64,000 nucleotides of DNA, from positions 31,056-95,055 of the forward strand of contig CAYOPL010000029.1 of NCBI GenBank assembly GCA_964405845.1, given 5' to 3'. The stretch comes from an uncultured Dehalococcoidia bacterium. GTDB taxonomy: Bacteria > Chloroflexota > Dehalococcoidia > UBA6926. The notes beneath the pieces were generated by a model. That model was not told where the DNA came from. It searched no databases and saw only the letters and a program-made list of their open reading frames with translations. This document shows, one piece after another, positions 1-64,000 of the stretch; the first letter of the stretch is position 1; each line of letters opens with the position of its first letter. Made by a program: the position numbers and the translations under genes.

Positions 1-1974
1 GTAACGGCGCTGACCGGCAGGGGCTACCTGGACGCATCAGAAGTATGGGAGGGGCCGCGCATCTCTCCTCGCATGGAGATTTTTGTCGAGGCGGCGCTCC
101 CGGCGGATGAGTTGAGAACCAGAGCGGGGGAGCTTCGGGCGGCTGGGGCGTTTCGACAGGCGGATGCGCTGGAGGCGCTGGCTGCTAACCCGGGTGGACG
201 TTTATCTGACCTGAGGCGTGTTTCCGGCGCGGCGCGTGGGTCCTGGGATGCGCTTGCGGAGGCCGGTGTAATCACCCTGGAGCAACGCGAGACGCGGCGT
301 GACCCGCTTGCTGCGCGAGACACAATTTCACCGGTGGCTGATCTCGAACTCACTCCTCACCAGAAAGACGCACTCAATCACGTGACAGCGAGCATCAATG
401 ATGGCGCGTCTGACGTTTATCTGCTGCACGGCGTGACAGGGAGCGGCAAGACGGAGGTGTACCTGCAGGCGTTCCGACGTGTGATCGAGAAGGGCAGGCG
501 GGGCATCATGCTGGTGCCTGAGATCGCGCTGACGCCACAGACGATCGGCCGGTTCTGGGAGCGATTCCCCGGTCGCGTTGCCGTCCTCCACAGCGGTCTC
601 ACTATTCGAGAGCGATACGACGAATGGCGGAGCATCGCGGAGGGGCAGTTCGATATTGTCATTGGTTCGCGGAGCGCCGCGCTTGCGCCCATGCCGGACG
701 TCGGCCTGATTGTGGTGGATGAAGAGCAGGAGTGGACGTACAAGCAGGAGTCGCCTGCGCCTCGCTACCACGCCCGAGACGTGGCCATCGAGCGCGCCCG
801 TCGAGAGAACGCCGTGGTGGTGCTCGGCAGCGCGACGCCGGACGTTGGCACGATGTACGCCGCGCTCAGGACAGAGATCACCCTGCTGGAACTCCCGGGG
901 CGGATTACGACGGTTGAGGACGGCGGGGACACGGGATGGACGGAGCGGCCGCTTGCGGACGTAGAGATCGTCGATCTGCGGCAGGAGCTGTTGGAGGGCA
1001 ACCGCAGCATTTTTTCCCGGGCGCTGAGAGAGGCGATGACCGACGCGCTGGGGCGGGGCGAGCAGGCGATCCTGTTTGTGAACCGGCGTGGGGCGGGGCA
1101 GGCCGTGCAGTGCCGCGCGTGCGGTCATACGATGCGATGCCGCCGCTGTACGACGGTCATGACGTACCACGCCGACGAGCGGATCGTGTGTCACCTATGC
1201 GGGGACAGTCGACGCTCCCCCACCCGCTGTCCCCGTTGCCGCCGCAACACCATCCGGGCCATTGGTATCGGCACGGAACGTGTTGCCGAAGAGGCAACGG
1301 CGGCTTTTCCGGGGGCGCGTGTGATTCGGTGGGACCGCGACGCCGTGAACGAAGCGCGGGGGCATGAGCCGATCCTCGGGGAGTTTGCGAATGGCCGCGC
1401 GGATATCCTTGTCGGCACGCAGATGATCGCCAAGGGACTTGATTTGCCGGGTGTCACGGTTGTAGGTGTGGTGAACGCGGACATCGGGCTGCACGCGCCG
1501 GATTTTCGCGCTTCGGAGAGGGTATTTCAGCTACTGTGCCAGGTGGCGGGCAGGGCGGGGAGAGGCCATGCGCCGGGCCGCGTGATCGTCCAGACGTATG
1601 AGCCGGAGAACCAGGCGATACAGGCCGCGGCGGCGCAGGATTATCGGCAGTTCTACCTGGAGGAAACGCAGTTCCGACGGCAGCTTCGCTACCCGCCGTA
1701 TAGTCGCATGGCGCGGCTGACGTGCGCACGAACATCGCGACAGGACGCGCAGGAATCGGCAGTCCAGTTGGCGCGGATGCTGCGCGCTGAGATACGGTCG
1801 CGGGGCATGATGAACACCCGCGTAATTGGCCCTGCGCCAGCTGCGTGGGAGCGGCTGCGCGGTCGGTATCGCTGGCAGATAACGATTATTGCCGATGAGC
1901 CGACGGAGCTATTGGAAACGGTCGCGTTGCCCCCCGGCTGGACGGTGGACGTTGATCCGATGAGCGGAGGCTAG
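1..1974 (+). CDS. priA: Primosomal protein N' (PriA replication-restart helicase), 5'-truncated by the window edge
   Basis: Frame 1 is open from nt 1 to the listed Met at 73, so the N-terminus probably lies upstream. Motifs: Walker A GVTGSGKTEVY, DExx box VVDEEQEW, Cys-rich zinc module CRACGHTMRCRRC..CHLCG..CPRC, C-terminal helicase lobe GTQMIAKGLD. Confidence 0.9.
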   Translation, partial: VTALTGRGYLDASEVWEGPRISPRMEIFVEAALPADELRTRAGELRAAGAFRQADALEALAANPGGRLSDLRRVSGAARGSWDALAEAGVITLEQRETRRDPLAARDTISPVADLELTPHQKDALNHVTASINDGASDVYLLHGVTGSGKTEVYLQAFRRVIEKGRRGIMLVPEIALTPQTIGRFWERFPGRVAVLHSGLTIRERYDEWRSIAEGQFDIVIGSRSAALAPMPDVGLIVVDEEQEWTYKQESPAPRYHARDVAIERARRENAVVVLGSATPDVGTMYAALRTEITLLELPGRITTVEDGGDTGWTERPLADVEIVDLRQELLEGNRSIFSRALREAMTDALGRGEQAILFVNRRGAGQAVQCRACGHTMRCRRCTTVMTYHADERIVCHLCGDSRRSPTRCPRCRRNTIRAIGIGTERVAEEATAAFPGARVIRWDRDAVNEARGHEPILGEFANGRADILVGTQMIAKGLDLPGVTVVGVVNADIGLHAPDFRASERVFQLLCQVAGRAGRGHAPGRVIVQTYEPENQAIQAAAAQDYRQFYLEETQFRRQLRYPPYSRMARLTCARTSRQDAQESAVQLARMLRAEIRSRGMMNTRVIGPAPAAWERLRGRYRWQITIIADEPTELLETVALPPGWTVDVDPMSGG

Positions 1975-2065
1975 CAGAGAATACGCCAATTCACTGTTGC
2001 AGCCCTCAGCCATGCGGCGATACGCTCACGTGAGCGAAGGGCAATGGACGGAGGAAAACGGTCGG

Positions 2066-2491
2066 ATGGAACCCAGAATCAGCATCATCACCCTCGGCGT
2101 ATCGGATCTGGCGCGCTCGACGGTCTTTTATCGGGACGGACTGGGCTTCCCTGTCCATGACGCGGGCGGGGATGAGATCACGTTCTTTGAACTGAACGAC
2201 ATCATGTTTGCGCTGTATTCGCGGGACGATCTGGCCGACGATATTGGCCACCCGGAATTCAAAGGAACGCCGCAGCCGGAGATGCACGGATTCACCATCG
2301 CCCACAACGTGGCGTCGCGTGAGGAAGTGGATGCTGTCCTGCGTCACGCAGAGGGGGCCGGGGCAAGAATCGTCAAGCCGGCGGAAGAGGTCTTCTGGGG
2401 CGGGTATTCCGGCTACTTCGCGGACCCGGACGGGTTCCTGTGGGAAGTGGCCACCGGCGCCGGTTTGCCTGTCGATCCGGAGGGGGAGTGA
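2066..2491 (+). CDS. VOC (glyoxalase/bleomycin-resistance/dioxygenase) family protein
   Basis: ORF 1997..2491. Preferred start is ATG 2066, with GGAGGA about 9 nt upstream. ISIITLGVSDLARSTVFYRDGLGF and GGYSGYFADPDGFLWEV are typical VOC modules. Confidence 0.75.
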   Translation: MEPRISIITLGVSDLARSTVFYRDGLGFPVHDAGGDEITFFELNDIMFALYSRDDLADDIGHPEFKGTPQPEMHGFTIAHNVASREEVDAVLRHAEGAGARIVKPAEEVFWGGYSGYFADPDGFLWEVATGAGLPVDPEGE

Positions 2492-2494
2492 ATC

Positions 2495-2809
2495 ATGTTC
2501 TATGAACTGAGGCAGTACGAAGCGCATACGTCACGGATCAACGACCTGATCGACAGGTTCGCGACCGTGACGACAAAGATGTTTGAGCGGCACGGCTTTC
2601 GCGCGGTCGGGTATTGGCGAGAAGAGGTGGGGATTCCGCATCGGGTGATCTATCTGCTCGCGTGGGAGAGTTGGGAGGCGCGGGAGGCGGCGTGGGGCGC
2701 GTTCTACGCCGACCCTGAATGGCCGAAGTCGATGGAGAAGTACGGCGAGACGGTCTCCCACATCACGAATCACATCCTGCAGCCACTGCCGTTCTCGCCG
2801 CTGCCATAG
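2495..2809 (+). CDS. NIPSNAP family protein
   Basis: 104-aa ORF beginning MFYELRQYE, with later YLLAWESWEAREAAW. This is the dimeric alpha-beta barrel NIPSNAP pattern. It starts 3 nt after the VOC gene stop. Confidence 0.7.
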   Translation: MFYELRQYEAHTSRINDLIDRFATVTTKMFERHGFRAVGYWREEVGIPHRVIYLLAWESWEAREAAWGAFYADPEWPKSMEKYGETVSHITNHILQPLPFSPLP

Positions 2810-2860
2810 GGCAAGACAGACTGAGTCAGCGTTACTATGCGCGGCAAGGAAATGTGCTCT

Positions 2861-2891
2861 GGATTCCCGCTTTCGCGGGAATGACGAGTGG
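2861..2891. repeat. REP-like hairpin repeat, copy 1 (GGATTCCCGC-tttc-GCGGGAATGACGAGTGG)
   Basis: 8-bp stem ATTCCCGC/GCGGGAAT with a 4-nt loop. It is 28/31 identical to the copy at 6471..6501 and ends 5 nt from the stop codon of the VWA gene. Spurious ORF 2719..2994 translates it as IPAFAGMT. Confidence 0.65.
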
Positions 2892-2896
2892 CGGCG

Positions 2897-4945
2897 TCAG
2901 GAGATTATGGAGCGGCGGCGGTTGGTGTAGTAGTCCACCACGATGTATTCGCCCAGCCGCTCCGGCGACGTGTAGAAGACGCGGCCCTTGTTGATCCGTG
3001 TGATCTGGTCCACGAATTCCATCAGATACGGGTTCTGCTCCAGCATGAACGTGTTGATGGAGATGCCCGAGCGTGTTGTGCGGGCCACCTCTTTCAGCGT
3101 CTCCTGGATGGTGCGCGGGCTTGGCGGGTACTGGAGGAAGATGCGGCCGTTCTCGATGTGTGCCGTCGGCTCGCCGTCCGACACCATGATTATCTGTTTG
3201 TTGCCACCCGCATGGCGTGCCAGGAGCTTCTGGGCCACGACCAAGCCGTGCTGGATGTTGGTGTACGGCTCGAACTCGTCCCAGCTGAGGTAGGCGAGGG
3301 TCTCCGGCTTCATTTCCCGCGCGTAGGTTGAGAATCCTACCACGTACAGGCTGTCGCGGCTGAACTGCGTTCGAATCAGCGTGTCCAGCGCCAGCGCGAC
3401 TTTCTTGGCCGTCACAAAGTTGCCGCGCATCGCCATTGAGAGGCTGAGGTCGATCAGCAGCACCGTTGACGCCTGCGCCATGTCCTCCGTCTCGCGGACC
3501 TGGAAATCGTCCGCCTCCAGCCGCACAGGCACCCCGTTGCCGCTGCGCATGACGGCGGATTGCACGGTCCGGCGGAGATCGACATTGAATTCGTCGCCGT
3601 ATTGGTAGGGACGGGTGGTCTCCGTCGGCTCGCCGCCGCGTCCCCGGATCCGCGCGTTGTGGCGGCCGGTGTATGTGCGCCTCAGGTAGCCAAATATCTC
3701 GGCCAATGCCTTCTCACCGATCTTGCGGATGCCGCGCGCGGTGAACTCATGCGAGCCGTCGTCCGATTCCCGCAGCAAGCCCTCCTCGACGGCTCGCTCG
3801 GCCAGTTGGCGCAGCTTCTCCAGTGACTGCTCCGCGTCCTCTCCCAGGATCTCGCTGACGCGCTCGGAGTCGATCTGGTTGATGTTCCCGCCGCCGTACA
3901 GCGCCTTCTTGAGATCGTCTTCAAGGTTGTCCATGCGATTCAGCTCGTCCATCAGGTTGAGGGCGTCCTGCAGGGCGACGGGCTCATTGCCGCTGAACCT
4001 GAATTGCCGACCGAACTCGCCGCCAACGCGCAGCATGTCAAGGTTCACTTGCAGCTCCGCCATCTGCTGGGCCAGTTCCGGGTTGTCCAACATTCCCGAG
4101 ATCATGTCCTGCAGCTGTTGGCGCTGGTCCGGCGAGAGGCTGCCCATCAGCGACTGCGCTTGCTGGGCCTGCTCCTGGAGCTGGTCGATGAGCTGCTCGA
4201 TGTCCTGCGGCGGCGACGCGCCGAAAGCGCCGCCCCACCGCTCCATGAACTCATCGAACCCGGTGTCCTCATCGCCACGGATGTGGCGCTGCAACATGCC
4301 GTTGAGTTCCTGCATCATCTGCGCCGCGGCGTCGATGTCCTGCTGCGTGATGTTCTCGAGATTGTCGCGAAGGTCCGAGAATTGGCGGTCAACGAACTGC
4401 TGTTGGATGAGGTTCTTTAACTCTTCAAAAAGGCGCTGCGCCTCCGGGTCCATGAACTCGTAGTCATTGAGTTCACGGACGGCATCGCCGAGGTTCTCAG
4501 GCAGGGCATTGAGGGTGGCCTCATTCTTCTGCGCCATCTCCTTGACGCGTTCGGCGAGACGGGCGGCGGTTTCGGGGTCGATGCCGGCCGGGGGATTTTC
4601 AGTTGCCGACTCCGCGGCATCCACCCGCTCCTGGATTCCCTGTCGTTCTGTGTCGATGACCTCTTGCAGTCGATTGCGGAGGTCGTCAAGCAGGCTGCCG
4701 AGGTCGTGTTTGCGGAGGATTTCCTGCCGCTGTTCACGCAGGCGGCGGAGCATATCGTCCATGCCCTGCACGTCGACATCACTGTCACGCGGGTGCGTGC
4801 CCCGCCGCATGATTGATCGGAGAGACGCGTCGATGTCCCCGCGGGCGAGAACATCGTCCATCAACTCATTCAGCAGGGCTTCCTCAGCCGCCTCGTCGAG
4901 GAGCTGCGTGCCGTCCCAGCGAGAGAACCGGTAGATCGGCGCCAC
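2897..4945 (-). CDS. VWA domain protein with long acidic coiled-coil N-terminal region (ChlD/CobT-like logic, function unknown)
   Basis: 682 aa with a GTG start at 4945. The C-terminal VWA has an intact MIDAS (LLIDLSLSM ... MVSDGEPT). The N-terminal ~380 aa are E/D/Q/L-rich, predicted helical, and lack a P-loop. The start lies 3 nt after the stop of the upstream AAA+ gene. Confidence 0.85.
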   Translation of the reverse strand: MAPIYRFSRWDGTQLLDEAAEEALLNELMDDVLARGDIDASLRSIMRRGTHPRDSDVDVQGMDDMLRRLREQRQEILRKHDLGSLLDDLRNRLQEVIDTERQGIQERVDAAESATENPPAGIDPETAARLAERVKEMAQKNEATLNALPENLGDAVRELNDYEFMDPEAQRLFEELKNLIQQQFVDRQFSDLRDNLENITQQDIDAAAQMMQELNGMLQRHIRGDEDTGFDEFMERWGGAFGASPPQDIEQLIDQLQEQAQQAQSLMGSLSPDQRQQLQDMISGMLDNPELAQQMAELQVNLDMLRVGGEFGRQFRFSGNEPVALQDALNLMDELNRMDNLEDDLKKALYGGGNINQIDSERVSEILGEDAEQSLEKLRQLAERAVEEGLLRESDDGSHEFTARGIRKIGEKALAEIFGYLRRTYTGRHNARIRGRGGEPTETTRPYQYGDEFNVDLRRTVQSAVMRSGNGVPVRLEADDFQVRETEDMAQASTVLLIDLSLSMAMRGNFVTAKKVALALDTLIRTQFSRDSLYVVGFSTYAREMKPETLAYLSWDEFEPYTNIQHGLVVAQKLLARHAGGNKQIIMVSDGEPTAHIENGRIFLQYPPSPRTIQETLKEVARTTRSGISINTFMLEQNPYLMEFVDQITRINKGRVFYTSPERLGEYIVVDYYTNRRRSIIS

Positions 4946-4948
4946 GCC

Positions 4949-6343
4949 TCAGCCTCGATAGCGGTAGCCACCCTCGTGTCGGTCTTTGTTGATCTTCCTG
5001 CTGAGGTGCAGCCCGTCCAGCACGAACTCCACGACCGACGCCTGCGCCGCTACCGAGCGCTTTACGTCAAGTCGATTGGCCGCATCCTTTAGCTCCGGCA
5101 GGTCCTTGAGCCAGCCGGACAGTTCCTTGGAGGGAACCATGTCGCCGGTGTCGATGGACAGACCCTCGTCAAAGCGCCGGATGATGGCATCGAACTCGTT
5201 GACGGAGAAGTGGTTGTTGAAGGTGTTGAGCACGGCGCGCTTGGTCAAGTCTTCGATGATGCGCGGCTCGCGGCCCTCTTCCACGCTCTCCAGCTCAACC
5301 TTGCCAGCCGTCGACGTGAGGAAGTAGGACATGTCGCTGACGCGCGGCACGGCCTCCTTCTCCTTGAGGCGGAGGGCGCGGCGGACGGCGTTGGAGGAGA
5401 TGGTCTCATAGTTGCCGATGGAGACGCGCACGCTGACGCCGGAACGCTGGTTCACGTCGCCGCTCTTGCGGGCAAGATTCGTGAACTCGGCGACGACTTC
5501 CTTCATGTAATGCGGCATGGTCAGGTTCACGCCGACGTCCGCGATCTCCTCGCGCTCCGCGTCCATGATCTCAATCTCATGCTCGAGCGTCTTGGGGTAG
5601 TGGGTGCGAATCTGCGCGCCGAAACGGTCCTTGAGCGGGGTGATGATTCGCCCGCGGTTGGTGTAGTCCTCCGGGTTGGCGCTGGCAATCAGGAACAAGT
5701 CCAGCGGGAGCTGGACCTTGTAGCCCTTAATCTGCACATCGCGCTCTTCCATGATGTTGAACATGCCGACCTGTATCCGCTCCGAAAGGTCGGGCAGCTC
5801 ATTGATGCAGAAGATGCCGCGGTTGGTCCGGGGGATGAGGCCGTAGTGGATGGTGAACTCATCCGAGAGATAGCGTCCCTCGGCCACCTTGATGGGATCG
5901 ACCTCGCCGATGAGGTCCGCGATGGTGATGTCCGGTGTGGCGAGCTTCTCGCCGTAGCGGCGCTCACGGGGCAGCCATGCGATTGGTGTGGTGTCACCCT
6001 CCGCCTCCACGCGAGCCAGGCATGAGCTGCACGTGGGGTTGTACGGGTGGTCATTGATCTCACAGCCCTCGATGGTGGGTACCTCGGGATCGAGGAGGCC
6101 AACGAGAGCGCGGATGATGCGGGTCTTCGCTTGTCCTCGCTCGCCAAGCAGGATGATGTCCTGCCCTGAGAGGATAGCGTTCTCGATTTGCGGGAGAACC
6201 GTTTCCTCATAGCCGACGATACCGGGGAAGAGTTCCTCGCCTGTCCGAATCCGCGCCACAAGGTTCTTGCGAAGCTCGTCCTTGACGTTAAGAACGCGGT
6301 ATTCGCTCTGCCTCAGTTCCCCAATCGTCCGCGCCTTGGCCAT
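4949..6343 (-). CDS. ChlI/BchI-like AAA+ ATPase (Mg-chelatase-I family, function unknown)
   Basis: ORF 4949..6433. Preferred start is ATG 6343 (MAKARTIGEL), with GGGGGAGG 8 nt upstream. Motifs: FPGIVGYEETV, P-loop GERGQAKT, Walker B-like GIFCINELPDL, and ASANPEDYTNRGRIITPLKDRFG (sensor/Arg finger region typical of BchI). Confidence 0.85.
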   Translation of the reverse strand: MAKARTIGELRQSEYRVLNVKDELRKNLVARIRTGEELFPGIVGYEETVLPQIENAILSGQDIILLGERGQAKTRIIRALVGLLDPEVPTIEGCEINDHPYNPTCSSCLARVEAEGDTTPIAWLPRERRYGEKLATPDITIADLIGEVDPIKVAEGRYLSDEFTIHYGLIPRTNRGIFCINELPDLSERIQVGMFNIMEERDVQIKGYKVQLPLDLFLIASANPEDYTNRGRIITPLKDRFGAQIRTHYPKTLEHEIEIMDAEREEIADVGVNLTMPHYMKEVVAEFTNLARKSGDVNQRSGVSVRVSIGNYETISSNAVRRALRLKEKEAVPRVSDMSYFLTSTAGKVELESVEEGREPRIIEDLTKRAVLNTFNNHFSVNEFDAIIRRFDEGLSIDTGDMVPSKELSGWLKDLPELKDAANRLDVKRSVAAQASVVEFVLDGLHLSRKINKDRHEGGYRYRG

Positions 6344-6470
6344 TGTGTCTGCCTCCCCCGCCTTGTGATGCGCGCCACCCAATAGCCGGGCAGGGCGTTG
6401 CCCTATTGTCCGTTCGCCGTCCGAGCGTGTCAATTTGGCAGCTAGTCCGCGATACCATTGAAGGACGGAT

Positions 6471-6501
6471 GGATTCCCGCCTGCGCGGGAATGACGGGTG
6501 G
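6471..6501. repeat. REP-like hairpin repeat, copy 2 (GGATTCCCGC-ctgc-GCGGGAATGACGGGTGG)
   Basis: Same orientation as copy 1. It lies 127 nt upstream of the AAA+ start on the minus strand and 10 nt upstream of the OCD-family GTG start on the plus strand. Spurious ORF 6343..6531 translates it as DSRLRGNDG. Confidence 0.65.
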
Positions 6502-6511
6502 GAGGTGATAC

Positions 6512-7459
6512 GTGCCCTTGCTGCTAACTGAACAGGATGTCCTTGATCTTTCAACGATGGACGACGCTATCGCGGCGCTTGAGAGCGCCCACAAGAGCCA
6601 GGGGGCGGGCAGGGCGGTGAACGATCCGCGCCGCCGTCTCCGCGCTCCGCATGGAGCTGTGGCCATCATGCCGGGCGGTGACGCCGAGACGGGATTCCTG
6701 GGATTCAAGACAGCGTTCTATGCCGCGGGCGCTGTCCACGTTCTCCTTTATGACATGACTGAACGCAAGCTCGCGGCGATTGTCCAGGCGAATTGGCTTG
6801 GCACGCTGCGCACGGGAGCGGCGAGCGGCGTTGCGACAAAGTACATGGCGCGAGAGGACGCGGGGCAGACAGTCGGAATCATCGGGACAGGCATGCAGGC
6901 GCGGACGCAGGTTTCTGCGGTGTGCGCGGTGCGGAACGTGTCGCGGGTTCTCGCCTATGGGCGGGACGAGAACCGACGCAGGACGTTCGCGGAGCGGATT
7001 GGCGAGAGGGTAGGGGTTCCGGTGGAGCCGGTGGATAACGCGCAGGTTGTTGGCGAGGCGGACATCGTGATTACCGCGACGAATGCGTCGTCACCGGTGT
7101 TGGAGGGCGTGTGGCTCAAAGCGGGGGCGCATGTGAACGCCATCGGCTCGAACTCATTGCTTCGCCGGGAGATTGATATGGAGGCCGTAAGAAGGGCGGA
7201 CGCCATTGTGGTTGATGACCGCGAGCAGTCTGCTTTGGAAAGCGGTGATCTGCAGGAGCCAATCGAGCGCGGGATCGTTGATCTGGCGAGGCTGCCGGAG
7301 CTTGGGGACGTTGTTGCCGGTGGCCAGTCCGTCCGCGGATCAGACAGTGACATCACGCTGTTCGAGTCGCACGGCATCGGGTTGTGGGATGTTGCGCTGG
7401 CGACGCAAGTGTACCGGGCGGCGGTGGAACAGGGCAGAGGGACGCAGGCGGATATCTAG
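6512..7459 (+). CDS. Ornithine cyclodeaminase / mu-crystallin family protein
   Basis: 315 aa. Motifs: LGTLRTGAASGVATKYMA and the Rossmann segment VGIIGTGMQARTQV. GTG start preceded by GGGAGGTGA. Confidence 0.8.
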   Translation: MPLLLTEQDVLDLSTMDDAIAALESAHKSQGAGRAVNDPRRRLRAPHGAVAIMPGGDAETGFLGFKTAFYAAGAVHVLLYDMTERKLAAIVQANWLGTLRTGAASGVATKYMAREDAGQTVGIIGTGMQARTQVSAVCAVRNVSRVLAYGRDENRRRTFAERIGERVGVPVEPVDNAQVVGEADIVITATNASSPVLEGVWLKAGAHVNAIGSNSLLRREIDMEAVRRADAIVVDDREQSALESGDLQEPIERGIVDLARLPELGDVVAGGQSVRGSDSDITLFESHGIGLWDVALATQVYRAAVEQGRGTQADI

Positions 7460-7524
7460 GGTTGTCTCTCCTACTACACTGGATATGGGGAAAGCGCTAG
7501 CCCAAGCCGATAAGGAGAATTGAT

Positions 7525-7779
7525 ATGACGCAAACCGAAGCGGAAATCCTGATGTACGCCACGACGTGGTGCCCGGACTGCGCGCGGTCAAAGCGCCTGC
7601 TGGACAAGCACAACGTCAAGTACACCTGGATCAACATCGAGGAAGTCCCGGAGGCGGCAGACACTGTGCGGCATCTCAACAATGGAATGCAGGTAGTTCC
7701 GACAATCGTGCTGCCCGGCGGGCGTGTTCTGGCTGAGCCGTCCGATAAGGAGCTCAGCGCCGCCCTGGGCCTGAGCTAG
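7525..7779 (+). CDS. Glutaredoxin-like protein (mycoredoxin/NrdH-like, CPDC active site)
   Basis: 84 aa: ILMYATTWCPDCARSKRLLDKHNVKYTWINIEE ... VPTIVLPGG. Thioredoxin fold with CxxC. AAGGAGA lies 6 nt upstream of the ATG. Confidence 0.8.
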   Translation: MTQTEAEILMYATTWCPDCARSKRLLDKHNVKYTWINIEEVPEAADTVRHLNNGMQVVPTIVLPGGRVLAEPSDKELSAALGLS

Positions 7780-7789
7780 CCCACACACA

Positions 7790-8329
7790 GTGGCAAAGAC
7801 TCTACCCAAGACATACCTCACCACGTTCCTGCTTCTCGCGGTTCTAGCTGTCGGCGCCGGGCTATTCGCGGCGTGCGCCGAGACTGAACCTGTCACGGAT
7901 GCGGAGACTGCCGAAATCAAGTCGGTGTTGGATGACCGTTCATTCCGGCAATTCGACTCGGGGGTGGACGATAGCCCACGAAAAGGCGTCATCATCGATT
8001 TCTTTAGCGGTGTAGAAGTGTGGGCGCAGTACGCGGAGGGTGACTACGCCGTTGATGAGTGGCGGATATACGCGTCCGACTACCGCATCGAGAAGTCCGG
8101 AGGTCTCTCCAACATCACCATCTACCTTGAGAACCCGGGTAGTGAGCGCATCCTGACGGAGCCGTGCCAGGACTGCATCCCCATGGACGGTTTTTCTATC
8201 TCCATACGCAACGCCCTTGATGAGGACGATATACGCTTCCGGTTGAATGATCCGAACGATGTGCTGCCGTCCCCGTTCCCGGTGTTTACGTCGTGGACGC
8301 GTTTCTCCGAGGACGAATACTTCGAGTAA
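7790..8329 (+). CDS. Hypothetical lipoprotein
   Basis: 179 aa with a signal peptide and lipobox (LAVGAGLFAAC). No recognisable catalytic motif. GTG start 10 nt after the preceding stop. Confidence 0.5.
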   Translation: MAKTLPKTYLTTFLLLAVLAVGAGLFAACAETEPVTDAETAEIKSVLDDRSFRQFDSGVDDSPRKGVIIDFFSGVEVWAQYAEGDYAVDEWRIYASDYRIEKSGGLSNITIYLENPGSERILTEPCQDCIPMDGFSISIRNALDEDDIRFRLNDPNDVLPSPFPVFTSWTRFSEDEYFE

Positions 8330-8373
8330 CCTTCGGCCCTATTGAGCAACGTTCTCGGCAGCGGATGCCTGCT

Positions 8374-9732
8374 CTATTCGTACCAGCCGGACGCGAAGAT
8401 GTAGCCGTCGTGCAGGACGGCCCACGTGTGCTTGCGGGAGTCCTCGCCGGTGCCGGGGTTGCGAATCACATATTCGATCCAGACGCCCTCTTCCGTGGCG
8501 GCAAGCAGGTCATCCCCGTAGAAGTAGCCTGTTGGATCGACGCGTAGGGCAGGGTCACGATCCCTCAGATCAGGATTGAAGTGGCCGATTGTGCGGCCGG
8601 TATCCGTGTCTACGATGACCACGTACCACTGTTCATCCACGCTTATCGGATCGCTGTAATACTCGAGAGCCACGTCCAGCCCGGAGGAGTTGTACAGGTT
8701 GATTGCCTGTTCCACAAGGGCCTGGGTGTATTCCGGCTCATCGGACTTGGGAGGGCCGTCCTCATACCAGCCGGAGCCGAAGATCAGGCCGTCATGCTCA
8801 ACCAGCCATGAGTGCTTGGTCTGGGAGCGGTTGGACGTGGGATTGTAGAAGATGTACTCGGACCAAGCGCCGTCTTCCGTCGCGTCATCCGCCACGATTT
8901 GGCCGGACGGGTAGCCGTTCACGCCTGTGACATCGACGAGGGGCGTGCCAACAAGGTCCCTGTTCGCGCCATGCACGATGAGTTGACCGGTCTCATCGGC
9001 TATGAACATGTACCACTGGTCATCAACACCGCTCGGGCCGTTGTAGTAGTCGATTAGCGCCTGTCGGCCGGATGCCTCGTAAAGCCCTATTGCCAGATTG
9101 ACGTATTCCTGCGTATAGACGGGCTGGTCGGACTCTGGGCGCGCCCCGCCGGACCAGGACGATGAGGCAAAGACCAGGCCGTCGTGTTTGACGACCCAAA
9201 GGTGTTGGAGCTCGACGCTTCCAAAGAAACTGCTGGCGAGGTAGTCAATCCGGATACCCTCTTCGCGGGCGCCGTCGATCACCATCTGCCCGGCAGGGTA
9301 GTGGTTGTGCCCCTTGAATTCGGAATCATGCACCCCGACCCAATCAGGGAACGCTGCCATGGACACGATGTAGCCTTCTTCATCGAGGATGAATACGTGC
9401 CAATCACCATCAAGGCTCTCGTCGGAGTTATAGAAGGCAATCGTTTCTTCGCGCCCGTTGGTTCCGTAGTGATCGATCGCCTGTTGGACCAATGCCTGCG
9501 CATACGCCAGAGGTTCATCCTTTGAGACGGTGATAGGGGCGTCGTCAGTTTCGGTTGACGTAGCGACGCCGGTATCACCAGGTTCGGCTTCAGCTGTTGG
9601 GTCCGCCGATTCGTTGGAACAGGACGCGAGAAGTGAGACGACCACAGCCAGGACAATGAGCAGAGCTGCGAGAGAAGTGCGTTGGGCGAGCTGCCTCAAG
9701 GCAGTGGATGGAGCGACAGATGTCATTTTCAC
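8374..9732 (-). CDS. Secreted lipoprotein made of three tandem sCache_2-like (single Cache) repeats
   Basis: 452 aa with lipobox LLASC and an acidic T/E-rich tether. Three ~128-aa repeats follow, each with A(I/L)xxY..G...A..YY...S.D(D/E)QWY.FI.D..G and ...K.xW.V.HDG.IF.SGWY, matching the sCache_2 consensus. No transmembrane or output domain. Confidence 0.7.
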   Translation of the reverse strand: MKMTSVAPSTALRQLAQRTSLAALLIVLAVVVSLLASCSNESADPTAEAEPGDTGVATSTETDDAPITVSKDEPLAYAQALVQQAIDHYGTNGREETIAFYNSDESLDGDWHVFILDEEGYIVSMAAFPDWVGVHDSEFKGHNHYPAGQMVIDGAREEGIRIDYLASSFFGSVELQHLWVVKHDGLVFASSSWSGGARPESDQPVYTQEYVNLAIGLYEASGRQALIDYYNGPSGVDDQWYMFIADETGQLIVHGANRDLVGTPLVDVTGVNGYPSGQIVADDATEDGAWSEYIFYNPTSNRSQTKHSWLVEHDGLIFGSGWYEDGPPKSDEPEYTQALVEQAINLYNSSGLDVALEYYSDPISVDEQWYVVIVDTDTGRTIGHFNPDLRDRDPALRVDPTGYFYGDDLLAATEEGVWIEYVIRNPGTGEDSRKHTWAVLHDGYIFASGWYE

Positions 9733-9918
9733 TAGTAGCCTCCGCCAGGTCTTGGGTCGGCTGAATAAATGCCTGCGGCGCGGTCATACCATTGTACGAC
9801 GGGCAACTTATTGAGACTACACGGCACTTGCCAATCTCAATAAAGTTGACACTCCTGACTCACTTTGGTAATCCTGTTGCATTCCACGAATGGGTCCGCG
9901 AAAGCGCATGAGCAAATA

Positions 9919-9933
9919 TGATACTCAGTATCG
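9919..9933. promoter_or_regulatory. Fur-family (Zur-like) 7-1-7 box candidate: TGATACT-C-AGTATCG
   Basis: 11/14 match to the classical TGATAAT-N-ATTATCA motif. The core GATACT-C-AGTATC is a perfect 6-1-6 palindrome. It sits mid-way in the divergent intergenic region between the Cache lipoprotein and the metal-binding lipoprotein. Confidence 0.5.
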
Positions 9934-10034
9934 TTATTCTGCCAACTGTGTGCCTGAGCAACCCAATGTTGAGTGGGGCGAGCTGTAAGTAACACATCAC
10001 CATGGATTCACGAATCAGGATGGCTGGAGATAAG

Positions 10035-10049
10035 TGATACTGAATCTCA
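10035..10049. promoter_or_regulatory. Second, weaker Fur-family box candidate: TGATACT-G-AATCTCA
   Basis: 11/14 match to TGATAAT-N-ATTATCA. It shares the TGATACT half-site with the box at 9919 and ends 68 nt upstream of the ATG at 10118. Confidence 0.3.
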
Positions 10050-10117
10050 CTAAGGCAGACCAAGGGCGGCGTGTTACGGCCGCCGCAATAACACCGACAT
10101 TTCGGTAGGGGGACACC

Positions 10118-12415
10118 ATGAAGAAACTTCCATTCCATAGTGTGGGTACGGCAAGAGCGTTCGGTCTCTTGCTTCTTACGCTCGCGCTTTTACTGGTACT
10201 GGCTGTCGCGGCATGCGAGAGCGAGGACGATCCAACTTCGACACCCGGATCCACTGATACATCGACCGGCACGGAGCAGACGTCAAGCACCGGCACTGAC
10301 ACCAGTGGCAGCACCGACACTGGCAGTACCCAGACAGGATCGTCCGGGGATTCCCAGATGGACGGCGACCCGCTCTTGGTGGTTGCCACGAGCAACATCG
10401 TTGCCGATTGGGTGAAGAACGTCGGCGGTGACCGGGTAGAGGTGATGAGCCTGCTGCCGGTGGGCGGAGACCCGCATACATACCAGCCCGGGGCGCGTGA
10501 CGTTGCGCACATTGTGGATGCGGACCTCGTCCTGACCGTTGGTCTTGGACTTGAGGGCGCGTGGCTTGAGGAGCTCATCCACAACGCGAGCGCTGACGAG
10601 TCGCGCATCATCGCCCTTGGCGGCGCCATCGACCCGATTGAATTCGCAGAGACCGGCGGCCATCACGACGAAGAAGAGGAAATGGAGGAGATGGGCCATG
10701 AGGAACTCTCCGGCCGGCTCCTGATTGCCGATGGAGATATCGGCGCGCTGTCGGTCTTGGACCTCATGACGGATCAACTGGACGAGAGAAGCCTGGAAGT
10801 GGCGGCTCCGTCAGCAACGCTCTATACGAGCCCGAGCGGACGCTTCGCCTTTGCTCTCGCCCGCGGCCCCGAGGATGCGGACGACCGTGTCCATATCTTC
10901 GATGGCGGCGTCTACCTTGAGGAGCACGGCGATCACTTTGACCAAGTCACAGAGCCTGTTTCCGCGCTGACCGTAGGTACCTCTGATGAGGGGCCCATCA
11001 ACGTCAGTGTCCATAGCGGCTGGACCACCATCTTCCACGATGCCTCCGGACGCGTTGCGCTGTTCGAGGAACACGACCTTGAGGAAGAACTCAATGAGTA
11101 CGAGCCGACCTGGCTTGACGCAGGCGCGCAGGAGAATGGCGTGGGCGTCGCGCTGGGCGAGGGTTACGTTATGGTGACCTCCGGGAACCCGGACGCCACC
11201 GGCGTAGAGGTTCGTACGCTTGATGGCGACGTCGTCTTTGACGAGGCGTCGGGCGCATGCCCGGGCCTCCAGGGTGAGGCCGCCAACGCCCACGGCGTGG
11301 TGTTTGGCTGCGTCGGCGGCGTACTGTTCATCGAGGGCCATGACGGCGAATACGAGTACGAGTTCGTCGAGAACCCGGCCGACATGAATGCAGCGGCCCG
11401 CATCAGCACGCTGTGGGGCCATGATGACTCCGAGTACTTCTTCGGCTCCGCCTCGTACAGGGATGATCAGGGTAATCGTCTTAACGGCGGGCTCTGGAGG
11501 ATCGATGCCGAGGGCGGCGAAATGTCGCTCATCTTGCCTCCAACCGACGAGAAGCGTGTGGTAAGTGTTGCGTTTGATGGTCACGGCGAGGAACTGTTCG
11601 CCCTGACGTACGACGGCGTACTAAATGTCATCCATCCGGAAGAGGGCGAGGTAGAGGAAACCTACGAGCTTGTAGAGGCGTTTGACGGCGACACCTCGCC
11701 ATCGTTCATCGTCGTTGGCGAGCTGCTCTACCTGTCAGACAGGGTTGGCGGGCGCATTATTGAGTTCAGCCTTGAAGAGGGCGAGATTGAGCGTGAGTGG
11801 GCCATCGGCGGGCAGCCGCGCAGCCTGGCGTTCGTCGGGTTGGGCGTCGAGGAGAGCGAAGAGGGCCACGCCGACCATGGCCACGGGCCGCTTGATCCGC
11901 ACTTCTGGTTCGACCCGAATCGCGTCAGTGACGCCGTCATTGAAATCGCCACCCGACTTGCCATTCTGGATCCGGCCGGGGTGGAGACCTACACGGCTAA
12001 CGCCACCGCTTACGTAGCTCAGCTGCAGGAGCTCCACGCGTGGACCGAACAGCAACTGAGCGGCATCCCCAACGAAGACCGAATCCTCATCACGTCGCAT
12101 GACAGCCTCAGCTACTTCGCTGTCGTGTACGGGTTCGAAGTTGTTGGCACCGTCATCCCTGGCGGGACCACGGAGACGGAATCGTCCGCCGAACAGCTTG
12201 CCGAGCTCATTGAGATTGTGGAACACGAGGGTGTTCAGGCCATCTTCGGCGAGACGACTGTTTCGGAACGAATCGCTCGTGCTGTCGCCGAGGAGACGGG
12301 CGCAGGGTTCTACAGCCTGTACTCCGGCTCCCTTGGCGCGGCGGGCAGCGGCGCGGACACGTTCCTTACGATGATCCGCAGCAACGTTGAGATCATCGCG
12401 GAGGCTTTGGGCTAG
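10118..12415 (+). CDS. Cluster A-I (ZnuA/TroA-type) metal-binding lipoprotein with a ~380-aa beta-propeller-like domain nested in the His-rich loop
   Basis: 765 aa with lipobox LAVAAC and an S/T/G/D tether. N-lobe: LLVVATSNIVADWVKNVGG, GGDPHTYQP. C-lobe: LDPHFWFDP, TSHDSLSYFA, IFGETTVSE. Between GGHHDEEEEMEEMGHEE (about 10655-10708) and EESEEGHADHGHG (about 11849-11890) lies a beta-strand-rich insert (VHIFDGGVYLEEHGDHFD, GVVFGCVGGVLFIEG, LFALTYDGVLNVI, LYLSDRVGGRIIEF). Confidence 0.85.
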   Translation: MKKLPFHSVGTARAFGLLLLTLALLLVLAVAACESEDDPTSTPGSTDTSTGTEQTSSTGTDTSGSTDTGSTQTGSSGDSQMDGDPLLVVATSNIVADWVKNVGGDRVEVMSLLPVGGDPHTYQPGARDVAHIVDADLVLTVGLGLEGAWLEELIHNASADESRIIALGGAIDPIEFAETGGHHDEEEEMEEMGHEELSGRLLIADGDIGALSVLDLMTDQLDERSLEVAAPSATLYTSPSGRFAFALARGPEDADDRVHIFDGGVYLEEHGDHFDQVTEPVSALTVGTSDEGPINVSVHSGWTTIFHDASGRVALFEEHDLEEELNEYEPTWLDAGAQENGVGVALGEGYVMVTSGNPDATGVEVRTLDGDVVFDEASGACPGLQGEAANAHGVVFGCVGGVLFIEGHDGEYEYEFVENPADMNAAARISTLWGHDDSEYFFGSASYRDDQGNRLNGGLWRIDAEGGEMSLILPPTDEKRVVSVAFDGHGEELFALTYDGVLNVIHPEEGEVEETYELVEAFDGDTSPSFIVVGELLYLSDRVGGRIIEFSLEEGEIEREWAIGGQPRSLAFVGLGVEESEEGHADHGHGPLDPHFWFDPNRVSDAVIEIATRLAILDPAGVETYTANATAYVAQLQELHAWTEQQLSGIPNEDRILITSHDSLSYFAVVYGFEVVGTVIPGGTTETESSAEQLAELIEIVEHEGVQAIFGETTVSERIARAVAEETGAGFYSLYSGSLGAAGSGADTFLTMIRSNVEIIAEALG

Positions 12416-12445
12416 ATAAACTTCCCTCCCCAGTCTCCTCCTCTC

Positions 12446-12492
12446 AGGCGAGGGTCGGCTCCCAGCCCCGGGCGCCGGCTCCTCGCCTTTTT
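12446..12492 (+). terminator. Rho-independent terminator candidate after the metal-binding lipoprotein gene
   Basis: AGGCGAGG (12446-12453) pairs with CCTCGCCT (12481-12488), with additional CGGC/GCCG pairing inside. A TTTTT run follows directly. Confidence 0.55.
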
Positions 12493-12582
12493 CTAGCAAC
12501 GGCATGCGTCAGTTTCATTAGGCCCGCGCCACCGCTATGCCGATATAGTGGAAACCGCGACCACTGATGAGAGGGGAACCGG

Positions 12583-14442
12583 ATGACGTCCGCAGAGACG
12601 ACTGTTAGGGGATTGATGGAGAGCACGACGGCGGAGGCGCTTGCCGATCCCCGTCTTCGCAGCCTGTTAGGCGGCGCGATGCCCCGTGATGATATGCAGG
12701 CGTTCTTCCGGCGATTTCTAGTCACTCATCTGAACTCCGTGCAGATCCTCGCATTCCTAACGTCCATCGCCCCGCCGCAGGTTATGGAGGCCATCAAGGA
12801 GAACCTGCTGGAAGAGATGGGCTTTGAGGAGAGTGAGAAGTCGCACCCGGAACTTGTGGAGGACCTGGCGCGCGGGCTCGGCTACTCGGAACAGGACCTG
12901 ATCCGCGTCCACGCGGAGGCTGATGAGTCCCGACGGGCATTCATCTCCACTCCCATTCCGTATACAACCATGCGCGAGTTTGGTCTCGCCGTTCTGTTGG
13001 AAAACGTCGCCTTTGAGTATTTCCTCTCCCGATTCAGTGACGGGATGGCGAATTCGCTGGTCAACAACTATGGCCTGACTCCGGAAGCCGCCATGTGGTT
13101 CACGCTGCACGGCGAGGTTGATATTCGCCACGCGGAGGAGGGGCAGCTGGCCATACTCGGCTACGCGTCTCACTATCGGTTCGGGCCCGAGGAGTTTGAG
13201 CAGATTGCCCGGCAAACGTTTGCCGAGAACGTAGTGCTGAACCGCTACTTCCCACCCGATTCCGATGCTCCGTCGCGTCATGGCACAAGCGCCCTGAGCG
13301 CCGTCGACATCATGCCGCTTCGTATCCCGTTCCAGCAGGCGTTCACGCACTCCACCATGAGCCGTGCTGAGAGCGACGCGATTGTCGTACGGGTCACTGG
13401 TACAGATGGCGTGACCGGCTACGGCGAATCACTGCCGCGCCCCTATGTCACAGGGGAGGATGTTGAGGCCGTCGTTGGCGCGATTCGAGACGATCTCGCG
13501 CCGCAGGCGCTTGGGTTGACTCTTGAATCCGGGCCCGCCGCTGTCCCGCAGATCGACGAGTTCCTCAGCGAATGGAAACGCAACCGTCCTACGTCCGTTG
13601 GCATTGTCGCGTGGAACGCCACCGCCTGCGCGCTGGAGCTTGCGTTGCTTGATTGGGCGTTCAAGCGGGCAGGGCAGTCCGTCATGACATGGCTGCCGCC
13701 CGCTCGCGCCAACGTCACGTACACGGGGGTTATCGACGCCTCAGACCCCGCCACGGCGGCGGGCATGGCGCGGCGCTTCACTCAGGCGGGCATGACCTCC
13801 ATCAAGGTGAAGGTCGGCATCGATGATGATGCCGCGCGACTGCAGGCGGTGCGGGAGGCGGTTGGCGACGATGTTGAGATCCGCGTGGACGCCAACGGGG
13901 TATGGTCGGCTGACGGGGCGGTTGCCGCCCTGAACGCGCTCACGGCCTACAACATTGTGGCCGTGGAACAGCCGGTTACTGCCACGGACCTTGACGGCAT
14001 GAGGCAGGTCCGCGAGCAGACGGGGCTGCGCGTCATTGCGGATGAGTCACTCCTAACGGAAGAGAATGCCGCCGCGCTCATTGCCGCCAAGGCCTGTGAC
14101 GTGTTCAATATCCGTGTCTCCAAGTGCGGTGGGTTGATCGCCTCGGCTCGCATCGCTCAGATAGCCGCTGATGCCGGAGTCGGTGTGCAGATCGGCGCGC
14201 AAGTGGGGGAGACGTCGCTGCTTTCAGCGGCGGGGCGCGTACTGGCAGCGCATGTTCCGTCCCTTGAGTATCTTGAAGGGTCGTTCGGGACGCATCTGCT
14301 AAGCGAGGACATCGCATTCGAGCCGGTCATGTTCGGGTATGGAGGCCGCGGCGAATTGCTGCCACGCCCGGGGCTCGGTGTTGCGGTGAACGAGGATGCG
14401 CTGGGACAGCTGGCCCAAGAAACGATAACAATCGAACCGTAG
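12583..14442 (+). CDS. Fusion protein: heme-oxygenase-like iron-containing redox enzyme domain (N) + enolase-superfamily MLE-subgroup domain (C; dipeptide epimerase/OSBS/NSAR-like)
   Basis: 619 aa. N-terminal ~235 aa: IKENLLEEMGFEESEKSHPELVEDLARGLG, LLENVAFEYF and FTLHGEVDIRHAEEG, the carboxylate/His helix pattern of the Haem_oxygenas_2/CADD/PqqC-like family. C-terminal part: KxK motif SIKVKVG, metal ligands in IRVDANG, AVEQPV and VIADES, second catalytic Lys in FNIRVSKCGGL. Confidence 0.8.
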   Translation: MTSAETTVRGLMESTTAEALADPRLRSLLGGAMPRDDMQAFFRRFLVTHLNSVQILAFLTSIAPPQVMEAIKENLLEEMGFEESEKSHPELVEDLARGLGYSEQDLIRVHAEADESRRAFISTPIPYTTMREFGLAVLLENVAFEYFLSRFSDGMANSLVNNYGLTPEAAMWFTLHGEVDIRHAEEGQLAILGYASHYRFGPEEFEQIARQTFAENVVLNRYFPPDSDAPSRHGTSALSAVDIMPLRIPFQQAFTHSTMSRAESDAIVVRVTGTDGVTGYGESLPRPYVTGEDVEAVVGAIRDDLAPQALGLTLESGPAAVPQIDEFLSEWKRNRPTSVGIVAWNATACALELALLDWAFKRAGQSVMTWLPPARANVTYTGVIDASDPATAAGMARRFTQAGMTSIKVKVGIDDDAARLQAVREAVGDDVEIRVDANGVWSADGAVAALNALTAYNIVAVEQPVTATDLDGMRQVREQTGLRVIADESLLTEENAAALIAAKACDVFNIRVSKCGGLIASARIAQIAADAGVGVQIGAQVGETSLLSAAGRVLAAHVPSLEYLEGSFGTHLLSEDIAFEPVMFGYGGRGELLPRPGLGVAVNEDALGQLAQETITIEP

Positions 14443-14450
14443 GAATATTC

Positions 14451-16112
14451 ATGTCCCTTATCTCCCGACTCCTCGGCCTGCAGGGCCGCCTGGCCTGGAG
14501 GTCATTTGACCGCGCGACGCGTGATCCCGACGGCGCTCAACTACGCCTGTTGCAGCGCATCCTGAACGCCAATGCGGACACGATATTTGGGCGCGAGCAC
14601 GGTTTCTCCTCAATCAGCAATTTTGAGGAGTACCGGGACGCGGTTCCAGTCGGCGACTTTGAGGCCGTCCGTCCATGGGTGGACCGCATCATGGCGGGTG
14701 AGCGCAGCGTCCTGACTCGTGATGATCCGTACCTGTTTGCGATGACGAGCGGCACGGCCGGCCAGCCCAAGCTCATTCCCGTTACGACAGCCACCAGCAA
14801 GTTCGTCAGCGCGCTATCCCGTCTCTGGCTCTACCGCAACACCGTTGACCATCCGCATGTTCTTGACCACAAGGCGTTGGTCATCGTCAGTCCGGCCATT
14901 GAGGGATACACGGAGAGCGGCATTCCGTATGGCTCGGCCTCCGGCTATATCTACCGCAACGCCGCGTGGATGATCAGGCGGCGCTATGCCGTTCCGTATC
15001 CCGTCTTTGGGATCAAGGACTACGAGGCCAAATACTACACGGTTATGCGATTCGCCATCGAGCAGCAGTTGTCTCTGATCGCGTCTCCCAACCCCTCCAC
15101 GATTCTCCGTCTTGTGGATACGGCAAATGCGAATGCCGAGCGTCTCATCCGTGACATTCACGACGGCACTATCACCGGCGACGCCGAGATTGAACCCGAG
15201 CTGCGCGCCGAGCTTATTGCCCACCTCCGTCCCAACGTCTCCCGGGCTGCCGAACTCTCGACCATCCTCGAGCGGGAAGGGGCGCTGAGGCCGCGGGACT
15301 ACTGGCCGGGGCTGGCGCTTGTGGGCTGTTGGAAAGGTGGAAGTGTGGGGGCGACTGTCGACCGTCTCCGCCCGTGGTTTCCGGCCGGCATGGCTTTCCG
15401 CGACCTCGGGTTTCTTGCCAGCGAGGCGAATTTCACCCTGCCCATTGAGGATGAGGGGTCGCGCGGGATTCTCGCCATCACCGGCAACGTCTATGAATTC
15501 ATTGCGGAGGACGAGATCGATTCTCCCAACCCGCGTGTGCTCACGGCAGGCCAGCTTGAGGACGACGGGAGCTACTACGTCATCGTCACGACGCAGAGCG
15601 GCCTCTATCGCTATGACATCAACGACGTTGTCCGCGTGAACGGGTTTCATAATCGAACGCCGAAGATCGAGTTCCTGCGCAAGGGCAGGGACATGCTGAG
15701 CCTGGAGGGTGAAAAGCTGCACGTCGGGCAGCTGATTGAGGCGATGCGGGAGGCGCAGGCGGCGACCGGCGTTGCCGTCGAGTATTTTCGTGCTCTTGGC
15801 TACCCCGCCGCCAATCGCTACAGCCTGCAATTGGAGCTGCGGGATGCCGCGGCGCCGGAGGAGGCAGTCATTCGCCTGGGCAGAGCGATTGATGAGGGCC
15901 TGTCCCGCCTGAACATCGAATATGAACAGAAACGCGGCTCCGGGCGTCTCCGTCCTCCGCTTGTGCAGGTGATGGAAGACGGCTGGTCGTCGCGCCGCCT
16001 CGCCGCCAAGATGGCCAATGCCGTTCGGGATATCCAATACAAGGACGCGCTGCTGGCGCTTGCCGGGGATGACGCGGATGAGAGCGAAGTTAAACACGAG
16101 TTGACTCTCTGA
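14451..16112 (+). CDS. GH3-family acyl-acid amido synthetase (adenylate-forming)
   Basis: 553 aa. Motifs: FAMTSGTAGQPKLIPVT (GH3 motif I), YGSASGY, GLYRYDINDVVRVNGFHNRTPKIEFLRKGRDMLSLEGEKL (near-canonical GH3 motif III region). The start lies 8 nt after the stop of the fusion gene. Confidence 0.85.
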   Translation: MSLISRLLGLQGRLAWRSFDRATRDPDGAQLRLLQRILNANADTIFGREHGFSSISNFEEYRDAVPVGDFEAVRPWVDRIMAGERSVLTRDDPYLFAMTSGTAGQPKLIPVTTATSKFVSALSRLWLYRNTVDHPHVLDHKALVIVSPAIEGYTESGIPYGSASGYIYRNAAWMIRRRYAVPYPVFGIKDYEAKYYTVMRFAIEQQLSLIASPNPSTILRLVDTANANAERLIRDIHDGTITGDAEIEPELRAELIAHLRPNVSRAAELSTILEREGALRPRDYWPGLALVGCWKGGSVGATVDRLRPWFPAGMAFRDLGFLASEANFTLPIEDEGSRGILAITGNVYEFIAEDEIDSPNPRVLTAGQLEDDGSYYVIVTTQSGLYRYDINDVVRVNGFHNRTPKIEFLRKGRDMLSLEGEKLHVGQLIEAMREAQAATGVAVEYFRALGYPAANRYSLQLELRDAAAPEEAVIRLGRAIDEGLSRLNIEYEQKRGSGRLRPPLVQVMEDGWSSRRLAAKMANAVRDIQYKDALLALAGDDADESEVKHELTL

Positions 16113-16209
16113 TATCCATCCCGCGCCTGTATGTTCTGCTATACTCGGATAGAACCAGAGAGAGAAGAGAAAGAACAGAGGAACGGCGATAGCCCGCGGC
16201 GGAGGCAGT

Positions 16210-16473
16210 TTGGATCGGCAGACCAAGTCCCAAATCATTGAAGAATACAGGGGGCACCCGACTGATTCCGGTTCGACTGAGGTACAGGTCGCAGTCTTGA
16301 GTAGACGAATTAGCGATTTGACCGGACATCTACAAGTTCACCGCCACGATCATGCGACAAGGAGAGGCCTGCTGATGCTCGTTGGCCAGCGGCGCAGGTT
16401 GCTCCGATACCTCCGCCGAAAAGACGTAGGACGATACCAGTCCCTTATCGCGTCACTCGGCCTGCGTAGATAA
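16210..16473 (+). CDS. rpsO: 30S ribosomal protein S15
   Basis: 87 aa: GSTEVQVAVLSRRISDLTGHLQVHRHDHATRRGLLMLVGQRRRLLRYL. TTG start with GGAGG upstream. Confidence 0.95.
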   Translation: MDRQTKSQIIEEYRGHPTDSGSTEVQVAVLSRRISDLTGHLQVHRHDHATRRGLLMLVGQRRRLLRYLRRKDVGRYQSLIASLGLRR

Positions 16474-16526
16474 GTCGATACGGCTCCGTCTTCCTCCGGC
16501 GCGCGAGCGCAGGAGAGTAGAACGGC

Positions 16527-18812
16527 ATGATTCACAAAGTCGAGCGAGAGCTCGCAGGACGCACACTCACCATCGAGACGGGCGAACTCGCCCAACAGGC
16601 AAGCGGAGCGGTTACCGTCCGCTACGGCGACAACATCATCCTTGCCACGGCCGTCATGGTGCCCAACGCCCGTGAGGGCATCGATTTCCTTCCACTGACC
16701 GTGGACATGGAGGAGCGCCATTACGCCATCGGCAAGATTCCCGGCAGCTTCTTCCGACGGGAGGGCAGGCCGGGGTCTGAGGCCATCCTGGCCGGACGCA
16801 TCACGGACCGCACCATCCGCCCGCTTTTCCCGAAGGGACTGCGGAACGAGGTTCAAATCATCCTCACCGTGCTCTCGTCGGATCGCGAGTATCCCCTCGA
16901 TACGCTCGGTGTGATCGGCGCATCTGCGGCGCTGACGATTTCACACGCGCCATTTGAAGGTCCCGTCAGCGGCTGCCACGTTGGCTACATCAATGGCGAG
17001 ATTGTTATCAATCCAACGTATGCAGATGGTGACACCAGTGATCTGGATTTGGTCGTTGCCGGTTCTCAGAACGCCATTGTGATGGTTGAGGCGGGCGCGA
17101 ACGAGGTTGATGAGTCCGTCCTGCGGCAGGCGCTGCAAGCAGGGCAGGAAGCCAACCGCATCGTCATCGAGATGCAGAATGAGCTGCAGGCCCTGTGCGG
17201 CAAGGAAAAGGCCGTCATTGAGGCTCCCGAAGAGAACACCGCGCTCCGCGAGGCGATTGATTCACTGGTTGGTGAGCGGTTACTTGAGGCCGCCGCCGGT
17301 CTCGGTCGGCATGAGCGAAATGAGACGACGGCAGCGCTGCTTAGTGAGGTTCTTGAGAATCTCTCAACCGACCATGAGACGGCGGAGATTGAGCACGTCT
17401 TTGAAGAAGCTTTCACGGACGCTGTCCGCTCCAGCATTTTGAACGGAACACGCCCGGACGGTCGGACGCATACGCAGATTCGACCGCTGACCAGCCGCGT
17501 GGGTGTGCTGCCGCGCGCACACGGTTCCGCGCTGTTCCAGCGGGGCGAGACGCAGGTGCTGAACGTCACAACGCTCGGCCCGCTTGCGGACGCGCAGAAA
17601 ATCGACTCGCTCACGCCTGTCGATACCAAGCGCTATCTGCACCACTACAACTTCCCGCCATATTCGGTGGGAGAGGCCCGACGCGTGGGCACGCCCGGCC
17701 GTCGCGAGATTGGCCACGGCGCGCTTGCGGAGCGGGCGCTGCTGCCGGTCATCCCCGGCGAGATGGAGTTCCCGTATACGCTGCGGCTTGTTTCCGACGT
17801 GCTCGGCTCAAACGGCAGCACCTCGATGGCGAGCGTCTGCTCCAGCACCCTTTCGCTGATGGACGCCGGAGTGCCGATTAAGGCGCCGGTGGCGGGCATC
17901 GCGATGGGTCTCGTGACGGACAAGACCGGCGCGTATGCCGTTCTGACCGATATACAGGGCCTTGAGGACCACCTTGGCGACATGGACTTCAAGGTGGCGG
18001 GCACCGCGGAGGGCGTGACCGCCCTGCAGATGGACATCAAGCTAACCGGCATCACGGATGAGATTATGGAGCGCGCGCTCGCGCAGGCGAAGGACGCCCG
18101 TCTTGAGCTGCTTGCCCATATGAGCGAGACGATTGCCGAGACGCGACAGGAGATGAGCCCGTTCGCGCCGCGAATGACGCGCATCCAGATCAATCCTGAG
18201 CGCATCGGCCAACTCATCGGCCCGGGTGGCAAGACCATCCGCAGCATCGTTGAGGAAACCGGCGCGACCGTGGACGTGGAGAACGACGGCACGGTGTTCG
18301 TCGGAGCGTCCGACGGTGACATTGCGAATCGAGCTATCGGCATGATTGAGCGCCTGACCAAGGACATTGAGGTTGGCGAGCAATTCAAGGGCAAGGTTGT
18401 CCGGACGACCGACTTCGGCGCGTTCGTTGAACTCGCCCCGGGGCGTGACGGCATGGTGCATATCTCTGAGCTGGCGCACTACCGTGTGGGCAGCGTCGAG
18501 GACGTTATCAAGGTTGGCGATGAGGTTGAGGTGCTGGTGACGGACATCGACCCCACCGGCCGGATTCGCCTGTCCCGCCGCGCGCTGATTGAGCCGGACG
18601 CGGAGACGCCGCCGGAAGGCGCGGAAGTGAATACCGGCGCGCCATTCGACCAGCGGCAGGGACGTAATGATGGCGGTGGTCGCAGGTTTGGCGACCGTGA
18701 CCGCGGCCCGCGACCCGGTGGCAATGGCCGACCGCCACGGCGCAGGCCGGACGGCGACCGTGACCGCCCGCGCCGTCCTGAGGGTGACCGCGAGCCTCGC
18801 CGCCGCATGTAG
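16527..18812 (+). CDS. pnp: Polyribonucleotide nucleotidyltransferase (PNPase) with Arg-rich C-terminal tail
   Basis: 761 aa with two RNase PH domains, KH (IGPGGKTIRSI) and S1 (GKVVRTTDFGAFVEL), in the conserved rpsO-pnp order. About 70 extra C-terminal residues are rich in R/G/D/P. Confidence 0.97.
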   Translation: MIHKVERELAGRTLTIETGELAQQASGAVTVRYGDNIILATAVMVPNAREGIDFLPLTVDMEERHYAIGKIPGSFFRREGRPGSEAILAGRITDRTIRPLFPKGLRNEVQIILTVLSSDREYPLDTLGVIGASAALTISHAPFEGPVSGCHVGYINGEIVINPTYADGDTSDLDLVVAGSQNAIVMVEAGANEVDESVLRQALQAGQEANRIVIEMQNELQALCGKEKAVIEAPEENTALREAIDSLVGERLLEAAAGLGRHERNETTAALLSEVLENLSTDHETAEIEHVFEEAFTDAVRSSILNGTRPDGRTHTQIRPLTSRVGVLPRAHGSALFQRGETQVLNVTTLGPLADAQKIDSLTPVDTKRYLHHYNFPPYSVGEARRVGTPGRREIGHGALAERALLPVIPGEMEFPYTLRLVSDVLGSNGSTSMASVCSSTLSLMDAGVPIKAPVAGIAMGLVTDKTGAYAVLTDIQGLEDHLGDMDFKVAGTAEGVTALQMDIKLTGITDEIMERALAQAKDARLELLAHMSETIAETRQEMSPFAPRMTRIQINPERIGQLIGPGGKTIRSIVEETGATVDVENDGTVFVGASDGDIANRAIGMIERLTKDIEVGEQFKGKVVRTTDFGAFVELAPGRDGMVHISELAHYRVGSVEDVIKVGDEVEVLVTDIDPTGRIRLSRRALIEPDAETPPEGAEVNTGAPFDQRQGRNDGGGRRFGDRDRGPRPGGNGRPPRRRPDGDRDRPRRPEGDREPRRRM

Positions 18813-18818
18813 TCAGCC

Positions 18819-19637
18819 ATGGCAGCGCGACCCGGCATAACCGTCGCCGTTCATGGCGCTACCGGCCGCATGGGGCGCGTGCTGCTGAACGCTATCGAGC
18901 GGGCTCATGACCTGCGGCTCGTTGGGACGGCCAGCCGTTCCACTGCAATCGCGCTGAACGAAGCGGGCGAGAACGCCCGACTGCATGACACTGTTGAGTC
19001 GTTGCTTTCCGCGGAGCGTCCGGATGTCGTTGTGGATTTTTCGACACGTGACGCCGTGCTGCCGCTCGCGAGGGCTGCCGCCCAGAGCGGAGTGGACTTC
19101 GTTACCGGCACAAGCGGACTCTCGCCGGAGACACTCCATGAGCTGCGCGACATTGCCGCCGAGCACAGCATCGGCGTGATGGTCGGCCCCAACTTCAGCC
19201 TCGGAGCGGTGGTTTTGGAGCGTGTGGCGCGTGAGGCGGGCAAGCATTTCGACCACGCGGAGATTATCGAGATGCACCACGCGGGCAAGGCGGACGCGCC
19301 GTCCGGCTCAGCAATGGCCACCGCGCGTACGATGGTAGAGGCGCGAGACGGCAAGGCATTCACGAATGCGGAATCGAGAGTGGTGAACGTGGATGACGTT
19401 CGCGGCGGAGACATCGACGGTGTCGCCATTCACTCCGTGCGTATGCCGGGACTGATGGCGCATCAGCAGGTTCTTCTCGGCGGGCCGGGCGAGACGCTGA
19501 CGCTTCGCCATGATGTAATAGATAGAGAAAGCTATATGCCGGGCGTCCTGCTCGCGATTCGCGAGGTGGGCAACCGGCACGGACAACTAACGTACGGCCT
19601 CGGCGCGTTGCTGTGGCCGGAGCAGGAAGGGGAATGA
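18819..19637 (+). CDS. dapB: 4-hydroxy-tetrahydrodipicolinate reductase
   Basis: 272 aa. Motifs: VAVHGATGRMGR, EIIEMHHAGKADAPSGSA (DapB signature E-x-HH-x-K-x-DAPSGTA). Confidence 0.9.
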   Translation: MAARPGITVAVHGATGRMGRVLLNAIERAHDLRLVGTASRSTAIALNEAGENARLHDTVESLLSAERPDVVVDFSTRDAVLPLARAAAQSGVDFVTGTSGLSPETLHELRDIAAEHSIGVMVGPNFSLGAVVLERVAREAGKHFDHAEIIEMHHAGKADAPSGSAMATARTMVEARDGKAFTNAESRVVNVDDVRGGDIDGVAIHSVRMPGLMAHQQVLLGGPGETLTLRHDVIDRESYMPGVLLAIREVGNRHGQLTYGLGALLWPEQEGE

Positions 19638-20671
19638 TGGCTAGCAGTGATCGACCCCGCGTCGCGATTGTCGGCGCAACCGGGCTTGTGGGTGAGACGT
19701 TCATCAACGTGCTGGAGGAGCGCGACTTTCCCATGGCATCCCTGACGCTCATGGCGTCCGCGCGTTCCGCGGGCAAGCGTCTTAAGGCCATGGGCGACGA
19801 GCACGAGGTCATCGAGGCGACGCCGGATTCCTTTGAGGATATTGATATCGCGCTGTTCTCTGCGGGTGGCGGTACCAGCAAGCAGCTTGCGCCGGAGGCG
19901 GCGAAGCGCGGCGCGGTTGTCGTGGACAATTCGTCCGCGTGGCGCATGGAGACCGATGTGCCGCTCGTTGTGCCGGAAGTCAATCCGGACGACGCCCTGA
20001 ATCACAACGGCATCATCGCCAATCCCAACTGCTCGACCATCCAGATGGTGGTGGCGTTGTGGCCGTTGCACCGCGAGAACCCAATCAAGCGGATCATCGT
20101 GGACACGTATCAGTCGGCGTCCGGCGCGGGACGGCTAGCGCTTGAGGAGATGCTTGAGCAGTCGCGTGGCGTTCTGAGCGGCGAGGAGGCGCAGCCGAGC
20201 GCGTTCCCGCATCGCATCGCCTTCAACGCCATTCCGCAGATCGACGTCTTTGAAGAGGACGACTACACCAAGGAAGAGATCAAGATGGTGCGGGAGACGC
20301 AGAAGATCATGCACGCGCCGGAGATTGCCGTCTCCGCCACCTGCGTGCGGATCCCTGCCGCGTTCGCCCACTCCGAGGCCGTCCACGTGGAGTTCACCAA
20401 TCCCATCACGCCGGACGAGGCGCGAGATATTCTTGGCGCCGCGCCGGGCATCATCGTGACCGATGATCCCGCGAGCAGCGCGTACCCCATGGCCATCGAC
20501 GCTCAGGGCAGGGACGAGGTGTTCGTGGGACGCATCCGCCGTGACACGGCGTTGGACAACGGTATCTCCATGTGGGTGGTTTCCGACAACATCCGCAAGG
20601 GCGCTGCGACAAACACTATTCAGATCGCCGAGCTCCTGGCCGCCGGCGCTCCTGCTGCCGCCGCGAGGTGA
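19634..20671 (+). CDS. asd: Aspartate-semialdehyde dehydrogenase
   Basis: ORF 19613..20671. Preferred ATG 19634 overlaps the dapB stop (ATGA). Motifs: VAIVGATGLVGE, active-site NPNCSTI, RIPAAFAHSEAV. Confidence 0.93.
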   Translation: MMASSDRPRVAIVGATGLVGETFINVLEERDFPMASLTLMASARSAGKRLKAMGDEHEVIEATPDSFEDIDIALFSAGGGTSKQLAPEAAKRGAVVVDNSSAWRMETDVPLVVPEVNPDDALNHNGIIANPNCSTIQMVVALWPLHRENPIKRIIVDTYQSASGAGRLALEEMLEQSRGVLSGEEAQPSAFPHRIAFNAIPQIDVFEEDDYTKEEIKMVRETQKIMHAPEIAVSATCVRIPAAFAHSEAVHVEFTNPITPDEARDILGAAPGIIVTDDPASSAYPMAIDAQGRDEVFVGRIRRDTALDNGISMWVVSDNIRKGAATNTIQIAELLAAGAPAAAAR

Positions 20672-20675
20672 CGCG

Positions 20676-21467
20676 ATGCAGACGCATGAGGCCCCGTCTA
20701 TCGAGGAACGCGCCGCCGCCATTGGCGACAACATTGCGCGCCTAAAAGGCCGGATGGCTGAAATCGCAACTGAGGCCGGACGCGATCCGCAGTCCGTCAA
20801 GCTGCACGGCGCGACGAAGGGCGTTGAGCCGGAGCGCATGATCGCGGCGATTGGGCACGGCCTGACCCATTTCGGCGAGAACTGGGTGCAGGAGGCTGCC
20901 CCCAAGATTGCCGAGGCAAACGCCCTGATAGCACAGCGTGGCATTGCCGCGCCGACATGGCACATGATCGGCCACCTCCAACGCAACAAGACCCGGCAGG
21001 CGCTGCAGGTGTTCCAGGCAATTGACACTGTCGACTCGCTGCGCCTCGCCGAGACCATCAGTCAACGCGCGGAGCAGATGAGTATTGGCGTCGTCGATGC
21101 GCTTATTGAAATTGACTTCACCGCCAACCCGGATCGCGGCGGATTCAAGTTGGGACTCACGGCGGATGATCAGGGGGTGGCCGGTTTCATGGAGGACGCG
21201 CGGCGCATCATCGAACTGCCAAATCTGACCGTGATCGGCCTGATGACCGTGGGTCCGATGGCTGAGGACGCGGAGGCGTCCCGCCCGGGTTTCCGCCGCC
21301 TGCGTGAACTCCGTGACGCCCTCAATGATTCGGTTGCGTCCGCGTCGTTGACGGAACTCTCCATGGGCATGACTAACGATTTCCACGTGGCCATCCAGGA
21401 AGGCGCGACGGTGGTGCGGCTTGGAACCGCCATCTTTGGTCCGCGTCCGGCGGGCCGCACCTACTAG
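20676..21467 (+). CDS. YggS-family pyridoxal-phosphate homeostasis protein
   Basis: ORF 20463..21467. The real start is ATG 20676, 5 nt after the asd stop. Motifs: LHGATKGV (PLP Lys), HFGENWVQE, WHMIGHLQRNK, LSMGMTNDF. Confidence 0.85.
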   Translation: MQTHEAPSIEERAAAIGDNIARLKGRMAEIATEAGRDPQSVKLHGATKGVEPERMIAAIGHGLTHFGENWVQEAAPKIAEANALIAQRGIAAPTWHMIGHLQRNKTRQALQVFQAIDTVDSLRLAETISQRAEQMSIGVVDALIEIDFTANPDRGGFKLGLTADDQGVAGFMEDARRIIELPNLTVIGLMTVGPMAEDAEASRPGFRRLRELRDALNDSVASASLTELSMGMTNDFHVAIQEGATVVRLGTAIFGPRPAGRTY

Positions 21468-21535
21468 CTCGAAACGTACTACAATTCACGCATCGACCCG
21501 GGGAGACGGCAGCCCGACGCGAGGGGGAGGGGACG

Positions 21536-22444
21536 ATGAGAGACCGCAATTCTGCGCCCTTTGGACGGGTGCTGACGGCGATGGTGACGCCGTTCGACAG
21601 CGACGGAAACGTCGACTACGAACAGGCGGCAAAGCTGGCGCAGGCTCTCATTGACTCCGGCACGGAGGGACTCGTTGTCACCGGCACGACGGGTGAAGGG
21701 CCGACGCTGACGGCGGAAGAGAAACTCCGCATGTACGAGACCACGCTTGAGGTGGCCAATCGCAACGGCGCGCATGTCATCGCAGGCACGACAACCTACA
21801 ACACCGCAGAGAGCATCGAGCTTTCGCAAGAGGCGGAGAAACTCGGCGCGCACGGCATCCTGATGACCGTGCCGTATTACAACAAGCCGCCGCAGGACTC
21901 CCTGTACCGGCATTTCGTCGCCATCGCGGAGTCCGTTAGCATTCCCGGCATTTTGTATAACGTGCCCAGCCGCACATCACTCAACATGACCGCCGCCACG
22001 ACGGCCCGACTCAGCCACGTGGACAACATCGCCGGCGTCAAAGAGGCGAGCGCAGATATCGGGCAGATTGCCCGCATTATCGAGACTGCAGACGACGGTT
22101 TCACCGTGTGGTCCGGCAATGACGCGGACACCTTGCCCGTGCTGGCAGTCGGCGGCTACGGCGTGGTGAGCGTGGCGGCGCACGTGGTGGGCAAGCAGAT
22201 TGCGAGAAAGATATACGCGTTCCTTGACGGCGCGCGCGAGGAATCGGCGACCATCCACCGCGGTTTGCTGCCGCTCATCGACGCGCTGTTCGTGGTGGCC
22301 AACCCCATTCCCGTCAAACACATGCTGAACACGATTGGGATGGACGTAGGCACTCCGCGCCTGCCGCTAACAGAGGCGGATGACGCCACCCGCGCCTACA
22401 TCGAGGACACTCTTTCGCAGTACGACGTTGATTTGCCCGTATAG
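21536..22444 (+). CDS. dapA: 4-hydroxy-tetrahydrodipicolinate synthase
   Basis: 302 aa. Motifs: AMVTPF, GTTGEGPTLT, YYNKP, GVKEAS (Schiff-base Lys). Confidence 0.92.
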   Translation: MRDRNSAPFGRVLTAMVTPFDSDGNVDYEQAAKLAQALIDSGTEGLVVTGTTGEGPTLTAEEKLRMYETTLEVANRNGAHVIAGTTTYNTAESIELSQEAEKLGAHGILMTVPYYNKPPQDSLYRHFVAIAESVSIPGILYNVPSRTSLNMTAATTARLSHVDNIAGVKEASADIGQIARIIETADDGFTVWSGNDADTLPVLAVGGYGVVSVAAHVVGKQIARKIYAFLDGAREESATIHRGLLPLIDALFVVANPIPVKHMLNTIGMDVGTPRLPLTEADDATRAYIEDTLSQYDVDLPV

Positions 22445-22453
22445 GGCGCCGGC

Positions 22454-23812
<1,359 letters not shown>

Positions 23813-23898
23813 TCAGGAAAGCGCATGCCCACGTGATGGGCGGGCTTAAGGTGACGGCGGCTCCGATGCTATACTGAGGCAGAATCGGCGCCGACGGA

Positions 23899-24870
23899 TT
23901 GGGTAGGCAAGGGGGCGGGGTGTACCAGAATTCTGACTTGCGGATTTTTTCCGGTAATGCCCACCAAGCCCTTGCAACTGATGTTTGCCAATACCTAGAT
24001 ATTGAACCCGGCGAGGTTGAGGTCTTTCAGTTCTCCAACGAGAACATCTTTGTACGGTTCCAGGAGAATATCCGGGGCCGCGACGTTTTTCTGGTCCAGC
24101 CGTTTTCGAGCCCTGTGAATCAGAACATCATGGAGCTCCTGATTATGATTGACGCGGCCAAGCGGGCCTCTGCGGGCCGCGTTACGGCTGTCGTCCCTTA
24201 TTACGCTTATGGCCGCACAGACAAGAAGGACCAGCCGCGCGTCCCCATTACGGGACGGCTCATCGCAGACCTCATACAGGTGGCGGGGGCGGAACGAGTT
24301 CTTACCGTTGACCTGCACGCCGGACAGATTCAGGGGTTCTTCAACATTCCTGTGGATGAGCTGACCGCCTTGCCGTTGATCGCCGACTATTTCCTTGATA
24401 CGGAATCCGCCGGCGTCGTTGTCGCTCCGGACGTGGGCAGCACGAAGCGCGCGCGTGACGTGGCGGAACGTTGGGGGGAGCCGCTGGCCATCATCGAAAA
24501 GCGCCGACTTGGCAACAGCGACCGCACGGAAAGCGTCACGGTGATTGGCGATGTGAAAGGCCGCAAAGCGATCATCGTTGATGACGAGGTCAACACCGGC
24601 AGTTCGCTCGTGGCGGCGGCGGAAGCCGTTTTGGAGCATGGCGCGACAAGCGTGTCCGCCGCCGTGACGCACCCCGTCCTGTCCGAGCCGGGAAGCGGCA
24701 GTCTGCGGAACAGCGTTATTGATCAGCTTGTCGTGTCGGACACGCTGCCCATCGACAACAAGAACACGGACGGCATGAACATCAGGGTGGTGTCCGTCGC
24801 GCCGCTGTTGGGCGAGGCCATCAAGCGAATTCACTACAACCGCTCAGTCGGAGAGATGTTCCAGCAATAG
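23899..24870 (+). CDS. prs: Ribose-phosphate pyrophosphokinase
   Basis: 323 aa. Motifs: RIFSGNAHQALA, YYAYGRTDKK, VDLHAGQIQGFF, IIVDDEVNTGSS. The start may be the internal GTG at 23920. Confidence 0.93.
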   Translation: MGRQGGGVYQNSDLRIFSGNAHQALATDVCQYLDIEPGEVEVFQFSNENIFVRFQENIRGRDVFLVQPFSSPVNQNIMELLIMIDAAKRASAGRVTAVVPYYAYGRTDKKDQPRVPITGRLIADLIQVAGAERVLTVDLHAGQIQGFFNIPVDELTALPLIADYFLDTESAGVVVAPDVGSTKRARDVAERWGEPLAIIEKRRLGNSDRTESVTVIGDVKGRKAIIVDDEVNTGSSLVAAAEAVLEHGATSVSAAVTHPVLSEPGSGSLRNSVIDQLVVSDTLPIDNKNTDGMNIRVVSVAPLLGEAIKRIHYNRSVGEMFQQ

Positions 24871-24933
24871 CGGCGTGGCGTGCGCCGCGACTCTCGTCCC
24901 GGCGCAATGCCGCGGGGCAGGGAGGCGGCACGG

Positions 24934-25848
24934 GTGTTAGCCGAGGGCAAATCGTTCATCACCCTGCAGGGCATGTCCGCCGAGGCCCTGTTGCTAGTTG
25001 TCAAAGAACTCTCAGAGCGGCCACTACCGGATGGGACTGCGCCTCCAACGCGAGACGGTCGCGCCGTCGCCACCGCATTCTATGAGGCGAGCACGCGCAC
25101 ACGTTTGGGTTTCCAGTTCGCCGCTCGTGTGTTGGGGCTGGATGTTATCCCCCTTGATGTCAGCGCAAGCTCGGTCAGCAAGGGCGAGAGCCTGACAGAT
25201 ACGATTCGCGTGCTGGCCGACTATGGCATCGCGGCCCTGATTCTCCGCCATCCGGATACGGAATCCATGACCGTGGCGACGGCGGCAAGCGCCTGCCCGG
25301 TCATCAACGCGGGCAATGGGGCGGGGGAGCATCCCGTCCAAACGCTCATCGACCTCGCCATGATCTACCAAAAGTTTGGGAGGCTGACCAATCTAAACGT
25401 CACCATCACGGGGGATGCGCTGCACGGGCGCACCATCCACAGCCTGATCATGGCTCTTGCTCTGTTCGACAATCACATCACGGTTGTCACGGACCCGGGT
25501 CTGCGCCTGTCGTCAGGGCTTGATTCATCATCCGTCAGAATGAGCGCTTCGAACCTGAAAGAGACCGAGTTTCTGAATAGCGGTATCCTTAAAGAAACCG
25601 ACGTTTTGTATATGACGCGGGTACAGGCGGAGCGCGGCTCCGCAAACAGGCCAATCATCATGACAGAACAGGCACAGCAAGAATTGAATAAGGACGCCAT
25701 CGTGCTGCATCCCATGCCGCGCACGGTGGAGTTGCCGGAGTGGTTTGACGCGGACCCCCGCGCCGCCTATCTCCATCGCAACAGCGTTGGGCTCGGCGTG
25801 ATGACGTACGTCCTGCAAACAGTGATTGGTGGAGGGCGCGCGTCGTGA
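24934..25848 (+). CDS. pyrB: Aspartate carbamoyltransferase catalytic subunit
   Basis: ORF 24880..25848. Preferred GTG 24934 with AGGGAGG 9 nt upstream. Motifs: [41 protein letters not shown] (ATCase-type rather than OTCase-type). Confidence 0.85.
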
Positions 25849-28526
25849 TCGGCAAGCTCCGCAAGATTCTGGGTGACGGCAGCGAACGCGCCGTCAAGCG
25901 CATGCAGCCCGCCGTGGATGAGGTCAACGCGCTTGAGGGCCGCTTTGCGCGTCTGAGTGATGATGAGCTTCGAGGAATGACCGCCCAATTCCGAGAACGT
26001 CTTGAGGGCAAGGAAACCCTGGACGACTTGGCGCCTGAGGCGTTCGCCGTTGTGCGCGAGATGTCAAAGCGCGTGCTTGGGATGCGGCATTTTGACGTGC
26101 AGATCATCGGCGGCATCACGCTGCACCAGGGGCGCATCGCGGAGATGCGGACGGGTGAGGGAAAGACGCTTGTTGCGACGCTGCCGGTTTATCTGAACGC
26201 GCTGACGGGCAGGGGCGTACACGTCATCACAGTGAACGACTATTTGGCCCGGCGCGACGCCTCGTGGATGGGCGCGGTCTATCACGCGCTCGGCATAACC
26301 GTCTCCTGCCTCCAGCACGACGAGTCCCTGCTGTATGACCCTGACAACGCGGAGTCGGATGACGTCATGCGCCCCGTCCATCGACGGGAGGCGTATGCGG
26401 CGGATATCACATACGGCACGAATTCTGAGTTCGGCTTTGATTACCTCCGGGACAATCTTGCCCTGACGGCAGAGCAACGCGTCCAGCGCGAGCTTGTTTA
26501 CGCCATCGTTGACGAAGTCGACTACATCCTCATCGATGAAGCTCGGACGCCGCTGATCATTAGCGGCCCTGGGCAGACCCCGACGCAGAGCTACGGTCAG
26601 TTTGCGCAGCTGGCGCGCCGCCTCACGGAGGAGGCTGATTTCGCCATCGATCCCAAGACCCGCGCGGTGTCCCTGACGGAGGACGGGATCACGAAAGTTG
26701 AGCGTTCACTAAACATCGACAATCTCTACGCGCCGGAGCACTACACGGCAGTTCATTTCCTCGAGAACGCGCTCAAGGCGGAGTTCGTCTACCAGCGCGA
26801 TAAGGAATATGTCGTTGATGGAGACAACCAGGTTGTCATCGTGGACGAGTTCACGGGCCGCCTGATGCCGGGGCGACGCTATTCCGAGGGTCTCCACCAA
26901 GCCATCGAGGCGAAGGAGAATGTCGCGATACGGCGGGAGTCCATGACCCTCGCCACCATCACGCTCCAGAACTATTTCCGCATGTACGAGCGGCTCGCGG
27001 GCATGACCGGCACGGCATCCACCGAGGCCGAAGAGTTCCTCAAGATCTACAACCTGGATCCGTTGCCCATCCCCACAAATATGCCCTCCGTCCGCGAGGA
27101 TCATCCCGATCTCATCTATCTGAACGAGGACGGCAAGTTCAAGGCCATTGTCCGCACGCTCAGGGAGCTGCACGATGAGGGCAGGCCCGTGCTTGTGGGC
27201 ACGGCCTCCATCGACACGTCGGAACGGCTCAGCGCCCTCCTCCGCAGCGAGGGGCTGGAGCACGAAGTTCTGAATGCCAAGCAGCATGACCGCGAGGCGC
27301 AGATTGTGGCGCAGGCCGGGCGGCTTGGCGCGATAACGGTGTCCACCAACATGGCGGGTCGCGGCACGGACATCATTCTTGGCGGCAATCCAGAGGGTCG
27401 TGACGCGGACGATTGGCAGCGAGAGCATGACGAGGTGCTTGACCTGGGCGGCCTGTTCATTCTCGGCACCGAACGACACGAAGCCCGCCGCATTGATAAC
27501 CAGCTCCGTGGCCGCGCGGGGCGGCAGGGCGACCCCGGCGCATCGCAATTCTATGTCTCGCTTGAGGATGAGATCATCAAGCGGTTCGGCGGCGACCGGG
27601 TCAAGTCGATCATGTCGTGGTCCGGACTCAAGGACGACGATGCCGTCGAGAACCGCATGGTCTCGCGCGCCTTTGAGAACGCGCAGGTTCGTGTTGAGGG
27701 CAACAACTTTGAAGTCCGCAAGCACCTCGTGGAATACGACGACGTCATCAACCGGCAGCGCTCCATCGTCTATTCGGAGCGCGCCAAGGTCCTGCAGTCG
27801 GAGGACCTGCGTGAAAACATCCGGCAGATGGTTGCCGACGAGTGCGCGTCCATCGTTGACGCGCATCTGGGAGACCGCGACCCCGCCAACTGGGACATCG
27901 AGGGATTTGTGGCAGCCGTACGCGCCGCCTTCCCCGCCCCGGACTGGCTTGAGGCAGGGCAGGTGCTTGACCTCACGCGAACGGAGATTACGGACGAGTT
28001 GGTCGAGTACGCGTTGGCCGTCTACGACGAGATCGAGGAAGAGCTTGGCGCGGAGCGGCTGCGAGAACTGGAAAGCCTTGTCCTGCTGCAGACGCTTGAC
28101 AACCTCTGGGTTCAGCACCTGACCGCGATGGAGCAGATGCGCATGAGCGCCGGCCTGCAGGCGTACGGGCAGCGCAACCCGCTGGTTATGTACCGGCAGG
28201 AAAGCCACGGCATGTTCCAGGAGCTGATGGACCGTCTGCGCAACGGCATCGTCCGCACCGTGCTCCACCTTGATGTAACAGCCCAGCCCACTCGGCGCGT
28301 CGCGGCGGCAGCCAATGGCGTTGCGCCAAACGGCGCGGTGGCAAGCCGCGGCGAGATGGCTGAAAGCCCAATGGCATCCCAGCAGCGAGATGCGAGCGGG
28401 CAGGCCCCGGATGCACAAGCGGCGCGCGGCCCCGTTCGCCGCACCACTGCCAAGATCGGCCGTAACGATCCTTGCTACTGCGGCAGCGGCCTCAAATACA
28501 AGAGGTGCCACGGAGTAGCTGCGTGA
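25845..28526 (+). CDS. secA: Preprotein translocase ATPase SecA
   Basis: 893 aa. Motifs: [38 protein letters not shown]-terminal zinc motif [14 protein letters not shown]. The GTG start overlaps the pyrB stop (GTGA). Confidence 0.97.
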
Positions 28527-28572
28527 TGCGCTGCTTACCGAAAGGGCCGACCATTCGGCCGGCTCAGTCGCC

Positions 28573-29328
28573 ATGACTTCGCAGCCGCGAGCCTCTGGGC
28601 AGACGGTCGTTGAGGCTGAGGCTCCGCATGCAAATGGCGCTGGGGAGCATCGAACCCCGCAAGAAATCGTTGAATCGTTTGTCGGCAACGTGCGCGGAGG
28701 CGAGAACTGGTTCCTGGCGCTCCTGAACGCCGTTGCCGAGTGGAGCGCGCCAAGTGAGGAGCTGAAGGGGCGCGCGTACACCTATGTTATTGCTGGAGAG
28801 GCCTTTGATTGGCTGCTGCTGGCGGAGAGGCTAATTGAGGCGGCGGGGGACGTGATACCGGAGCAGGAAGCGACGCGGCTGCTGTTTGAGGGCAGGGCGC
28901 CCGTTCACATCAACGCCGAACTCTTTCGTCGCAGCATCGGCCACGGCAAGCACGCCGCCCACCTGAACTTCCTGTACGGCGTGGTGGTAGAAGAGGCGCT
29001 GCAGCAGGCCAACATCGAAGAGGTTGCCAAGGCGCAGCAGAATCTCGCCGCGCGTGAGTACCTCATCGAAGATGAAGCGATGAGTCGCCTCTACGGCGCG
29101 GCCGCCGGCGATCTCCGTACGGAGTTCCGTCTCGCGACGGGTAGAAAAAAGAGAGCGCCCGTGCGCTCATCGTTGGACGAATACAAGACGTTCACGTACT
29201 GGCTGTTCAAGCGGCGCGTCGCGAAAAGTGACCCGGCGCGTTTGGCAAGCGACACGCGCAAGGGCCTTCTCGTCCTTGAGCGCATCAAGCCCGCCCTGTG
29301 GCAGTGGTCGCAGGGGGAGAACGAGTAA
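28573..29328 (+). CDS. Hypothetical protein
   Basis: 251-aa ORF with genome-typical composition, located between secA and the DUF255 gene. I recognise no motif. Confidence 0.45.
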
Positions 29329-29404
29329 ACGAACGTCGCCGATCTGGGCGGCAACGGTGGTAACGGGCGCACTGTGCGCTCACTGGGGAACGGGGAGACG
29401 CAGC

Positions 29405-31501
29405 GTGCCGAATCGCCTGATTAACGAGACAAGCCCGTATCTGCAGCAGCACGCGCACAACCCCGTGGACTGGTATCCGTGGGGGCAGGAGGCGCTGGCG
29501 GCGGCGCAGGAACGCGACGCGCCCATCTTCCTCAGCATCGGGTACTCGTCCTGCCACTGGTGCCACGTGATGGAGCGGGAGTCGTTTGAGAACCAGGACA
29601 CGGCCAAGCTCCTCAACGACAATTTCGTCTCAATCAAGGTGGACAGGGAGGAGCGGCCGGATATCGACTCCGTGTACATGGACGCCGTGCAGGCGCTGTC
29701 CGGTCACGGCGGCTGGCCGTTGAGCGTGTTCCTCACGCCGGATGGGTCGCCGTTCTTTGGAGGAACGTACTACCCGCCTGAGGACCGCCCGGGGATGCCG
29801 GGCTTCCCACGCGTCCTGACCACCGTGCTTGAGGCGTACACGGCGCGCAAGTCGGAGATCAAGGAGGCGGGTCAGAACATTGTCGACCATCTCCGCCGCG
29901 CCACAGTGGCATCAAGCGGGCAGGACTCGCTGTTGTCAAAGGACCTGTTTGCGGAGGCGTTTTCGCGGCTGAGCAGTTCGTTTGACGCGGCGAACGGCGG
30001 GTTCATGGCCCCGCCCAAGTTCCCGCAACCCATGCTGCTTGAGTTCCTGATGCGCTACATCTCCGCCAACGATGATGACTCAAACGCTCGCGCCATCCTC
30101 GAAACTACATTGGAGCACATGGCCGGAGGCGGGCTGTATGACCAACTTGGCGGCGGGTTCCATCGCTACAGCACCGATGCCCAATGGCTCGTGCCGCACT
30201 TCGAGAAGATGCTGTACGACAATGCGCTGCTGGTTGGCGTCTATCTCCACGCGTGGCAACTCACCAAGCGACAGGATTTTCAACGCGTGGTTGAGGAAAG
30301 CGTCGACTTTCTGCTGAGGGAGATGCTGTCGCCGGAGGGCGGGTTCTACTCCACGCTGGACGCGGACAGCGAGGGCGAGGAGGGCAAGTTCTACGTGTGG
30401 ACGCCCGCTGAGATCAGCGCGGCGCTGGATGATGAGCCCGCCACGGCCCTGTTCTGCGATGCCTACGGGGTCACGGAATCCGGCAACTTTGAGGACAGCG
30501 GCTCGTCTGTCCTCAACCGCGCCGCGACCGATGATGAACTGGCGACAAGCCACAGCATGTCGAATGAGGACGTTAGCCAATCGCTGGCCCGCTCGCGGCA
30601 GACCCTGCTTGAGGTCCGAGAGAGCAGGGTGAGGCCGTTCCGCGACGAGAAGATCCTGACGGGGTGGAACGGGCTACTGCTGCGAGCGATTGCCGAGACG
30701 GCAGGGGCGCTTGGCAGGGAGGACTACCGCGCAGCCGCGGAGAAACAGGGAGCGTTCCTGGTTGAGACGATGCGGACACCTGAGGGCCGCCTGCTCCGCA
30801 CGTACAAGGACGGCGAGGCCCGCATCCCAGCCTACCTGGAAGATCACGCCAACCTCGCCAACGGCCTGCTGTCGCTCTTTGAACTCACCTTTGATCGGCG
30901 CTGGCTGGACGAGGCTGTGTCATTGGCGGACAGCGTCATTGAACTCTTCTGGCATGACGCGGACTCAATCTTCTATGACATCGGCAGCGACGCCGAGGCG
31001 CTTGTCGTCCGTCCGCGGACCGTGCTGGACAACGCAACACCGTCCGGCGGCGCGGCGGCCACGGAACTCCTGCTGCGCCTCCATGCCCTCACCGGGAACG
31101 GCAACTACCACGCCATTGCGGAACGGGCGCTCCGCAGCGTCCACATGTATATGTCGCGCTACCCTACGGCGGTTGGCCACTGGCTTGCCGCGCTGGATTT
31201 CGCCATCGGCTCCACCAAGGAGATCGCGCTGATCGGCGACAGGACGGCGGACGACATGGGCGAGCTGCTGGACGCTCTGAATACGCGGTTCATGCCCAAC
31301 AAGATCGTGGTGGCTGCCACGCCGGATGAGACATTCGAGTGGGGCGATCTGCCCGTGCTTGAAGGCCGCTCGATGATCAACGACAAGGCGACGGCCTACG
31401 TCTGCGAGAACTACATCTGCATGCTGCCCGTTACGACCGTGGAGGCGTTCCTTGAGCAGCTTGACGCGCCGCCGCCGACAGTCCAGTTTCTTGCGCCGTA
31501 G
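29405..31501 (+). CDS. Thioredoxin-domain (DUF255/YyaL-type) protein with (alpha/alpha)6 N-acylglucosamine-epimerase-like C-domain
   Basis: ORF 29228..31501. Preferred GTG 29405 with GGGGAGA upstream. Motifs: [59 protein letters not shown]. Confidence 0.85.
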
Positions 31502-31513
31502 GGCAGTGACGCT

Positions 31514-32005
31514 GTGGAACGACTCTGGACTCCATGGAGGGCGGAATTCGTGACCGGCCAGACTGGGGAACGGGGCGAGTCCGCGTGCTTTCTCTGTGAG
31601 AATCCGACTCTCGACAAGGACGGTGAGGTCTACATCCTCCACCGCGCGGAGCGCTCATTCGTCATCCTGAATCTCTACCCGTACAACTCAGGTCATCTAA
31701 TGATTGCGCCATATGAGCACATCGGCGCGTTGGAGGAGCTGCCGCCGGAAACCGGCGCGGAGATGTGGGCGCTGGCTCAGCGAAGCGTGGGCATCACCAA
31801 GGAGGAGTACGAACCGGACGGATTCAACGTCGGAATGAACATCGGGCGTTTGGCGGGCGCGGGCGTGCCGGGGCACCTGCACCTGCACGTGGTTCCGCGG
31901 TGGGGCGGCGACACCAATTTCATGGCCGTCGTCGGCGATACGAAGCTGGTGCCGGAGAGCCTTGACCAGACCTACGCGCGGCTAAAGCCGCTGTTTTCTG
32001 TCTAG
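31514..32005 (+). CDS. HIT family protein
   Basis: 163 aa. Motifs: LNLYPYNSGHLMI and histidine triad GVPGHLHLHVVPRW. Confidence 0.85.
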   Translation: MERLWTPWRAEFVTGQTGERGESACFLCENPTLDKDGEVYILHRAERSFVILNLYPYNSGHLMIAPYEHIGALEELPPETGAEMWALAQRSVGITKEEYEPDGFNVGMNIGRLAGAGVPGHLHLHVVPRWGGDTNFMAVVGDTKLVPESLDQTYARLKPLFSV

Positions 32006-32256
32006 CGGTGTTCGGGGACGGGAGGCTCCGGGATGGTGCCGCCCAGGATCCGCTCCATCGCCATCACGTGACTGCAGGAACTCCAGCCCTCGAAGAAGTC
32101 GCAGTCGCACGTAAACACGCCGTCCTTAAGCTCGACGATGTGCTCGCTGTTGTCGCCGGAGATGCGGGCGCGAAACGACTCGAACCTGATACGGTCGTCC
32201 CGCTCCTCGGCGTACTTCCGCGCCTTCTCGATCTTGCTGATCAGGCTGGAATTCAT
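32002..32256 (-). CDS. Small SWIM zinc-finger protein
   Basis: 84 aa. FTCDCDFFEGWSSCSHVMA fits CxC-x(n)-CxH. The 3' end overlaps the HIT gene by 4 nt (convergent). Confidence 0.6.
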   Translation of the reverse strand: MNSSLISKIEKARKYAEERDDRIRFESFRARISGDNSEHIVELKDGVFTCDCDFFEGWSSCSHVMAMERILGGTIPEPPVPEHR

Positions 32257-32456
32257 CTGCTGACACCCCCTTGTTCCCGGTCAATTCAGGTGTTGAATTG
32301 CCAATCCCATTATGTCGATGGGTGAAAGACCGGATTAACCCGTCCCGCGCTGCCATCGGATTGGCTCATGCTACGTTCTGGGCTGATTGGGGTCAAGGGT
32401 AGAAGCATGATTTTCTGGCGTCGCTCTCGCCTTGATTGGGACCCGCCGATGGTACG

Positions 32457-33197
32457 ATGAGAACTGCTATGGCGCGTATTCGGGCGGTCTCTCTGGATTT
32501 CTACAACACCATCGTCAGGTTTGAGCCGAGACGCGAGCAGATTCAGGCCGCCGCCTGCGCCGAATTCGGTATCACGGTTGACACGAACGCCGTCCTCCGC
32601 GCTTATCCCGCCGCCGATCAATTCCTCTCGGAGGAAAACGGAAAACTGCCCCTCAGCCGGCGCACACCCGAGGATGTGCGGGAGCTGTGGGGGCGGTACG
32701 AGATGCTGCTGCTCGCCGGCGCGGGAGTGACCGTGGAGCTCGAATTGGCGAGCCGCATCTTCGAGCGTGTGTGGGAGACTCGGCAGGGTTTCGCAATGTT
32801 CCCGGATGTCGTGCCGTCGCTACAGGCGCTCCGGGATAAGGGCTACTCCATCGGCGTTGTCACGAACTACGAGGGTGGCCTGGCGCAAACGCTGCTCGAT
32901 CTCGGCATCGCCGAATTCATGTCCTTTGCGGTCACGTCGGAGGAGATCGGCGTCGCCAAACCCAACCCCGAGATATTCGAGGAGGCCTTGAAGCGGGCAG
33001 GGGCGGGCGCCGATGAGGTTGTCCACGTCGGCGATCAGCCGCTCGCGGACGTGGAGGGACCGGCGAATGTTGGGATTCTTCCAGTTCTCCTTGATAGGGA
33101 CGGTATCTTCCAGGACTACAAGAACGCGCAGGTGATTGCCTCTCTGGAGGAGCTGCCGGACCTCCTTGACCGTCTCAACGCTGAATGGACTTCCTGA
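32457..33197 (+). CDS. HAD-superfamily hydrolase
   Basis: ORF 32436..33197, with start at ATG 32457 or 32469. Motifs: SLDFYNTIV (DxD-type motif I), VVTNYEG (motif II), HVGDQPLADV (motif IV). Confidence 0.8.
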   Translation: MRTAMARIRAVSLDFYNTIVRFEPRREQIQAAACAEFGITVDTNAVLRAYPAADQFLSEENGKLPLSRRTPEDVRELWGRYEMLLLAGAGVTVELELASRIFERVWETRQGFAMFPDVVPSLQALRDKGYSIGVVTNYEGGLAQTLLDLGIAEFMSFAVTSEEIGVAKPNPEIFEEALKRAGAGADEVVHVGDQPLADVEGPANVGILPVLLDRDGIFQDYKNAQVIASLEELPDLLDRLNAEWTS

Positions 33198-34096
33198 ATA
33201 TATTCATCAGCGTCGTCTTCCCCGTCTTCCTGATGGCGGCGGTTGGGGCGCTCGTTCACAGGTTCAGGCCCATCTCGCCGGAGCCGTTGAGCCAGGCGAT
33301 CCTATTCATCTTCAGCCCTGCGCTCGTATTCAACGGCCTTGCCACCACGCAGGTCGCTCTTGAGGACCTTGCTCGCATCGCCGCATTCAGCCTTCTGCTC
33401 CTCTCGTCCCTGTACGTCATTGCCTACATTGCTGCTCGCGCGATGCGGGTGCCGAAGGATGCCCAGACGACGTTTGTGATTGCCGCGTTGTTCATGAACG
33501 CGGGCAATTACGGTCTGCCCGTGGCGTTCTTCGCGTTCGGTGACGAAGGTTTGGCTATCGCAGTGGTCTTCTTCGTGACGCAGGCGATTCTCGCGTGGAC
33601 TGTGGGCGCGTTCATCGCATCCCGCGCTCAATCGAACTTGATGGGCTCTCTGGTGTCCGTGGCCAAGCTGCCCACAAGCTATGCGGCCGTTCTTGGACTT
33701 GCAGTCAGCATGTTGGCCATCGAACTGCCGGACTTTATCCAGCAGCCCGCGCAGATCATGGGCGACGCGGCGATTCCGGCTATGCTCATCGTCCTGGGGA
33801 TCCAGCTTGCCTCTACGCGTGAAATGGCGGGAGCGCGAGCGATTGCGGGCGTCGTTGGAATCAGGCTGGTTCTGTCGTCTCTCGTTGCGTACGGACTGGT
33901 TCTGCTGCTGCAATTCGACGATTTGACCTCGAAGGTGCTCATCGTGGTGGCCGGAATGCCGACCGCCGTGTTGACCATCATCCTGGCGACGCAGTACAAG
34001 GGCAGGCCGGAGCTTGCGAGCGGAATCGTGGTAGCCGGAACGCTTGCGAGCCTCGTCTCCGTTACGGTTGTGCTGTCGCTGGTGGGAGCGTCCTGA
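33185..34096 (+). CDS. AEC (auxin efflux carrier) family transporter
   Basis: 303 aa with about 10 hydrophobic helices. N-terminus MDFLNIFISVVFPVFLM and NAGNYGLPV are typical of AEC/PIN-like permeases. Confidence 0.8.
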   Translation: MDFLNIFISVVFPVFLMAAVGALVHRFRPISPEPLSQAILFIFSPALVFNGLATTQVALEDLARIAAFSLLLLSSLYVIAYIAARAMRVPKDAQTTFVIAALFMNAGNYGLPVAFFAFGDEGLAIAVVFFVTQAILAWTVGAFIASRAQSNLMGSLVSVAKLPTSYAAVLGLAVSMLAIELPDFIQQPAQIMGDAAIPAMLIVLGIQLASTREMAGARAIAGVVGIRLVLSSLVAYGLVLLLQFDDLTSKVLIVVAGMPTAVLTIILATQYKGRPELASGIVVAGTLASLVSVTVVLSLVGAS

Positions 34097-34112
34097 CGAC
34101 CAGAACCAGACG

Positions 34113-34940
34113 CTAGGCAGAGGGGCGGGCGGCCTCGATCTGAGCCCGGAGATTCTCTGCGGCAGCGCGGGCGGCATCCGCGAAGTCAGGGCCGGTGGAG
34201 GCATAAAGAATGCCTCGCGACGAATTGACCAGGATACCGCCGCCGTCCGCGTCAAGGGTCGCTGACAGGGCCGCCTCAAGCTCGCCGCCCTGCGTACCGA
34301 CACCGGGAACGAGGAAGGGCATGTCGGGACAAATTTCACGGATTCTTTGCGCTTCGGACGGGTACGTCGCGCCCGTCACGAGGCCGATGTTGCCATTTTC
34401 GTCCCACGACTTGCTCATGTGCGCGACGGCCTCATAAAGGGGCATCGGGACACCGTCGTAGGCAGCGTTGAGGCCCTGAATGTCTGCTCCGCCGGGGTTG
34501 GAGGTGCGGCACAGGATGAATACGCCCTTGTCCTCGTAGTCGAGGAACGGTTGGAGGCTGTCCCGACCAAGGAACGGATTGACCGTAATGGCGTCAAAGC
34601 CCATTGTCTCGAACAGCCCCTTTGCGTAGAAGCGGACGGAGTTGCCAATGTCGTTTCGCTTGGCGTCGCCGAGCACCGGGACGCGCCCGTTGACGTGGTC
34701 GATAATTCTCTCAAGCGCGGCGTAACCCGCCGAGCCGTGCGCCTCATAGAAGGCGAGATTCGGCTTGTAGGCGCAGACGAGATCGATTGTGGCGTCGATG
34801 ATTGCGATGCCGAATTCAGCAATATCGCGGCCGTTCAATTCGGCGGAGTCGGGATCCAACCCAACGCAGAGCAGGGAGTTATTGCGCTCGCTCGCGTCAC
34901 GCAGTCGCTGCCGGAATGATGTCTTGGTCGCTGTCGTCAT
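34113..34940 (-). CDS. pyrF: Orotidine 5'-phosphate decarboxylase (type 2)
   Basis: ORF 34113..34979. Preferred ATG 34940 with GGGGGA upstream. Motifs: LCVGLDPD, AYKPNLAFYE, LGDAKRNDIG, VPGVGTQGG. Confidence 0.88.
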   Translation of the reverse strand: MTTATKTSFRQRLRDASERNNSLLCVGLDPDSAELNGRDIAEFGIAIIDATIDLVCAYKPNLAFYEAHGSAGYAALERIIDHVNGRVPVLGDAKRNDIGNSVRFYAKGLFETMGFDAITVNPFLGRDSLQPFLDYEDKGVFILCRTSNPGGADIQGLNAAYDGVPMPLYEAVAHMSKSWDENGNIGLVTGATYPSEAQRIREICPDMPFLVPGVGTQGGELEAALSATLDADGGGILVNSSRGILYASTGPDFADAARAAAENLRAQIEAARPSA

Positions 34941-35013
34941 TGTTTCCCCCGCTCCCTTTGGTTCAGCCGTGTGTTCCATCGTACCGCACGGGTGGCCGCC
35001 ATATAATCTCTAC

Positions 35014-35610
35014 GTGACTATTTCAGTGCTGGGAATTGCGGGCGGGACGCGGCGGGGCGGCAACAGCGAGACGCTGTTGGAGCGGGCGCTTGCGGGGGCG
35101 CGGGACGCAGGCGCCAACACGGAACTTATCAACCTGCTCGACCTTTCCATCAACCCCTGCATCTGCCCGCAATCGGAAGATTGCATGCTCACCGGCGTCT
35201 GCACGGTGCTGGACGACATGCAGGCGCTGTACGCCAAGCTGCGGGCGGTGGACCTGATCTACATCGCTTTTCCCATTGCGTTCCGCGGCGTGCCCGCGCA
35301 AACGAAGGCGCTCTACGACCGCACGCAGCCGCTGTGGATCCGGAAGTATGTCATGGGGCAGCAGCTGCGGCGTGACAGCAACACGGGTAGGGCCCTCATC
35401 ATCGCCACAGCCGATCGCGACGACCCGACGGAGTTCGACGGCGCGGTGCAGGCTACACGCTCATGGCTGGTGAGTATGCATTTCCTTGAGGCGGCGCGCC
35501 TGCTCGTGCCCGGCGTCGTCCGCGCCGGGGATGTTCTGGAAAAGTCGGACGCTTTGGCGGAGGCCTATGAACTCGGCGCGGGGCTCGTTCGTGACAGCGA
35601 CCAGGCCTAG
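35014..35610 (+). CDS. Flavodoxin-like NAD(P)H-dependent FMN reductase / iron-sulfur flavoprotein family protein
   Basis: ORF 34789..35610, whose first 75 codons are a shadow of pyrF. Preferred start is GTG 35014. Motif: VLGIAGGTRRGGNSETLLERAL plus a Cys cluster CICPQSEDC..GVC. Confidence 0.65.
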   Translation: MTISVLGIAGGTRRGGNSETLLERALAGARDAGANTELINLLDLSINPCICPQSEDCMLTGVCTVLDDMQALYAKLRAVDLIYIAFPIAFRGVPAQTKALYDRTQPLWIRKYVMGQQLRRDSNTGRALIIATADRDDPTEFDGAVQATRSWLVSMHFLEAARLLVPGVVRAGDVLEKSDALAEAYELGAGLVRDSDQA

Positions 35611-36310
35611 GCGACGGCGAAAGAAGCCGCTCGGTCTGACTGAACTCTATAACAGTCTATTCGCCGCGTATGGCGAGCAGCATTGGTGGCCGGGCGAGAC
35701 ACCGTTCGAGGTGATGGTGGGGGCGATCTTGACGCAGAACACGGCGTGGACGAACGTGGAACGCGCCATCAACGCTCTGAAAGAGGCGGACGCCCTCAAC
35801 CCGGAGGCTCTGCGGACTCGCCCAATAGATGAGCTTGCCGCTCTGATCCGCCCGTCCGGATATTTCAACGCGAAGGCTCGCAAACTCCGCGCATTGGGGG
35901 AGTATCTTGCGGGCTATGACGATGACATTGAGCGGCTATTCGGCTCCAAGCCTCTTAGTGAACTACGCGAGGAACTGCTAGCCCTCCATGGTGTTGGGCC
36001 GGAGACGGCGGATTCAATGCTGCTCTACGCCGGGAACCTGCCGTCATTCGTCATCGACGCCTACACCATCCGCGTGTTGAGTCGGTTGGGCATTATCAGC
36101 ACCGGCAGCAAGCCGAAGTACGAGGACGTGCGCGCCCTCTTCCAGGAATCACTTCCGACGGACGTGCAGATTTTCAATGAATACCACGCTCTGTTCGTGG
36201 CGCATGGCAAGGACGTGTGCAAATCGCGGAAGCCGCTATGTTCGGAATGCGTGTTGGTGGAGAGTTGCCCGGCCGCAGAGGGATTTCTGCGCGAGGCGGC
36301 GGCGCCTTAG
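35591..36310 (+). CDS. Endonuclease III-related HhH-GPD DNA glycosylase with [4Fe-4S] loop
   Basis: ORF 35486..36310; the start is uncertain (GTG 35591 proposed). Motifs: GAILTQNTAW, LHGVGPETADSMLLY (HhH-GPD), C-x6-C-x2-C-x5-C (CKSRKPLCSECVLVESC). Confidence 0.8.
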   Translation: MTATRPRRRRKKPLGLTELYNSLFAAYGEQHWWPGETPFEVMVGAILTQNTAWTNVERAINALKEADALNPEALRTRPIDELAALIRPSGYFNAKARKLRALGEYLAGYDDDIERLFGSKPLSELREELLALHGVGPETADSMLLYAGNLPSFVIDAYTIRVLSRLGIISTGSKPKYEDVRALFQESLPTDVQIFNEYHALFVAHGKDVCKSRKPLCSECVLVESCPAAEGFLREAAAP

Positions 36311-37224
36311 TCCGTGCGGCGTTCGTCACCTATTGGGTAAACGTCCGTCAGGAACTGGTAGAAGTCGGAATCGAGCGGCACCACAAGAGTTGTGCCGTCA
36401 CCCAGGGATGCCTCATAGGCCTCCAGCGTTCTGACGAAATTGTAGAATTCGCGGTCGGTGTCGATGGCCTGGCCCTGGATGCCGATGGCCTCCGCCTCAC
36501 CCTCACCGCGAATGGTCCGGGCGCGCTCATTGGCTTCTGCGAGAATCTGGGCGCGTTCAAGGTCGGCCTCAGCTTCAATCTTGGCCTTCTCCTCGTCACC
36601 CTCTGCGCGGAAGCGGTTGGCGATACGTGTTCGCTCAGAGCGCATCCGGTCGTAGACGCTGTTGGCAACCTCAGGCGGGAAGTCTGCGCCGACGATGCGG
36701 ACGTCAACAACAGACATGCCAAACTCCTGTGCCTTTACATCACTGCGCTCCGTGACGTTGCGCATGAGAGACTCACGATTATCACGGATGACTTCAATCT
36801 GATCGTGGGTGGCGACCTCCTCGCGGATTTCGGAGGAGATGATGGCCTCCAATCTGCCGCGAGCGCCCAGTTCAGTGCGAACCACCTCGAAGAACTGTCG
36901 TGCGTTGATGATGCGGTAGCGCGCGTAGGAGTCGATGATGAGGGCCTTCTTCTCGGCGGTGAGGAATTCGGACGGCTCCGAGTCGAACCGCAGCAGACGC
37001 TTTTCGATTCGATGTACTGACTCAATGAAAGGCGTCTTGAACTTGAGGCCGGGCTCGGTAGCCTCACGTCGATACTCTCCGAGACGGGTAATAATGACCT
37101 GCTCAGTCTCGTCGACAACATAGACGCTCTGACTGAGAAGAATAAGGAAGGCGCCGCCCAGCAAGACCAGGGCAATGCTGACCAGCCGCTGTATGTCCGC
37201 AGGGAGCCCTCTGCGCTGCTGCAT
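36307..37224 (-). CDS. hflC: Protease modulator HflC (SPFH/band-7)
   Basis: 305 aa with an N-terminal TM helix. Motif: VYVVDETEQVIITRLGEY..PGLKFKTPFI. It lies immediately downstream of hflK. Confidence 0.85.
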   Translation of the reverse strand: MQQRRGLPADIQRLVSIALVLLGGAFLILLSQSVYVVDETEQVIITRLGEYRREATEPGLKFKTPFIESVHRIEKRLLRFDSEPSEFLTAEKKALIIDSYARYRIINARQFFEVVRTELGARGRLEAIISSEIREEVATHDQIEVIRDNRESLMRNVTERSDVKAQEFGMSVVDVRIVGADFPPEVANSVYDRMRSERTRIANRFRAEGDEEKAKIEAEADLERAQILAEANERARTIRGEGEAEAIGIQGQAIDTDREFYNFVRTLEAYEASLGDGTTLVVPLDSDFYQFLTDVYPIGDERRTD

Positions 37225-37226
37225 GA

Positions 37227-38363
37227 CTAGGCCCCCGTCCCTTCCTGGTTAGTCAGTGGCAGGAACGGCAGAACATTGCCGCCGATCTCATCATCAACGA
37301 CGATAACTTCGACCCTCGGCAGGATGCGCTCCATCATTTCGATATAGAGGCGGCGACGCGTTGCTTCGGGGTGGTTGCGGAACTCTCGCAGTCGCTCAAG
37401 GAACCGGCTGGCATTACCTGTTGCCTCACGCACGCGCTCCACCTTGAAAGCCTCGGCAGCCTGGACAATGCGGGCAGCCTCACCGCGCGCGCGGGGGACA
37501 ATATCTTCCCGATACGCCTCACCTTCGTTGATGAATCGGGCGCGATCCTCGCGCGCGCTGATGACGTCCTTGAATGACTCCTGCACTTCGTCGGGCGGCT
37601 GGACGTCCTGCAGTTGGACGTTGACGACCATGATGCCGGTGCCGTAGTCATCCAACAGCCGCTGCAGGAGCTGCTGCGTTTCAACCTGCACCACTTCCTT
37701 ACCGGTTGTCAGTACATCGTCAATGGGGCGCTGTCCCACGACTTGTCTCAGCGCGGACGCCGTAGCATCCCGCAAGGTGAATCCGTCAGGCCGTCCGCCC
37801 TCAGAGGGGTCCTTGACGTTGAAGAGGAACGCGCCCGCGTCGCGAATGCGATATTGAACAACCAACTGCACATCGACGAGATTCTCGTCACCGGTGATCA
37901 TGCGTGACTCGGAAGACCTTTCAACGAGGCCCTCACCGGAACCGATTTCCCCGACGCTTCGGAACCCAAGTTCCATGCTCTGGACGCGCTGAATGCTCAA
38001 TACGTCCTGGCGCTCCACAGGCCAGGGAATATGCCAGTGCAATCCCTCTGCCTGCTGATCACCGTTCCAGTTTCCGAATGTGCGGACGATGGCGACCTCG
38101 CCGGGGTTGACGATGTAGATGCCGGAGCCGAGCCACACAAGAACGATGACTCCAAGAATGATGCCGCCGATGCGGGCGATAGGCATGGGAGGGCGTTGGG
38201 CGCCTGAATCAGCCGGAGGCCTTTGGCCACCCTGGTTATCGCCTGATCCGCCGCCTCTCAGTCGGCCAAAAAGCTCACGCAATGGGCGTAAAAGCTCATC
38301 GAGCTCGCTGTCGCCCTCTCTGCGGGGCTGCCGCTGGTATCCCAAAACGCGTGGAAGCCGCAC
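37227..38363 (-). CDS. hflK: Protease modulator HflK (SPFH/band-7)
   Basis: 378 aa. Disordered N-terminus with ELDELLRPLRELFGRLRGGG, a TM helix, IYIVNPGEVAIVRTFG..GLHWHIPWP, and a C-terminal coiled coil. Confidence 0.85.
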   Translation of the reverse strand: MRLPRVLGYQRQPRREGDSELDELLRPLRELFGRLRGGGSGDNQGGQRPPADSGAQRPPMPIARIGGIILGVIVLVWLGSGIYIVNPGEVAIVRTFGNWNGDQQAEGLHWHIPWPVERQDVLSIQRVQSMELGFRSVGEIGSGEGLVERSSESRMITGDENLVDVQLVVQYRIRDAGAFLFNVKDPSEGGRPDGFTLRDATASALRQVVGQRPIDDVLTTGKEVVQVETQQLLQRLLDDYGTGIMVVNVQLQDVQPPDEVQESFKDVISAREDRARFINEGEAYREDIVPRARGEAARIVQAAEAFKVERVREATGNASRFLERLREFRNHPEATRRRLYIEMMERILPRVEVIVVDDEIGGNVLPFLPLTNQEGTGA

Positions 38364-38438
38364 TAGAGGTTGTGCCCCGCGCTTGCCGAGAAAAACAGAG
38401 TGAACACTTTCACACTCCCATTATAAGCAGATTGAGGG

Positions 38439-38465
38439 CGGGGTAGGGGAAATGCCCCTCCCCGC
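38439..38465 (-). terminator. GC-rich hairpin downstream of the EtfD-like gene (weak terminator candidate)
   Basis: GCGGGGTAGGGG / CCCCTCCCCGC stem with one bulge, 27 nt after the stop codon. There is no clear U-tract. A minus-strand TATAAT (complement of 38421-38426) follows and may serve hflK. Confidence 0.3.
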
Positions 38466-38491
38466 GAGTCTCCGTCCGGGATGAATTGCAG

Positions 38492-40648
38492 TTAGCCGGA
38501 CTCGGAGTCTTCCGCAGCGGCAGAGGCCGGTTCCGGCTCGTCGATAGTCTGGACGATCATTTCCGAGAGATCGAGCACGCGCATGTTCTCGTCCTGGCCC
38601 GTCACACGGACGCCGTCCTCAAACATCTGGGCGCAGAACGGGCAGGCGACGGCGATAACATCGGCTCCCGCATCAATTGCATGGCGGGTGCGTCGATGGT
38701 TGATCTTCTCGTTGCCGGGGCCGTCCTCCATCCACATGTGGCCGCCGCCCGCGCCGCAGCAGAACGCGCGGTTGCGGTGCATCCCCATCTCCGTAACCCG
38801 GTCGATGCCGGGAATAGCGTCGGCGACATCTCGCGGCGCGTCATACACCCCGTTGTGCCTGCCAAGGTAGCAGGGGTCATGGTAGGTGACAGTTCCGAAC
38901 GTGGGACCTTGCCGTGTCTGGTCAAGCGTTAGACGGCCATCCGCGACAAGGCTCTGCAGGTACTGCGTGTGGTGCATGACCTGATAGTTGCCGCCGAACT
39001 CCGGGTATTCGTTCGAGATGGTGTTGAAGCAGTGCGGGCAGGTGGTGACGATGGTCTTGACGCCGTAACGATCCAGCGTCTCCACGTTCTGCATTGCCTG
39101 CAACTGGAACAGGTACTCCATGCCGATGCGGCGGGCGGGATCTCCGGTGCAGGATTCCTCATCGCCAAGGATGGCGAACTTGATTCCGGCGTTGATAAGG
39201 ATGCGGCCCGTGGCGCGCGCGATGCGCATTGAACGGTCTTCCATAGATGCCGCGCAGCCGACCCAATACAGGACTTCCAACTCCTCCGGGTTCTCGACCT
39301 CGGATATGAGCGGAACGTCGAGGCCCTCCGCCCATTCCGTGCGGGTGCGGCTCATGCCGCTCCACGGATGCCCTCGTGTTTCAAGGCTGCGGAGCGCGGC
39401 CTCCGCCGTCTCCGGCAAGCGGCCCTCGTTCATAACGAGCGCGCGGCGCATCTCAACGATTGTTGGGACGTGTTCGATAAAGACGGGGCAGGCCTCCATG
39501 CATGCGCCGCACGTGACGCATGACCAGAGGTCTTCCTCGTCGACGACCTCGCCGGCAGGAGCCATGATGAGTTCCTGATCAACCTTGGACTCATCGCCGC
39601 CGGCCTTATAAAGGGCGTTGCCGTAGGAGCCCACGTAACCCTTCAGGTTCTGGATGACCATCATCGGCGAGAGGGTCTTGCCAGTGATGTTGGCAGGGCA
39701 GTTGTCCGTGCAGCGGCTGCACCGCGTGCAGGCGTCGCCGTCCATGAGCTGCTTCCACGTGAAATCGGTCAGCGTTGCCGCGCCAAACGTCTCCCGCGTC
39801 TCAAGATTGGGGATGGCCTGCAGCTTGCCGCGCGGCTCCAGGTTGCGGAAGAACCAGTTGGCGGGAGAGATCCACGTGTGGCTGAACTTGGAGAGGGTGG
39901 CGGCGGCATAGAGCAGCCCGCCAAGCACGGTCGCGGAGTGGAACCACCAGAGGCCCCGGTAGATCGTTTCCGCCGTGTCGGCGCGGATGCCGGCAAACTC
40001 GTAGAAGAACGCGGCAAACGCAAAGCCGCCAGGTGACCAGATAGCCCAATCCGGATGGTCGATGTATTCGATGCCAAACTTCGTCTCGCCCAGCTGCCTC
40101 AGTCCTTCCAGTCCGAATCCCTGGAAGATGAGGAGGATGGCGAGGCCAAGGATGATCTTGTCGTCGAGGAGGCCGGGGGAGTGAGGCTTTCCGATGGCGG
40201 ACCGGCGGAAGATGGCCATGGTGAGACCCGCAAGAGCCATGAGTCCGCCGATGTCCCACGCGAGAGAGGAGTATAGGTACCAGTTGCCAATAGGCCACTC
40301 CAAGACTCCCTGGTGCTCGAGCGGGTACAGAAACTCTTCTTCGATAGTGCCGACGGCGGTTCCAAGGAAGAGCATGGACGCGCCCCAGAAGATGAGCAGG
40401 TGCATGAAGCCGCCGTAGCGGTCTCGCAGGAACTTCTCGTGGCCGTAGCCCTGTGTAACGAGGAGACGGGTGAATGCGATGCCGCGTGTGATGGGGTTGC
40501 CGAGTCGGTCCGCGGGTTGGCCGAGTTTCCAGAGCTGGGCGCGCTCATAGAGTCGGTAGAAGATGTAGGCGACCGTGAGTCCGGCGAGCGCGAAGAGGAT
40601 CCACTTGAGCTCGCCGATTGTCCAGAGAAATTCCTTTTCAGGGGTCAC
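38492..40648 (-). CDS. Membrane-bound Fe-S oxidoreductase, EtfD-like (NarI-like membrane domain + 2x[4Fe-4S] + two CCG domains)
   Basis: ORF 38492..40888. Preferred GTG 40648 with GGGAGGG 8 nt upstream; the longer form would overlap etfB. Multiple N-terminal TM helices, CTRCSRCTDNCP and CVTCGACMEACP ferredoxin motifs, and HdrD/GlpC-type CCG motifs (VTTCPHC, FCCGAGGG). It is divergent from etfBA. Confidence 0.8.
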   Translation of the reverse strand: MTPEKEFLWTIGELKWILFALAGLTVAYIFYRLYERAQLWKLGQPADRLGNPITRGIAFTRLLVTQGYGHEKFLRDRYGGFMHLLIFWGASMLFLGTAVGTIEEEFLYPLEHQGVLEWPIGNWYLYSSLAWDIGGLMALAGLTMAIFRRSAIGKPHSPGLLDDKIILGLAILLIFQGFGLEGLRQLGETKFGIEYIDHPDWAIWSPGGFAFAAFFYEFAGIRADTAETIYRGLWWFHSATVLGGLLYAAATLSKFSHTWISPANWFFRNLEPRGKLQAIPNLETRETFGAATLTDFTWKQLMDGDACTRCSRCTDNCPANITGKTLSPMMVIQNLKGYVGSYGNALYKAGGDESKVDQELIMAPAGEVVDEEDLWSCVTCGACMEACPVFIEHVPTIVEMRRALVMNEGRLPETAEAALRSLETRGHPWSGMSRTRTEWAEGLDVPLISEVENPEELEVLYWVGCAASMEDRSMRIARATGRILINAGIKFAILGDEESCTGDPARRIGMEYLFQLQAMQNVETLDRYGVKTIVTTCPHCFNTISNEYPEFGGNYQVMHHTQYLQSLVADGRLTLDQTRQGPTFGTVTYHDPCYLGRHNGVYDAPRDVADAIPGIDRVTEMGMHRNRAFCCGAGGGHMWMEDGPGNEKINHRRTRHAIDAGADVIAVACPFCAQMFEDGVRVTGQDENMRVLDLSEMIVQTIDEPEPASAAAEDSESG

Positions 40649-40861
40649 AGCGCTACCCTCCCCCGCCCAGTTTCGGCTGTTGTTGCCGCCGTTCGGGGCA
40701 GTATAGCACGGGGCACGGAAATTTCGGGTTGAAAATGGCCTTTCACGCCGCGCCCGCCACGTTTGTGCAATTTGACACAATTCAACCCAGAATGCTATAC
40801 ATTTTAGTGCCTCCAGATGCTGGGGGCGTTCCCATGTAAGACGGGTTTTTTGGGGGTATGA

Positions 40862-41653
40862 ATGCGCATCATCGTTACCGTTAAACAAGTGCCTGATCCG
40901 GAGGCGCCGCAGAGTTCATTCACGGCGGACCGGGCGGCCAAGAGAGTGGCCGTCGCGGCAAGCGTTCCAGCGGCTGTGAGCGACTATGACAACTACGCCG
41001 CGGAAGCGGCGCTTCGCATCAAGGACAACGATGCTGATACAACCGTCAGCGTTGTGAGCCTCGGAGAGAGCCATGTCCTCGACGTGATCAAGCGACCCTT
41101 GGCGATGGGCGCAGATGATCTCTTCCTGGTGCAGGACCCTGATTTGCCCAACGGCGACCCGGTGACGGTTGCCGCTGCGTTGGCAGCGGCAATTCGCAAG
41201 ATTGGCGATTTCGATCTCATTGTGTCCGGCAGGCAGTCGTCTGACCTTGACCAGGGAATCGTGGCCACGGCGTTGGCGGCCATCCTGGATATTCCCGTCC
41301 TAACGAACGCGATCGCCGTTGAAGTGGGTGATGGCGAGGTGCAGATCGACCGCATCGTCGATGACGGCATCGATACCATAGCGGCACGGCTCCCCGCCCT
41401 CGTAACCGTGTCCAACGAGCTTGGACAGCCGCGGTACGCAACGATGCGAGGCATCATGGCGGCTCGCCGCGTGGATCCAACAGTGTGGGGCAAGGGAGAT
41501 CTTGAGGCGATGGACGCGGCCGATCCGTTCACGGAGGTCGTTGACCTGTTCGCGCCTGAGAAGTCCTCCAACGTCGAGATGATCGAGGGCGAGACACCGG
41601 CAGAGGCGGCCAAGGCGTTGGCGCAGCGATTGCGCGAGGAGCGCCTGATCTAG
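40862..41653 (+). CDS. etfB: Electron transfer flavoprotein subunit beta
   Basis: 263 aa. Motifs: MRIIVTVKQVPD, DLIVSGRQSSDLDQG, ATMRGIMAA. Confidence 0.9.
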   Translation: MRIIVTVKQVPDPEAPQSSFTADRAAKRVAVAASVPAAVSDYDNYAAEAALRIKDNDADTTVSVVSLGESHVLDVIKRPLAMGADDLFLVQDPDLPNGDPVTVAAALAAAIRKIGDFDLIVSGRQSSDLDQGIVATALAAILDIPVLTNAIAVEVGDGEVQIDRIVDDGIDTIAARLPALVTVSNELGQPRYATMRGIMAARRVDPTVWGKGDLEAMDAADPFTEVVDLFAPEKSSNVEMIEGETPAEAAKALAQRLREERLI

Positions 41654-41705
41654 GCCGGCCAAGTACAAAAGATTCCGAATCACGGAACGAGAAGGAGAAC
41701 AAGAA

Positions 41706-42704
41706 ATGGCCGGTGAGAACGGCATTCTGATTGTTGCGGAGACAGGCGCGGACGGCTCCCTGGGCTCGATTACAGCAGAGTTGATGTCGGCGGCACAGGG
41801 ACTGTCAGCAGACTTGGGCGAGCCGATTTCGGCTGCGCTGATCGGCAGCGGCGTTGGAGACCGCGCGCAGGACATCATCGATCTGGGCGCGGACACCGTG
41901 TACCTGGTGGACGGAGACCAGTTCGCCAGCTACCTGAACGAGACATACACTCCGGCGGTCATCGCCATCGCCCAGCAGGCGAACCCGCGCATCATCCTGA
42001 TTGGCCACACGCCGAACGGGCGTGATCTTGGGCCGTACCTTGCGGTACGCCTGCAGACGGGCATCGCGTCGGATACGTCCGGGCTGAGCATTGCGGACGG
42101 TCAGTTGCAGGCGGCGCGATCCGTGGCGGGAGGCCTGTTCAGGCAGGTCGTCTCGTTCCCAAAGATGCCTGCCATCGCGACGGTCCACATGAAGGCGTAT
42201 GACGGTGCGGAGCCGCAGAGCGGCCGCTCCGGCAACACGGTCAACGTGGACGTCGGGCTGGACGCCTCATCCGTACGCTCGCGATTCGTCAAGCACGAGG
42301 ATGCGCAGGTTGAGGGCATCCGCATGGAGGACGCGACGATTGTCGTGACCGGCGGACGCGGCATGGGTGACGAAGCGGGCTTCAACGAGCTCTACAAGCT
42401 GCAGACGCTTCTGCCGCAGTCCGCGGTTGGCGCGACGCGCGCGGCGACGGACTCGGGCTTCTGTGATCAGGACCTGATGATTGGCATCACGGGGCGCGTG
42501 GTCTCTCCGGACGTTTACTTTGCGATTGCGTTGTCGGGCGCCAGCCAGCACATGGCGGGCTGCTCCGGCTCCAAGAACATCGTGGCCATCAACCGTGATC
42601 CCGAAGCCAACATCTTCAGCGAGTCGCGCTTCGGCGTCGTCGGCGACTACAAGCAGGTTCTGCCGGCGCTCATCGAAGAGGTTGAGAAGTTGATGCAGGG
42701 CTGA
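41706..42704 (+). CDS. etfA: Electron transfer flavoprotein subunit alpha
   Basis: 332 aa with the FAD-binding C-domain: VVTGGRGMG, AVGATRAATDSGF, IGITGRVVSPDVYFAIALSGASQHMAG. Confidence 0.9.
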   Translation: MAGENGILIVAETGADGSLGSITAELMSAAQGLSADLGEPISAALIGSGVGDRAQDIIDLGADTVYLVDGDQFASYLNETYTPAVIAIAQQANPRIILIGHTPNGRDLGPYLAVRLQTGIASDTSGLSIADGQLQAARSVAGGLFRQVVSFPKMPAIATVHMKAYDGAEPQSGRSGNTVNVDVGLDASSVRSRFVKHEDAQVEGIRMEDATIVVTGGRGMGDEAGFNELYKLQTLLPQSAVGATRAATDSGFCDQDLMIGITGRVVSPDVYFAIALSGASQHMAGCSGSKNIVAINRDPEANIFSESRFGVVGDYKQVLPALIEEVEKLMQG

Positions 42705-42733
42705 ACAGGCTCAATCAACAGAAACGTCAACGA

Positions 42734-42763
42734 GGCGCTCCACCGGAGCGCCCCGTTCTTTTG
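42734..42763. terminator. Hairpin terminator between convergent etfA and the EF-G paralogue
   Basis: GGCGCTCC (42734-42741) / GGAGCGCC (42745-42752) with a 3-nt loop, followed by CCGTTCTTTTG. T-rich sequence is also present on the opposite strand. Confidence 0.6.
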
Positions 42764-42780
42764 TCTCGTCTAGCTGAGTG

Positions 42781-44835
42781 CTAGGACTCTGCGCTCTCGT
42801 CGATGATCTTCTGGGCCAGGTGCTGTGGCACCTCTTCGTAATGAGAGAAGCGCATGGTGTATGAGGCGCGGCCCTGCGTCATGGAGCGGAGTTCGGTCGA
42901 GTACCGTAGCACCTCCGCCATCGGGGCTTCGGCCTGCACCGTCGTCACTTCGTTCTCCGTCGTCATACCCTGCACGTGGGCGCGCTTGGAGTTGAGGTTG
43001 CCGATCACGTCGCCGGTGAAGTCATCCGGGGTGACCACTTCGAGCGTCATCACAGGCTCAAGGAGAACGGGCTGTGCCTGCTGGATGCCCTGCTTGAGGG
43101 CCGTGGACGCGGCAATCTTGAACGCCATTTCCGATGAATCGACGGCATGGAAACTGCCGTCGACGAGCACAGCACGCACGTCGACGATCGGGAAATGAGC
43201 GACCGCGCCCTCCGGTAGCGTTTCACGGATGCCCTTTTCGACGGCAGGTATGAAATTCTTGGGCACCGCGCCGCCGACGACCTTCTCGCCGAACTCAAAC
43301 CCGACGCCCCGATCCAGAGGTTCCAACTGAAGGACAACATGGCCGTATTGGCCATGACCGCCTGTCTGCTTCTTGTGCTTGTACTCGGCGCGGGTTGAGA
43401 TGCGAATCGTTTCGCGGTAGGGCACCTTGGGCGTACCGGTCTCCACTTCGACACCAAACTTGCGCGCCAGCTTGTGGACGGCAACGTCGATGTGTGAATC
43501 GCCAAGGCCGGACACGATGATCTCATGCGTGTCGCTCTCGCGTGTCATCGTAAGGCTTGGGTCCTCTTCAAGCAGTCTGGTAAGAGCCGGGCCCATCTTG
43601 TCCTGGTCCGCCTTTGTCTTGGCCTCAACGGCCACGCTGAAGATCGGCTCAGGAAACTGGATGGCGGGCAGGGCGATGCCTGCCTCACGCGTTGAGAGGG
43701 TGTCGCCTGTTCGCGACACACCGAGCTTGGCGACCGCGCCGATGTCTCCCGGGGCGAGACTGTCCACGTTGGCGTGTTCCTTGCCGATGGGGACGATGAT
43801 CTGCGCGACGCGCTCCTGCTCATTCTGCGCCGTGTTCCATGCCTGGCTGTTCGTGTTCATCACCCCCGACTGGACGCGGAAGTAGGAGAGCTTGCCAACG
43901 AACGGATCCGCCGTGGTCTTGAAGATGAGGGCCGCGAGCGCGCCGGACGAGTCCGGGGTGATAGTTACCTCCTCACCGGAAGCAGTCTGCGCGGATGGCG
44001 CGTCCACGTCCTCGGGGCTTGGCGTCAGGTTTGCGAGGACATTCAGCAGTGCATCCGTGCCCGCGCCAGTTTGGGCTGATGCGGCGAGCACCGGGAAGAC
44101 ATTGCCTGAAGTGACACCCACACGCAGGGCGGCAAGCAACTCCTCGTCCGTGATGTCCTCACCTTCAAGGTACTTGGTGGCGAGGTCGTCGTCCGCGTCC
44201 GCGGCGGCCTCGATGACCTGCTCGCGGTACGACTCGACGTCCACGCCCATGTCGTCCGTTACGCCAGATTCAGTGCCGTCCTCCAGGTACGCCTTTCTGT
44301 TGAGGACATCAACCACGCCGCGGAACGAATCGCCCGCGCCGATGGGAACAATGACGGGGGCGCAGCCGTTTCCGTAACGACCGCGAACTGTTGAGAACAT
44401 GGCGTCGTAGTCCGCGTTCTCGCGGTCCATCTTGCCGAGGACGAGCAGGCGGGCGAGGCCGCGCTCTGACGCTCTCCTCCATGCTGCGTCCGTGCCGACC
44501 TGTGGACCGGTAGAGGCATCCATGGCGATGAGGGCGGAATCAGCGACGAGCAGGCCGCTGAGCATCTCGCCCAGAAAGTCCATATAACCCGGCGTATCAA
44601 GGACGTTGAGCTTCTTGCCCGTCCATTCGACGGGGAGAACAGAGAGGTTCACTGACCCGCCGCGACGCTCCTCTTCAGGTTCAAAGTCGGAGGCCGTGGT
44701 GCCGTCCTCGATCTTCCCCATTCGGCTCAGCGCGCCCGACCGAAACAGCAGGCGCTCTGCGAGCGTCGTCTTGCCGTCACCGTTGTGTCCCAGGAGCACG
44801 ATGTTACGAATGTCGGATGTCGAGTAATTCTGCAT
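42781..44835 (-). CDS. Elongation factor G paralogue with degenerate GTPase motifs
   Basis: 684 aa with full five-domain EF-G length. G1 is GHNGDGKTT. G3 reads DTPGYMDF (Tyr84 in place of the catalytic His). G4 reads LGKMD (Gly in place of the NKxD Asn). It is not in a str-operon context. Confidence 0.9.
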   Translation of the reverse strand: MQNYSTSDIRNIVLLGHNGDGKTTLAERLLFRSGALSRMGKIEDGTTASDFEPEEERRGGSVNLSVLPVEWTGKKLNVLDTPGYMDFLGEMLSGLLVADSALIAMDASTGPQVGTDAAWRRASERGLARLLVLGKMDRENADYDAMFSTVRGRYGNGCAPVIVPIGAGDSFRGVVDVLNRKAYLEDGTESGVTDDMGVDVESYREQVIEAAADADDDLATKYLEGEDITDEELLAALRVGVTSGNVFPVLAASAQTGAGTDALLNVLANLTPSPEDVDAPSAQTASGEEVTITPDSSGALAALIFKTTADPFVGKLSYFRVQSGVMNTNSQAWNTAQNEQERVAQIIVPIGKEHANVDSLAPGDIGAVAKLGVSRTGDTLSTREAGIALPAIQFPEPIFSVAVEAKTKADQDKMGPALTRLLEEDPSLTMTRESDTHEIIVSGLGDSHIDVAVHKLARKFGVEVETGTPKVPYRETIRISTRAEYKHKKQTGGHGQYGHVVLQLEPLDRGVGFEFGEKVVGGAVPKNFIPAVEKGIRETLPEGAVAHFPIVDVRAVLVDGSFHAVDSSEMAFKIAASTALKQGIQQAQPVLLEPVMTLEVVTPDDFTGDVIGNLNSKRAHVQGMTTENEVTTVQAEAPMAEVLRYSTELRSMTQGRASYTMRFSHYEEVPQHLAQKIIDESAES

Positions 44836-44919
44836 TCCTGTCCCCCCAACCTGCCGGTTCGCACGCTGGCGACCGGGTGATTTATCGCACCATTCTACGG
44901 CAGGAAACGCGGTGTCTCA

Positions 44920-46179
44920 ATGCGCCGCGCCTATACTGGCCGCATGGGTCTCGTTCGCGCGTTGCCCCTACGAATATTAATCCTCGCCGTGGCGGCCCTT
45001 GGGTCGTTGCTGGCGCTGCCGGGGTGCGTTGCGCCTGCTGGGGACATTATTGCCGGAGTCCGGGCGTCTGCCGCGCATGACAGTTTCAATATCGCGGTGT
45101 GGGAACTTCGTCACGCGTCCGACATCGTCGAGGCGCTAAACACGCCTCCGGAGAACCCCGCCGCGATTGATGAGTATTTCGAGACGAGCGCGCGGCTCCG
45201 TGAGGCCGCGGGCAGGGTAGAGTTTCTGCTGGCAAATCGGCCTGCGGATGATCATGAACTGCTTGAAGCGTTGGAAGAAGAGGAAGCTATCGAGCAGGAA
45301 TTGGAGGAGATTCGTGCTCGAGCGACCCTCGCTCTGCGCGGGCTGATGATGAATACGATGCGAGAGGCAGGGCTGGTGTCAGACCCGCCCGTGCTGGGCG
45401 AGATCGTTTTCCCTCCGGTCTCGTTCGTGATGGAAGACTTGCCGCGAGCCTTAATCGTGTCGCCGCGTGATCGCATTGACCTCATGGAGTCGCTGCCGCT
45501 GCGGCCGGATATCTCAACGGAAGAGATACTGCGTCTTGAAGAAGTGTTGACGGATAGAGGGCTCTCAGCCCTCGTAGTGAACATTGGCGGGATGGGAACG
45601 TATCCGGCATTGGTCAAGGCAACGTCCACACGCGACTTCACCATTCGGACGATTCTGCATGAGTGGGTCCACCACTACCTGTTCTTCCATCCGTTGGGGC
45701 AGCGGTACAGGGCGAGCGGCGATATGACGACGATCAATGAAACGGTGGCCAACATGGTGGCGGCGGATACGGCGGCGCTCGCGCTGAATCAACCGCCGCC
45801 CGTATTCCGCGTGCCGGAGCCGCCCACGGAACCGCATCGCGATCCCGGCGTATTCGACTTCGGGATGTACATGAGAGAGACGCGAGTGGAGGCCGAACGG
45901 CTGCTTGCCGACGGGCTGATTGATGAGGCGGAGGCATACATGGAGTCGCGTCGTGTCCACCTGAATGAGACGCATGGCTATGCGATTCGAAAGATCAACC
46001 AGGCCTACTTCGCGTTTCATGGGAGTTACGCAGATTCTCCGGCAGGCGGATCGGTCAGCCCGATCTATGGGCAGTTGATAGAGGTGCGGAACCAAACGGG
46101 TTCCGTGGCCGAGTTTCTACACACAGTGCGGGAGATCAAGAGCACGGCAGAGCTAGAGAGTTTAGCGGGCGCGGGGTAG
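44920..46179 (+). CDS. Hypothetical lipoprotein with HExxH zinc-metallopeptidase motif
   Basis: 419 aa with signal peptide and lipobox LLALPGC. Single HExxH at ILHEWVHHYLFF. I do not recognise the family. Confidence 0.5.
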   Translation: MRRAYTGRMGLVRALPLRILILAVAALGSLLALPGCVAPAGDIIAGVRASAAHDSFNIAVWELRHASDIVEALNTPPENPAAIDEYFETSARLREAAGRVEFLLANRPADDHELLEALEEEEAIEQELEEIRARATLALRGLMMNTMREAGLVSDPPVLGEIVFPPVSFVMEDLPRALIVSPRDRIDLMESLPLRPDISTEEILRLEEVLTDRGLSALVVNIGGMGTYPALVKATSTRDFTIRTILHEWVHHYLFFHPLGQRYRASGDMTTINETVANMVAADTAALALNQPPPVFRVPEPPTEPHRDPGVFDFGMYMRETRVEAERLLADGLIDEAEAYMESRRVHLNETHGYAIRKINQAYFAFHGSYADSPAGGSVSPIYGQLIEVRNQTGSVAEFLHTVREIKSTAELESLAGAG

Positions 46180-46189
46180 GTGGCTGAAC

Positions 46190-46246
46190 CCCCAAAAAGC
46201 AAGTCCCCGCGGCGCTCAGCGCCACGGGGACTCTTGGTTTCTTTCG
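46190..46246. terminator. Bidirectional hairpin terminator between convergent genes
   Basis: AGTCCCCG-c-GGCGC tca GCGCC-a-CGGGGACT (46202-46232). CCCCCAAAAAGCA on the left gives a U-run for the minus strand, and CTTGGTTTCTTTC on the right gives a U-rich run for the plus strand. Confidence 0.65.
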
Positions 46247-46257
46247 CTTGTGTGGGA

Positions 46258-46758
46258 CTACGTGACCGTGAACTCAGCCCACATTCCGAGCTGGTAGTGG
46301 GTTGCCACGTTGCAGAGGAGCATGTACTCGCCTGCATCGAGGTTCAGGGTGAGCTCATCAGAGCTGTCTGCGGGAAGGTCGGCCTCAAGCAGGCTGCCAA
46401 GAATGGTGCCGACGCCGTCGACCATGTTGCCGCTCTCGGAGATTAGACCGGCCTCGGTTGGAAGATCGGCGAGGTCTGCGGCCATTCCGGCGTCATTGAG
46501 CTTGACGACCTTGAACTCATGCGCAATCAGACCGACGTTCTCAATGTCAAACGTCACTGAGCCGGCGGCTATGGAAGAGGGGCTGGTTGCCATGGTGTAT
46601 GTGCCGCCCTGGTCATCCATTGAGATTGAGACGGTGTTGCTGCTTCCACTCGATCCGCCCCCATTATCATCGCCATTCCCACCGCCGCCACAGGCGATCA
46701 CTGCCAGTGAGCCGACGATGAATAGAACCCCCACAAGATAAACAAGAGACCTGCGCAT
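46258..46758 (-). CDS. Cupredoxin (type-1 blue copper) lipoprotein
   Basis: 166 aa with lipobox VIACGG and a Gly/Ser/Asn tether. Copper ligands: His in IAHEF, then C-x4-H-x4-M (LLCNVATHYQLGM). Confidence 0.75.
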   Translation of the reverse strand: MRRSLVYLVGVLFIVGSLAVIACGGGGNGDDNGGGSSGSSNTVSISMDDQGGTYTMATSPSSIAAGSVTFDIENVGLIAHEFKVVKLNDAGMAADLADLPTEAGLISESGNMVDGVGTILGSLLEADLPADSSDELTLNLDAGEYMLLCNVATHYQLGMWAEFTVT

Positions 46759-46886
46759 GTCTTAAGGAATCCCCCTTTTTTGAACGTGTATTCAACCTGT
46801 TAAATGTATCACATTTGGGTATAAATGGGGTGTAGCCGGATACGTTGCGGTCGCTTTATCGAGGGGCGGGCATGGCGTAGGATGGG

Positions 46887-47786
46887 TTGATGCTGATCAA
46901 TCAGTCGGTTTCAGGGTCGGCGCTGCGAGCAAGCGGGCTCGCGTACTGGGAGCTGCTCAAGCCGCGCGTGACGATCCTCCTGACGTTCCTGGGCGCTGCT
47001 GCGGCCGTCGTCGCCTCCGGCGCTGACCCGGCGCAATCGGGCAGGGTGGCCCTTATCACACTGGCCGTCTTTCTTGGCAGCGGCGGCTCAAACGGGCTGA
47101 CGAATTATCTCGATAGGGCGCTTGATGCGCGCATGAACCGGACGCGAGGTCGCAGCATCCCGAGCGGTCGCATCACTCCGGCGGAACGTGGTCTGTACTG
47201 GTCGGCTGCGTGGGTTATTGCAGGTGTTGCGCTTGCGTTCCTGGTTCACCCGCTGGCCGCGTTGGCAGGCGTCATTGGAACGTTGGCGGCAGTCACGTTC
47301 CGAAAGACCGAGGCGACACATTTCCTCGGTGGCGTCTCAAGCGCGTCTCCTGTGGCGGCAGGATGGTTGGCGATGGACCCCACTTTGGGGCCGGTGATTG
47401 GGCTGTTGTGCGTTTTTGTGGGAGTCTGGGTGATTCACCACGTGTGGGCGATCATGCTGTTTTACAGGCCGGACTATCTGCAGGCAGGGGTTGGTATCTT
47501 CCCGCTTCGGTCAGCATGGCCAAGCGCGCGACCACTGTTCCTCTCGTTGGCGGCGTTGCTGGTCGTTTTGGTGGTGGCGATGGGCTTCGTAGCAGAACAA
47601 GGACCTGTCTATTGGGCGATGGCAGGCGGCTTTGCGCTCTACAACATCTGGGGCACGATGCAGCTTGAGCGAGCGTCGCTGAGTCCGGCTGTTCAGCGTC
47701 GCCGATTCAAGACGGCGTCGTACAGCCTTTTGTGTGGAATGTTCACGGCGCTGCTGATTACAACAGCCCTCGCCGCCGTTCAGTGA
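46887..47786 (+). CDS. ctaB: Protoheme IX farnesyltransferase (heme O synthase, UbiA family)
   Basis: 299 aa, polytopic. Motif: NYLDRALDARMNRTRGRSIPSGRI (D-x-x-D-x-x-M-x-R-T..RP..G signature). Confidence 0.8.
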   Translation: MMLINQSVSGSALRASGLAYWELLKPRVTILLTFLGAAAAVVASGADPAQSGRVALITLAVFLGSGGSNGLTNYLDRALDARMNRTRGRSIPSGRITPAERGLYWSAAWVIAGVALAFLVHPLAALAGVIGTLAAVTFRKTEATHFLGGVSSASPVAAGWLAMDPTLGPVIGLLCVFVGVWVIHHVWAIMLFYRPDYLQAGVGIFPLRSAWPSARPLFLSLAALLVVLVVAMGFVAEQGPVYWAMAGGFALYNIWGTMQLERASLSPAVQRRRFKTASYSLLCGMFTALLITTALAAVQ

Positions 47787-47790
47787 GGCT

Positions 47791-49053
47791 GTGCGCGACA
47801 GTGATTCACGTCAGCGTATGACGACAAACCCTCCCTATTTCCGTGTGACGAGCCCGACGGGTGGCGCTGCACCGGGGCCGCGAACCGGTGTCCTCATCAC
47901 ATCGCATGGAGAGATTCAGACACCCGCCTTTCTGCCTGTGGCAACGCAGGGCAGCGTGAAGGCGCTGTCGCCGTCCGACGTGGCCGCGTTAGGCGGACAG
48001 GTTGTTATCTGCAACGCCTATCACCTTGCGTTGCGTCCGGGTGTAGATCTAATTGAGCAGGCGGGCGGACTGCACGGATTCATGGGATGGGATCGCCCCA
48101 TCGCGACCGACTCCGGCGGCTTTCAGATGACCTCACTTGCCCATCGACTGCGCATCTCGGACGAGGCAGTTACGTTTCTTTCGCACATCGACGGTACCCA
48201 ATTCCACTTATCGCCGGAATCTGCCGTGACGCTGCAGGAGCGACTTGGCGCGGACATGATTATGTGCCTGGACCAGCCGCTGAACTACGGTGTCGATCGG
48301 GATGGAGTGGAGCGGGCGATGGCTCGCACGCATCTGTGGGCAGAGCGTTCGGCGCGCGCTCACCGCCCGGAAACCGGTCTACTGTACGGCATCGCGCAAG
48401 GCGGAACGGAGGCGGACCTGCGAGAACAGTCGTCGCGGTTTATCGCCGCGCTTGACGGGACGCAGGGGATCGCCATTGGCGGCCTGAGCCTGGGCGAGCC
48501 GAAGGACGTGATGTGGGAGATGGTCGACGTTTCCATGCCGTTGCTGCCGCCGCACAAGCCGCGTCATCTGCTGGGTGTTGGGTCGCCGGAAGACATCGTG
48601 GAGGGAGTCGCGCGGGGCATTGACACGTTTGACTGCGCTCTCCCGACGCGGGTTGCGCGGAACGGAGCGTTGTACACACCGCAGGGTCGGGTGGACATCC
48701 TCAACGCGCGATACACGCGTGAACTGGGGCCGGTGATGGAGGGATGTGATTGCCAGACGTGTGCGACGCACTCCGCCGCCTACCTCCAGCATTTGTTCAA
48801 GGCGAAGGAACTGCTGGCATATCGACTGGCGAGCATCCACAATCTGCGCTTCATCCATCGTCTGTTCGACAACGCGCGTGTCACCATTGCAGCAGGCATA
48901 TATGAACAGTTCAGGCGGGATTTTCACGCCGCATACACCCCGAGTGACGCGGCGGCGAAGGAAGAGCAGCGCGGCCTTTGGCTGCGGTCGCAGCAGGAAC
49001 GCGAACAGGCAAATCTACCGGAAGAGTGGGAGTCGGATCCGGGGCTGGACTAG
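47791..49053 (+). CDS. tgt: tRNA-guanosine(34) transglycosylase
   Basis: 420 aa; the start may be ATG 47818. Motifs: TPAFLPVATQGSVK, IATDSGGFQ, GIAIGGLSLGE, zinc site CDCQTC..H. About 35 extra acidic C-terminal residues. Confidence 0.92.
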   Translation: MRDSDSRQRMTTNPPYFRVTSPTGGAAPGPRTGVLITSHGEIQTPAFLPVATQGSVKALSPSDVAALGGQVVICNAYHLALRPGVDLIEQAGGLHGFMGWDRPIATDSGGFQMTSLAHRLRISDEAVTFLSHIDGTQFHLSPESAVTLQERLGADMIMCLDQPLNYGVDRDGVERAMARTHLWAERSARAHRPETGLLYGIAQGGTEADLREQSSRFIAALDGTQGIAIGGLSLGEPKDVMWEMVDVSMPLLPPHKPRHLLGVGSPEDIVEGVARGIDTFDCALPTRVARNGALYTPQGRVDILNARYTRELGPVMEGCDCQTCATHSAAYLQHLFKAKELLAYRLASIHNLRFIHRLFDNARVTIAAGIYEQFRRDFHAAYTPSDAAAKEEQRGLWLRSQQEREQANLPEEWESDPGLD

Positions 49054-49073
49054 ATTCGGTGGGGTAGCGGGAA

Positions 49074-49355
49074 CTAGCCGCCGGCGACGGCCGGGACAAT
49101 GCTGACCTCGTCGCCCTCTTTGAGGGGCGTTTCAAGGCCGCTGAGGAATCGTACATCCTCGCCGTTCACGTAGATATTGACGAAGCGGTGGAGTTCGCCC
49201 TCGTCGTTGAAGAGGCGTTCCTTGATACCGGGGAAACGCTCATTGAGGACTGCGAGCGCGCCATCCAGCCGATCACTGCTGGCTTCAATTTCATCGACGC
49301 CATCCGTCACGCGCCTCAAGGGCGTGGGAATCTTGACTGTGACCGGCATAGACAA
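49074..49355 (-). CDS. CysO/MoaD-type sulfur-carrier protein (beta-grasp, C-terminal GG)
   Basis: 93 aa: TVKIPTPLRR..., HRFVNIYVNGEDVRFLSGLETPLKEGDEVSIVPAVAGG. It ends in Gly-Gly and closely follows the pattern I recall for mycobacterial CysO. Confidence 0.85.
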   Translation of the reverse strand: MSMPVTVKIPTPLRRVTDGVDEIEASSDRLDGALAVLNERFPGIKERLFNDEGELHRFVNIYVNGEDVRFLSGLETPLKEGDEVSIVPAVAGG

Positions 49356-49479
49356 CTGACTCCTTTAGTTTGATTTGCGTTTGTTACTTCAGGATGTGAA
49401 CGCACCAAGCATTGCGGGGCGTTCCTCTAACTATAGCGGAACAAAGCATGAGCGTGTCTGGCACTGCGGATGCTTGGTA

Positions 49480-49755
49480 CTAATCCTTTTCAACCAGGCG
49501 GCCTGAGAGGTACTTGTGGATGACGCTGGACAGCAGCGTCTGATACGGCATTCCCTCCTCCATGGCGCGAATATGAGCCGCGTTGAAGTCGTGTTCGGTG
49601 ACACGCAGCGTCACACGCTTGGATTTCTTCAAGGTATTGCGCGCCGCAAGCCTGATACGTTCAATTTCCTGGTCGGCGTTGGCTACCCGCTTCAATTCAC
49701 CGCGCTCAAAAGCCTCAAGGATTTCCTTCTCTTCTTCGTCCAGTTTGTAGTTCAT
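49480..49755 (-). CDS. Type II antitoxin, BrnA/CopG (ribbon-helix-helix) family
   Basis: 91 aa: LDEEEKEILEAFERGELKRV..., KRVTLRVTEHDF, EGMPYQTLLSSVIHKYLSGRL. The start overlaps the toxin stop by 4 nt (ATGA). Confidence 0.75.
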   Translation of the reverse strand: MNYKLDEEEKEILEAFERGELKRVANADQEIERIRLAARNTLKKSKRVTLRVTEHDFNAAHIRAMEEGMPYQTLLSSVIHKYLSGRLVEKD

Positions 49756-50039
49756 GATTCACGCCTCCTGCCATAGGTACGCATAGCTCTGCGGCTCGGA
49801 ATAACGGTCTTCAAGAATAGCGATCCATCTTCCTGTTTGACATACGGAACGACATATAAGTAGTCGCGAATTTCCACGACGAACACCTTTTGTCCGGGAT
49901 AGCGGCCCTGATTGGGATGGTCATATAGATCTATCTCACCACGCTGTGTGACGGAGCTAACTACATCCGTAAATGAGACCCCTCGCTGTTCTAGTAGTTG
50001 CCGATTCTTTTCTTCACTCCACTGGAATCTATCTTCCAT
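49752..50039 (-). CDS. Type II toxin, BrnT (DUF497) family
   Basis: ORF 49752..50084; preferred ATG 50039 (MEDRFQWSEEKNRQLLEQRGVSFTDVV ... LFLKTVIPSRRAMRTY). Toxin-first order is typical of brnTA. Confidence 0.75.
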   Translation of the reverse strand: MEDRFQWSEEKNRQLLEQRGVSFTDVVSSVTQRGEIDLYDHPNQGRYPGQKVFVVEIRDYLYVVPYVKQEDGSLFLKTVIPSRRAMRTYGRRRES

Positions 50040-50154
50040 GGGCCAATTGTGCCATATGTGTGCTTTATTGTGCCACATTGACACCCAATAGGCACCGCAT
50101 CTCTTAGTGGCGCCAACTCAGAAGGAAATGGGAAGTGAAGGTGTGTGGGACGGC

Positions 50155-50397
50155 CTAGCCGTCGATGACGTCTCCGGGAACGGGGTCGATGCGGACGCCC
50201 TTTTCCTTGATCCACTCCATGCCGCGGTCGATTTCGTCCTGAGCCCCCTCGAGTTCAAGGACAACCCAGCCCTGATCTTCTTCAACGTTGGCGCGGCGGA
50301 TGTTTGTGACCAGCTCAAATTCACGTCCGAGAGACCAGATGAGAGGCTCCTTGATGAGCTCCGACGCGAACGTGAATCGTACCCGAGCCTTGGCCAT
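50155..50397 (-). CDS. Stand-alone NIL (ferredoxin-fold) domain protein
   Basis: 80 aa: VRFTFASELIKEPLIWSLGREFELVTNIRRANVEEDQGWVVLELEG. This matches the NIL domain known from the C-terminus of MetN. Confidence 0.75.
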   Translation of the reverse strand: MAKARVRFTFASELIKEPLIWSLGREFELVTNIRRANVEEDQGWVVLELEGAQDEIDRGMEWIKEKGVRIDPVPGDVIDG

Positions 50398-50454
50398 TGT
50401 TACCCCCGTTGTTTCCCGGCTATTCCGGTTGGTTGTGAATCCGGCGGGACGCGG

Positions 50455-51684
50455 TCAGGCGTCCTCGGCTTTGAGGGCGTCCTCAAAGTCGCGCAATGAG
50501 GCATTGATGTTGACGGTCTGCGCCACGTCCTGCACGGCCTCCTGCGTCTTGAGGCCGTTTCCGGTGATATACGCCACGGTTACCTCATCCTTTCCGATGA
50601 GACCCTTGGCAGCCAGCTTGCGCAGGACGCCGATTGTGACGCCCCCGGCCGTCTCGGCAAAGATGCCTTCTGTCTGCGCGAGGAGTTTCATGGAATCGAC
50701 GATTTCCGCGTCCGAGACGGCGTGGCCGGTGCCGTCGCTGTCCTCGATTACCTTGAGCGCGTAGTAGCCGTCGGCGGGATTGCCGATGGCAAGCGACTTG
50801 GCAACGGTATCGGGTCGCACAGGGCGAATGTCCTTGATGCCGGCGTCATAGGCGGAAACGATTGGCGATGATCCTTCCGCCTGGGCAATGTGCATCTTCG
50901 TCTTCGGCTTACTGATGATGCCGATGTCGTGAAGCTCGTTTAGTCCCTTCCAGATCTTGGTGAACATGGAGCCGGAGGCGGCGGGAACGATTGCATGGTC
51001 CGGTGCGTGCCAGCCAAGCTGCTCTGCGGCCTCATACCCCAACGTCTTGGAGCCCTCGGAGTAGTAGGGACGGACGTTGATGTTGACGAAAGCCCAGCCG
51101 TAGCGATCCGCGATCTCCGAGCATAGACGATTGACATCGTCATAGCTGCCGTTGACTGCAACAAGAGTAGGGCCATAGATAGCCGCGCCCACAACCTTGC
51201 CGAGTTCGAGATCGGCGGGGATGAAGACATAGCACCTGATCCCGGCACGGGCTGCATGGGCGGCGACGGAGCCTGCCAGGTTGCCGGTGGAGGCGCAGGC
51301 GAGGGTGTCGAAACCGAAATCACGGGCGGCAGTGGCGGCGACGGAGACAACACGGTCCTTGAATGAATACGTCGGGTTCACGCAGTCATTCTTGAGATAG
51401 AGCTCGTTGAGGCCAAGTGCCTTGCCGAGTCGGTCAGCCTTGATGAGGGGCGTGAGGCCAGCGTTGATATCGACGCGATTCTCAGGATCGGCAGGCAGCA
51501 GTTCGGCGTATCGCCACATGGAGGGCGGGCCGTTCTTGATGGAATCGCGGGACATGACGCGGGCGATGGCGTCATAGTCGTACTGAACCTCAAGCGGCCC
51601 GAAACAGAAATCACAGACGTTGACGGGCAGGAGTTCGGTCTCCCGCGAACATTCCTTGCACCTGAGCGATGTTGTGTAGGGCAT
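50455..51684 (-). CDS. Threonine-synthase-family PLP enzyme with N-terminal zinc ribbon (ThrC or MetM-like)
   Basis: 409 aa. Zinc ribbon CKEC..CDFC, PLP lysine in NPTYSFKDR, ASTGNLAGS, and the PAASGSMF loop. Confidence 0.85.
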   Translation of the reverse strand: MPYTTSLRCKECSRETELLPVNVCDFCFGPLEVQYDYDAIARVMSRDSIKNGPPSMWRYAELLPADPENRVDINAGLTPLIKADRLGKALGLNELYLKNDCVNPTYSFKDRVVSVAATAARDFGFDTLACASTGNLAGSVAAHAARAGIRCYVFIPADLELGKVVGAAIYGPTLVAVNGSYDDVNRLCSEIADRYGWAFVNINVRPYYSEGSKTLGYEAAEQLGWHAPDHAIVPAASGSMFTKIWKGLNELHDIGIISKPKTKMHIAQAEGSSPIVSAYDAGIKDIRPVRPDTVAKSLAIGNPADGYYALKVIEDSDGTGHAVSDAEIVDSMKLLAQTEGIFAETAGGVTIGVLRKLAAKGLIGKDEVTVAYITGNGLKTQEAVQDVAQTVNINASLRDFEDALKAEDA

Positions 51685-51702
51685 TAGTAATACTTCCGGT
51701 TT

Positions 51703-52134
51703 CTAGGCCCACAGGTTGGCGGGCACAAGGCGGCCGTTATAGGGGTCCGCGGCCAACGCAAAGCTCTCAAGCGTATGAGCGCCCAGGAGGGGTTGGGCAT
51801 TGTCGTCTCCAAAGGCCACCAGGGCTATTTCCCTCTCACCATTCAGCGTTATCCACGCTCGCCCCAAAGGGTATTCGACCGGACGGCCATCAGCGAGCCT
51901 CATTGAGACTGAACGATGCGGTTGGATGCCAATAGACTGCAGCAAGATGGACGGAATGATCGTGAAACTGGCTCCCGTGTCGACCATAGCCTCAAGCTCC
52001 AGCGTGCGGTCTCCATCTTCGTTTTGGACAGTGAGTTCGGAATAGAAAACCCCCACCTGCGGTTCCTCCTGCGACGTTTGCTGTTCCGGCGCAGTAGGCT
52101 CTATCCCGCGACGCTGCCTTGATGTTGACGCCAT
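51703..52134 (-). CDS. Retropepsin-like (clan AA) aspartyl protease
   Basis: ORF 51703..52218; preferred ATG 52134. Catalytic motif AMVDTGASFTIIP, with later LLGAHTLE. The size suggests a homodimeric pepsin-like half. Confidence 0.65.
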   Translation of the reverse strand: MASTSRQRRGIEPTAPEQQTSQEEPQVGVFYSELTVQNEDGDRTLELEAMVDTGASFTIIPSILLQSIGIQPHRSVSMRLADGRPVEYPLGRAWITLNGEREIALVAFGDDNAQPLLGAHTLESFALAADPYNGRLVPANLWA

Positions 52135-52260
52135 GATTACCAATCTCTGCTGCCCTGTGCGACTGAACCATTGTATCAATCGCAAGGCAGGTTGGAACCA
52201 AGAGAGGCGGGGCGGCACATCGTGCCGCCCCGCCGAATGGTCTCGTTCGAAACGCTATAA

Positions 52261-53109
52261 CTAGCGATTCTGCCAGTTGGGAGCTCGCTTCTCTGCGAAA
52301 GCGAGCGGGCCCTCCTTGGAGTCCTCGGAGCCACCGACAATACGGTTGACCCAGCCGCTGAACTGGTAGTGCTCGTCGATGAACAGGTTGCGCCAGAACT
52401 GGGCAACAGCCTTGACGCCCTGAACCGCGATGGGCGCGTTCTCCGAGATCATCTTGGCAATCTCAACGGCGCGCGGAAGGAGTTGATCCGGCTCACAAAC
52501 CTCATGAACGAGGCCGATGCGCAGGCACTCTTCCGGCGAGATGCGGTCCGCAGTCAGGCCGATGTACATGGCCTCGCCGACGGGAACCAGGCGCGGCATG
52601 AGGTGCATGCCGGAGCCGGGCATGATTCCACGCTTGACCTCGAACAGGCCCATGTAGGCCTCGGTCGAGATGATGCGGATATCGCAGTCGATTGCGCGCT
52701 CGGTGCCGCCGCCGACGGCCAGACCGTTGATGGCCGCGATGAAGGGCTTGGGCGAGCGGGCGAACTGGAAGAGGGAGCCCGTGGGGCCGGCTCCGCCGCC
52801 GCCGGAGATCTGGAACAGGCGGCGCGCCCGCTCCTCTGCGTCGATCTCGCCCTTGTCGAACGCTTCATTGACCTCGGCCGTGCGGGTGTTTCGGTCCGAC
52901 ATCTCGCGCAAGTCAGCGCCTGCGGAGAATGCGCGGCCGTTGCCCGTCACAATGCCGACCCACATGTTGCGGTCGTTGTTGAAATCGTGGAGCGCAATCT
53001 GCAGCTCCTCGTTCATGCTGCCGCCCATGGCGTTCAGCCGGTCCGGGCGGTTCATGGTGAACGTGGCGTAGTGTTCCGCCTCATTCTTCTCATACAAAAG
53101 TTCAGGCAT
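52261..53109 (-). CDS. Enoyl-CoA hydratase/isomerase (crotonase) family protein
   Basis: 282 aa. Motifs: FTMNRPDRLNAM, GNGRAFSAGADL, PFIAAINGLAVGGG. Confidence 0.88.
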   Translation of the reverse strand: MPELLYEKNEAEHYATFTMNRPDRLNAMGGSMNEELQIALHDFNNDRNMWVGIVTGNGRAFSAGADLREMSDRNTRTAEVNEAFDKGEIDAEERARRLFQISGGGGAGPTGSLFQFARSPKPFIAAINGLAVGGGTERAIDCDIRIISTEAYMGLFEVKRGIMPGSGMHLMPRLVPVGEAMYIGLTADRISPEECLRIGLVHEVCEPDQLLPRAVEIAKMISENAPIAVQGVKAVAQFWRNLFIDEHYQFSGWVNRIVGGSEDSKEGPLAFAEKRAPNWQNR

Positions 53110-53366
53110 TTGCTTCCCCTCCCACCTCTGTGGATTCTTCGTGCGTAAAGCCGCCTAAGCCTAGATTTTTGGCGGCTCCAATGTCAAGTTGACGGCGTGA
53201 TGGCGCGGCGCATCAGCTTTGACATGGTTTATAGGCGACTGGTAGGGTGAATCTGGCTTGGATAAGCCATTCAGGTGGGGAATTTCATCGTTCCGCGACG
53301 GGTATCGCTCGTACCAAGAGCAACGCCGCGCGCGGGAAACAACCACGAAACACAGGGGGAATGACC

Positions 53367-54503
53367 ATGCGTTTGACACTTTCAGCCATCAAGGCGGACG
53401 TGGGCTCAATCGGCGGCCACACAAGGCCGACAGAAGAGATGATGGACAAGGTGCGTTCCGAGGTGCAGGCCGCCATCGATCGTGGACTGCTCATCGATGG
53501 CTACGTGTTCCACGTTGGCGATGATATCGCCATCATCATGTCCCACACCCGGGGCAAGGATGACACGGAGATTCACCAGTTCGCATGGGACAGCTTCTTG
53601 GCGGCGACGGCAATCGCGCAGGAGTACGGTCTCTACGGCGCAGGGCAGGATCTGTTGGTTGACGCTCCCTCCGGAAACGTGCGCGGCGCCGGGCCCGGCG
53701 TGGCGGAGGTGGAGTTCGAGCATGAGCCGGTGCAGTCCAACAGCGCGCGTCGTGCGGAGTCGTTCATGATTTTCGCAGCGGACAAGTGTGGGCCGGGCGC
53801 GTACAACCTGCCGCTCTTTCTCGGCTTCGCTGACCCCATGTACTGCGCCGGCCTGATGCTGCCGCAAATGATCCAGGGCTTCGATTTCAACATCATCGAT
53901 ATGAACAACACGGGCGGCGACAGCCTCCTGACGCTGCACGCGCCGGACGACTACTACCAGATCACGGTGCTGCTGCGCGACAACGAGCGTTTCGGCATCG
54001 AGAGCATCACATCACGGACGCATGCCGACCAGGACGCGGTAGCGGTTTCCGCGCAGCGGCTACATAACATCGCAGGCACGTACACCGGCAAGGACGATCC
54101 CATCGCCATCGTGCGCAACCAGGGTATCTTTCCCGCGCCGGAGGAGATCCTCTCCACGTTCACGAAGGCGCATTACATCGGCGGCGACGCGCGCGGCTCC
54201 CACAACATGCCGCTGATGCCGGTGCCGATGAATACGCCTGTGACCGGGCCATATTGTCTGCCGATCGTTGAGTCGCTCGGCTTCTCGCTGAACGCTGCGG
54301 GCAAGTTCTCTGCGAACGTCGTTGATTTCTTTGACAATCCGGCGTGGGACCTCGTCCGCAACAGGGCGCAAGAGAAGGCGCTGTACATGCGCGATCAGGG
54401 ATGGTCCGGCCCGGCGATGCTTCCCTACACGGAACTGGAGTACGGCGGCTTCCGTGACATCGTGACTGGTCTGGAGGAGCGCTTCGCGTTCAAGCCGGAG
54501 TAG
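53367..54503 (+). CDS. Bifunctional fructose-1,6-bisphosphate aldolase/phosphatase (class V FBPase)
   Basis: ORF 53247..54503; start at ATG 53367 (or 53361) after GGGGGA. Motifs: MRLTLSAIKADVGSIGGHTRP, GKDDTEIH, GNVRGAGPG. Length of about 378 aa is typical of the family. Confidence 0.9.
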   Translation: MRLTLSAIKADVGSIGGHTRPTEEMMDKVRSEVQAAIDRGLLIDGYVFHVGDDIAIIMSHTRGKDDTEIHQFAWDSFLAATAIAQEYGLYGAGQDLLVDAPSGNVRGAGPGVAEVEFEHEPVQSNSARRAESFMIFAADKCGPGAYNLPLFLGFADPMYCAGLMLPQMIQGFDFNIIDMNNTGGDSLLTLHAPDDYYQITVLLRDNERFGIESITSRTHADQDAVAVSAQRLHNIAGTYTGKDDPIAIVRNQGIFPAPEEILSTFTKAHYIGGDARGSHNMPLMPVPMNTPVTGPYCLPIVESLGFSLNAAGKFSANVVDFFDNPAWDLVRNRAQEKALYMRDQGWSGPAMLPYTELEYGGFRDIVTGLEERFAFKPE

Positions 54504-54543
54504 GGGCACAGCCCACTTTTCTTGGTAAGCGACACGCATTCGT

Positions 54544-54565
54544 GGGGCGCCTCCCGGGGCGCCCC
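54544..54565 (+). terminator. GC hairpin after the FBP aldolase/phosphatase gene (weak terminator candidate)
   Basis: GGGGCGCC tcccgg GGCGCCCC. The downstream sequence is only modestly T-rich. Confidence 0.35.
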
Positions 54566-54602
54566 TACTTGTCTGGTTGGTACGGCCTAAGGTGAACAAT
54601 CA

Positions 54603-55226
54603 ATGAAACTCCTCGTTGGCACGGGGAATCCCGGCAAGGTGCGGGAGTTCCGTGAGTTGCTGGACGGGCTGCCCGTGGAGCTTGTGACTCCCGCGGATAT
54701 CGGCCTTGATATGGAAGTCGAGGAGACCGGCGACACGTTGGAAGAGAATGCGCTGATCAAGGCGCAGGCGTATGCGAATGCAGGTGGAATCCTGACGCTC
54801 GCAGACGACTCCGGCCTGTTTGTGGATGCGTTGGACGGCGCGCCCGGTGTGATCAGCGCGCGCTACGGCGCTCCTGAGGCCAAGACGGACGAGGACCGCG
54901 TGCAACTCCTCCTTCACAACCTGTCAGACGTGCCGGATGGGCAGCGTGACGCCGCATTCCGCTGCGTAATCGTGATCGCCGAACCTGGCGCAGATACGGT
55001 TCGCATAGCGAAGGGAGAGCTGAGGGGTATAATTGGACAATCTCCACGGGGGACGAGCGGGTTCGGATACGATCCGATATTTGTTGTGCCGGAGTACGGG
55101 AAGACAGTAGCCGAATTGGACTCAATAACGAAGAACGCGCTCAGCCATCGCGGTCGGGCGTCGCGCATCGCGCGGGACATCATCGCTGAGATTGCAGCCG
55201 CACACGAGGCGGAGGGAAGCGCCTGA
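54603..55226 (+). CDS. rdgB: XTP/dITP diphosphatase (non-canonical purine NTP pyrophosphatase)
   Basis: 207 aa. Motifs: [45 protein letters not shown]. Confidence 0.9.
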
Positions 55227-55228
55227 GT

Positions 55229-56269
55229 ATGACCGTCGCTGCTCCCATAAGTGTCAAGGACGTGTTCGGACGTCTGCTGCAAGACCTCCGCATCTCCGTC
55301 ACGGATCGCTGCAACTTCCGTTGCTCGTATTGCATGCCTGCTGAGATTTTCGGCGAGCGGTACGAGTTCTTGCCGCGCGACCAGATTCTGACGTTTGAAG
55401 AGATCGAGCGACTCACGCATATCTTTGCCGACCTTGGCGTAACGAAGATCCGGGTGACGGGCGGAGAGCCGTTGCTGCGCAACGGCCTTCCGGAGTTGAT
55501 TCGCATGCTTTCCGGGGTTGAGGGCATAGAAGACCTGTCGTTGACGACGAACGGCTATCTGCTTCCGCCCATGGCGAAGGAGTTACGGGAGGCGGGACTT
55601 CGGCGGGTGACCATCAGCCTGGACAGCCTGGACGACGAGACGTTCAAGCGGATGAACGGTCGCGGATTCGGCGTGGATCGTGTGTTGGAAGCCATCGAGG
55701 CGGCGGAGGATGCCGGCCTTGGCCCGATCAAGATCAACAGTGTGGTTCAGCGCGGCGTCAATGATGATTTCGTGACAGACCTCGCCAAATACTTCAAGGG
55801 CACGGACAAGATTGTGCGGTTCATCGAGTACATGGACGTGGGCACCATCAACGGCTGGAAGCTGGAAGAAGTGGTGCCGAGCAGGGAGCTTGCGGCACGC
55901 ATCAACGCCGAGACGCCCATCATTCCAATCGACAGGAACTACCGGAGTGAGACATCCTCGCGCTATGCGTATGCCGATGGCACGGGTGAGATTGGATTCA
56001 TCTCTTCCGTTTCCGAACCGTTCTGCGACGACTGCACTCGCGCCCGTCTCTCAACTGACGGCAAGCTCTACACCTGCCTCTTCACCGGCGACGGCCACGA
56101 TCTGCGCGGCCCGATGCGGGACGGTGCGACGGATGACGAGATTCTCTCGCTGATCACCAGCGTCTGGGAGGAGCGGACGGACCGCTATTCCGAGGAGCGG
56201 ACGAGCGAGACCACCGCGCTCGCGGGCAGAAAGCCGGAGCGCGTGGAGATGTACCACATCGGCGGGTAG
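55229..56269 (+). CDS. moaA: GTP 3',8-cyclase MoaA (radical SAM)
   Basis: 346 aa. Motifs: [19 protein letters not shown]-terminal cluster [20 protein letters not shown]. Confidence 0.93.
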
Positions 56270-56293
56270 GGCAAGGCGCTCCCGCACAATCCG

Positions 56294-56791
56294 ATGGCTG
56301 ATCAGGAGAACCCCGGGCAACTGTCCCACGTCGATCCGGCGGCAGGGCCGCGCATGGTGGACGTGGGTGACAAGGACGTTACTCGGCGAGAGGCCGTCGC
56401 GCGGGGCAGGGTGGTGATGTCGCCGGAAACACTCACGGCCATCCGTGAGCAGACCACGTCCAAGGGCGACGTTCTATCCGTCGCACAGCTAGCGGGAGTG
56501 ATGGCCGCCAAGCGCACCTCTGAATTGATTCCTCTATGTCACCCGCTGCAACTGTCTTTTGTTGGTGTGGAGCTAACTCCCGGGGAGGACGGAGCCAGCG
56601 TCGAGATTGAGGCCACCGTGCGCACGACGGGTCAGACCGGAGCCGAGATGGAGGCGTTGACGGCGGTCAGCGTCGCGGGTCTGACCGTCTACGACATGTG
56701 CAAGGCCATCGACCGCGCGATGCGTGTTGAGGCGGTGCGTCTGGTGTCCAAGTCCGGCGGCCGGAGCGGGGACCTGTGGCTGGAGGAGTAA
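56294..56791 (+). CDS. moaC: Cyclic pyranopterin monophosphate synthase MoaC
   Basis: 165 aa. Motifs: [42 protein letters not shown]. Confidence 0.93.
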
Positions 56792-56834
56792 TCCCGTTTC
56801 GTGGCCAGTCAGGCAACAAGAAAGAGAACAGTCT

Positions 56835-57452
56835 GTGGTATCTGAACCAAGTGTCCTTTTTGACCCCCAACCGGTGACACTGACAGGGCATCTAGTACGA
56901 CTTGAACCAATTGGATTGGAACATGCAGCAGACATATACGGTGCAGGTGTGGACGAGTCTATTTGGACTTACTTACCCCGAGGAGCTTTTGGCAGTGTTG
57001 AGGATGCAGAACAGTGGATTGAGGACTGTGTGGCGCAGTTGGTTGGCGGCAAGAGGATTCACTTTGCAGTACTGCTAAGAGAAACAGGCAGAGCGGTCGG
57101 TTCAACCGGGTATCTGGATATTGATAGGACGCACCGCACACTTGAGATAGGCATGACCTGGTATGGCCTTGCGTGGCAGCGGACTGGGGTGAACACCGAG
57201 TGCAAGTACCTTATGTTGAAACACGCGTTTGAAGACTGGGGAGCACGTCGGGTTAGCTTAAAGACAGATAGTCGCAACGAGCGAGCCAGGCAGGCGATAT
57301 TGAGGTTGGGAGCGATAGAAGAGGGGATTCTGCGGAACCACCGCATAGCGCGCGACGGTGTGGATCGGCATTCAGTCTTCTACAGTGTCATCGACAACGA
57401 ATGGGCCAGGGTCAAGCAACGGCTCGAAGGGATGATGCGGCGAGAGGAATAA
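56835..57452 (+). CDS. GNAT family N-acetyltransferase (RimJ/RimL-like)
   Basis: ORF 56724..57452 overlaps the moaC 3' end; GTG 56835 is proposed as the start. Motifs: LVRLEPIGLEHA, GYLDIDRTHRTLEIG, QRTGVNTECKYLMLKHAFE..GARRV. GC is about 50% in two hand-counted lines. Confidence 0.75.
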   Translation: MVSEPSVLFDPQPVTLTGHLVRLEPIGLEHAADIYGAGVDESIWTYLPRGAFGSVEDAEQWIEDCVAQLVGGKRIHFAVLLRETGRAVGSTGYLDIDRTHRTLEIGMTWYGLAWQRTGVNTECKYLMLKHAFEDWGARRVSLKTDSRNERARQAILRLGAIEEGILRNHRIARDGVDRHSVFYSVIDNEWARVKQRLEGMMRREE

Positions 57453-57455
57453 GAA

Positions 57456-57671
57456 TCAGCCTGCCTTGATGGTGCGCAGCGGCAAAGCCTCGGTTTCAAG
57501 CGTGGTCAAATCGAGGTGCTGGGACGCATTGTCGATATCGAATCCTACGATCATGCCGTCGGAATCCAGATCAACGTTCAGTCCCTCAGCCACCACACGC
57601 GTATCCGAGCTGGGGCCGCTTTTGAACTCAACGTAGAGGCTATCGGTCTCAGGATAATACTGAAGTTTCAT
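57456..57671 (-). CDS. DUF2283 domain protein
   Basis: 71 aa: MKLQYYPETDSLYVEF ... GMIVGFDIDNAS, the typical DUF2283 pattern. Confidence 0.7.
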   Translation of the reverse strand: MKLQYYPETDSLYVEFKSGPSSDTRVVAEGLNVDLDSDGMIVGFDIDNASQHLDLTTLETEALPLRTIKAG

Positions 57672-57695
57672 GTGTGATTCTCTTTCGGATGTGAC

Positions 57696-58577
57696 CTAGT
57701 CCCTGCTGCTTAGCAGGAAGCGGCGGGCGATGTTGGCGGTTTCGTCCGGGACCTGCATGTAGATTGCGTGGCCGACGTCCGGCATCACAAGGAACTCGCC
57801 GCGGGGCAGGGCCTCTGCAAGCGGTCGCAGGTGTGATTCCAGCAAGCGGTTTTCCTCCGCCACCACAATCAAGGTTGGCATCGTGAGGCGTTCCGCGCCG
57901 TCTTGCAAACGGAACACATCGGTGGCCATCTCTTCCGGGCCGTAGGCGTTGACGCTCCACGTCGCCTGCGCGCGCCCGTCCGGCAGGACGATGGTCTCCT
58001 CATTCAGGACATCCTCCAATGCTTCGGGCGTCCAGACCTTTGTCATGTTGTTATTCGCGAGACGGGTCTTGAGATCGTCGAGGGAACTCCACGTGTTGCG
58101 GCGGCCGGGGCCGGGCTTCTCTGTCAGGTCTTCGTTCAGCATGTTGACACGCACCCAATGCGCGGGGCCGTCCGGCACCGGCTCCACCATGACCATGCCG
58201 AGCACGCGATCCGGGTGGTTTGTGGCGTAGAGCCCGCTGATCGCGCCGCCGTAGGAGTGGGACATGATGTAGTGCGGCGGCAGGTCGAGTTCCTCGACGA
58301 TACCGGCCATGTCCTGAGCGCCCTCTTTGGCGCGATAGCCGCTTTCCGGCCCGTCCGACTCGCCGTGCCCGCGCATGTCCAAGGCGATGACGCGGAAGTC
58401 ATTGCGGAGCCGCCGCGCCACGGCGTTCCAGCTGCGGCTCGTGCGCCGTCCGCCGTGGACAAGCAGCAGCGGGGTCCCGTCCCCGCCCCAGTCGAGCGCG
58501 TGAAAGGTCAGACCCTCCACGATGACAAAGTGGCTCGTGCGTCCCTCGGATTGCTCGCGTGTGATGACTTCAGGCAC
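57696..58577 (-). CDS. Alpha/beta-fold hydrolase
   Basis: 293 aa. Motifs: PLLLVHGG, nucleophile elbow MSHSYGG, C-terminal catalytic His in PDVGHAIY. Confidence 0.8.
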   Translation of the reverse strand: MPEVITREQSEGRTSHFVIVEGLTFHALDWGGDGTPLLLVHGGRRTSRSWNAVARRLRNDFRVIALDMRGHGESDGPESGYRAKEGAQDMAGIVEELDLPPHYIMSHSYGGAISGLYATNHPDRVLGMVMVEPVPDGPAHWVRVNMLNEDLTEKPGPGRRNTWSSLDDLKTRLANNNMTKVWTPEALEDVLNEETIVLPDGRAQATWSVNAYGPEEMATDVFRLQDGAERLTMPTLIVVAEENRLLESHLRPLAEALPRGEFLVMPDVGHAIYMQVPDETANIARRFLLSSRD

Positions 58578-58622
58578 AGGACCTCCAGGTGTGTGTTATG
58601 TGGCTGCGCTTGGGGCAGAGGA

Positions 58623-59150
58623 TCAGGCGGGATACCACTGACGCCTCTCCAGCATTCCTCTGAGATACGCCATTTCCCCCGCGTGCATGGAGCAATCGTT
58701 CATGACACTGACGAGACGGACGCCAACGGTCGGCATCGGGTCCCACCGCGGCTCGTTCAGCACGCGGTCGAGCGCCTCCGGCGTGATGGTCCGCAGGTAC
58801 TCCTGCGTGCGGGCGTAGACGGCATCGTAGTAGTCGAGGATGACGGACGCCTCCGGCGACTGGAAGGCACGCACCTGGTCCATGGAGTCGCCGACGCCGA
58901 TGGCCTCCGGGTCGGCGGGCATTCCGAACCGCTCATGCCATCCTTCCTCAATCCATGCCTGCTCTCGTCCGGCAAGGATGGAGATTTCGTGATCCTGGAC
59001 GCGGGTCAGGTGCCAGCCATTCCATCCAAGCGGGTTTGATTCCGGGTCCGGCTGCCGCATCAACTGCTCGACTGTCAAACCGTCGATGCACCTGGCAAGC
59101 AAGCCCCTCACGCGGCCAAAGTGATCAATAGTCAGATCCGTGATATCCAT
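58623..59150 (-). CDS. DinB-family (four-helix bundle) protein
   Basis: 175 aa with a DinB_2-like layout and His residues spaced as in the DinB metal triad (WHLTRVQDHE ... MHAGEMAY). Confidence 0.7.
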   Translation of the reverse strand: MDITDLTIDHFGRVRGLLARCIDGLTVEQLMRQPDPESNPLGWNGWHLTRVQDHEISILAGREQAWIEEGWHERFGMPADPEAIGVGDSMDQVRAFQSPEASVILDYYDAVYARTQEYLRTITPEALDRVLNEPRWDPMPTVGVRLVSVMNDCSMHAGEMAYLRGMLERRQWYPA

Positions 59151-59192
59151 CTGGGTCCTCCGTCACTCTCCCGTTGTCCGGTTGTCCCCGGC

Positions 59193-60008
59193 TCAGACCT
59201 TTTGGTGCTGCGTCGTGTACCAGGGCAGGCCGTTCACCATTTCGATCTTGTAGTCGGAGAAGAGGACAGGATAGCGGTCCTGGGCGATCTCGCCGATCTT
59301 GCCGAAAACGACGCGGATTTCCTCTTCGGAGCTGGGGTCAGTGCGCGCCTCGAGGATATGGCGCAGGGCGCGGATATTCGTGCTCCAGCCGATGCTCGTC
59401 GAGACACCGATCGGGGCGATGCGCCGCATGGCGGACGTGATTTCCTTCTTGCGTGAGAACTGCGCGCCGTCCTCATCCAGTTGGTAGTGTTCCGCCATCA
59501 TGATCTGCAGCTCTTCCAGCTTCTTGAAGGTGTCTACGAAGACTTCCATGATGTGCTCGTCCTCGCGGACGGCGGTGGGCGCCCACATGCCAAGGTCATC
59601 GAGGCGGACGAATCGCAGGCTTTCCTGAGAAATGGCCGTGCCGGCGCGATGGCGAACCAGTTCATGCGTGAAGACGCGGCTGATGCCGGTGATGGCGAAA
59701 TTCAGGACACTGTGCTCCAGCACGGAGCCATGGCCGGTGGCGATGATGTTCTTAAGGTGGGCGGCGTTGTTGGGGCGGACGCGCGTGACGTTCGGGTTGA
59801 GGCCGGGTTCAAAGCTCCGGTAGCAGAGACGCCCCATGAATTCGGCGAGTCCTTCAACGTCCGAATATGCGTCCGTTGACCAATCGGGCGCGCCAATGTG
59901 CTCAAGGTAGGCGCTAAGCCCCTCCGGTATAATCCTGGTCTCGCCGATCAGGAAAACGTGCGGTTCCACGCCGTGCATGTGGTACCCCCTCACGAACAAA
60001 CTGTCCAC
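59193..60008 (-). CDS. thyX: FAD-dependent thymidylate synthase ThyX
   Basis: 271 aa; the start may be ATG 59978. ThyX signature RHRxxSxxxxSxR is present as LVRHRAGTAISQESLRFV. Confidence 0.9.
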   Translation of the reverse strand: MDSLFVRGYHMHGVEPHVFLIGETRIIPEGLSAYLEHIGAPDWSTDAYSDVEGLAEFMGRLCYRSFEPGLNPNVTRVRPNNAAHLKNIIATGHGSVLEHSVLNFAITGISRVFTHELVRHRAGTAISQESLRFVRLDDLGMWAPTAVREDEHIMEVFVDTFKKLEELQIMMAEHYQLDEDGAQFSRKKEITSAMRRIAPIGVSTSIGWSTNIRALRHILEARTDPSSEEEIRVVFGKIGEIAQDRYPVLFSDYKIEMVNGLPWYTTQHQKV

Positions 60009-60126
60009 AAAAACTGTAGCACGGGCGGGCGAAAGTAGGGGGACGCGGTTGAAACTTTACTGCGCTCATACATGAGCTTAACAACTGGTTAACGTCAATT
60101 GGTGAATACAGTGTTATGCTTGTTAT

Positions 60127-60879
60127 GTGGAAACTGAATACATTACCTCCACCGTGAATTATCCAAGGGCGATCAAGACGGTCGCTCACCGGGGCGCGAA
60201 GGCGCTGGCGCCCGAGAATTCGTTACTCGCATTCACCACAGCCGCCGAGCTTGGCGTTGCCGCAATAGAGACCGACGTCCGTCTGACCGCGGACGGGCAG
60301 CCTGCCATCATCCATGACCCAACACTGACCAGGACATACGGGCACAAGGCACACGTTGCCGCCACGAAGATGGCGGATCTGCAGGCGCTTGGTGTGCCAT
60401 CCCTCTCCATCATGCTCGACGCTTTCGCCGCCGACTTTGATGTAATCATCGACCTCAAGGAGAAGAGCAAGAGGCTCGCTGAGTCGGTAGGGCGCGTCGT
60501 CGCCCAGTCAGGCCGGGCCGAGCGGTGTTACGTGACAGGATCAGACCTGAATCTGTTGCGCCGCGCGCAGGCGCTTGCAGAGGGACTGCAACTCAGTTGG
60601 ACTATCGGAGCGCGCCACGGAACGCTGACGCCCGCCGCGGTGGTTGAGGCGTCCGTCGTTGGAGTGTCGGAATTGGCGGTGCAGGCGCCCGAAGTGAGCG
60701 CGGAACTGGTGGCACAGGCCGGGTCGCTGGGCATAGACGTTCGCGCATACGGAATCAGGACACCGGTGCACGCGCAAGAGCTGGTCGCTCTCGGCTGCAC
60801 GACGCTGACTCTGGATGACCCACGCTGGGCAATGATGCCCAGGCAGTTGAATTTGCCCCTCGTTCCCACGGCTGCGTAG
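60127..60879 (+). CDS. Glycerophosphodiester phosphodiesterase family protein
   Basis: 250 aa. Motif: VAHRGAKALAPENSLLAF..GVAAIETDVRLTADGQPAIIHD. Confidence 0.75.
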   Translation: METEYITSTVNYPRAIKTVAHRGAKALAPENSLLAFTTAAELGVAAIETDVRLTADGQPAIIHDPTLTRTYGHKAHVAATKMADLQALGVPSLSIMLDAFAADFDVIIDLKEKSKRLAESVGRVVAQSGRAERCYVTGSDLNLLRRAQALAEGLQLSWTIGARHGTLTPAAVVEASVVGVSELAVQAPEVSAELVAQAGSLGIDVRAYGIRTPVHAQELVALGCTTLTLDDPRWAMMPRQLNLPLVPTAA

Positions 60880-60950
60880 AGCCCCCCTCACCCCAACCCT
60901 CTCACTAAGAGAGGGCGCTTTTCCTGACCGCTTCGCGGCATATACTGGCC

Positions 60951-61904
60951 TTGATGGCTGCTGTTGGGGATTCCCGGTTCGATTCTGATACTGCCGGCGC
61001 GCCCGCGTTGGAGGCGCGCCGCCTGCGAAAGCAGTTCGGCGGCAGGAATGTCGTCAATGATGTCTCTTTGCGCGTCAATAGCGGCGAGGTCGTTGGGCTT
61101 GTTGGGCCCAACGGCGCGGGCAAGACAACCACAATCCGGATGATGCTCGGCATACTCGCTCCTGATGAGGGCGAGGCGCGAGCGTTCGGCGGGCCGCTCA
61201 CGGAGGAAACACAGGAACGCATCGGCTACCTCCCGGAAGAGCGCGGTCTCTATGAAGGGCTGCGCCTTACCGTGGTTCTGTCATACCTGGGGCAGCTAAA
61301 GGGCCTGAGCCGCCGTGAAGCCGCAATTCGAACGGGAGAGATGCTTGACGCCGTCGGCATGTCGGAGCACGCCCACAAGAAAGTGCGCGAACTGAGCCGC
61401 GGCATGACGCAGCTTGTCCAGTTCGGGGCTACTCTGCTGCACAGGCCTGACATCCTCGTGCTGGACGAACCATTCTCCGGCCTTGATCCGGTCAACGCGC
61501 GCCGCATGAAGGAGCTTGTGCTCGAGGAAAAGGAACGCGGCGCGGCGATTATTTTCTCCACCCACCAAATGACGGACGTGGAGGAACTTTCCGACCGTGT
61601 GTTGATGATCGACGGCGGGGAGGTGGCGTTGGACGGCGCGCCGTCCGAGCTCCGACGGCGGTATCGCGGCGACACAATCCGTGTTGAATCTCCGGACGCG
61701 CCGCCGGAACGAATCAGTGGAGTAGGGGAGATTGAACGCTCTGCGGACACTATCTCAATGCGTCTCACAGAGGGAAGCACGGCGGAGCAGGTACTCAAGC
61801 AGTTGCTCGACGCCGGGATGCGCATAGAGCGATTCGAGGTGGCACTGCCGACACTGGAGGAGATTTTCATCCGTGAGGTCCAGGGGCGGAGAGACAAGGC
61901 ATGA
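60951..61904 (+). CDS. ABC transporter ATP-binding protein (ABC-2/NatA-like)
   Basis: 317 aa. Motifs: Walker A GPNGAGKTT, signature LSRGMTQ, Walker B ILVLDEPFSGLD, H-loop STHQM. Confidence 0.9.
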   Translation: MMAAVGDSRFDSDTAGAPALEARRLRKQFGGRNVVNDVSLRVNSGEVVGLVGPNGAGKTTTIRMMLGILAPDEGEARAFGGPLTEETQERIGYLPEERGLYEGLRLTVVLSYLGQLKGLSRREAAIRTGEMLDAVGMSEHAHKKVRELSRGMTQLVQFGATLLHRPDILVLDEPFSGLDPVNARRMKELVLEEKERGAAIIFSTHQMTDVEELSDRVLMIDGGEVALDGAPSELRRRYRGDTIRVESPDAPPERISGVGEIERSADTISMRLTEGSTAEQVLKQLLDAGMRIERFEVALPTLEEIFIREVQGRRDKA

Positions 61905-63136
61905 ATAAGGCGCTGGTCGTTGCCCGGCATGAGTTCACGACGATGATTTCGCGGACGGGTTTCCTGGTCATGACCGCGCTGGTGCCGATCGGCATGCTTC
62001 TGCTTGTGGGCGGCATTGGAGCGTATGCCTTCTTTATTGCTTCCGATGAGGACGAGATACCGGAGATACAGACGGTTGGCTATGTGGATCTCGCCGGTGT
62101 CATCGCCGAACCCGGGACGATTGGACTCACGGAATATGTCCCAGTTCAGACTCAGGATCAGGCGCGCGCGGCGGTCGCGTCCGGCGATTTGGACGCGGCT
62201 TATGTGATCGAACGGCATTACCTTTCCACCGGGCGGGTCACCCAGATTGTCAAGGGTGGGCAGGGCTTGAACATCACGGGGGTGGGCAGTGGCTCACTGA
62301 GAGAGTTCCTCCGGGCCAATCTCGTGGCAGGAGCAGTGGACGACGAACGTGCTGAGCGTGTCCTTTTTCCGGCGCTCATCACCACGCTTGAGGTGGGTGA
62401 GGGCGGTCAACCCGCGGACGACCCATTCGATCCCGCAACGCTCATCTTCTTCATGGCGATGGCGTTCGCCGTGATCTTCTCCGTCCTCACCATCACCGGC
62501 TACCTGCTACAGGGACTGAACGAGGAGAAGGAGAACCGCGTCATGGAGATCCTGCTCTCCACAGTTACCCCGGATCAGCTGATGCTGGGCAAGCTGGTGG
62601 GTCTGGGACTGGCGGGAATCGTGCAGATAGGCGTATGGATGGGTTCAGCCGTTGGCCTTCTGTTCGGGGCGTCGATATTCCTCGACGATATTCCAACCCT
62701 GGGGCTGCCCCCCTTGCCCCTCATCCTCGTGGCGTTTGCCTACTTCCTGCTTGGCTATGCGTTCTTCGCGGCGCTGATGGCAGCGCTCGGCGCAGTCACA
62801 ACGTCTCAGCGGGAGTCGCAGCAACTGACGGTCATCGTCATCCTGCCCGCCGTCGCCCCGTTCTGGTTCTCGTTCTCAATCATTGAGGACGCGGGCGGCA
62901 TTTTGCCTCAGATCATGACGTACATCCCGTTCACCGCGCCCACGATGTCTTTGGCGCGCCTCGCGCTTGATGCCATGGGACCTCTGGAAATCGCCGCGAG
63001 TCTCATTACATTGACGATTTCGGTCATCGTTGCCGTGAAGCTGGCGCAGCGCCTCTTCCGCAGCTACCTGCTCGTCTACGGACATCGCCCGCCGCTCATG
63101 CAGCTTCTGAGAACCGCGATGACAGGACGGGTCTAA
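61901..63136 (+). CDS. ABC-2 type transporter permease (NatB-like)
   Basis: 411 aa. One N-terminal TM helix, a ~150-aa extracytoplasmic segment, then five or six TM helices. The start overlaps the ATPase stop (ATGA). Confidence 0.8.
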   Translation: MNKALVVARHEFTTMISRTGFLVMTALVPIGMLLLVGGIGAYAFFIASDEDEIPEIQTVGYVDLAGVIAEPGTIGLTEYVPVQTQDQARAAVASGDLDAAYVIERHYLSTGRVTQIVKGGQGLNITGVGSGSLREFLRANLVAGAVDDERAERVLFPALITTLEVGEGGQPADDPFDPATLIFFMAMAFAVIFSVLTITGYLLQGLNEEKENRVMEILLSTVTPDQLMLGKLVGLGLAGIVQIGVWMGSAVGLLFGASIFLDDIPTLGLPPLPLILVAFAYFLLGYAFFAALMAALGAVTTSQRESQQLTVIVILPAVAPFWFSFSIIEDAGGILPQIMTYIPFTAPTMSLARLALDAMGPLEIAASLITLTISVIVAVKLAQRLFRSYLLVYGHRPPLMQLLRTAMTGRV

Positions 63137-63143
63137 CGCGCTA

Positions 63144-63569
63144 TTACTGTCCGCCGTGGCGAAGCAGTCGCTCCCCGATGATCAGGCCGAGCACGACGTA
63201 GATAGCATCCATCAGCGGGAAGTAGATGATATGCGATAGCGCGGCGTCGCCTGTTTCGCTGCTCGTGTCCAAGAGCCAAAAATACTGCCAGTAGAACAGC
63301 ATCATCACGACGACGGAAGCATAGAAGAGCCCGTTGGCGATGGCGCAGGTGTAGTTGTCCGTCTGCTCTGGATCGAGTCGCCATCGGTAGAGAAACGTCA
63401 AAACGACCATCAGGATCACGCCCAAGGCCATGAAGTAATTCATGATCGTCCAGTTCGGGTACTCGGGCGAACCGTCATGGATGAGTGGCGTGATTATGAG
63501 CAGCAGGGCGACCGCAATCGCAGTCAGCAGGAGATAGGCTCCAAAGAGGCGGGTGACTATCTGTGCCAT
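63144..63569 (-). CDS. Hypothetical small membrane protein (about 4 TM helices)
   Basis: ORF 63144..63719; preferred ATG 63569 with GGAGAA upstream (MAQIVTRLFGAYLLLTAIAV...). Confidence 0.5.
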   Translation of the reverse strand: MAQIVTRLFGAYLLLTAIAVALLLIITPLIHDGSPEYPNWTIMNYFMALGVILMVVLTFLYRWRLDPEQTDNYTCAIANGLFYASVVVMMLFYWQYFWLLDTSSETGDAALSHIIYFPLMDAIYVVLGLIIGERLLRHGGQ

Positions 63570-63752
63570 CGTTTTCTCCTTCCTCAGTCTCACTCGACGA
63601 CGGATTCGGTTTCTAGGGTACTCCAACGGAAAACTGAGCGACACGAGCTTGAGGTAAGAGCAGTGTTTTTGAGACCGAATCAAAAATCTGTGGAACAACA
63701 GACTATAATGAATGGACATGGCTCGTAGATATACTGGATTTCGATAGTTCGC

Positions 63753-64000
63753 ATGACCGCATCATCCCCCCCGGAAGGCAAGTATGACGGCTCGTACGGT
63801 CTGACTATCCCTACCGATTACATCGAGGGGTACGGACGTGCCAGTAAGGCCAATAAGGCCATCGCAGACAACTACATTGCCCATCATCTGATCGCCGACC
63901 CCGAGGCGGACGCCGTCATCGCGGAGTTGGGCGATATGGATCGCGCGCAATCCGCCATGCTCATTCGAGCGGCGATGGATGATCCGGACGGCAGCGTCCT
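63753..64000 (+). CDS. Hypothetical protein, 3'-truncated by the window edge (possibly MpaB/DUF2236-like)
   Basis: The frame is open from ATG 63753 to the window end, so it is not in the ORF track because no stop is present: MTASSPPEGKYDGSYGLTIPTDYIEGYGRASKANKAIADNYIAHHLIADPEADAVIAELGDMD... A TATAAT lies at 63704-63709. The family guess is weak. Confidence 0.4.
   Translation, partial: MTASSPPEGKYDGSYGLTIPTDYIEGYGRASKANKAIADNYIAHHLIADPEADAVIAELGDMDRAQSAMLIRAAMDDPDGSV

Follow-up and report, generated by a model that had tools for sequence, protein, structure and literature searches.

The gene at 10118-12415 of the window, the whole 64-kb stretch of DNA analysed, encodes a single-chain substrate-binding protein (SBP) in which an AztD-type module lies inside the His-rich loop and is not appended to an end of the chain. 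Sequence, metal ligands and predicted fold agree on this architecture, which had been proposed in the earlier note; the chaperone role of the module is predicted. Judged from its sequence, the most likely function of the protein would be intramolecular zinc capture and hand-off. The reading that we prefer, with a probability of roughly 0.6, is that an AztC-like three-His zinc SBP carries an AztD homologue in its D-loop, that zinc would be handed over within the chain, and that this orphan copy would share the importer of a paralogue. To our knowledge, direct protein-to-protein zinc transfer is mechanistically understood in very few systems, among which transfer from AztD to AztC is the best studied, and we know the AztD-AztC transfer complex from a docking model only. 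In a naturally occurring single-chain AztC[AztD], donor and acceptor are kept close together at a fixed ratio; such a protein offers a natural model for metal hand-off between proteins, and capturing it in a structure should be much less difficult than capturing a transient two-protein complex. The gene and its parts are the following:

10118-12415, plus strand: gene of the nested SBP[AztD] lipoprotein (765 aa, ATG start, stop codon within the coordinates).
10118-10216, plus strand: signal peptide and lipobox (LAVAAC, Cys33), read from the sequence; helix 10-31 in the model.
10217-10366, plus strand: disordered S/T/G/D-rich tether, aa 34-83 (pLDDT <50 at residues 33-78; composition).
10367-10645, plus strand: SBP N-lobe, aa 84-176, with ligand His120 in GGDPH (PF01297 stretch 1; alignments to PDB SBPs).
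10646-10711, plus strand: N-side junction linker, aa 177-198, His/Glu-rich, AETGGHHDEEEEMEEMGHEELS (pLDDT <50 at residues 180-193).
10712-11842, plus strand: AztD-like beta-propeller, aa 199-575 (NCBIfam AztD, 6cmk/6ck1, Foldseek).
10925-10942, plus strand: site-2 hairpin H270-G-D-H273-F-D275 (alignment to solved AztDs; strands 265-270 and 273-278 in the model).
11843-11890, plus strand: C-side junction linker, aa 576-591, GVEESEEGHADHGHGP, with invariant His587 and His589 (pLDDT <50 at residues 578-591).
11891-12412, plus strand: SBP inter-lobe helix and C-lobe, aa 592-765 (PF01297 stretch 2; helices 600-647 in the model).

The ligand motifs quoted in the earlier note are all present in the translation (GGDPHTYQP, aa 116-124; LDPHFWFDP, aa 592-600; TSHDSLSYF, aa 659-667), as are its five beta-rich segments, and the His-rich loop is split as it had described, into GGHHDEEEEMEEMGHEE (aa 180-196) and EESEEGHADHGHG (aa 578-590). 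Both cluster A-I lobes are intact. The Pfam ZnuA model (PF01297) scores 259 bits against a gathering cut-off of 29, in two separate stretches, indicating that both lobes are present and flank an insert; this comprises 377 aa between the lobe bearing His120 and the one bearing His595 (DPHFW) and His661 (SHD). Foldseek matched the protein to whole cluster A-I SBPs (MtsA, PsaA and AztC) with TM 0.83-0.87 over both lobes, spanning the insert. In the predicted structure each domain is confident (overall pLDDT 83.7), the propeller having about 34 beta-strands with pLDDT mostly >90; the orientation of the propeller relative to the SBP is of low confidence, given a pTM of 0.59 and a pLDDT <50 in both linkers. 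The lipobox and the S/T/G-rich tether are additions to the earlier reading of the gene. Together with the conservation of Ala32 and Cys33 (at least 90% of the family alignment), the LAVAAC33 motif places the product among predicted bacterial lipoproteins.

The insert is an AztD homologue. The NCBIfam AztD model (NF038015) matches aa 205-573 of the 765-aa protein with an E-value of 4e-35, covering model positions 3-354 of 356, and the insert aligns by sequence to the solved AztDs 6cmk and 6ck1. The fold likewise resembles AztD: Foldseek TM-scores normalised on the target are 0.83-0.86 to the AztD crystal structures (E 6e-29), with an rmsd of about 3 Å over about 390 columns. The model score of 121-124 bits is below the curated cut-off of 400, and the domain is nested within the SBP chain where AztD itself is a free-standing secreted donor. 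A Pfam search of the insert matched neither a propeller nor an AztD model; Pfam appears to be without an AztD family, and recognition required the NCBIfam model.

Of the two AztD metal sites, site 2 is the one retained. H270-G-D-H273-F-D275 aligns with HGDHRD and HGDHAD of the solved AztDs, the equivalents in P. denitrificans AztD being His99-Gly100-x-His102-x-Asp104, and none of H270, H273 and D275 varies among the 99 family members. H587 and H589 of the C-side linker are also invariant in the 99, and one of these two is probably the counterpart of the C-terminal site-2 His of AztD. The same holds for Cys381 and Cys398, which align, at the level of sequence, with the Cys214-Cys231 disulfide pair of AztD. 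The invariance of site 2, linker His and Cys pair persists down to about 48% overall identity; around them, the N-side linker is rich in His, Asp and Glu and varies in length from 16 to 52 aa across the family, and the C-side linker is also His/acidic-rich. AztD site 1 consists of His residues in the central pore that at least 95% of AztDs share. In the window protein, Asn295, Asn340 and Gln385 stand in place of His124, His167 and His218 of AztD; three His are kept in 90 of the 99 family members, and the loss of all three (N/N/Q) occurs in the window copy only. With site 1 wholly absent, this copy is not a full AztD equivalent. Despite this loss the window propeller is under purifying selection: dN/dS is 0.11-0.13 in the propeller and 0.05-0.09 in the SBP lobes, low in all three parts.

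His120, His595 and His661 of the SBP part are invariant in the 99 members, and the third ligand is a His (SHD) at the position where the manganese SBPs PsaA and MntA align TSEG. By its three-His ligand set and His/acidic loop, the protein would be classed as a zinc-type cluster A-I SBP. The site is not AztC-like in detail, since the Asp ligand of AztC, TroA and PsaA is replaced by a Gly: Gly737, present in 98/99 members, stands where AztC has Asp279 and PsaA has Asp280. The AztC equivalog model (NF040870) scores 256 bits, below its cut-off of 350, and the proteobacterial ZnuA models score poorly (59 bits). No ZinT domain was matched by Pfam anywhere in the 765-aa protein, including the C-terminal position that it takes in AdcA.

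The earlier note had supposed that this architecture was undescribed. No description of a nested SBP[AztD] protein was found in the searchable literature, and to that extent the supposition stands; rarity does not, as relatives are encoded by no fewer than 572 stretches of GTDB species genomes, almost all of them in Chloroflexota. The nested design is thus common in Chloroflexota and apparently undescribed. The same order of parts recurs in more than 100 clusters and in those at least 572 genomic stretches, complete chromosomes included. P0267, P0274, P0278 and P0308 represent more distant lineages with a nested arrangement. Some relatives nest two AztDs, or ZinT plus AztD (P0300), in the same loop, which ties the module to zinc recruitment and shows that the loop of a zinc SBP tolerates whole-domain insertions. 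Hundreds of these Chloroflexota proteins are annotated as "hypothetical" or as plain zinc SBPs (one member bears the NCBI name zinc ABC transporter SBP) despite the unannotated chaperone module, which bears on how abundant marine and possibly host-associated members of the Dehalococcoidia and Caldilineaceae acquire zinc.

The contig is of metagenome type, and for that reason we considered whether assembly or gene calling had artificially joined an SBP gene to aztD. An identical 765-aa protein with the same neighbours is present in an independent Logan assembly (SRR16090826), the homologues share the architecture, the reading frame is continuous and the GC content uniform across both junctions, and dN/dS is low; the chimera against which the earlier note had advised a junction check is therefore excluded for practical purposes.

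No ABC-3 permease, cognate ATPase, Fur-family or COG0523 gene lies within the 64-kb window, and tblastn of the window with Fur, permease and CobW queries from the family gave no match. The absence of adjacent importer genes reported in the earlier note thus extends to the whole 64 kb. Two gene pairs were examined as ZnuBC-like candidates and rejected: that at 32.4-34.1 kb encodes a HAD hydrolase and an auxin-efflux-type Mem_trans protein, and that at 60.9-63.1 kb is of the ABC-2 exporter type. The description of the gene as an orphan holds for the window locus and its clade, which forms a monophyletic group with conserved neighbours of its own, but not for the family, in which the gene heads an SBP-ATPase-permease operon at 44-49 of 80 related loci: an ABC ATPase gene starts at the stop of the SBP gene in 49, and an ABC-3 permease gene comes next in 44. 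Fur-family genes are found at 38 of these 80 loci and COG0523 GTPase genes at 13. The best-scoring model for the permease is AztB (204 bits, cut-off 280), and the ATPase scores 193 bits with AztA, below the cut-off of 220. Several genomes carry one orphan and one operon-linked copy (L014/L019, L017/L020), and two loci (L002, L004) have tandem orphan paralogues.

The search for znuBC-like genes elsewhere in the genome, proposed in the earlier note, succeeded in part. A contiguous stretch from the same sample encodes a paralogous SBP C-lobe, an ATPase and a permease (P0149), and P0149 lies on a contig of 205,354 bp, the length also of the contig that carries the 765-aa protein; a full-length canonical paralogue was not recovered. 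A homology search with the C-lobe fragment L082 returned short C-lobe fragments alone, none of them from the 205-kb contig, and the Logan member P0241 is on a contig of only 2.4 kb. The organism very probably possesses a canonical SBP-ATPase-permease set, and this set is probably located elsewhere on the same contig as the window gene.

Three elements outside the coding sequence may bear on the expression of the gene:

9919-9933, no strand assigned: Fur-family-type 7-1-7 operator-like palindrome TGATACTCAGTATCG, with a perfect core GATACTCAGTATC at 9920-9932.
10036-10048, no strand assigned: second, degenerate operator core GATACTGAATCTC, with 2 mismatches, about 70 nt before the start codon.
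12446-12493, plus strand: intrinsic terminator (hairpin 12446-12488 followed by U5), found by RNA folding.

By palindrome enrichment, the window copy retains the operator-like, Fur-type sequence of the family, TGATACTnAGTATCA. With no more than 1 mismatch allowed, the core occurs 34 times across 1.68 Mb of related loci together with the window, and 29 of these matches lie directly upstream of the fusion gene or of its Fur-family neighbour, a region that makes up 3.4% of the sequence (binomial P about 6e-38). At the orthologous loci L001 and L002 a better copy of the core, GATACTGAATATC, occupies the same relative position as 10036-10048. The palindrome at 9919-9933 overlaps a minus-strand sigma70-like promoter (9945-9918). 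The putative operator would probably be of the Zur type, and its retention leads us to expect induction by zinc shortage. NCBIfam models do not type the Fur-family neighbour at related loci as Zur; its best scores are for Fur or PerR. The terminator noted earlier after the gene was borne out: the hairpin has a folding energy of -34.4 kcal/mol (z = -4.9 versus shuffles) and is followed by UUUUU. A simple consensus terminator scan missed the 12446-12488 hairpin that folding detected. An Rfam scan of both non-coding flanks gave no riboswitch, its one hit being a chance match to a snoRNA model far below the gathering score.

In the mechanism that we favour, the lipoprotein would be tethered at the surface of a monoderm Chloroflexota (Dehalococcoidia) cell. 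The His/acidic junction linkers would first capture zinc, together with propeller site 2 (His270, His273, Asp275), which a linker His, probably His587 or His589, would complete. The AztD-type extension of N- and C-terminal strands that carries site 2 would sit beside both junctions in the fusion, tethering site 2 within about 20 residues of His595. From there zinc would pass intramolecularly to the higher-affinity SBP site (His120/His595/His661), acting as a kinetic trap, and the loaded SBP would then dock on an AztB/AztA-like ABC-3 importer. The orphan paralogue would most likely use the importer of the canonical paralogue, as AdcAII uses the AdcCB of AdcA.

A published docking model reportedly threads the AztC D-loop through the AztD pore; this geometry could not be literally reproduced in the fusion, where the propeller is itself part of the loop. 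Work on the two-protein system established that AztC receives zinc from AztD site 2 only, the delta-S1 mutant transferring like the wild type, that site 2 is located on an extension built of N- and C-terminal strands, and that transfer requires the D-loop of AztC (PMC6689063, PMC7463823). The conservation described above agrees with this mutagenesis: site 2 is invariant beside the junctions, site 1 has been lost repeatedly, and the insertion point is the very His-rich loop that AztC needs in order to receive zinc from AztD. Site 1, which the window copy has lost, is by the same mutagenesis dispensable for transfer. Besides this docking geometry, several points count against the preferred explanation: the low confidence in the orientation of the propeller relative to the SBP, the Gly in place of the Asp ligand, a Fur-family regulator that is not typed as Zur, and the failure to recover a full-length canonical paralogue. 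All the Azt model scores are below the NCBIfam curated cut-offs, and the manganese models MntC and MntA of Deinococcus score equally well. AztC and ZnuA of P. denitrificans are reportedly each specific for their own system (PMC7731109), which speaks against the sharing of an importer that we propose for the orphan copy.

A further proposal, which we put forward only tentatively, is a relay in which fusion makes the AztD-AztC encounter intramolecular, a linker swings between sites, the loop serves as a socket for modules and the orphan is a scavenger. It takes the AztD-AztC encounter as the slow, rate-limiting step and the invariant H-x-H-G linker, 6-8 residues before His595, as a ligand shared by both sites. 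The zinc-SBP loop would be a general socket for one AztD, two AztDs, or ZinT plus AztD. The site-1-null orphan would be a specialised scavenger of higher affinity, much as the delta-S1 mutant has a tighter site 2, and under zinc starvation would feed an importer shared with the canonical paralogue.

The orphan might instead have no role in transport and act as a zinc-regulated surface store, buffer or scavenger, or as a donor to a transporter-linked paralogue. We consider this rather unlikely. In its favour, transporter genes are absent within 64 kb, the orphan clade is monophyletic with its own conserved neighbours, and tandem orphan paralogues occur at L002 and L004. Decay of site 1 is confined to transporter-less copies (5/39 versus 0/44, Fisher P = 0.02, uncorrected for phylogeny), which suggests a shifted role. 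The SBP His triad and both lobes are nonetheless invariant, and the lobes (dN/dS 0.05-0.09) are more constrained than the propeller, which fits a continuing need for docking and release; the pairing of an orphan with an operon-linked copy in several genomes (L014/L019, L017/L020) fits the AdcA/AdcAII precedent.

That the metal is not zinc at all (manganese or iron, for example), with the propeller as a chaperone or filter for it, is improbable, even though the Deinococcus manganese models MntC (255.7 bits) and MntA (237 bits) score on a par with the Azt models, MntA and PsaA are the top PDB sequence matches to the SBP part, and Fur or PerR models give the best scores for the Fur-family gene. 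The invariant third ligand is His, where Mn/Fe SBPs have Glu, a His/acidic loop is characteristic of zinc SBPs, and the site-2 ligands of AztD are conserved; zinc is likewise indicated by the COG0523 neighbours, the ZinT co-fused in relatives, and the NCBI name of one member. Slightly less probable still is that the propeller is a structural or interaction module (a cell-wall spacer, an adhesin or a platform for partners) whose likeness to AztD is ancestral only. Loss of site 1 in the window copy, an AztD model score far under the curated cut-off and the general use of beta-propellers as interaction scaffolds would suit such a module, as would the names of many related MAGs, which suggest host-associated (sponge) bacteria. 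It would leave unexplained the invariance of site-2 ligands, linker His and Cys pair to about 48% identity, the zinc-uptake genes as operon partners, and an insertion placed exactly in the loop that mediates AztD-to-AztC transfer.

Among the closest known systems is AztABCD of Paracoccus denitrificans and Citrobacter koseri. It shares with the window protein a cluster A-I SBP whose His-rich loop is flexible and whose Trp two residues past the second His ligand is conserved (W597, AztC Trp140), and a beta-propeller of eight blades that bears the HGDHxD site-2 hairpin and the conserved Cys pair. At related loci an ABC-3 permease (best matched as AztB), an ATPase, Fur-family and COG0523 genes are nearby, as in AztABCD. 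The differences are that AztD is here nested inside the AztC D-loop of one polypeptide; that the fourth ligand Asp is missing (Gly737) and all scores are under the equivalog cut-offs; that the window copy is without site 1 (N295/N340/Q385); and that the host is a monoderm Chloroflexota and the protein a lipoprotein with a long tether. Streptococcal AdcA is also a single-chain zinc SBP lipoprotein with an accessory zinc-recruitment module and a His-rich loop, and its accessory regions help uptake under severe zinc restriction (PMC7858048). The AdcA module, in contrast, is a lipocalin-like ZinT joined end-to-end by an 11-residue linker, whereas AztD interrupts the SBP fold here. In S. pneumoniae one importer serves two SBPs (PMC7858048), and AdcAII (Lmb/Lbp group) resembles the window gene in being an orphan zinc SBP gene; it is zinc-regulated and has a shared importer, both of which are presumed in our case. 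Unlike the window protein, AdcAII lacks a His-rich loop as well as any fused accessory domain, and it works with Pht proteins. The ZnuA and free ZinT of Enterobacteria differ in being separate proteins, with a different accessory fold.

The open reading frame proposed at 10118-12415 (+) was confirmed; it encodes 765 amino acids and its translation contains all the motifs quoted in the earlier note. Both lobes of a cluster A-I substrate-binding protein (SBP), already read as intact, were recovered by Pfam ZnuA (PF01297, 259 bits) in two separate stretches, and the solved SBPs MntA, PsaA, SitA, MtsA, YfeA, TroA and AztC align at residues ~77-180 and ~590-764, none of them between. At the N-terminus, a signal peptide with a lipobox (LAVAAC33) leads into a disordered tether rich in S/T/G. 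The insert (residues 199-575), suspected to be an AztD-type propeller, matches the NCBIfam AztD model (NF038015) at residues 205-573, model positions 3-354 of 356 (E 4e-35), with a score of 121 bits that is far under the curated 400-bit cut-off; its only sequence matches among solved structures are two AztDs (6cmk, E 4e-14; 6ck1, E 6e-11). Scores against the family models stay under the equivalog cut-offs, the manganese models being equally high. An AlphaFold2 model made from a 99-sequence family alignment (mean pLDDT 83.7; SBP and propeller domains mostly above 90; low confidence at the N-terminus, the tether and the His/acidic junction linkers 180-193 and 578-591) has a pTM of 0.59 and is informative domain by domain. 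In Foldseek searches of the PDB, the top ranks were nine AztD chains (E 6e-29 to 2e-23, TM 0.83-0.86, rmsd ~3 Å), followed by whole cluster A-I SBPs across both lobes (MtsA TM 0.87, AztC 0.83). Profile, PDB sequence and Foldseek matches thus support the identification of the parts as an SBP with a nested AztD-type module. GC content is uniform along the gene, both junctions included, and a chimeric assembly was excluded: an independent Logan assembly has the identical protein and the same neighbours, so the junctions are not an assembly artefact. The expected terminator is predicted by folding as a hairpin at 12446-12488 (-34.4 kcal/mol, z = -4.9) followed by U5, which a simple terminator scan overlooked.

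AztD carries two zinc sites: site 1 within the pore (His124/His167/His218), and site 2 (His99/His102/Asp104 and, from the C-terminus, His408) on an extension to which a hairpin and the strands of both termini contribute (PMC6689063). AztC receives zinc from site 2 only, a delta-S1 triple mutant transferring as wild type (PMC6689063), and the transfer requires the His-rich D-loop of AztC (PMC7463823). The window HGDHFD (270-275) aligns exactly to HGDHRD/HGDHAD of the solved AztDs, and Cys381/Cys398 align to AztD Cys214/Cys231. Residues invariant in the 99-sequence alignment were: site 2 H270, H273 and D275; C381 and C398; the SBP triad H120, H595 and H661; H587 and H589, inside H-x-H-G-P-L-D-P-H595; and W597. 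The position of PsaA-Asp280/AztC-Asp279 is Gly in 98/99 sequences, which leaves the SBP metal site with three His ligands. The two junction linkers vary in length across the family and are rich in His/Asp/Glu. Four related loci from GTDB species genomes (L066, L072, L078, L079) form a subclade with Asp instead of Gly (HHHD), and have a Fur-family neighbour without an adjacent ATPase or permease. Residue His408 of the window protein (IEGHDGE; nt 11339-11341) is invariant in 99/99 nested fusions and is Gly/Ala in the solved free-standing AztDs; it is a conserved His specific to the nested-fusion family.

Site 1 reads HHH in 90/99 family sequences and N295/N340/Q385 in the window protein, the sole member of the 99 with all three ligands lost. 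Its propeller is under purifying selection although site 1 is lost (dN/dS 0.11-0.13 against the closest orthologues; lobes 0.05-0.09 in most comparisons); the window copy effectively amounts to a naturally occurring delta-S1 AztD inserted into its own acceptor. Site-1-degenerate copies amount to 5/39 among transporter-less genes versus 0/44 otherwise (Fisher P = 0.02, uncorrected for phylogeny, ~3-4 independent events), suggesting that site 1 is under relaxed or altered constraint in orphan paralogues, i.e. those without an adjoining ABC ATPase or permease.

By homology search, the architecture recurs in more than 100 clusters of 740-830 aa, down to ~45% identity, and at least 572 stretches in GTDB species genomes encode relatives. 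Nearly all of the best 80 stretches are from Dehalococcoidia (including SAR202) and Caldilineaceae, and a few come from Acidimicrobiia. Members are publicly named "hypothetical protein" or plain "zinc ABC transporter substrate-binding protein". The ORFs of the best 80 loci were clustered and their representatives scanned with Pfam: an ABC ATPase begins at the fusion gene's stop codon in 49 loci, an ABC-3 permease (PF00950) comes next in 44, and a Fur-family gene lies ~130 nt upstream in 38. In 13 loci (L031, L039-L041, L045, L046, L060, L064, L065, L068, L069, L074, L078), a CobW-type GTPase of COG0523 and a WD40 protein are encoded downstream of the zinc-uptake genes; this 366-aa WD40-repeat protein always follows the GTPase. 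AztB is the best-scoring model for the operon permease, and MntA or AztA for the ATPase, all under curated cut-offs. The neighbourhood reported for free-standing aztD is the same as that of the operon-linked nested fusions.

The window protein falls in a monophyletic clade (with L001-L006, L021, L022, L050, L061) without transporter-type partners, whose members have a divergent Cache-repeat lipoprotein on one side and a haem-oxygenase-like/enolase fusion on the other. In the window, the flanking genes are:
8374-9732, minus strand: predicted Cache-repeat lipoprotein, 452 aa, three sCache_2-like repeats (Pfam), without a match in the NCBIfam search
12583-14442, plus strand: fusion of a haem-oxygenase-like iron-containing redox domain (PF14518) and an enolase-superfamily MR_MLE domain, 619 aa
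14451-16112, plus strand: GH3-family adenylating enzyme, nine nt after the 619-aa fusion gene
The Cache-repeat gene is the constant divergent upstream neighbour in this clade, in 2-4 tandem copies in L003, L005, L006, L022, L050 and L061, and 8 related loci have the PF14518/MR_MLE gene on the downstream side of the SBP gene. L002 (7148-9493, 9917-12250) and L004 (7312-9645, 10001-12337) each have two tandem nested-fusion paralogues, with ~71% and 85% identity to the window protein. In several genomes an orphan copy occurs together with an operon-linked one (L014/L019, L017/L020). Permease P0149 and the window protein sit on contigs of equal size (205,354 bp). The Logan twin of P0149, from the same sample, has the order partial SBP C-lobe, ATPase, permease; this C-lobe shares 56% identity with the window protein versus ~78% with operon-linked nested fusions. 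The canonical paralogue was obtained by homology and look-up searches only as this partial C-lobe, never full length. The earlier description of the gene as orphan therefore holds for the locus and its clade, and very probably not for the organism, whose importer set is deduced from the equal contig size and the shared sample.

The 385-bp region upstream of the fusion gene holds TGATACTCAGTATCG at 9919-9933, sharing the shape of the classic Fur-family 7-1-7 box, TGATAATnATTATCA, and a degenerate second copy at 10036-10048. Scanning 1.68 Mb of loci plus the window, 29/34 operator matches (at most 1 mismatch) were located immediately 5' of the fusion gene or of its Fur neighbour, in regions that make up 3.4% of the sequence (P ~6e-38), and these upstream matches extend to distant family members. 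The box and its family-wide enrichment indicate that the orphan copy retains the family's putative operator. We infer that the regulator is Zur, a type that the NCBIfam scores of the Fur-family protein do not assign. Operator-like boxes also precede both tandem paralogues in L002. A promoter-like site on the minus strand (9945..9918) coincides in part with the Fur-box-like palindrome, and from this overlap the Cache-repeat lipoprotein gene and the zinc SBP gene may share their regulation. In the presumed 5' UTR, ~30 nt before the Shine-Dalgarno, a short GC-rich hairpin (GGCGGC-gtgttac-GGCCGCC) at ~10066-10087 (+) matched no family in the Rfam search.

Since the termini of AztD form the extension bearing site 2, insertion into the D-loop would tether this site beside the SBP cleft; the invariant H587/H589 are just 6-8 residues ahead of the ligand His595. 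We infer a hand-off in which zinc would be captured at the junction linkers and propeller site 2, pass intramolecularly from site 2 to the three-His SBP site, and then be delivered to an AztAB-like importer, which the orphan copy would have in common with its canonical paralogue, on the AdcA/AdcAII precedent. In line with the earlier note, which knew of no description, the architecture appears undescribed: a fused or nested AztD was found neither in PMC and bioRxiv, a scope outside which subscription-only literature falls, nor in PMC6689063 or PMC7463823. What is new is the nested topology, common in one phylum; its partners are known, and the window copy is an orphan paralogue that naturally lacks site 1.

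AztD-like representatives at 50% clustering number 555, mostly free-standing proteins of 400-470 aa. Among these related proteins are distant nested ZnuA[AztD] forms (P0267, P0274, P0278, P0308; propeller identity ~30-37%), and P0017, P0029 and P0053, whose sequences, read directly, have two tandem AztDs in one SBP loop; P0242 is likely to share this layout, judging by its length and two matched stretches. The two-AztD variants have 1050-1340 aa, each propeller with its own His-rich linkers, P0053 (1054 aa) being N-terminally truncated. P0282 (637 aa) joins ZinT and AztD without an SBP, and P0300 (895 aa) has the order SBP N-lobe, ZinT, AztD, SBP C-lobe; this co-fusion of ZinT with AztD gives independent support for a zinc-recruitment role. 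The fourth-ligand position of P0300 is back to Asp.

Follow-up and report, generated by a model that had tools for sequence, protein, structure and literature searches.

Heme-oxygenase-like dimetal oxidases (HDOs) such as SznF, UndA, BesC, HrmI, RohS, FlcD and AetD have a common dimetal O2-activating scaffold that tailors amino acids and fatty acids. Among solved HDOs, the best match in sequence and structure to the domain described here is CADD (CT610; PDB 1rcw, 8va9), a p-aminobenzoate (pABA) synthase with a sacrificial Tyr27 (PMC9522330). SznF, an HDO plus cupin, is a reported precedent for joining such an oxidase with another catalytic domain in one protein (PMC7848743). Within the enolase superfamily, the closest solved relative of our MLE-subgroup domain is 2p88, the N-succinyl-Arg/Lys racemase of Bacillus cereus. 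The only characterized bacterial GH3 enzyme is OlsH, a planctomycete lyso-ornithine-lipid synthetase that produces N-acyl-ornithine from free fatty acids (PMC12493201) and is partnered by OlsI. In the literature searched, no HDO is reported to share a polypeptide or an operon with an enolase-superfamily enzyme or a GH3 ligase, a 2026 HDO review mentions neither linkage, and no characterized system or paper on an HDO-MLE-GH3 cassette was found, in agreement with the original remark that no characterized system with this fusion or gene pairing was known.

Such a combination is present in the window, that is, the whole stretch of 64,000 nucleotides analyzed, where all features given below lie on the forward strand. 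Two ORFs, whose positions and 8-nt spacing were re-read from the sequence and are as first given, encode a 619-aa HDO-MLE fusion (12583-14442) and a 553-aa GH3 amido synthetase (14451-16112); the fusion ORF runs to its first stop, TAG (14440-14442), after which the next ATG comes at 14451. The expected domains were all matched by Pfam HMMs, namely Haem_oxygenas_2 (PF14518; residues 39-206, 5.5e-18), MR_MLE_N (244-368, 1.2e-6) and MR_MLE_C (396-606, 1.5e-49) in the fusion, and the N (1.2e-66), M (2e-20) and C (2.9e-7) domains in the GH3 ORF. These scores are far above chance, and every motif string quoted earlier was found at its expected residues.

The description of this unit as insulated, with its own -10 region and followed by an rpsO promoter, stands only in part. 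Upstream, a GC-rich hairpin followed by a T-tract (12446-12494) is real: the hairpin (12446-12488) has a dG of -34.4 kcal/mol (z = -4.52; 0 of 200 shuffles fold equally well), with UUUUUCU directly 3' of it. It is likely the intrinsic terminator of the upstream gene for an AztC/AztD-like zinc-binding protein; a simple terminator scan missed it because its loop is above the limit of the scan. The -10-like hexamer TATAGT (12544-12549), 33 nt 5' of the fusion start codon, is a candidate promoter element, and a purine run, AGAGGGG (12570-12576), 6 nt before the ATG, may act as a Shine-Dalgarno sequence. A TATACT (16140-16145) lies in the 97-nt spacer (16113-16209) between GH3 and rpsO, the latter confirmed by a Ribosomal_S15 match at 1.3e-34. 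However, by consensus scan neither hexamer has a -35 partner and no sigma-70-type promoter occurs upstream of the fusion or between GH3 and rpsO, and no terminator was detected by scanning the spacer.

The two genes of the window are the local form of a widely conserved three-enzyme cassette. In species-representative reference genomes, 73 of the 79 loci have GH3 as the very next gene downstream; they come from at least six phyla, the taxa being Chloroflexota, Binatia/'delta' MAGs, Syntrophobacter/Thermodesulfobacteriota, Nitrospira, Omnitrophota, Cyanobacteria and Sericytochromatia. The linkage also holds from the GH3 side, as reverse searches from divergent GH3 genes recover the HDO and MLE partners; the flanking genes differ wholly between loci, and identities co-diverge (r ~0.98). 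HDO and MLE are separate adjacent genes in cyanobacteria, Omnitrophota, Nitrospira and Sericytochromatia (split, often with a 4-nt overlap, in at least 20 loci and fused in the remainder), and we therefore regard the system as a module of three components, with HDO and MLE as a Rosetta-stone fusion. The proposed two-gene unit is correct for this window; viewed across taxa, the module comprises three genes and is often accompanied by further ones with a membrane association. A functional link between the three catalytic units is supported by these observations. Syntrophobacter, Omnitrophota and Thermodesulfobacteriota are usually regarded as anaerobes, and such host lineages fit awkwardly with an O2-dependent HDO.

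Several membrane- or lipid-related neighbors recur, which hints that the N-acyl amino acid produced is lipophilic. One family, of hydrophobic proteins of ~150 aa with about four TM segments (counted by eye), occurs at 24 loci in six taxon groups. An Aas/LplT-like MFS-acyltransferase-acyl-activating protein is immediately upstream in 17 loci, while seven cyanobacterial and Sericytochromatia loci carry a CocE/NonD S15 hydrolase whose hydrophobic N-terminus, judged by eye, is probably a membrane anchor. An ICMT/PEMT carboxyl methyltransferase follows GH3 in one locus (L063), and a neighbor in another (L069) belongs to the same sequence cluster. None of these accessory genes is universal across loci, and none lies within the 64-kb window. 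Some of the synteny, for example with BioB and DUF3617 in Binatia, may reflect common ancestry and not common function.

From the domain identities, intact catalytic residues and obligate gene linkage observed, we infer, at about an even chance, that the cassette synthesizes and modifies an N-acyl amino acid; its substrates, order of steps and nature of the product are put forward below as proposals.

The MLE-subgroup domain (capping domain plus TIM barrel; residues 236-619, with the stop 13288-14442) has 2p88 as its closest solved relative by sequence (E 8e-43) and as its top Foldseek match (TM 0.92, 29% identity). Its key residues were tabulated across 88 loci, with strand ends taken from DSSP. 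The two proteins have in common the capping domain and barrel, the β2 KxK (K408/K410, 13804-13812), three metal ligands (D436, 13888-13890; E462, 13966-13968; D487, 14041-14043), a second-shell Lys at +3, and an E-x-x-G motif at β8 (EGSFG, 14275-14289) instead of DxD. The residues opposite D321 and D323 of 1jpm are S567 and G569; DxD is the motif that we take to bind the free N-terminus of a dipeptide, and its absence would fit a substrate with a blocked amine. By analogy, the action of 2p88 on N-acyl amino acids would point to the same substrate class.

The domain had been called complete, which is true of KxK and the metal ligands but not of the second lysine. The Lys of VSKCGG (K514) falls in the alignment at the second-shell position that is K271/R266 in characterized relatives, whereas R511 occupies the place at the β6 end where the canonical catalytic lysine stands in the NIK motif of 2p88/NSAR (R511 with K514 at +3, 14113-14124). 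R511 is invariant in GH3-linked loci and becomes Q or G in GH3-less loci. Simple two-base epimerization is doubtful because of this invariant Arg and the second-shell place of K514, and on the alignment the 'racemase' analogy to 2p88/NSAR is incomplete. A further difference from the NSAR and dipeptide epimerase families is the link of this domain to an HDO, by fusion or by translational coupling. No NCBIfam equivalog cutoff is reached, and orthology to dipeptide epimerases, NSAR/OSBS or muconate cycloisomerases was rejected.

In the NSAR and DgcN + DgcA pathways, N-acylation is known to work together with an MLE-type racemase. On the model of N-succinyltransferase + NSAR + desuccinylase, or of DgcN + DgcA, the cassette could instead serve catabolism or salvage, converting or degrading an environmental D-amino acid or N-acyl amino acid through N-acylation by GH3, stereoinversion by MLE and irreversible oxidation by HDO. 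The MLE domain does resemble N-succinyl-Arg/Lys racemase and matches DgcA (N-acetyl-D-Glu racemase), many hosts (Dehalococcoidia/SAR202 relatives, Binatia) degrade organic matter, and catabolic genes such as CoA-transferases, MaoC and luciferase-like monooxygenases are nearby. However, we consider this role unlikely: the DgcA match reaches 111 bits against a cutoff of 400, the β6 Lys needed for two-base racemization is Arg in every GH3-linked member, and no deacylase or amidohydrolase is consistently linked. In addition, the module occurs in photoautotrophic cyanobacteria beside membrane proteins, not transporters or catabolic genes, and the ATP cost of a ligase is unusual for catabolism.

The GH3 ligase has the three-domain architecture of OlsH and of plant JAR1 and GH3.8, and its expected chemistry, the ATP-dependent joining of an acid to an amino acid through an amide bond, would be alike. 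The plant-type motifs proposed for it were confirmed: with motif definitions from PMC12493201, all three nucleotide-binding motifs are intact and conserved across loci (TSGTAGQPK, 14745-14771; LASE, 15414-15425; GLYRYDIND, 15600-15626). Plant GH3 structures are matched at 1.7e-27 (~100 bits), and OlsH is the only NCBIfam model matched, at 77 bits versus a cutoff of 620 and over residues 337-507 only. Given these scores, we place the enzyme in a separate clade. OlsH is no nearer to it than the plant GH3s that conjugate hormones are, so fatty acids cannot be taken as its established substrate. That it is an OlsH orthologue making a lyso-ornithine lipid, with HDO and MLE as mere lipid-modifying accessories, is improbable. 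The OlsH model match, the use of free fatty acids plus ornithine by OlsH, and the presence in some lineages of an α/β-hydrolase-fold gene (S15 family) and Aas-like lipid genes close to the module speak for it; against it, the nucleotide motifs are nearer the plant consensus than those of OlsH, an OlsI-type partner is absent from the window and not consistent elsewhere, and the OlsH system lacks HDO and MLE, the obligate partners of this GH3. OlsH orthology was thus rejected on score and partners.

The HDO domain (12583-13254) gave an AF2 model with pLDDT 90.3, whose top Foldseek matches are CADD, HrmI, FlcD and RohS, with SznF and stand-alone HDOs among its structural neighbors. Aligned to CADD and FlcD, it has all six 3-His/3-carboxylate ligands, as the proposed diiron site calls for: E78 (12814-12816), H88 (12844-12846), E145 (13015-13017), H176 (13108-13110), D180 (13120-13122) and H183 (13129-13131). 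They are invariant in alignments A2, A3 and A4. The first Glu-His pair is spaced E-x9-H here and in FlcD, versus E-x6-H in CADD; SznF has the E-x9-H spacing too. With 53 representatives at E <= 1e-30, this is a small clade with sharp limits. All 75 GH3-linked loci in which the N-domain is complete keep the ligand set EHEHDH intact, and in all seven loci of the GH3-less subclade it is degenerate; integrity of these ligands and of R511 covaries with the presence of GH3, which counts toward the cassette building and tailoring an N-acyl amino acid.

The nearness of CADD, the closest solved HDO relative by sequence (E ~5e-5 to 2e-4) and of the same helical fold (TM 0.69/0.76), raises another option, in which an aromatic acid, for instance pABA, would be formed by a CADD-like HDO and joined to glutamate by GH3, as 4-substituted benzoates are by Arabidopsis GH3.12, giving a pABA-Glu-like folate precursor or related aromatic conjugate; the PDB entry '4-substituted benzoates-glutamate ligase GH3.12' is indeed among the GH3 matches. 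This is very improbable. Identity to CADD is ~16%, the CADD-family model TIGR04305 scores 28 bits versus a cutoff of 200, CADD Tyr27 corresponds to L25, a position that varies among family members between L, V, Y, F and T, and its neighbor Lys152 corresponds to M155; identity as a CADD-type pABA synthase was rejected on the residues and the model score. Unlike CADD, the HDO here always goes together with MLE and GH3 partners. Moreover, no folate genes occur in any neighborhood examined, the patchy, cassette-like spread is unlike that of an essential vitamin pathway, and the MLE enzyme would be left without a role.

The two fused domains are joined by a linker (residues 225-235, PDSDAPSRHGT; 13255-13287) with pLDDT below 50 at residues 227-230 in the full-length model and 227-240 in the N-domain model; it is variable in homologue alignment A1 and is the gene split point in cyanobacteria and other lineages. 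That the 619-aa ORF is a missed stop or misassembly beside an unrelated GH3 has next to no probability. High-GC genomes can in principle yield long spurious ORFs, but nothing supports this reading here and it is refuted by more than 120 independent full-length homologue clusters with the same architecture (46-92% identity), the 79 genome loci, the GH3 linkage amid unrelated flanks and a confident two-domain model (pLDDT 89.6, pTM 0.86).

For the synthesis and tailoring of an N-acyl amino acid, we propose the following course. GH3 would use ATP to adenylate a carboxylic acid and couple this acid to the α-amine of an amino acid; the α-carboxylate of the resulting N-acyl amino acid would stay free. 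The Mg2+ site of the MLE-type domain would bind this carboxylate, and its β2 lysines would support enolate chemistry at Cα. With Arg in place of the β6 Lys, a one-base reaction is likelier than classical two-base racemization, and could be β-elimination, dehydration, cyclization or stereospecific protonation of an unsaturated intermediate. The HDO, with its dimetal site and O2, would hydroxylate, desaturate or oxidatively decarboxylate the same scaffold, and HDO and MLE probably catalyze consecutive steps where they are fused or translationally coupled. The product is probably lipophilic or membrane-associated, for example, a modified lipoamino acid or signal molecule. Of the make-epimerize-oxidize chain first suggested, the linkage of the three units is borne out, but the epimerization step is weakened by R511. 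The cassette of HDO, MLE-type and GH3 enzymes is real, widely conserved and uncharacterized.

The two genes form a three-component module that contains a Rosetta-stone fusion. The first (12583-14442, + strand, TAG stop at 14440-14442) encodes a 619-aa protein in which a heme-oxygenase-like dimetal oxidase (HDO) domain is joined to an MLE-subgroup domain of the enolase superfamily, and the second (14451-16112, + strand, ATG start at 14451) encodes a GH3 amido synthetase of 553 aa. Both open reading frames (ORFs) lie where the original prediction had placed them, including the 8 nt read between the fusion stop and the GH3 ATG, and the motif strings quoted there were all present at verified coordinates. 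The domain identities for which HMM confirmation had been proposed were also recovered by Pfam: Haem_oxygenas_2 (PF14518) at fusion residues 39-206 (5.5e-18, 65.8 bits against a cutoff of 28.9), MR_MLE_N at 244-368, MR_MLE_C at 396-606 (1.5e-49), and the N, M, and C domains of GH3 (1.2e-66, 2e-20, and 2.9e-7; 225.5, 73.1, and 31.6 bits, all above 23.6). The description of the unit as insulated is half supported: a hairpin upstream of the fusion (12446-12488; -34.4 kcal/mol, z = -4.5 by RNA folding, then a U-tract) is a plausible terminator of the preceding AztC/AztD-like zinc-binding protein gene, but the consensus scan found no sigma-70-type promoter, and between GH3 and rpsO it found no terminator.

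The housekeeping genes rpsO, pnp, dapB, and asd surround the cassette in the window. Two antisense ORFs on the - strand, at 14814-16238 (474 aa) over GH3 and 12757-13350 (197 aa) over the fusion, are typical shadow ORFs of a ~62% GC genome and not genes. No Rfam family reached the gathering score anywhere in the 64-kb window, tRNAs and riboswitches included, so a riboswitch or other known RNA upstream of the cassette was rejected; a defence system was rejected as well, since neither the fusion nor the GH3 protein matched a PADLOC family. The gene at 10118-12415 (+) encodes 765 aa and looks like an AztC-AztD fusion, with a Ser/Thr/Gly-rich, lipoprotein-like N-terminus and a ZnuA/AztC-type zinc-binding fold in two separated stretches, into which an AztD-like zinc-metallochaperone β-propeller is inserted (residues 205-573; NF038015, 121 bits). 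At 8374-9732 (-) lies the gene of a lipoprotein-like, internally repetitive protein of 452 aa with repeated Cache-type sensor domains (sCache_2/dCache_2) and no signalling output domain attached. An ornithine cyclodeaminase/mu-crystallin family gene at 6512-7459 (+), ~5 kb upstream of the cassette, is conserved in the corresponding place in the closest relatives (315-aa cluster, loci L010-L018) and has no evident tie to the cassette.

The pairing of fusion and GH3 gene, on which the original prediction had staked its proposal, recurs in other genomes. A scan of one genome per species gave 111 related places, from which 79 distinct loci were retained. By taxon label, these genome loci comprise Dehalococcoidia/Chloroflexota (32 loci), Binatia and 'delta proteobacterium' MAGs (18), Cyanobacteria, including cultured Calothrix, Dulcicalothrix, Nostoc, Nodosilinea, and Phormidium (17), unclassified genomes (4), Syntrophobacter, Omnitrophota, and Sericytochromatia (2 each), and Thermodesulfobacteriota, Nitrospira, and Verrucomicrobiia (1 each); the closest genomic relatives are Dehalococcoidia MAGs at 86-88% identity. 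A GH3 gene lies immediately downstream in 73/79 loci (tblastn with the window GH3 as query), and the search in reverse, started from divergent GH3 proteins (47-48% identity), agrees, with HDO and MLE genes, or the fusion, directly upstream. Two of the six loci without GH3 are contigs that end just past the fusion, and the remaining four are members of a single divergent subclade. Flanking genes are unrelated from locus to locus. The identities of MLE and GH3, and of HDO and GH3, co-vary at r ~0.98, which shows that the three genes are inherited as a unit, and which is no independent probability because the genomes are related. On the Dehalococcoidia-like contig of locus L001 (4300-7779 and 15214-16547), the cassette and a CotH/LTD protein gene lie between IS4-type DDE transposase genes, an arrangement consistent with mobility of the cassette.

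In the best-supported reading, to which we give an even chance, the cassette builds an N-acyl amino acid, which is modified by enolate chemistry at Cα and by O2-dependent oxidation. GH3 would form the N-acyl amino acid, the MLE domain would carry out enolate chemistry at its Cα, and the HDO would oxidize with O2 in a step consecutive with that of the MLE domain; the step order, the substrates, and the product are those that we infer.

The MLE-type domain is assigned to the enolase superfamily by its predicted capping domain, TIM-barrel, and three carboxylate ligands. Its best solved relative is the B. cereus N-succinyl-Arg/Lys racemase 2p88 (E 8e-43; Foldseek TM 0.92, 29% identity), and further best relatives are dipeptide epimerases and muconate cycloisomerases. 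The Mg2+ ligands D436, E462, and D487 lie at predicted strand ends (β3, β4, and β5) and are conserved in 88/88 loci; the KxK motif, K408-V-K410, closes the predicted strand 406-410 at the end of β2, and the KKDEDEK pattern is kept in 84/88 loci (K410R in four GH3-less loci). Conserved catalytic lysines are known at the ends of β2 and β6 (bioRxiv 10.1101/2022.03.03.481873). The predicted β6 strand covers residues 507-510, and R511, found in 79/79 GH3-linked loci, stands without indels opposite the end-of-β6 lysine in the NIK motif of the structures 2p88, 3jva, 1jpm, 2qde, and 3q45 (K268 of B. subtilis AEE, 1jpm, counted from the alignment). K514, found in 88/88 loci, is opposite the second-shell residue at +3 (K271 in AEE, R266 in Amycolatopsis NSAR), and the conservation of both residues gives the family signature FN[IVL]-R-x-S-K-[CN]-GG. 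The MLE domain had been called complete; this stands for KxK and the metal ligands but not for the end-of-β6 catalytic lysine, as the lysine of VSKCGG is K514.

In dipeptide epimerases, a DxD motif after β8 binds the free N-terminal ammonium of the dipeptide. It reads FDFD in 1jpm and YDFD in 3q45, whereas the window has GSFG (S567, G569), and EGS[F/Y]G is conserved across loci in place of DxD; this would suit N-blocked substrates, N-acyl amino acids for instance. With R511 at the position of the catalytic β6 lysine, a canonical two-lysine racemase working by 1,1-proton transfer is doubtful; one-base chemistry, or K514 taking over the catalytic role, is possible. The MLE domain reached none of the NCBIfam equivalog cutoffs: the A_G_epim models gave 92 and 76 bits against 500 and 343, mucon_cyclo 149.6 against 334.95, DgcA 110.9 against 400, and the OSBS models 105 against 288 and 86.6 against 200.65. 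A dipeptide epimerase was rejected on the absent DxD and the A_G_epim scores, and NSAR/OSBS, muconate cycloisomerase, and DgcA equivalogs were rejected on motifs and cutoffs. As a rival reading of the cassette, a salvage route for D-amino acids or N-acyl amino acids is, in our judgement, distinctly improbable.

Membership of the downstream enzyme in the GH3 family is assigned from its N, M, and C domains and three nucleotide-binding motifs. In AtGH3.11 these motifs are SSGTSQGRPK, YGSSE, and GLYRYRLGD (PMC12493201); the definitions tested were SSGTxxGxxK, YxSSE, and GLYRYxxGD, and the counterparts in the window, conserved across loci, are TSGTAGQPK, LASE, and GLYRYDIND. Plant GH3 structures were matched at ~1e-27. 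The only characterised bacterial GH3, OlsH, makes N-acyl-ornithine from free fatty acids (PMC12493201), and an OlsH-like aminolipid synthase is an alternative reading, albeit a very unlikely one. The OlsH model NF052613 scores 77.4 bits against a cutoff of 620, over the C-terminal third only, and no gene resembling OlsI, the α/β-hydrolase O-acyltransferase that is the operon partner of OlsH, is adjacent to GH3 in the window; an OlsH orthologue was rejected on both counts.

The N-terminal domain belongs to the HDO superfamily by fold and by ligands, and binding of Fe/Fe or Mn/Fe and activation of O2 are predicted for it. Its AF2 model (pLDDT 90.3, pTM 0.87) matches CADD, HrmI, FlcD, PqqC, RohS, BesC, and UndA at a Foldseek probability of 1.00, CADD with TM 0.69/0.76, and its nearest solved relative in sequence is CADD/CT610 (E ~5e-5 to 2e-4), followed by FlcD. 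The HDO family is defined by a set of three His and three carboxylate ligands (3H/3C) on three core helices (PMC13108848), and this definition, together with alignment to the CADD sequence and the ligand numbering of CADD, served for mapping the ligands. The diiron-ligand alignment proposed earlier found all six retained relative to CADD and FlcD: E78/H88, E145, and H176/D180/H183 align with the ligand positions of both proteins, the first two at the E-x9-H spacing of FlcD, and all are invariant in fused and stand-alone members in three alignments. The clade is small and sharply bounded, with 53 representatives at E <= 1e-30 and 112 at E <= 1e-10 among 1.84 billion in an exhaustive profile search.

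Kinship with CADD raises the alternative of a CADD-like route that ligates an aromatic acid and Glu, to which we give, if anything, a still smaller chance than to an aminolipid synthase. Tyr27 of CADD is sacrificial (PMC9522330), whereas the window HDO has L25 there, at a variable position (L, V, Y, F, or T), and M155 aligned with Lys152, which is next to Tyr27 in CADD; the CADD family model TIGR04305 scores 28.4 bits against a cutoff of 200. A CADD-type pABA synthase was rejected on these grounds. One HDO of the clade, P0300 (L091, 338-2056), is fused C-terminally to a crotonase (ECH) domain, another enolate-stabilising fold, on a 3.8-kb metagenomic contig with no MLE or GH3 gene nearby. This ECH-HDO fusion may reflect a genuine alternative partner, or else a chimeric assembly, and it was left out as evidence because it is a singleton on so short a contig without other partners. 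Finally, an assembly artefact or missed stop in the HDO-MLE fusion is refuted and has virtually no chance, as the same architecture occurs in more than 120 full-length clusters (46-92% identity; protein search) and in the genome loci and is modelled with two domains in the structure prediction.

HDO and MLE occur both joined and apart. They are one gene in Chloroflexota and Binatia, and separate adjacent genes (HDO 234-258 aa, MLE 379-408 aa), commonly with a 4-nt overlap and followed by GH3, in cyanobacteria, Omnitrophota, Nitrospira, Sericytochromatia, and some unclassified MAGs; the split point coincides with a low-confidence linker in the structure prediction (residues 225-235). This alternation argues strongly for joint action of HDO and MLE. 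In locus L040, a 980-aa ORF (9800-12742) continues from the fusion into GH3, and the 510-aa protein P0307 has an HDO profile match at residues 14-198, yet Pfam shows only partial GH3 domains in it; both may have arisen by frameshift or misassembly, or may be larger fusions of a rare kind.

The ligand string E-H-E-H-D-H is intact in 75/75 loci that have an adjacent GH3 and a complete N-domain (L029, one further GH3-linked locus, is 5'-truncated and stands outside the 75), and it is degenerate in 7/7 GH3-less loci, for example by H88R, H176Y, and loss of D180 and H183. These seven loci, of which four belong to the set of 79 genome loci, carry Q or G in place of R511, and four of the seven also have the change of K410. 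The ligands and R511 are kept with GH3 and lost without it, so HDO activity and R511 go hand in hand with GH3. The GH3-less subclade comprises L003/L004/L030 (SAR202), L006/L033, L038, and L060 (Dehalococcoidia), with the gene at ~8001-9870 or 10001-11860; terminase- and portal-like genes precede it, and two to three α/β-hydrolase and several MFS transporter genes follow. Its protein is perhaps a pseudo-enzyme, or one that has been turned to another use.

A more specific proposal, which we consider unlikely, is that HDO and MLE form an unrecognised catalytic pair joining enolate chemistry with oxidation. With Arg for the second catalytic Lys, the MLE domain would have given up racemisation in favour of handling an enolate or α,β-unsaturated intermediate of the GH3-made N-acyl amino acid, which it would either generate or trap for the HDO or take over from the HDO. 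Such a pair would yield a new class of modified lipoamino acid, with, for example, a dehydro, enamide, β-hydroxy, or oxazoline-type head group, which might serve Chloroflexota, Binatia, and filamentous cyanobacteria as a membrane lipid or a signal.

The recurrent neighbours in other loci also bear on the product. A ~150-aa Pfam-less protein with ~4 hydrophobic segments (by eye) occurs in 24 loci of six taxon groups. In 17 loci the gene immediately upstream encodes an Aas/LplT-like MFS-acyltransferase-AMP-binding protein, 8 Dehalococcoidia loci have an FMO-like flavoprotein, and 7 loci from cyanobacteria and Sericytochromatia have a CocE/NonD S15 hydrolase whose N-terminus is hydrophobic. An ICMT/PEMT methyltransferase occurs in L063, with a neighbour from the same cluster in L069. 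This excess of membrane- and lipid-related neighbours is circumstantial evidence for a lipophilic product. None of the accessory genes (membrane protein, FMO, Aas-like, Cu-oxidase_4, DUF3617) was found in the window. Binatia and 'delta' MAGs (L007, L031-L049, L090, and others) share a synteny block of Cu-oxidase_4 (YfiH-like), the Aas/LplT-like protein (1132 aa), fusion, GH3, the 150-aa membrane protein, BioB (398 bits to TIGR00433), and DUF3617, in which BioB is either functionally linked or just syntenic.

Each of the three parts comes from a known superfamily. In agreement with the original prediction, which knew of no characterised system with this fusion or GH3 pairing, the literature searched, where 'GH3' retrieves mostly glycoside hydrolase family 3, held no obligate HDO-MLE-GH3 combination, HDO-enolase fusion, or Arg-for-Lys active site; a 2026 review of HDOs mentions neither fusions nor enolase partners, and no PDB entry spans both fusion domains. 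HDOs are a fast-growing source of unusual oxidative chemistry, and a clade invariably paired with an enolase-superfamily enzyme and a GH3 ligase is undescribed and an opening to new enzymology. An Arg standing in for the β6 Lys would give the MLE subgroup a novel active-site solution within a superfamily that is a textbook case of mechanistic diversity. Bacterial GH3 enzymes are almost unstudied, with one characterised example, and a GH3 clade with defined partners narrows the substrate search. Abundant uncultured Dehalococcoidia and Binatia carry the cassette, and so do cultured cyanobacteria (Calothrix PCC 7103 and PCC 7716, Dulcicalothrix PCC 7102, Nostoc, and Nodosilinea), which makes it experimentally tractable; its product could be a membrane lipid or a signal that has so far escaped notice.
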